Shown: positions 1-11,433 of the stretch, piece after piece
Numbering within the stretch: position 1 is the stretch's first letter
Layout: the number at the start of each line of letters is the position of its first letter
From: a virus
Taxonomy: Duplodnaviria; Heunggongvirae; Uroviricota; Caudoviricetes
Length of the DNA: 11,433 nt
IMG/VR virus record: IMGVR_UViG_2695420421_000008
Direction: 5' to 3' (one strand)
Notes under the pieces: model-generated
Seen by the model: the letters and a program-made list of their open reading frames with translations, nothing else
Databases searched by the model: none
Told to the model about the DNA's origin: nothing
Made by a program: the position numbers and the translations under genes

Positions 1-515
1 AGGGGAGTGGTTTTGAACTGAATGGCAAAGGCACCAGTACGCGCCCCACGCTGATGGTTTCTAACCTGTACGGTATGGTCACCGGGATGGCGGAAGATCT
101 ACAGAGTCTGGTCGGCGGAACGGTGGTCCGGCGTAAGGTTTACGCCCGTTTTCTGGATGCGGTGAACTTCGTCAACGGAAACAGTGACGCCGATCCGGAG
201 CAGGAGGTGATCAGCCGCTGGCGCATTGAGCAGTGCAGCGAACTGAGCGCGGTGAGTGCCTCTTTTGTACTGTCCACGCCGACGGAAACAGATGGCGCTG
301 TTTTTCCGGGACGTATCATGCTGGCCAACACCTGCACCTGGACCTATCGCGGCGATGAGTGCGGTTATCACGGTCCGGCGGTCGCGGATGAATATGACCA
401 GCCAACGTCCGACATCACGAAGGATAAATGCAGCAAATGCCTGAGTGGCTGTAAGTTTCGCAATAACGTCGGCAACTTTGGCGGCTTCCTTTCCATTAAC
501 AAACTTTCGCAGTAA
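1..515 (+). CDS. L: Minor tail protein L, C-terminal ~171 codons (5'-partial; gene begins upstream of window)
   Basis: Open frame runs from position 3 to TAA at 513-515. Translation (GSGFELNGKGTSTRPTLMVSNLYGMVTGMAEDLQSL...CSKCLSGCKFRNNVGNFGGFLSINKLSQ) matches my recollection of the lambda gpL C-terminus, including the Cys-rich segment. Position immediately upstream of K fits lambda gene order. Confidence 0.85.
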   Translation, partial: GSGFELNGKGTSTRPTLMVSNLYGMVTGMAEDLQSLVGGTVVRRKVYARFLDAVNFVNGNSDADPEQEVISRWRIEQCSELSAVSASFVLSTPTETDGAVFPGRIMLANTCTWTYRGDECGYHGPAVADEYDQPTSDITKDKCSKCLSGCKFRNNVGNFGGFLSINKLSQ

Positions 516-520
516 ATCCC

Positions 521-1264
521 ATGACAGAGACAGAATCAGCGATTCTGGCGCACGCCCGGCGATGTGCTCCAGCGGAGTCGTGCGGCTTCGTGGTAAGAAC
601 GCCGGAGGGGGAAAGATATTTCCCCTGCGTGAATATCTCCGGTGAGCCGGAGGCGTATTTCCGTATGTCGCCGGAAGACTGGCTGCAGGCAGAGATGCAG
701 GGTGAGATTGTGGCACTGGTCCACAGCCACCCCGGTGGTCTGCCCTGGCTGAGTGAGGCCGACCGGCGGCTGCAGGTGCAGAGTGATTTGCCGTGGTGGC
801 TGGTCTGCCGGGGGGCGATTCACAAGTTCCGCTGTGTGCCACATCTTACCGGGCGGCGCTTTGAGCACGGGGTGACGGACTGTTACACGCTGTTCCGGGA
901 TGCTTACCATCTGGCGGGGATTGAGATGCCGGATTTTCATCGTGAGGATGACTGGTGGCGTCACGGTCAGAATCTCTATCTGGATAATCTGGAGGCCACA
1001 GGGCTGTATCAGGTGCCGTTGTCAGCGGCGCAGCCGGGCGATGTGCTGCTGTGCTGTTTTGGTTCATCGGTGCCGAATCATGCCGCCATTTACTGTGGTG
1101 ACGGCGAGCTGCTGCACCATATTCCTGAACAACTGAGCAAACGAGAGAGGTATACCGACAAATGGCAGCGACGCACACACTCCCTCTGGCGTCACCGGGC
1201 ATGGCACGCATCTGCCTTTACGGGGATTTGCAACGATTTGGCCGCCGCATCGACCTTCGTGTGA
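521..1264 (+). CDS. K: Tail tip assembly protein K: N-terminal MPN/JAB (JAMM) domain plus C-terminal NlpC/P60 peptidase-like domain
   Basis: 247-aa ORF starting 5 nt after the L stop. It has a JAMM-type motif HSHPGGLPWLSEAD (HxH-x7-S-x2-D) with an upstream Glu (PAESCGF), and a downstream Cys/His region (GVTDCYTLF...NHAAIY) typical of NlpC/P60. Its 3' end overlaps I by 103 nt, as in lambda K/I. An internal ATG at 665 would give the 199-aa product of the classical lambda annotation. Confidence 0.85.
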   Translation: MTETESAILAHARRCAPAESCGFVVRTPEGERYFPCVNISGEPEAYFRMSPEDWLQAEMQGEIVALVHSHPGGLPWLSEADRRLQVQSDLPWWLVCRGAIHKFRCVPHLTGRRFEHGVTDCYTLFRDAYHLAGIEMPDFHREDDWWRHGQNLYLDNLEATGLYQVPLSAAQPGDVLLCCFGSSVPNHAAIYCGDGELLHHIPEQLSKRERYTDKWQRRTHSLWRHRAWHASAFTGICNDLAAASTFV

Positions 1265-1833
1265 AAACGGGTGCCGAAGCCATCCGGGCGATGGCCACAC
1301 AGCTCCCTGCGTTTCGTCAGAAGCTGAGCGACGGCTGGTATCAGGTGCGTATTGCCGGGCAGGATGTTAGCACGTCCGGATTAACGGCGCAGTTACATGA
1401 GGCTCTGCCTGACGGCGCTGTGATTCATATTGTTCCCAGAGTCGCCGGGGCCAAGTCAGGTGGTGTATTCCAGATTGTCCTGGGAGCAGCCGCCATTGCC
1501 GGATCATTCTTTACCGCCGGAGCCACCCTTGCAGCATGGGGGGCTGCCATTGGTGCCGGTGGTATGACCGGCATTCTGTTTTCTCTCGGTGCCAGTATGG
1601 TGCTCGGCGGTGTGGCTCAGATGCTGGCACCGAAAGCCAGAACTCCCCGCACACAGACAACGGATAACGGTAAGCAGAACATCTATTTCTCCTCACTGGA
1701 TAACATGGTTGCCCAGGGCAATGTTATGCCTGTTCTGTATGGTGAAATGCGCGTGGGGTCACGTGTGGTATCTCAGGAGATCAGCACGGCAGACGAAGGG
1801 GACGGTGGTCAGGTTGTGGTGATTGGTCGCTGA
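1162..1833 (+). CDS. I: Tail tip assembly protein I
   Basis: 223-aa ORF, the same length as lambda gpI as I recall it. N-terminus MAATHTLPLASPGMARICLYGDLQRFGRRIDLRV and the Gly/Ala-rich hydrophobic C-terminal half are characteristic. Overlaps the K 3' end in another frame. Confidence 0.85.
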   Translation: MAATHTLPLASPGMARICLYGDLQRFGRRIDLRVKTGAEAIRAMATQLPAFRQKLSDGWYQVRIAGQDVSTSGLTAQLHEALPDGAVIHIVPRVAGAKSGGVFQIVLGAAAIAGSFFTAGATLAAWGAAIGAGGMTGILFSLGASMVLGGVAQMLAPKARTPRTQTTDNGKQNIYFSSLDNMVAQGNVMPVLYGEMRVGSRVVSQEISTADEGDGGQVVVIGR

Positions 1834-1852
1834 TGCAAAATATTTTATGTGA

Positions 1853-1872
1853 AACCGCCTCCGGGCGGTTTT
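1853..1872 (+). promoter_or_regulatory. Small GC hairpin in the I-J intergenic spacer (stem aaccgcc / ggcggtt, loop tccg, followed by tt)
   Basis: Read directly from sequence at 1853-1870, about 25 nt upstream of the J RBS (ggag at 1882-1885). Function unknown; could be an RNA processing or stability element or a weak attenuator. Confidence 0.25.
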
Positions 1873-1893
1873 ATCGTTTATGGAGCATGACGA

Positions 1894-4800
1894 ATGGGTA
1901 AAGGCAGCAGTAAGGGGCATACCCCGCGCGAAGCGAAGGACAACCTGAAGTCCACGCAGCTGCTGAGTGTGATCGATGCCATCAGCGAAGGGCCGGTTGA
2001 AGGTCCGGTGGATGGATTAAAAAGCGTGCTGCTGAACAGTACGCCGGTGCTGGACAGTGAGGGGAATACCAACATCTCCGGCGTCACGGTGGTGTTCCGG
2101 GCAGGTGAGCAGGAGCAGTCACCGCCGGAGGGATTTGAATCCTCCGGCTCCGAGACGGTGCTGGGTACGGAAGTGAAATATGACACGCCGATCACCCGGA
2201 CCATCACGTCGGCAAACATTGACCGACTGCGTTTTACCTTCGGTGTACAGGCACTGGTGGAAACCACCTCAAAGGGAGACAGGAATCCGTCTGAAGTTCG
2301 CCTGCTGGTTCAGATACAGCGTAACGGTGGCTGGGTGACGGAAAAAGACATCACCATTAAGGGCAAAACCACCTCGCAGTATCTGGCCTCGGTGGTGGTG
2401 GGTAACCTGCCGCCGCGCCCGTTTAATATCCGGATGCGCAGGATGACGCCGGACAGCACCACAGACCAGCTGCAGAACAAAACGCTCTGGTCGTCATACA
2501 CCGAAATCATCGATGTGAAACAGTGCTACCCGAACACGGCACTGGTCGGCGTGCAGGTGGACTCGGAGCAGTTCGGCAGCCAGCAGGTGAGCCGTAATTA
2601 TCATCTTCGCGGGCGCATTCTGCAGGTGCCGTCGAACTATAATCCGCAGACGCGGCAATACAGCGGTATCTGGGACGGAACGTTAAAACCGGCATACAGC
2701 AACAACATGGCCTGGTGTCTGTGGGATATGCTGACCCATCCGCGCTATGGCATGGGGAAACGTCTTGGTGCGGCAGATGTGGATAAATGGGCGCTGTATG
2801 TCATCGGCCAGTACTGTGACCAGTCGGTGCCGGACGGCTTTGGCAGCACGGAGCCGCGCATCACCTGTAATGCCTGGCTGACCACACAGCGCAAGGCGTG
2901 GGATGTGCTCAGTGATTTCTGCTCGGCGATGCGCTGTATGCCGGTATGGAACGGGCAGACGCTGACGTTCGTGCAGGACCGACCGTCGGATAAGGTGTGG
3001 ACCTATAACCGCAGTAATGTGGTGATGCCGGATGATGGCGCGCCGTTCCGCTACAGTTTCAGCGCCCTGAAAGACCGCCATAATGCCGTTGAGGTGAACT
3101 GGATTGACCCGGATAACGGCTGGGAGACGGCGACAGAGCTTGTGGAGGATACGCAGGCCATTGTCCGTTACGGTCGTAACGTCACGAAGATGGATGCCTT
3201 TGGCTGTACCAGCCGGGGGCAGGCACACCGCGCCGGGCTGTGGCTGATTAAAACGGAACTGCTGGAGACGCAGACCGTGGATTTCAGCGTGGGTGCTGAA
3301 GGGCTTCGTCATGTACCGGGCGATGTCATTGAAATCTGCGATGATGACTATGCCGGTATCCGCACCGGCGGGCGCGTGCTGGCGGTGAACAGCCAGACGC
3401 GGACACTGACGCTCGACCGTGAAATCACGCTGCCAGCCTCCGGCACCACGCTGATAAGCCTGGTTGACGGGCAGGGGAATCCGGTCAGCGTGGAGGTCCA
3501 GTCCGTCACCGACGGCGTGAAGGTAAAAGTGAGCCGTGTTCCTGACGGTGTTGCTGAATACAGCGTGTGGGGGCTGAAGCTGCCGACGCTGCACCAGCGA
3601 TTGTTCCGCTGCGTGAGTATCCGTGAGAACGACGACGGCACGTATGCCATCACTGCCGTGCAGCATGTGCCGGAGAAAGAGGCCATCGTGGATAACGGGG
3701 CGCACTTTGACGGTGACCAGAGCGGCACGGTGAATGGTGTCACGCCGCCAGCAGTGCAGCATCTGACCGCCGAAGTCACTGCAGACAGCGGGGAATATCA
3801 GGTGCTGGCGCGATGGGACACGCCGAAGGTGGTGAAGGGTGTGAGCTTTATGCTTCGCCTGACTGTGGCAGCAGACGACGGCAGTGAGCGGCTGGTCAGC
3901 ACGGCCCGGACGACGGAAACCACATACCGCTTCACGCAACTGGCGCTGGGAAACTACAGGCTGACAGTCCGGGCGGCAAATGCCTGGGGGCAGCAGGGCG
4001 ATCCGGCATCGGTATCGTTCCGGATTGCCGCACCGGCAGCACCGTCGCGGATTGAGCTGACGCCGGGCTATTTTCAGATAACCGCAACGCCGCATCTTGC
4101 CGTTTATGATCCGACGGTACAGTTTGAGTTCTGGTTCTCGGAAAAGCGGATTGCGGATATCAGGCAGGTTGAAACCACAGCCCGCTATCTTGGCACGGCG
4201 CTGTACTGGATAGCCGCCAGTATCAATATCAAACCGGGCCATGATTATTATTTTTATATCCGCAGTGTGAACACTGTTGGCAAATCGGCATTTGTGGAGG
4301 CTGTCGGTCGGGCGAGCGATGATGCGGAAGGTTACCTGGATTTTTTCAAAGGCCAGATAACCGAATCCCATCTCGGCAAGGAGCTGCTGGAAAAAGTCGA
4401 GCTGACGGAGGATAACGCCAGCAAACTGGAGGAGTTTTCGAAAGAGTGGAAAGACGCCAACGATAAATGGAATGCCATGTGGGGCGTCAAAATTGAGCAG
4501 ACCAAAGACGGCAAACATTATGTCGCGGGTATTGGCCTCAGCATGGAGGACACGGAGGAAGGCAAGCTGAGCCAGTTTCTGGTTGCCGCTAACCGTATCG
4601 CGTTTATTGACCCGGCAAACGGGAATGAAACGCCGATGTTTGTGGCGCAGGGCAACCAGATATTCATGAACGACGTGTTCCTGAAGCGCCTGACGGCCCC
4701 CACCATTACCAGCGGTGGCAGTCCTCCGGTATTTTCCCTGACATCAGACGGAAAGCTGACCGCTAAAAATGCGGATATCAGTGGCAGTGTGAATGCGAAC

Positions 4801-5307
4801 TCAGGAACGCTCAACAATGTCACGATTAACCAGAACTGTACGATTAAGGGCATGCTGGAGGCGACCCAGGTCAGAGGGGATTTCGTTAAAGCTGTATCAA
4901 AAGCCTTCCCGAAAAAAGTCGGTACGTGGGGTAACACGGAAACACCAAACGGTACGGTTACAGTCACCATCAGCGATGATCATAACTTTGACCGCCAGAT
5001 TATTATTCCGCCCATTATTTTTAACGGTATAGCGTATGACGATCCGGGGAGCGGAAATAACCCAGGAGGCACGCGATACACGGGTTATGGTTTTGAAGTT
5101 CGCAAAAACGGCGTATTAATCGCATCCAGAGAAACTAAAGGGGCCATTCCCGGTAGTTACAGTGCAGTTATTGATATGCCTAGTGGTGGTGGTAGCGTCA
5201 CTCTGGAGTTTAAGATTTTCCAGAAAGGCAATCAGGGGGCAGGCAATATCACCGACTGTACGGTGATTGTGACCAAAAAAGCTGCTTCCGGCATCAGTAT
5301 TCGTTGA
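1894..5307 (+). CDS. J: Host specificity protein J (central tail fibre / tail tip, receptor-binding C-terminus)
   Basis: 1137-aa ORF with RBS ggag 8 nt upstream. Size and position after I match lambda gpJ (about 1132 aa). The internal sequence ...[48 protein letters not shown]... matches lambda J as I recall it. The extreme C-terminus appears to differ from lambda's. Confidence 0.9.
3706..5041 (+). repeat. Segment of J that is directly repeated, in diverged form, at 10018..11433
   Basis: Direct comparison of the two stretches by eye: conserved blocks flank a substituted middle cassette. Confidence 0.8.
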
Positions 5308-5328
5308 AATATTTATAACCCCAATAAA

Positions 5329-5354
5329 GGGCGTCAGGAATGACGCCTTTTTTA
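5329..5354 (+). terminator. Rho-independent terminator downstream of J
   Basis: Stem ggcgtca (5330-5336), loop ggaa, stem tgacgcc (5341-5347), followed by a run of six T (5348-5353). Confidence 0.6.
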
Positions 5355-5377
5355 TTGCAGAAAAGCGAGAGGTAATT

Positions 5378-5977
5378 ATGCGTAAAGTTTGTGCAGCAAT
5401 TTTGTCCGCAGCCATTTGTCTGGCCGTATCCGGTGCGCCTGCATGGGCGTCTGAACATCAGTCCACGCTGAGCACGGGGTATCTTCATGCCTCGACGAAC
5501 GTTCCCGGCAGTGATGATCTGAACGGGATTAACGTGAAATACCGTTATGAGTTTACGGACACGCTGGGAATGGTTACGTCATTCAGCTATGCAGGAGACA
5601 AGAATCGCCAGCTTACCCGTTACAGCGATACCCGCTGGCATGAAGATTCCGTTCGTAACCGCTGGTTCAGCGTAATGGCGGGGCCGTCTGTGCGCGTGAA
5701 TGAATGGTTCAGCACGTATGCGATGGCGGGTGTGGCTTACAGCCGTGTGTCGACTTTCTCCGGGGATTATCTTCGCGTAACTGACAACAAGGGGAAAACG
5801 CACGATGTGCTGACCGGAAGTGATGACGGTCGCCACAGCAACACGTCTCTGGCGTGGGGAGCTGGCGTGCAGTTTAACCCGACCGAATCCGTGGCCATTG
5901 ATATTGCTTATGAAGGCTCCGGCAGTGGCGACTGGCGCACTGACGGTTTCATCGTGGGTGTCGGTTATAAATTCTGA
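5378..5977 (+). CDS. lom: Lom outer-membrane protein (Ail/Lom/PagC family beta-barrel; lysogenic-conversion moron)
   Basis: 199-aa ORF with RBS gagagg (5367-5372). N-terminal signal peptide [24 protein letters not shown]. Alternating aromatic/hydrophobic beta-strand pattern and C-terminal [10 protein letters not shown] typical of Ail/Lom barrels. Located between J and stf as in lambda. Confidence 0.9.
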
Positions 5978-6003
5978 TTAGCCAGGTAACACAGTGTTAT
6001 GAC

Positions 6004-6031
6004 AGCCCGCCGGTTCAGGCGGGCTTTTTTG
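6004..6031 (+). terminator. Rho-independent terminator downstream of lom
   Basis: Perfect 8-bp stem agcccgcc (6004-6011) / ggcgggct (6018-6025), loop ggttca, followed by tttttt. Confidence 0.7.
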
Positions 6032-6041
6032 TGGGGTGAAT

Positions 6042-8981
6042 ATGGCAGTAAAGATTTCAGGTGTACTGAAAGATGGCACAGGAAAACCGGTACAGAACTG
6101 CACAATCCAGCTGAAAGCAAAACGTAACAGCACCACGGTGGTGGTGAACACGCTGGCCTCAGAAAATCCGGATGAAGCCGGGCGTTACAGCATGGACGTT
6201 GAGTACGGTCAGTACAGCGTTATTCTGTTGGTGGAAGGATTCCCGCCGTCACATGCCGGGACCATCACCGTGTATGAAGATTCTCAACCCGGTACGCTGA
6301 ATGATTTTCTCGGTGCCATGACGGAGGATGATGCCCGTCCGGAGGCACTGCGCCGTTTTGAACTGATGGTGGAAGAGGTGGCGCGTAACGCGTCCGCGGT
6401 GGCACAGAACACGGCAGCCGCGAAGAAGTCAGCCAGTGATGCCAGCACATCAGCCCGTGAGGCGGCAACCCATGCGGCTGATGCTGCGGACTCAGCACGC
6501 GCAGCCAGCACGTCAGCCGGACAGGCCGCGTCGTCGGCTCAGTCAGCGTCTTCCAGCGCAGGAACGGCATCAACAAAGGCCACTGAAGCCTCAAAAAGTG
6601 CTGCCGCTGCAGAGTCCTCAAAAAGCGCGGCGGCCACCAGTGCCGGTGCGGCGAAAACGTCAGAAACGAATGCGGCAGCGTCAGAACAATCAGCCGCCAC
6701 TTCTGCATCCACCGCGACCACGAAAGCGTCAGAAGCAGCCACTTCAGCACGGGATGCGTCGGCTTCAAAAGAGGCGGCAAAATCATCAGAAACGAGCGCA
6801 GCCTCGAGCGCCAGTAGTGCAGCCTCCTCGGCAACAGCGGCAGGAAATTCCGCGAAGGCGGCAAAAACGTCCGAGACGAACGCCAGGTCTTCTGAGACGG
6901 CAGCGGGACAGAGCGCCTCAGCTGCGGCAGGCTCAAAAACAGCGGCTGCGTCGTCTGCCAGTGCCGCGTCAACAAGTGCCGGGCAGGCCTCAGTCAGTGC
7001 CACCGCAGCCGGAAAATCGGCAGAAAGCGCCGCATCATCCGCTTCAACAGCCACAACGAAGGCTGGCGAAGCCGCTGAACAGGCCAGCGCAGCAGCGAGG
7101 TCTGCATCCGCAGCGATGACATCCGAAACGAACGCGAAAGCCTCGGAAACCAGTGCAGAATCCTCAAAAATGGCAGCTGCATCGTCCGCCAGTTCGGCGG
7201 CGTCATCGGCATCATCTGCGTCTGCTTCAAAAGATGAGGCGAGCAGACAGGCATCAGCAGCGAAAGGCAGCGCCACGACGGCATCCACGAAGGCGACAGA
7301 GGCTGCTGGCAGTGCGACAGCGGCAGCACAGAGCAAAAGTACAGCAGAATCCGCGGCAACGCGCGCCGAGACAGCGGCAAAACGGGCAGAGGATATTGCA
7401 TCCGCCGTGGCGCTTGAGGATGCGAGCACGACGAAAAAGGGGATAGTACAGCTAAGCAGTGCGACTAACAGCACTTCCGAGTCACTGGCGGCAACGCCAA
7501 AGGCAGTAAAAGCAGCCAATGACAATGCTGAGAAACGTCTGCAGAAAGATCAGAACGGTGCGGATATCCCTGGCAAAGACACCTTTACGAAAAATATTGG
7601 TGCCTGCCGTGCCTTCGGTGGGTCAGTAAGCACAACAACAGGAAACTGGACGACTGCACAGTTTATCGAGTGGCTGGATTCTCAGGGAGCATTTAACCAT
7701 CCATACTGGATGTGCAAGGGTTCCTGGTCTTATGGCAATAATAAAATCATTACTGATACTGGCTGCGGTAATATTCATCTCGCAGGAGCTGTCATTGAAG
7801 TAATGGGGATAAAGTCAGCGATGACGATCCGCATTACCACACCGACCACCTCCACTGGTGGCGGAACAACTAACGCCCAGTTTACCTATATTAATCACGG
7901 AACAGATTATTCACCTGGCTGGCGAAGGGACTATAACTCCAGAAATAAGCCAACGGCATCAGAGATCGGGGCGTTACCGTCAGGTGGAACAGCAGTATCA
8001 TCAGTTAATCTGGCTTCAAAAGGTCGGGTAACCGCGCTGACAGACAATACGCAGGGGGCAACAGGTCTTGAGTTATACGAGGTGTATAACAACGGATATC
8101 CAACAGCGTATGGAAATATCATTCACCTGAAAGGGATGACAGCCGTTGGCGAAGGTGAGTTACTCATCGGCTGGAGTGGTACAAGCGGTGCTCATGCTCC
8201 GGCATTTATTCGTTCACGACGGGATACGACCGACGCAAACTGGTCGCCGTGGGCGCAGCTTTACACCTCAGCTCATCCTCCTGCAGAGTTTTATCCAGTC
8301 GGTGCACCAATCCCGTGGCCATCAGATACCGTTCCGTCTGGTTATGCCCTGATGCAGGGGCAGACTTTTGACAAATCTGCATACCCGAAACTTGCAGCGG
8401 CTTATCCGTCAGGCGTTATTCCTGATATGCGTGGCTGGACGATTAAGGGCAAGCCCGCCAGTGGTCGTGCCGTATTGTCTCAGGAACAGGACGGCATTAA
8501 ATCGCACACCCACAGCGCCAGCGCATCCAGTACGGATTTGGGGACGAAAACCACATCGTCGTTTGATTACGGCACTAAATCTACGAATAACACTGGTGCG
8601 CATACCCATAGTTTAAGTGGCAGCACGAATGCAGCTGGTAATCACAGCCATAGAGATGGCCGTCGATTTAACCCCAGTGTTTTTAAAGATACTTATCAAT
8701 ATGGTTATACAAGCTCAGGTCAAAATACCTGGGGTGTACAAGGCTCAGTAGGTATGTCTACGGGGTGGTTAGCTAATACCAGTACAGATGGTAATCATAG
8801 CCACTCACTGTCCGGCACAGCAGCGTCTGCAGGTGCACACGCACATACTGTCGGTATTGGTGCACACACGCACTCCGTTGCGATTGGTTCACATGGACAC
8901 ACCATCACCGTTAACGCTGCGGGTAACGCGGAAAACACCGTCAAAAACATCGCATTTAACTATATTGTGAGGCTTGCATAA
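6042..8981 (+). CDS. stf: Side tail fibre protein Stf: conserved N-terminal anchor, long Ala/Ser-rich repetitive shaft, His-x-His-rich C-terminal tip domain
   Basis: The ORF track starts at GTG 6036; ATG at 6042 ([26 protein letters not shown]...) matches the lambda Stf N-terminus as I recall it. The C-terminal region carries repeated HxH motifs (SHTHS, AHTHS, NHSHR, NHSHS, AHAHT, AHTHS, SHGHT) and ends ...[11 protein letters not shown]. The stop overlaps the tfa start (TAATG). Confidence 0.85.
6384..7420 (+). repeat. Low-complexity Ala/Ser/Thr-rich internal repeat region within stf (recurring ...AAKTSETNA.../...[12 protein letters not shown]... units)
   Basis: About 345 codons dominated by A, S, T, E and K with recurring approximate units; the DNA motif gcggcaaaaacgtc(a/c)ga(a/g)acgaa(t/c)gc recurs near 6650 and 6860, and a related tccgaaacgaacgc near 7120. 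It generates long spurious ORFs in other frames. Confidence 0.6.
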
Positions 8982-9389
8982 TGGCATTCAGAATGAGTGA
9001 ACAACCACGGACTATAAAAATTTATAATCTGCTGGCCGGAACTAATGAATTTATTGGTGAAGGTGACGCATATATTCCGCCTCATACCGGTCTGCCTGCA
9101 GACAGTACCGATATTGCACCGCCAGATATTCCGGCTGGCTTTGTGGCTGTTTTCAACAGTGATGAGGCATCGTGGCATCTCGTTGAAGATCATCGGGGTA
9201 AAACGGTTTATGACGTGGCATCAGGGGACGCGTTATTTATTTCTGAACTCGGTCCGTTACCGGAAAATGTCACCTGGTTATCCCCGGAAGGGGAATATCA
9301 GAAGTGGAACGGTACAGCCTGGGTGAAAGATGCAGAAGCAGAAAAACTATTCCGGATCCGGGAGGCGGAAGAAACAAAAAACAGCCTGA
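8936..9389. repeat. Left arm of a 454-bp inverted repeat (stf last 14 codons + tfa codons 1-136)
   Basis: Reverse-complement identity with 9574..10027 checked by eye at both ends and at an internal stretch (9001-9060 vs 9903-9962). Translations of three ORF pairs across the arms are identical (tfa N-terminus, 93-aa and 77-aa alternate-frame ORFs), implying essentially 100% DNA identity. Symmetry centre is between 9481 and 9482. Confidence 0.9.
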
Positions 9390-9442
9390 ATGCAGGGGAT
9401 ATTGATTTATGGTTGACTTGGCCACTCGATATCTGGAGATAG
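8981..9442 (+). CDS. tfa: Tail fibre assembly protein, truncated or chimeric copy: first 136 codons identical to the minus-strand copy, then a 17-aa unrelated tail
   Basis: Start overlaps the stf stop, with gtgagg RBS upstream. The N-terminal 136 aa ([24 protein letters not shown]...EAEETKNSL) are identical to ORF 9407..9982(-). After the repeat boundary at 9389 the frame reads [17 protein letters not shown], which lacks the conserved Tfa C-terminus. Confidence 0.6.
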
Positions 9443-9982
9443 TGATGTATCAACACGGTTCAGCAACACCCGATACTTTTTCCAAGCTTCCAGCAACGAG
9501 GTTTCTTCCTCTGTTGCGATTTCCAGATCTACAGCATCCTGAAGCGGCGCAATATGCTCACTGGCTACCTGCATCAGGCTGTTTTTTGTTTCTTCCGCCT
9601 CCCGGATCCGGAATAGTTTTTCTGCTTCTGCATCTTTCACCCAGGCTGTACCGTTCCACTTCTGATATTCCCCTTCCGGGGATAACCAGGTGACATTTTC
9701 CGGTAACGGACCGAGTTCAGAAATAAATAACGCGTCCCCTGATGCCACGTCATAAACCGTTTTACCCCGATGATCTTCAACGAGATGCCACGATGCCTCA
9801 TCACTGTTGAAAACAGCCACAAAGCCAGCCGGAATATCTGGCGGTGCAATATCGGTACTGTCTGCAGGCAGACCGGTATGAGGCGGAATATATGCGTCAC
9901 CTTCACCAATAAATTCATTAGTTCCGGCCAGCAGATTATAAATTTTTATAGTCCGTGGTTGTTCACTCATTCTGAATGCCAT
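9407..9982 (-). CDS. tfa: Tail fibre assembly protein, full-length copy with canonical Tfa C-terminus
   Basis: 191 aa, close to the lambda Tfa length as I recall it. C-terminus ...[34 protein letters not shown] resembles the lambda Tfa C-terminal region. It is preceded on the minus strand only by the last 14 codons of a stf-like gene (9983..10027). Confidence 0.75.
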
Positions 9983-10027
9983 TATGCAAGCCTCACAATA
10001 TAGTTAAATGCGATGTTTTTGACGGTG
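9574..10027. repeat. Right arm of the 454-bp inverted repeat (inverted tfa codons 1-136 + inverted stf last 14 codons)
   Basis: Same as the left arm. Identity ends at 8935/10028 on the outside and 9390/9573 on the inside. Confidence 0.9.
9983..10027 (-). pseudogene. Orphan 3' end of a stf-like gene (last 14 codons, ...[14 protein letters not shown]) on the minus strand, upstream of the minus-strand tfa
   Basis: Part of the inverted-repeat right arm. No further stf coding sequence follows on the minus strand, because the sequence switches to J homology at 10018..10028. Confidence 0.6.
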
Positions 10028-11433
10028 ACCAGAGCGGCACGGTGAATGGTGTCACGCCGCCAGCAGTGCAGCATCTGACCGCCGAAGTCACTGCAGACAG
10101 CGGGGAATATCAGGTGCTGGCGCGATGGGACACGCCGAAGGTGGTGAAGGGCGTGAGCTTCCTGCTCCGTCTGACCGTAACAGCGGATGACGGCAGTGAG
10201 CGGCTGGTCAGCACGGCCCGGACGACGGAAACCACTTACCGCTTCACACAACTGGCGCTGGGGAACTACAGGCTGACAGTCCGGGCAGTAAATGCGTGGG
10301 GGCAGCAGGGCGATCCGGCGTCGGTATCGTTCCGGATTGCCGCACCGGCAGCGCTGTCGCGGATTGAGCTGACGCCGGGCTATTTTCAGATAACCGCCAC
10401 GCCGCATCTTGCGGTTTATGATCCGACGGTACAGTTTGAGTTCTGGTTCTCGGAAAAGCGGATTGCGGATATCAGGCAGGTTGAAACCACAGCCCGCTAT
10501 CTTGGCACGGCGCTGTACTGGATAGCCGCCAGTATCAATATCAAACCGGGCCATGATTATTACTTTTATATCCGCAGTGTGAACACCGTTGGCAAATCGG
10601 CATTCGTGGAGGCTGTTGGTCAGCCGAGTGATGATGCATCCGGTTATCTGGATTTTTTCAAAGGCGAGATAGGGAAAACCCATCTGGCTCAGGAGCTGTG
10701 GACGCAGATTGATAACGGTCAGCTTGCGCCTGACCTGGCTGAAATCAGGACGTCCATTACGGATGTCAGCAATGAAATCACGCAGACCGTCAATAAGAAA
10801 CTGGAAGACCAGAGTGCGGCAATTCAGCAGATACAGAAGGTTCAGGTTGATACAAATAATAACCTGAACAGCATGTGGGCTGTGAAGCTGCAGCAGATGC
10901 AGGACGGACGCCTTTATATCGCGGGTATTGGTGCCGGTATTGAGAACACCCCTGACGGCATGCAGAGTCAGGTGCTGCTGGCGGCGGACAGGATTGCGAT
11001 GGTTAATCCTGCGAATGGCAACACAAAACCGATGTTTGTTGGTCAGGGCGATCAGATATTCATGAACGACGTGTTCCTGAAACGCCTGACGGCCCCCACC
11101 ATTACCAGCGGTGGAAATCCATCGGCATTTTCCCTGACTCCGGACGGAAAGCTGACCGCTAAAAATGCGGATATCAGTGGCAGTGTGAATGCGAACGCCG
11201 GGACGCTCAACAATGTCACGGTAAATGAAAACTGTACGATTAAGGGCATGCTGGAGGCGACTCAGGTCAGAGGTGACTTCGTTAAAGCTGTATCCAAATC
11301 ATTTCCGAAACAGGCTGGTACGTGGGGTAACACGGAAACACCAAACGGGACGGTTACAGTCACCATAAGCGATGATCATAACTTTGACCGCCAGATTATT
11401 ATTCCGCCCATTATTTTTAACGGTATAGCGTAT
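10018..11433 (+). pseudogene. 5'-truncated second copy of host specificity protein J (homologous to J codons ~605 onward), running off the 3' end of the window
   Basis: In-frame homology to J 3706..5041. Roughly 85-93% nt identity in the flanking blocks on spot checks (10018-10650 vs 3706-4340; 11060-11433 vs 4665-5041). A divergent central cassette is about 400 nt here versus about 310 nt in J. It lacks the first ~604 codons of J. The only in-frame ATG upstream is at 9976, inside the repeat, with no obvious RBS. Confidence 0.6.

Follow-up and report, generated by a model that had tools for sequence, protein, structure and literature searches.

Short-read draft genomes built with Velvet, SSPACE and GapFiller can contain false closures and fold-back misassemblies, and these are the closest known match for the locus described here. 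In the pipeline of Page et al. (2016), Velvet is followed by SSPACE and then by GapFiller 1.11 with 120 iterations; the Shigella sonnei genomes obtained in this way have a mean of 405 contigs per assembly, and the authors note that the greedy tools in the pipeline are capable of false joins. GapFiller regards a gap as closed once the extensions share an overlap of at least n, with a default n of 10 nt (PMC3446322). The window, by which we mean the whole 11,433-nt stretch of DNA analysed, contains two joins of interest, junction A at 9389/9390 and junction B at 10018-10027. The window resembles the false closures made by SSPACE and GapFiller on Velvet contigs in that the overlap at junction B equals the default 10-nt minimum, repeats lie on both sides, the contig ends k-1 bases into a repeat and the join occurs in one draft contig only. 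In contrast to a GapFiller false closure, junction A is no overlap merge.

The closest biological mechanisms are tandem inversion duplications (TIDs), ODIRA inverted triplications and the DUP-TRP/INV-DUP rearrangements generally known from human genomes, all of which have the copy order direct, inverted, direct that the window, too, seems to show. The window is also like a TID in that its first turn lies at a short hairpin-forming inverted repeat and its second at a pair of 10-mers in J and stf; in the TID model of Kugelberg et al. the second switch needs a short inverted pair of this kind (PMC4689423). The biological match is incomplete because the third copy in the window (J') is a different allele after 134 nt; hence, unlike that of a TID or an inverted triplication, it matches the first copy for 134 nt only. 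Furthermore, the inverted copy in the window is only 643 nt long, unlike those of TIDs and ODIRA products.

Palindromes that arise when an assembly turns at a hairpin telomere and re-reads the DNA backwards occur in the same phage family, the N15-like elements. One such locus, L010, holds a perfect palindrome with 4,197-nt arms and 0-nt spacing, at whose centre CCCCATTATACGCG abuts CGTATAATGGGG, which we take to be the N15-type telomere core. Unlike L010, the window turns at the hairpin of a transcription terminator, 2.6 kb inward of the telomere, and does so asymmetrically, with 190 nt gone from the left arm and a 184-nt spacer. The invertible segments of the Din family (Mu G, P1 C and e14 P) are like the window in that its tfa genes are opposed beside the stf 3' end; unlike them, it has neither an invertase gene nor crossover sites, and its copies are identical, not alternative.

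An exact-protein look-up of J identified the window as the entire 11,433-bp contig CXFA01000187.1 of assembly GCA_001257695.1, a short-read draft of Shigella sonnei; the J protein is on record as WP_052992659.1/CST28145.1 from this species. No publication on this assembly came up when the literature was searched for its accession. The accessions CXFB01, CXFC01, CXFD01, CXFE01 ... CXFZ01, CXGA01 and CXGC01 are S. sonnei genomes from ERP000182 that appear in the supplement of Page et al. (2016); within the portion of that supplement from which accessions were listed, CXFA01 itself was not found. From the adjacent accessions, the species and the behaviour of the contig, we infer that CXFA01 passed through the same Velvet/SSPACE/GapFiller pipeline. 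The contig holds both arms of a perfect 454-nt inverted repeat, far longer than a short-read k, so that it is not a plain unitig, and repeat resolution, scaffolding or gap filling therefore took part in its construction. The earlier note on this DNA had left out the 9389/9390 junction, the 134 nt of identity between J and J', and the fact that the window is one short-read draft contig in its full length.

Along the contig come L', which runs off the contig end, then K, I, J, lom, stf, partial tfa, the inverted block and J'. The features are as follows.

1..515, plus strand: tail gene L, 3' part only, as the gene runs off the contig (PF05100 Phage_tail_L).
521..1264, plus strand: tail tip gene K, a JAB/NlpC-P60 peptidase of 247 aa (ORF; PF14464, PF00877).
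1261..1833, plus strand: tail assembly gene I (PF06805 Lambda_tail_I).
1894..5307, plus strand: intact J, host specificity/tail tip protein of 1137 aa (ORF; gpJ Pfam domains; exact protein on this contig only).
3706..3715, plus strand: J-internal copy of the junction 10-mer TTTGACGGTG (base reading, 10-mer count).
5378..5977, plus strand: lom, Ail/Lom outer-membrane protein (PF06316).
6036..8981, plus strand: stf, side tail fibre, 981 aa from GTG 6036 and 979 aa as called from 6042 (ORF; PF08400, PF07484).
8936..9389, unstranded: left arm of the inverted repeat, comprising the last 46 nt of stf and the first 409 nt of tfa (repeat finder).
8981..9442, plus strand: truncated tfa frame of 153 aa, native to nt 409 (9389) and foreign sequence thereafter (compared with native Tfa translations).
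9385..9396, unstranded: junction A, where the tfa interior (...CCTGA) runs into the tfa/sopB terminator hairpin at its centre base A, with the right half following.
9390..9573, minus strand: spacer, the reverse complement of tfa nt 410-576, 10 nt past the stop and half of the terminator hairpin.
9407..9982, minus strand: full-length inverted tfa, 191 aa (ORF; exact protein in N15-like plasmid prophages).
9574..10027, unstranded: right arm of the inverted repeat (repeat finder).
9982..10027, minus strand: last 14 codons and stop of stf, inverted.
10018..10027, unstranded: junction B, the 10-nt TTTGACGGTG common to the inverted stf end and J.
10018..10151, plus strand: segment in which J' has 100% identity to J 3706-3839 of the same contig, so that J and J' are indistinguishable here.
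10152..11367, plus strand: J'-specific stretch, a second J allele (98.2% to the prophage J of E. coli YPE10 up to 11246).
11368..11433, plus strand: final 66 nt, where the contig returns to 100% identity with J (4972-5037).

The lambda-type tail module matches N15-like linear plasmid prophages most closely, as judged by sequence comparison. The 191-aa Tfa encoded on the minus strand is exactly the Tfa of these elements, in which tfa is followed by sopB, sopA, the telomere, the protelomerase gene telN and repA. Positions 1-9396 of the window are 97.9% colinear with two N15-like loci (L009 and L014), and the inverted block (9385-10027) has 99.7% identity to the last 46 nt of stf, tfa and 22-23 nt downstream in the same two loci (subject 9956-10599). 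The window itself holds none of sopBA, telN and repA; it is the Tfa, the downstream 22 nt and the colinearity that match N15-like elements.

The repeat finder returned the inverted repeat 8936-9389/9574-10027, with arms of 454 nt that are separated by 184 nt and proved 100% complementary when their identity was re-checked, together with a direct repeat that starts at 3706 and 10018. These arms bear out the arrangement described in the earlier note, with inverted stf/tfa to the left of junction B and J in direct orientation to the right, and the stf remnant does comprise 14 codons, plus a stop (9982-10027). The two copies of the stf end and tfa show 0 mismatches, and the tfa alleles of related loci differ from that of the window by 0.3-6%. 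The inverted block is a 100% identical second copy of the same stf-end/tfa sequence and not a second locus. The proposal that a second J had lost its 5' ~1.8 kb and a second stf most of its length finds no support, given that the stf end and tfa are the same sequence copied.

At junction B, stf 8936-8945 reads CACCGTCAAA, and its reverse complement TTTGACGGTG is found at 10018-10027 and at J 3706-3715. Base reading and the repeat finder return all three positions of the 10-mer exactly as first noted, and in the whole window it occurs at the 8936, 3706 and 10018 sites only. The identity is exactly 10 nt long. On its left, 10017 is T and J 3705 is C, and on its right, 10028 is A, against the T expected from the complement of stf 8935. 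In megablast searches of 5,426 complete E. coli genomes and 50,697 phage records, the J alignments all start at window base 10018. In terms of the J gene, the start of J' corresponds to nt 1813, with which codon 605 opens. An ORF of 233 aa on the minus strand (9982-10683) crosses the junction and fuses antisense J' in frame to the stf tail.

Under blunt random joining, a junctional identity of at least 10 nt has P ~8e-6, which implies that the 10-nt overlap was used in making junction B, be it by a cell or by a program. The description of junction B as a microhomology-mediated illegitimate join therefore stands in one respect, the identity being far greater than chance; an origin in the cell is no more than a possibility, as the join lies in a draft contig and the GapFiller rule is 10 nt. 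The 10-mer TTTGACGGTG is also present in the J genes of two related loci (L002 and L003). In the related loci compared (L002-L014), 5.2 kb separates stf/tfa from the J interior, and both run in the same direction. With this parental arrangement, the 10-mer in J and the one in stf are inverted relative to each other at a distance of 5.2 kb.

On the J' side of junction B, the first difference between J and J' is at 10152, 134 nt into J' (10018-10151 corresponds to J 3706-3839). After the last J/J' difference, the contig continues for exactly 66 nt and stops. A stop 66 nt into J-identical sequence looks like the end of a de Bruijn node, as expected with k = 67. The J'-specific stretch 10152-11367 therefore behaves like a branch node, with J-identical flanks on both sides. 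Nothing in the contig supports a truncation of J' at nt 1813 in a real genome, because the upstream part of J' is indistinguishable from J. A protein search for the parent of J' gave matches of at best 98% identity, mostly to partial J proteins at contig ends, and is uninformative on J' in this isolate.

Junction A has a different character. In 10 of 10 N15-like loci, tfa is followed by TAAATCAATATCCCCTGCAATGCAGGGGATAG, a hairpin with a 10-bp stem. It lies between tfa and sopB, which converge on it, and is scored as a terminator for both directions. Folded as DNA, this hairpin has a dG of -10.4 kcal/mol and a z of -4.9. The plus-strand tfa of the window reaches ...CAGCCTGA (9389) and then continues with A TGCAGGGGATA TTGATTTATGG..., that is, with the centre base and right arm of the hairpin, after which the whole sequence left of the hairpin follows in reverse complement. 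The inverted block therefore turns at the centre of the terminator hairpin (9389/9390). It follows that the "extra A" at 9390 is no mutation in tfa, as the base is the centre of the hairpin.

Compared with a perfect snap-back palindrome, the left arm is short by 190 nt, namely tfa 410-576 and the left half of the hairpin, and the missing stretch is bounded by the near-repeats CCTGA.TGCAGG and CCTGCA.ATGCAGG. The 12-mer at the junction, CCTGAATGCAGG, is in neither parent, which places junction A beyond explanation by an exact overlap of at least 10 nt; a merge by exact overlap is ruled out, the parents sharing at most 1 nt in register. Hence junction A was probably present in the reads, either in real molecules or in snap-back products of the library. 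A scan of viral contigs found no perfect snap-back palindrome at the terminator, and an exact-protein look-up found no record of the truncated tfa product.

We looked for either junction elsewhere. Megablast of complete E. coli genomes, phage records and plasmids returned no record that spans junction B, and an exact scan of genome, viral and metagenome collections did not find its 30-mer. The same collections lacked the 28-mer of junction A, for which no spanning record was found either. Adjacency of an stf end and a J interior as an ordinary conserved arrangement, raised in the earlier note, was accordingly absent from the E. coli genomes, phages, plasmids and k-mer collections searched. The 233-aa ORF across junction B matched this contig only in the exact-protein look-up. 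Look-ups for an un-rearranged parent with the truncated tfa, stf (981 and 979 aa), J and the junction ORF likewise returned this contig only.

Junction B is most likely not a real feature. We consider it probable that the join was made in silico, as a false gap closure in a scaffolded short-read assembly built on a fold-back. The isolate would carry the lambda-type tail module together with a second J allele, J', which would form a branch node flanked by J-identical sequence. At junction A, just past tfa nt 409, the main contig would fold back at the terminator hairpin between tfa and sopB, and this fold-back, probably supported by reads, may represent either real fold-back molecules or snap-back molecules of the library. 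Greedy gap filling would next run through this tfa and stf end a second time, in reverse. The J' node would meanwhile be extended leftwards via sequence shared with J until the two extensions had 10 nt in common (TTTGACGGTG), at which point the program would call the gap closed.

The length of the overlap at junction B is the GapFiller minimum (n = 10), repeats flank the join on both sides, and the join is unique to this contig; it may well be that this pipeline made a closure at this very spot in this assembly. Arms with zero mismatches fit a single genomic copy that was read twice. The choice of 10-mer was considered in a model of the two extensions, in which the left one is the fold-back continued and the right one is a leftward walk from the first J'-specific base. 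The modelled extensions share 79 10-mers. Of these, TTTGACGGTG would be met first, since it needs the smallest total extension (638 nt from the left plus 134 nt from the right); three others come earlier on the left but require more than 3 kb of extension on the right. The biological model offers no reason for the choice of TTTGACGGTG among the shared 10-mers.

Some observations count against a false closure. A chance 10-mer match in a search space of 638 x 134 is expected ~0.08 times. Junction A lies outside any overlap merge of at least 10 nt, and at least one unusual junction was probably present in real molecules. Microhomologies of ~10 bp are normal for RecA-independent illegitimate recombination, and this too was counted against the false closure, as was the observation that real complex rearrangements usually come with two junctions.

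A real rearrangement in vivo, in which replication switched templates twice (a mechanism of the FoSTeS/MMBIR, tandem-inversion-duplication or DUP-TRP/INV-DUP type), is a possibility that we hold tentatively. The nascent strand would leave tfa at nt 409, re-prime on the opposite strand at the hairpin and copy back 643 nt; it would then pass, via the inverted pair formed by CACCGTCAAA in stf and TTTGACGGTG in J, into J, where forward synthesis would resume. The target may have been the phage's own J, in which case the contig then wanders into J' via the 134 nt, or the J of a co-resident phage. Such a course accords with short homology at both ends of the block (10 nt at junction B, near-repeats at a strong hairpin at junction A), with the low chance (8e-6) of at least 10 nt of microhomology, and with junction A being unexplained by an overlap merge. 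The J and stf 10-mers also form an inverted pair, as the second switch of the TID model requires (PMC4689423).

Two template switches fit less well with an overlap whose length equals the software threshold. They would also make coincidences of a join at most 134 nt from the first J/J' difference and of the use of the first-met 10-mer, about 1 in 79 among the 10-mers alone. Furthermore, J' diverges from J after 134 nt, so that an event within one molecule would need an assembly mis-path as well, and the structure was found nowhere else that was searched.

In a more specific form, which we regard as rather doubtful, both junctions would be real, an N15-like linear plasmid prophage in S. sonnei having folded back at the tfa/sopB hairpin and then re-entered J via the 10-nt inverted pair. 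The first turn could be the healing of a broken end that lacked sopBA and the telomere, or a template switch in replication, and the centre of the palindrome would have been made asymmetric by a 190-nt deletion between the near-repeats. With both junctions real, the window would show that a DUP-TRP/INV-DUP or tandem-inversion-duplication structure had arisen naturally in the genome of a phage. This would be a modest, single-isolate case of replication-based inverted duplication in a linear plasmid prophage, in which the tfa copy after stf is destroyed and no function is evident.

Chimeric library molecules, that is, fold-back or template-switch products formed in vitro during end repair or PCR and frequent enough to be used for extension, are an improbable source of the structure. 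The turn at junction A exactly at the centre base of a hairpin with a 10-bp stem is what a single-strand snap-back in vitro would give, and assemblies from the same family do read through hairpins and back, as in the perfect 4,197-nt palindrome at the telomere of L010. However, one and the same stf-J chimera would have to recur many times to pass the coverage thresholds, and no sequence feature demands chimeras. The convergent tfa genes and inverted stf 3' end are superficially like the Mu G, P1 C and e14 P segments, but a remnant of a Din-family (Gin/Cin/Pin) invertible tail-fibre segment, with alternative stf ends and tfa genes, is hardly conceivable and effectively refuted: the window has no invertase gene, the repeat boundaries have no crossover-type core (the sole match with one mismatch, at 11026, is consistent with chance), the inverted copy is 100% identical to the direct one and offers no alternative allele, and 10 of 10 N15-like loci have tfa directly followed by sopB, without an invertible segment.

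Should the favoured reading of junction B as a false gap closure be correct, "microhomology" joins of exactly 10 nt may be present in thousands of public drafts made with this pipeline, wherever prophage regions are rich in repeats. Such joins would imitate illegitimate recombination and give rise to annotated chimeric ORFs, as at 9982-10683 here, and surveys of breakpoints should then screen them out. E. coli AW1.7 was considered as a precedent and rejected, as its junction is a different one, in which tfa and a J fragment are fused in direct orientation and J has an internal deletion; that J-tfa junction is likewise private to its own strain.

Comparison of window positions 1-9396 with two N15-like linear plasmid prophage loci (L009 and L014) suggests that the tail module of a putative N15-like linear plasmid prophage is present in the Shigella sonnei isolate. 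The J and stf alleles of the window were seen in no other assembly of the collection, and none of sopBA, telN and repA is on the contig.

Junction A (window 9385-9402) is where the inverted stf-end/tfa block starts, and its first base coincides exactly with the middle base of the bidirectional terminator hairpin that N15-like phages have between tfa and sopB. On the plus strand, tfa breaks off at nt 409, with the near-repeats CCTGA.TGCAGG and CCTGCA.ATGCAGG on either side of the cut; this truncated gene (8981-9442) is without annotation in the public record. An exact-overlap merge as the origin of junction A was ruled out, as it cannot account for this hairpin-centre and near-repeat structure, and hence junction A may be a genuine fold-back junction. 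Two assemblies of N15-like plasmid prophages read through the hairpin telomere and then back, the first being an ENA metagenome scaffold (L010) with the following feature:

L010 9000-17393: perfect palindrome with 4,197-nt arms and no spacer

The centre of this palindrome lies between CCCCATTATACGCG and CGTATAATGGGG, and the same mirrored gene order is found in the 75.5-kb CP088562.1 (L008).

At junction B, where 10 nt (10018-10027) are common to the inverted stf end and J (3706-3715), the public record annotates one coding sequence:

Window 9982-10683, minus strand: 233-aa CDS

This CDS runs antisense to J' (the second J allele, from 10018 to the contig end) and is fused in frame with the last 14 stf codons; it is therefore a spurious chimeric ORF, a product of the join. 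The segments on either side of the J'-specific stretch (10018-10151 and 11368-11433) match the intact J gene of the same contig at 100% identity, and the contig ends exactly 66 nt past the last J/J' difference. This arrangement suggests that the isolate has two J alleles and that the J'-specific stretch was a node in a de Bruijn graph built at k = 67.

A further J breakpoint was found in a defective prophage adjoining ybhB-bioA in E. coli AW1.7:

L001 8522-10685: J pseudogene

This pseudogene has a 1.18-kb deletion inside the gene, with tfa fused straight onto the J remnant. The right breakpoint of the deletion, at window-equivalent 3716, immediately adjoins the breakpoint studied here (3706-3715). 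The deletion junction is contiguous in the two AW1.7 assemblies only, and so the nearness of the two breakpoints is probably a coincidence, with a hotspot as the less likely reading.

Short direct repeats were also observed in the N-terminal half of stf (window 6648-7240). Their spacings (84, 126, 168, 252 and 294 nt) are multiples of 42 nt, a pattern consistent with a shaft segment of repetitive structure, coiled or fibrous.

Follow-up and report, generated by a model that had tools for sequence, protein, structure and literature searches.

A second, internal J fragment in a Shigella sonnei draft contig probably owes its position downstream of J to assembly

The window analysed here (11,433 nt) is the whole of CXFA01000187.1, a contig of the draft Shigella sonnei assembly GCA_001257695.1, and is very probably a chimeric scaffold in which the position of a second J fragment (J2) downstream of the complete J gene (J1) is an assembly artefact. 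The original prediction had placed a direct repeat of part of J 6.3 kb downstream of that gene, but the intervening stretch contains an N at position 9390 and a join made over a 10-nt overlap, and linkage of the two copies is not established. J2 itself is real DNA of an ordinary J allele, most likely from a second lambdoid element. An apparent tandem spare J cassette would suggest a device for switching host range, and here it rests on a gap and a minimum-overlap closure in a draft assembly of short reads. The source record is annotated in the style 'Uncharacterised protein' and is listed in 2 samples, which are possibly not independent isolates; a literature search on the assembly accession gave no hits.

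The tail module and the complete J gene

The first piece of the scaffold carries, on the plus strand, tail genes in the order L-K-I-J-lom-stf-tfa. The left contig end cuts the tail-tip gene L, of which the 3' part remains (1–515; PF05100, Phage_tail_L) and is collinear with the phage-plasmid contigs L012 and L017. It is followed by the tail-tip genes K (521–1264) and I (1261–1833), identified by the Pfam families Prok-JAB/NLPC_P60 and Lambda_tail_I. J1 (1894–5307; 1137 aa), which carries the short-cassette allele, encodes a full tip attachment protein with the complete Pfam domain series (FNIII-A_GpJ, Phage-tail_3, Ig_J, Ig_J_second, Phage_Tail_Tip and Ig_GpJ_C). It has the N-terminal tail-tip hub domains, its own start and the expected place after gene I, and its protein record, CST28145.1, reads host specificity protein J of Shigella sonnei. 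Downstream lie lom (5378–5977; Ail/Lom outer-membrane protein, PF06316) and the side tail fibre gene stf (6042–8981; 979 aa; PF08400 and PF07484), which has the same length as in L012 and L017 and in which a search for tandem repeats gave nothing significant.

Positions 1–9396 of the window are collinear, at 97.9% identity, with N15-like phage-plasmid relatives including L012. The same tail module is also found in integrated lambdoid prophages. Exact protein look-up of J1, the 979-aa Stf and the ORF across the second join returned CXFA01000187.1 as the sole match, and that of a 153-aa truncated Tfa and a 981-aa Stf returned no match.

J2 is an internal fragment of an ordinary J allele

J2 (10018–11433, plus strand) runs off the right contig end and has no native start. 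It corresponds to lambda J residues 605 to about 1043 (aligned blocks 605–835 and 838–1043; E = 8e-221 against lambda J chains of solved structures such as 8IYK) and contains the ordered C-terminal gpJ/TipJ domains Ig_J (6–110), Ig_J_second (114–214), Phage_Tail_Tip (268–396) and Ig_GpJ_C (425–470). Since only positions 1–47 of the 135 in the Ig_GpJ_C profile are present, the contig end cutting the C-terminal receptor-binding domain, the description of the repeat as a receptor-binding region holds for this last portion, whereas the fragment is mainly Ig_J, Ig_J_second and Phage_Tail_Tip shaft. J2 has neither the N-terminal hub domains nor its own start, and it follows a reverse-oriented stf/tfa instead of gene I; an in-frame ATG at 9976 sits in antisense tfa and has no Shine-Dalgarno motif. 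The native start and the last 90 codons are missing because of the join and the contig end, respectively.

As predicted, the two J copies are similar but not identical. By blastn (E = 0, far above chance), 10018–10702 matches J 3706–4391 at 93.6% identity and 10872–11433 matches J 4476–5037 at 83.8%, and the centres between these blocks are unalignable, with 169 nt in J2 (10703–10871, the long cassette form) replacing 84 nt in J1 (4392–4475, residues about 833–861, the short form). The predicted start of the repeated J range, 3706, is thus correct; its end at 5041 is not, as the contig, and with it the match, stops at the equivalent of J 5037. Likewise, the central cassette differs in sequence and length as described, the protein alignment giving J2 28 extra codons; the Q/K/L-rich peptide quoted for it is present in frame 0 of 10018–11433, which is open for 472 codons, and uniform identity lacking a cassette substitution is contradicted by the unalignable centre. 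The diverged block exceeds the indel and extends from J1 residue ~825 to 900. Outside a J2-specific core (10152–11367), bounded by the first and last mismatch to J1, the two copies are identical over 10018–10151 (134 nt) and 11368–11433 (66 nt), and within both of these flanks the nearest relative of J2, L018, differs from it.

Both cassette forms are common. Of the 5,426 complete E. coli genomes, 3,550 have the long form, at a median of 2 places per genome and, where it falls within annotated gpJ genes, with identities reaching 100%, and 2,632 have the short form; more than half of these genomes have several J genes. Both forms are seen in otherwise collinear N15-like phage-plasmids as well as in chromosomal prophages, in agreement with the predicted mosaic polymorphism of J. 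The cassette site is the start of the fibre shaft, outside the receptor-binding domain, and the swap, a dimorphism of the base of the central tail-fibre shaft, is widespread.

The best DNA matches of J2 are full-length chromosomal gpJ genes, at 98.9% identity; the allele is at most 98–98.9% identical to any record and has no 100% protein match. That J2 is the standard chromosomal J of Shigella sonnei is thus unsupported, its identity to the common S. sonnei ORF being 96.8% in antisense translation. The proposed different lineage is borne out insofar as J2 is a distinct J allele, but its standing as a physical neighbour, either a prophage remnant or a host-range cassette in cis, is unsupported. 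In biological terms J2 is an ordinary gpJ allele with nothing distinctive.

A gap at 9390 and a second rendering of tfa

The window and the public record CXFA01000187.1 differ at one position only, 9390, which is N in the record and A in the window. Two pieces have therefore been scaffolded to make the window, with a gap between J and its copy, and the gap was invisible to the original prediction because the N had become A. For the same reason, a 153-aa ORF appears at 8981–9442. Up to the gap, 8981–9389 (plus strand) is tfa nt 1–409, which covers only positions 1–75 of the 131 in the Caudo_TAP profile, and in all relatives the natural tfa runs on into TGCAGGTAGCC. Beyond the gap, 9391–10027 is a reverse-complement second rendering of tfa plus the last 46 nt of stf: comparison with L006 and L008–L017 shows that 9391–9406 (minus strand) is the natural sequence 3' of tfa as far as the centre of a palindrome, and 9407–9982 (minus strand) is a complete tfa (191 aa; Caudo_TAP 1–130 of 131), the first 409 nt of which are the sequence at 8981–9389. 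The stretch 9385–10027 matches L012 10599–9956 at 99.7% identity, and the exact 191-aa Tfa protein is also found in N15-like phage-plasmid contigs.

Between J and J2 there is consequently an inverted repeat of 454 nt, absent from the original prediction, with arms at 8936–9389 (plus strand; the last 46 nt of stf and tfa nt 1–409) and 9574–10027 (minus strand; including the last 46 nt of stf at 9982–10027) that are 100% identical. In the relatives, tfa is followed by a 23-nt perfect palindrome, TATCCCCTGCA-A-TGCAGGGGATA, and then by sopB; a scan for intrinsic terminators around the junctions found none, so that we call this element a palindrome only. The first piece breaks off immediately ahead of TGCAGG (tfa nt 411–416), and the same six bases open the second piece at the palindrome centre (9391–9396).

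A natural convergent pair of tfa genes was considered and rejected, as all relatives run from tfa through the palindrome to sopB and the join at 9390 (junction 1) occurs in no genome. We also rejected a hairpin-telomere read-through of a linear phage-plasmid, since the spacer of the inverted repeat is here 184 nt long, asymmetric and inside tfa. Mirror-image assemblies were seen in two relatives, L011 and L013, and are centred beyond sopA.

The join at 10018–10027 and the right contig end

The second join (junction 2, 10018–10027) consists of TTTGACGGTG, a sequence common to the reverse complement of stf 8936–8945 and to J 3706–3715. The overlap is exactly 10 nt, with the bases differing on either side, and TTTGACGGTG is one of only two 10-mers common to the joined regions, the expected number of shared 10-mers over 900 × 500 nt being about 0.4. 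By default, GapFiller closes a gap as soon as the overlap between two extensions reaches 10 nt (PMC3446322). The contig ends exactly 66 nt past the last mismatch between J1 and J2, which fits k-1 for an odd k of 67. In the Sanger pipeline, Velvet is run with k at 66–90% of the read length, SSPACE accepts as few as 5 read pairs and GapFiller is run for 120 iterations; its authors state that the greedy steps 'can lead to false joins' (PMC5320598).

Neither join recurred in the collections searched. Junction 2 was present in none of the 5,426 complete E. coli genomes, among which all single-piece J matches begin at 10018; the annotated collection comprised no complete Shigella genomes. It was also sought in plasmids and phages and in viral, genome and metagenome contig collections, and was not found; no counterpart of junction 1 was found either. 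The ORF spanning junction 2 is on record in CXFA01000187.1 only, and its Shigella sonnei cluster-mates (519–625 aa) run on into normal J.

Origin of the arrangement

Uninterrupted sequenced DNA does not connect the J copies, which are separated by the N at 9390 and by the joining of unrelated natural sequences at 10018–10027, and the junctions did not recur in independent genomes or assemblies. The marks of a scaffolding and gap-closure chimera are all present: an N at a join, a 454-nt inverted duplication, a minimum overlap and a contig end at a branch point. A misassembly, which the original prediction had named as the outcome that would overturn it, is what this evidence favours. With linkage of J1 and J2 unsupported, the deletion of lom-stf-tfa by recombination between the copies, which had also been predicted, becomes moot.

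The most probable course of events is as follows. A pipeline of the Velvet/SSPACE/GapFiller type would have been applied to a S. sonnei isolate with at least two lambdoid tail modules; the sequence of assembly steps is our inference, and so is the use of these programs, to which the species, the style of the accession, the 10-nt overlap and the signature of k = 67 point. Piece 1 (1–9389) is the L-K-I-J-lom-stf-tfa module of the N15-like phage-plasmid type, with its short-cassette J, and a second, long-cassette J would lie elsewhere in the isolate, in another prophage, another phage-plasmid or a subpopulation. Because the sequences flanking a diverged core of 1.2 kb are the same in J2 as in J1, J2 would form a separate branch of the de Bruijn graph, and this branch would stop k-1 = 66 nt past the last difference, giving the right contig end. 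Read-pair scaffolding would then have added a small piece after piece 1, leaving one N at 9390. This small piece would hold the genuine 3' end of tfa together with an extension that leads back via tfa into stf, all placed in reverse, so that the reversed tfa would be the same gene rendered twice and not a second gene. Gap closure would finally have joined it to the extended J2 branch once the 10 nt of TTTGACGGTG were shared. Presumably at least 5 read pairs linked the pieces, so some real proximity is conceivable.

Three observations weigh against this scheme. A chance 10-nt overlap of two growing ends is rare for any one gap, a real illegitimate join could also show a 10-nt microhomology, and the 6-nt TGCAGG coincidence would suit a real fold-back event.

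It is unlikely that the arrangement is real and arose by template switching within a phage-plasmid or between a phage-plasmid and a prophage. By this route a J2-type gene would have been copied, with a jump at TTTGACGGTG to the end of stf, continuation through tfa to the palindrome and a fold-back on TGCAGG, to yield an inverted insert of 0.64 kb, flanked by a truncated tfa on one side and a J remnant lacking its 5' part on the other; the N would mean that the assembler could not read through the inverted repeat. Short homologies are indeed present at both joins (10 nt at 10018–10027, and TGCAGG at 9391–9396 and tfa nt 411–416), and junction 1 lies at the centre of the 23-nt perfect palindrome, palindromes of this sort being known fold-back sites. 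A 454-nt inverted repeat moreover exceeds short reads and is hard to assemble, and lambdoid remnants with a J fragment fused to tfa exist, for example in E. coli AW1.7. However, junction 1 is an N and has no sequence, the overlap at junction 2 exactly equals the software threshold, and a junction covered by reads would emerge from the de Bruijn graph without gap closure. Furthermore, neither junction is seen elsewhere, the Shigella sonnei proteins of the cluster included, and the J2 piece ends in the way a free branch of the graph would. That the junctions are real in the particular form of a palindrome-triggered, microhomology-mediated template switch, which truncated tfa and put a promoterless long-cassette J segment 6.3 kb downstream, we regard as quite doubtful; if they are, the 685-bp homology at 94% between the repeats could give J chimeras by recombination.

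There is also a slim chance of a variant of the assembly artefact in which the source of J2 was a mixed culture, contamination or a heterogeneous phage-plasmid population with two J alleles, and not a second element of the same cell. J2 equals J1 in the 134-nt head and the 66-nt tail, where its nearest relative differs, as expected for identical backbones, and both its identity of just 96.8%, in antisense translation, to the J found commonly in Shigella sonnei assemblies and the ceiling of 98–98.9% identity to any record point the same way. Co-resident lambdoid prophages, however, also usually have identical flanks, and over half of complete E. coli genomes have several J genes, both cassette forms being common.

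A programmed host-range cassette is extremely improbable. It would consist of a silent J segment beside an invertible tfa, exchanged by site-specific or homologous recombination as in Mu G, P1 C, e14 P or shufflon-like systems, and the inverted repeat over the stf end and tfa, followed by a directly repeated promoterless J segment, has this outline; related lambdoid phages also carry a Pin-type serine recombinase gene right after tfa. Against it, the window ORFs include no recombinase gene, and the arms are 100% identical with only 15 stf codons inside, so that inversion leaves the fibre unchanged. The closest relatives of the module have sopB and sopA, and no pin, after tfa; a search of other genomes, phages and plasmids did not turn up this architecture; and junction 1 is an N. 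The suggestion of an alternative host-range cassette in cis is unsupported, the fragment starting in mid-gene and being accompanied neither by a recombinase gene nor by a differing stf/tfa pair.

With the position of J2 best explained as an assembly artefact, the remaining biology is already known: lambdoid J genes are mosaic and come in a long and a short form that differ at the fibre-shaft base, and a tail module of the N15-like type is found in Shigella sonnei. For scans of draft assemblies, gap characters are worth keeping, and repeats abutting contig ends or Ns should be treated as unlinked pending read-level evidence.

Comparison with known systems

J2 fits the allelic mosaicism of lambda gpJ/TipJ, having the same domain order and a cassette that is one of two standard alleles. 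Piece 1 resembles the N15-like telomere phage-plasmids, which are linear and carry TelN and SopAB: in the relatives, sopB, sopA and a protelomerase gene of the TelK/TelN family lie beyond tfa, and the exact Tfa protein is shared. The scaffold breaks off within tfa, which is why sopAB, telN and a telomere site are missing from the window.

The Din-family invertible segments (Mu G, P1 C and e14 P/Pin) are similar in having convergent tfa genes flanked by inverted repeats that extend into the stf 3' end. Judged by eye, the border CCGTCAAAAACATCGC recalls only loosely a half-site of the hix/gix/cix type, the crossover sites of this family being 26 bp. A serine invertase gene (gin/cin/pin) was not found among the window ORFs, whereas other lambdoids have pin after tfa, and two different stf C-termini with cognate tfa genes are not present, the arms being identical over 454 nt, including 46 nt of stf; one of the two tfa copies is, in addition, cut by the N. 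We therefore rejected a Pin/Gin/Cin-type invertible tail-fibre segment, given the lack of an invertase gene, the identical arms and the 15 stf codons in the repeat. Fold-back or microhomology-mediated template switching has in common with the window an inverted duplication, an asymmetric spacer, a breakpoint at a palindrome centre and short homologies at both joins, but here one join is unsequenced, the other equals a software threshold and there is no independent occurrence. The false joins made by SSPACE and GapFiller after Velvet differ from the present case in that the algorithm in its described form does not account for the 6-nt TGCAGG coincidence at the N and the software is our inference; they are alike in the single N, the reversed duplicate, the 10-nt closure and the contig end at k-1.

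Gene organization

Looking up the exact J protein identified the sequence as the entire contig CXFA01000187.1 (11,433 nt, stopping at 11433) of draft assembly GCA_001257695.1; the contig is recorded in two samples, and its J protein is recorded as Shigella sonnei in the annotation style 'Uncharacterised protein'. Genes L (1–515, cut by the left window end), K (521–1264), I (1261–1833), J (1894–5307, 1137 aa; J1 hereafter), lom (5378–5977), stf (6042–8981, 979 aa) and tfa (starting at 8981) are arranged as in the lambda tail-tip operon, an order that is lost after the tfa start. The forward tfa is cut at its nt 409 and is followed by a complete tfa on the minus strand (9407–9982, 191 aa), directly beyond which lie the last 46 nt of stf, also on the minus strand, and then, on the plus strand, a reading frame resembling J (J2), which runs from 10018 off the window end.

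The middle of stf (6400–7600) has a strongly positive AT skew (0.36–0.47) and loosely repeated 24–28-nt motifs (families D3 and D4) spaced by multiples of 42 nt, suggesting that the fibre shaft contains a degenerate repeat of 14 residues; no significant tandem repeat was detected there by Tandem Repeats Finder. Two minus-strand ORFs, antisense to J1 (2683–4518, 611 aa) and to J2 (9982–10683, 233 aa), have homologues named 'Uncharacterised protein' in many assemblies of S. sonnei and E. coli, the cluster comprising 62 members of 195–625 aa. The ORFs gave no noteworthy Pfam match; both probably just shadow the GC-rich reading frame of J and are non-coding.

Similarity between the two J sequences

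Self-comparison of the window aligned 10018–10702 with 3706–4391 (93.6% identity) and 10872–11433 with 4476–5037 (83.8% identity). Between these blocks are unalignable cassettes of 169 nt in J2 (long, 10703–10871) and 84 nt in J1 (short, 4392–4475). J2 keeps a single frame open over 472 codons, including the peptide cited in the original prediction, and protein alignment gave it 28 extra residues relative to the matching part of J1, with identity lowered at J1 residues ~825–900. These three results bear out the J-like similarity as it had been described. J2 had also been called a receptor-binding region with a swapped cassette; the swapped centre is present, but J2 extends over both Ig-like domains, the Phage_Tail_Tip shaft and no more than the initial third of the C-terminal receptor-binding domain, and the cassette lies outside that domain, at residue 835/838 of lambda J, between the second of the Ig-like domains and the shaft.

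The long cassette was found (coverage of at least 80%) in 3,550 of the 5,426 complete E. coli genomes, with matches of up to 100% identity within annotated gpJ genes, and the short cassette, the form of J1 and lambda, in 2,632. Either form is carried by N15-like phage-plasmids otherwise collinear with the window (J lengths of 1131, 1137, 1159 and 1165 aa). A protein search with the J2 fragment matched J proteins in their thousands, and identity over the full fragment was 97–98% for the best of them. From these counts, occurrences and matches, the 'swapped cassette' is a well-populated dimorphism of gpJ. The similarity of J2 to J1 is real and ordinary.

All J1/J2 differences fall within 10152–11367, the first 134 nt and last 66 nt of J2 being the same as in J1. 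The closest database match to J2, a full-length chromosomal gpJ (98.9%), mismatches it in both head and tail; therefore, J2 in this isolate is embedded in sequence identical to the J1 flanks. It is when a second allele is flanked by identical sequence in this way that an assembler leaves it as an orphan branch.

The junction at 9390

Between J1 and J2 lies a perfect inverted repeat of 454 nt (8936–9389 and 9574–10027, with 184 nt between the arms), absent from the original prediction, each arm consisting of the last 46 nt of stf and tfa nt 1–409. Window 1–9396 is collinear (97.9%) with the closest relatives of this module, the phage-plasmid contigs L012 and L017, and 9385–10027 is the reverse complement of their stf end, whole tfa and 23 nt more (99.7%). 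In the relatives (L006 and L008–L017), tfa is followed by a perfect 23-nt palindrome, TATCCCCTGCA-A-TGCAGGGGATA, beyond which lie sopB, sopA and a protelomerase gene of the TelK/TelN type. Since the relatives show the natural stf-tfa-palindrome sequence, the 184-nt 'spacer' is the genuine 3' end of tfa, backwards, and a single tfa sequence is present twice, forward and cut at nt 409, and reversed and complete.

At the join, the forward tfa ends with ...CAGCCTGA and the reversed piece begins with TGCAGGGGATATTG... Position 9390 is 'N' in the public record and 'A' in the window, the sole mismatch in 11,433 bases. This junction is therefore a scaffold gap, not sequenced DNA, hidden from the original prediction because the gap character had been replaced by A. 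The 153-aa 'truncated Tfa' ORF (8981–9442) is spurious and owes its existence solely to this replacement. No sequence spanning the junction was found in the 5,426 complete E. coli genomes.

The gap coincides exactly with the centre of the palindrome, of which 9391–9406 is the part present in the window, the other half being missing. The palindrome is conserved between the convergent tfa and sopB and may serve as a terminator in both directions or as a site bound by a protein; as it lacks a T-run, it was not called in a simple scan for terminators.

The junction at 10018–10027

Here the reversed stf end joins J2. The natural reverse-complement stf reads ...GCGATGTTTTTGACGGTG|TTTTCC and the natural J reads GGGCGCAC|TTTGACGGTGACCAG; the two have exactly ten bases in common, TTTGACGGTG, with adjacent bases differing on either side. 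These regions have just two 10-mers in common, this one included, against ~0.4 expected by chance. GapFiller counts a gap as closed once the extensions overlap ('parameter n, default = at least 10 nucleotides'; PMC3446322). In one high-throughput pipeline, Velvet is run with k at 66–90% of read length, SSPACE joins contigs on as few as five read pairs with Ns left in, and GapFiller is run for 120 iterations; its authors caution that these greedy steps 'can lead to false joins' (PMC5320598). The contig ends exactly 66 nt past the last J1/J2 difference, matching a de Bruijn branch end at k = 67, an odd value that the pipeline's limits allow when reads are 75 or 100 nt long. On the basis of the species, the style of accession and annotation, and the overlap and branch-end signatures, we infer that the assembly was made by this Velvet/SSPACE/GapFiller pipeline.

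No counterpart of this junction was found in the 5,426 complete E. coli genomes (complete Shigella genomes lie outside this set), where single-piece J matches all start at the base equivalent to 10018. Neither junction was found in plasmids (PLSDB search), in phage records, or by exact scans of viral, genome and metagenome contig collections. The 233-aa ORF, which spans and is truncated by the junction at 10018–10027, is recorded in this contig only, its cluster-mates in many other S. sonnei assemblies having 519–625 aa and running on into ordinary J. An ATG at 9976, antisense to the tfa start, opens a frame (9976–10017) in phase with J2; it has no upstream Shine-Dalgarno motif, and its run into J2 arose by chance through the join and does not mark where a gene begins.

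Origin of the arrangement

The original prediction placed a direct repeat of J 6.3 kb downstream of J. The N at 9390, the minimum-overlap join at 10018–10027, the branch-end signature, the identical repeat arms and the absence of both junctions from the other collections searched are all observed and argue against such a physical repeat, and the tandem arrangement is most likely a scaffold artefact. In the order of events that we infer, an isolate with at least two lambdoid J genes would have yielded a phage-plasmid-type tail module as the first scaffold piece, a re-rendering, across the N, of that module's own tfa end in reverse orientation as the second, and, across a minimum-overlap gap closure, the orphan J2 branch as the third. 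The source of J2 could be either another element resident in the isolate or a mixed population.

A real rearrangement by template switching would account for the 10-nt homology at 10018–10027, the TGCAGG common to the natural continuation of the first piece and the start of the next, and the break at the palindrome centre, but one of its joins is unsequenced and the overlap at the other equals the software threshold, and we consider it unlikely. That the second J is a programmed host-range cassette, or part of an invertible segment, is highly improbable, since each defining feature tested came out negative.

Relationship to phage-plasmids

Mirror-image assemblies occur in two relatives, L013 (~10600–16400) and L011 (~10600–16500), one of them a metagenome scaffold of 96.7 kb and the other the record CP088562.1 of 75.5 kb: tfa, sopB and sopA are followed by sopA, sopB, tfa, stf, lom and J reversed, as if the assembler had gone round the linear plasmid's covalently closed hairpin telomere or had put together a head-to-head dimer. 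The integrated lambdoid relatives phage PhiR68_2 and E. coli LR-62-2 have a PinQ/PinR-type serine recombinase gene directly after tfa (L003, 15869–16459; L018, 13494–14084), with no obvious second stf/tfa set beside it.

The tfa-palindrome-sopB-sopA-protelomerase order of the relatives is the layout of the N15-like linear phage-plasmids. Given the collinearity of its tail module with these elements, the S. sonnei isolate may carry a telomere phage-plasmid; sop and tel genes are absent from the window. In contrast to the integrated lambdoids, the phage-plasmid relatives have sopB after tfa instead of the Pin-type recombinase.
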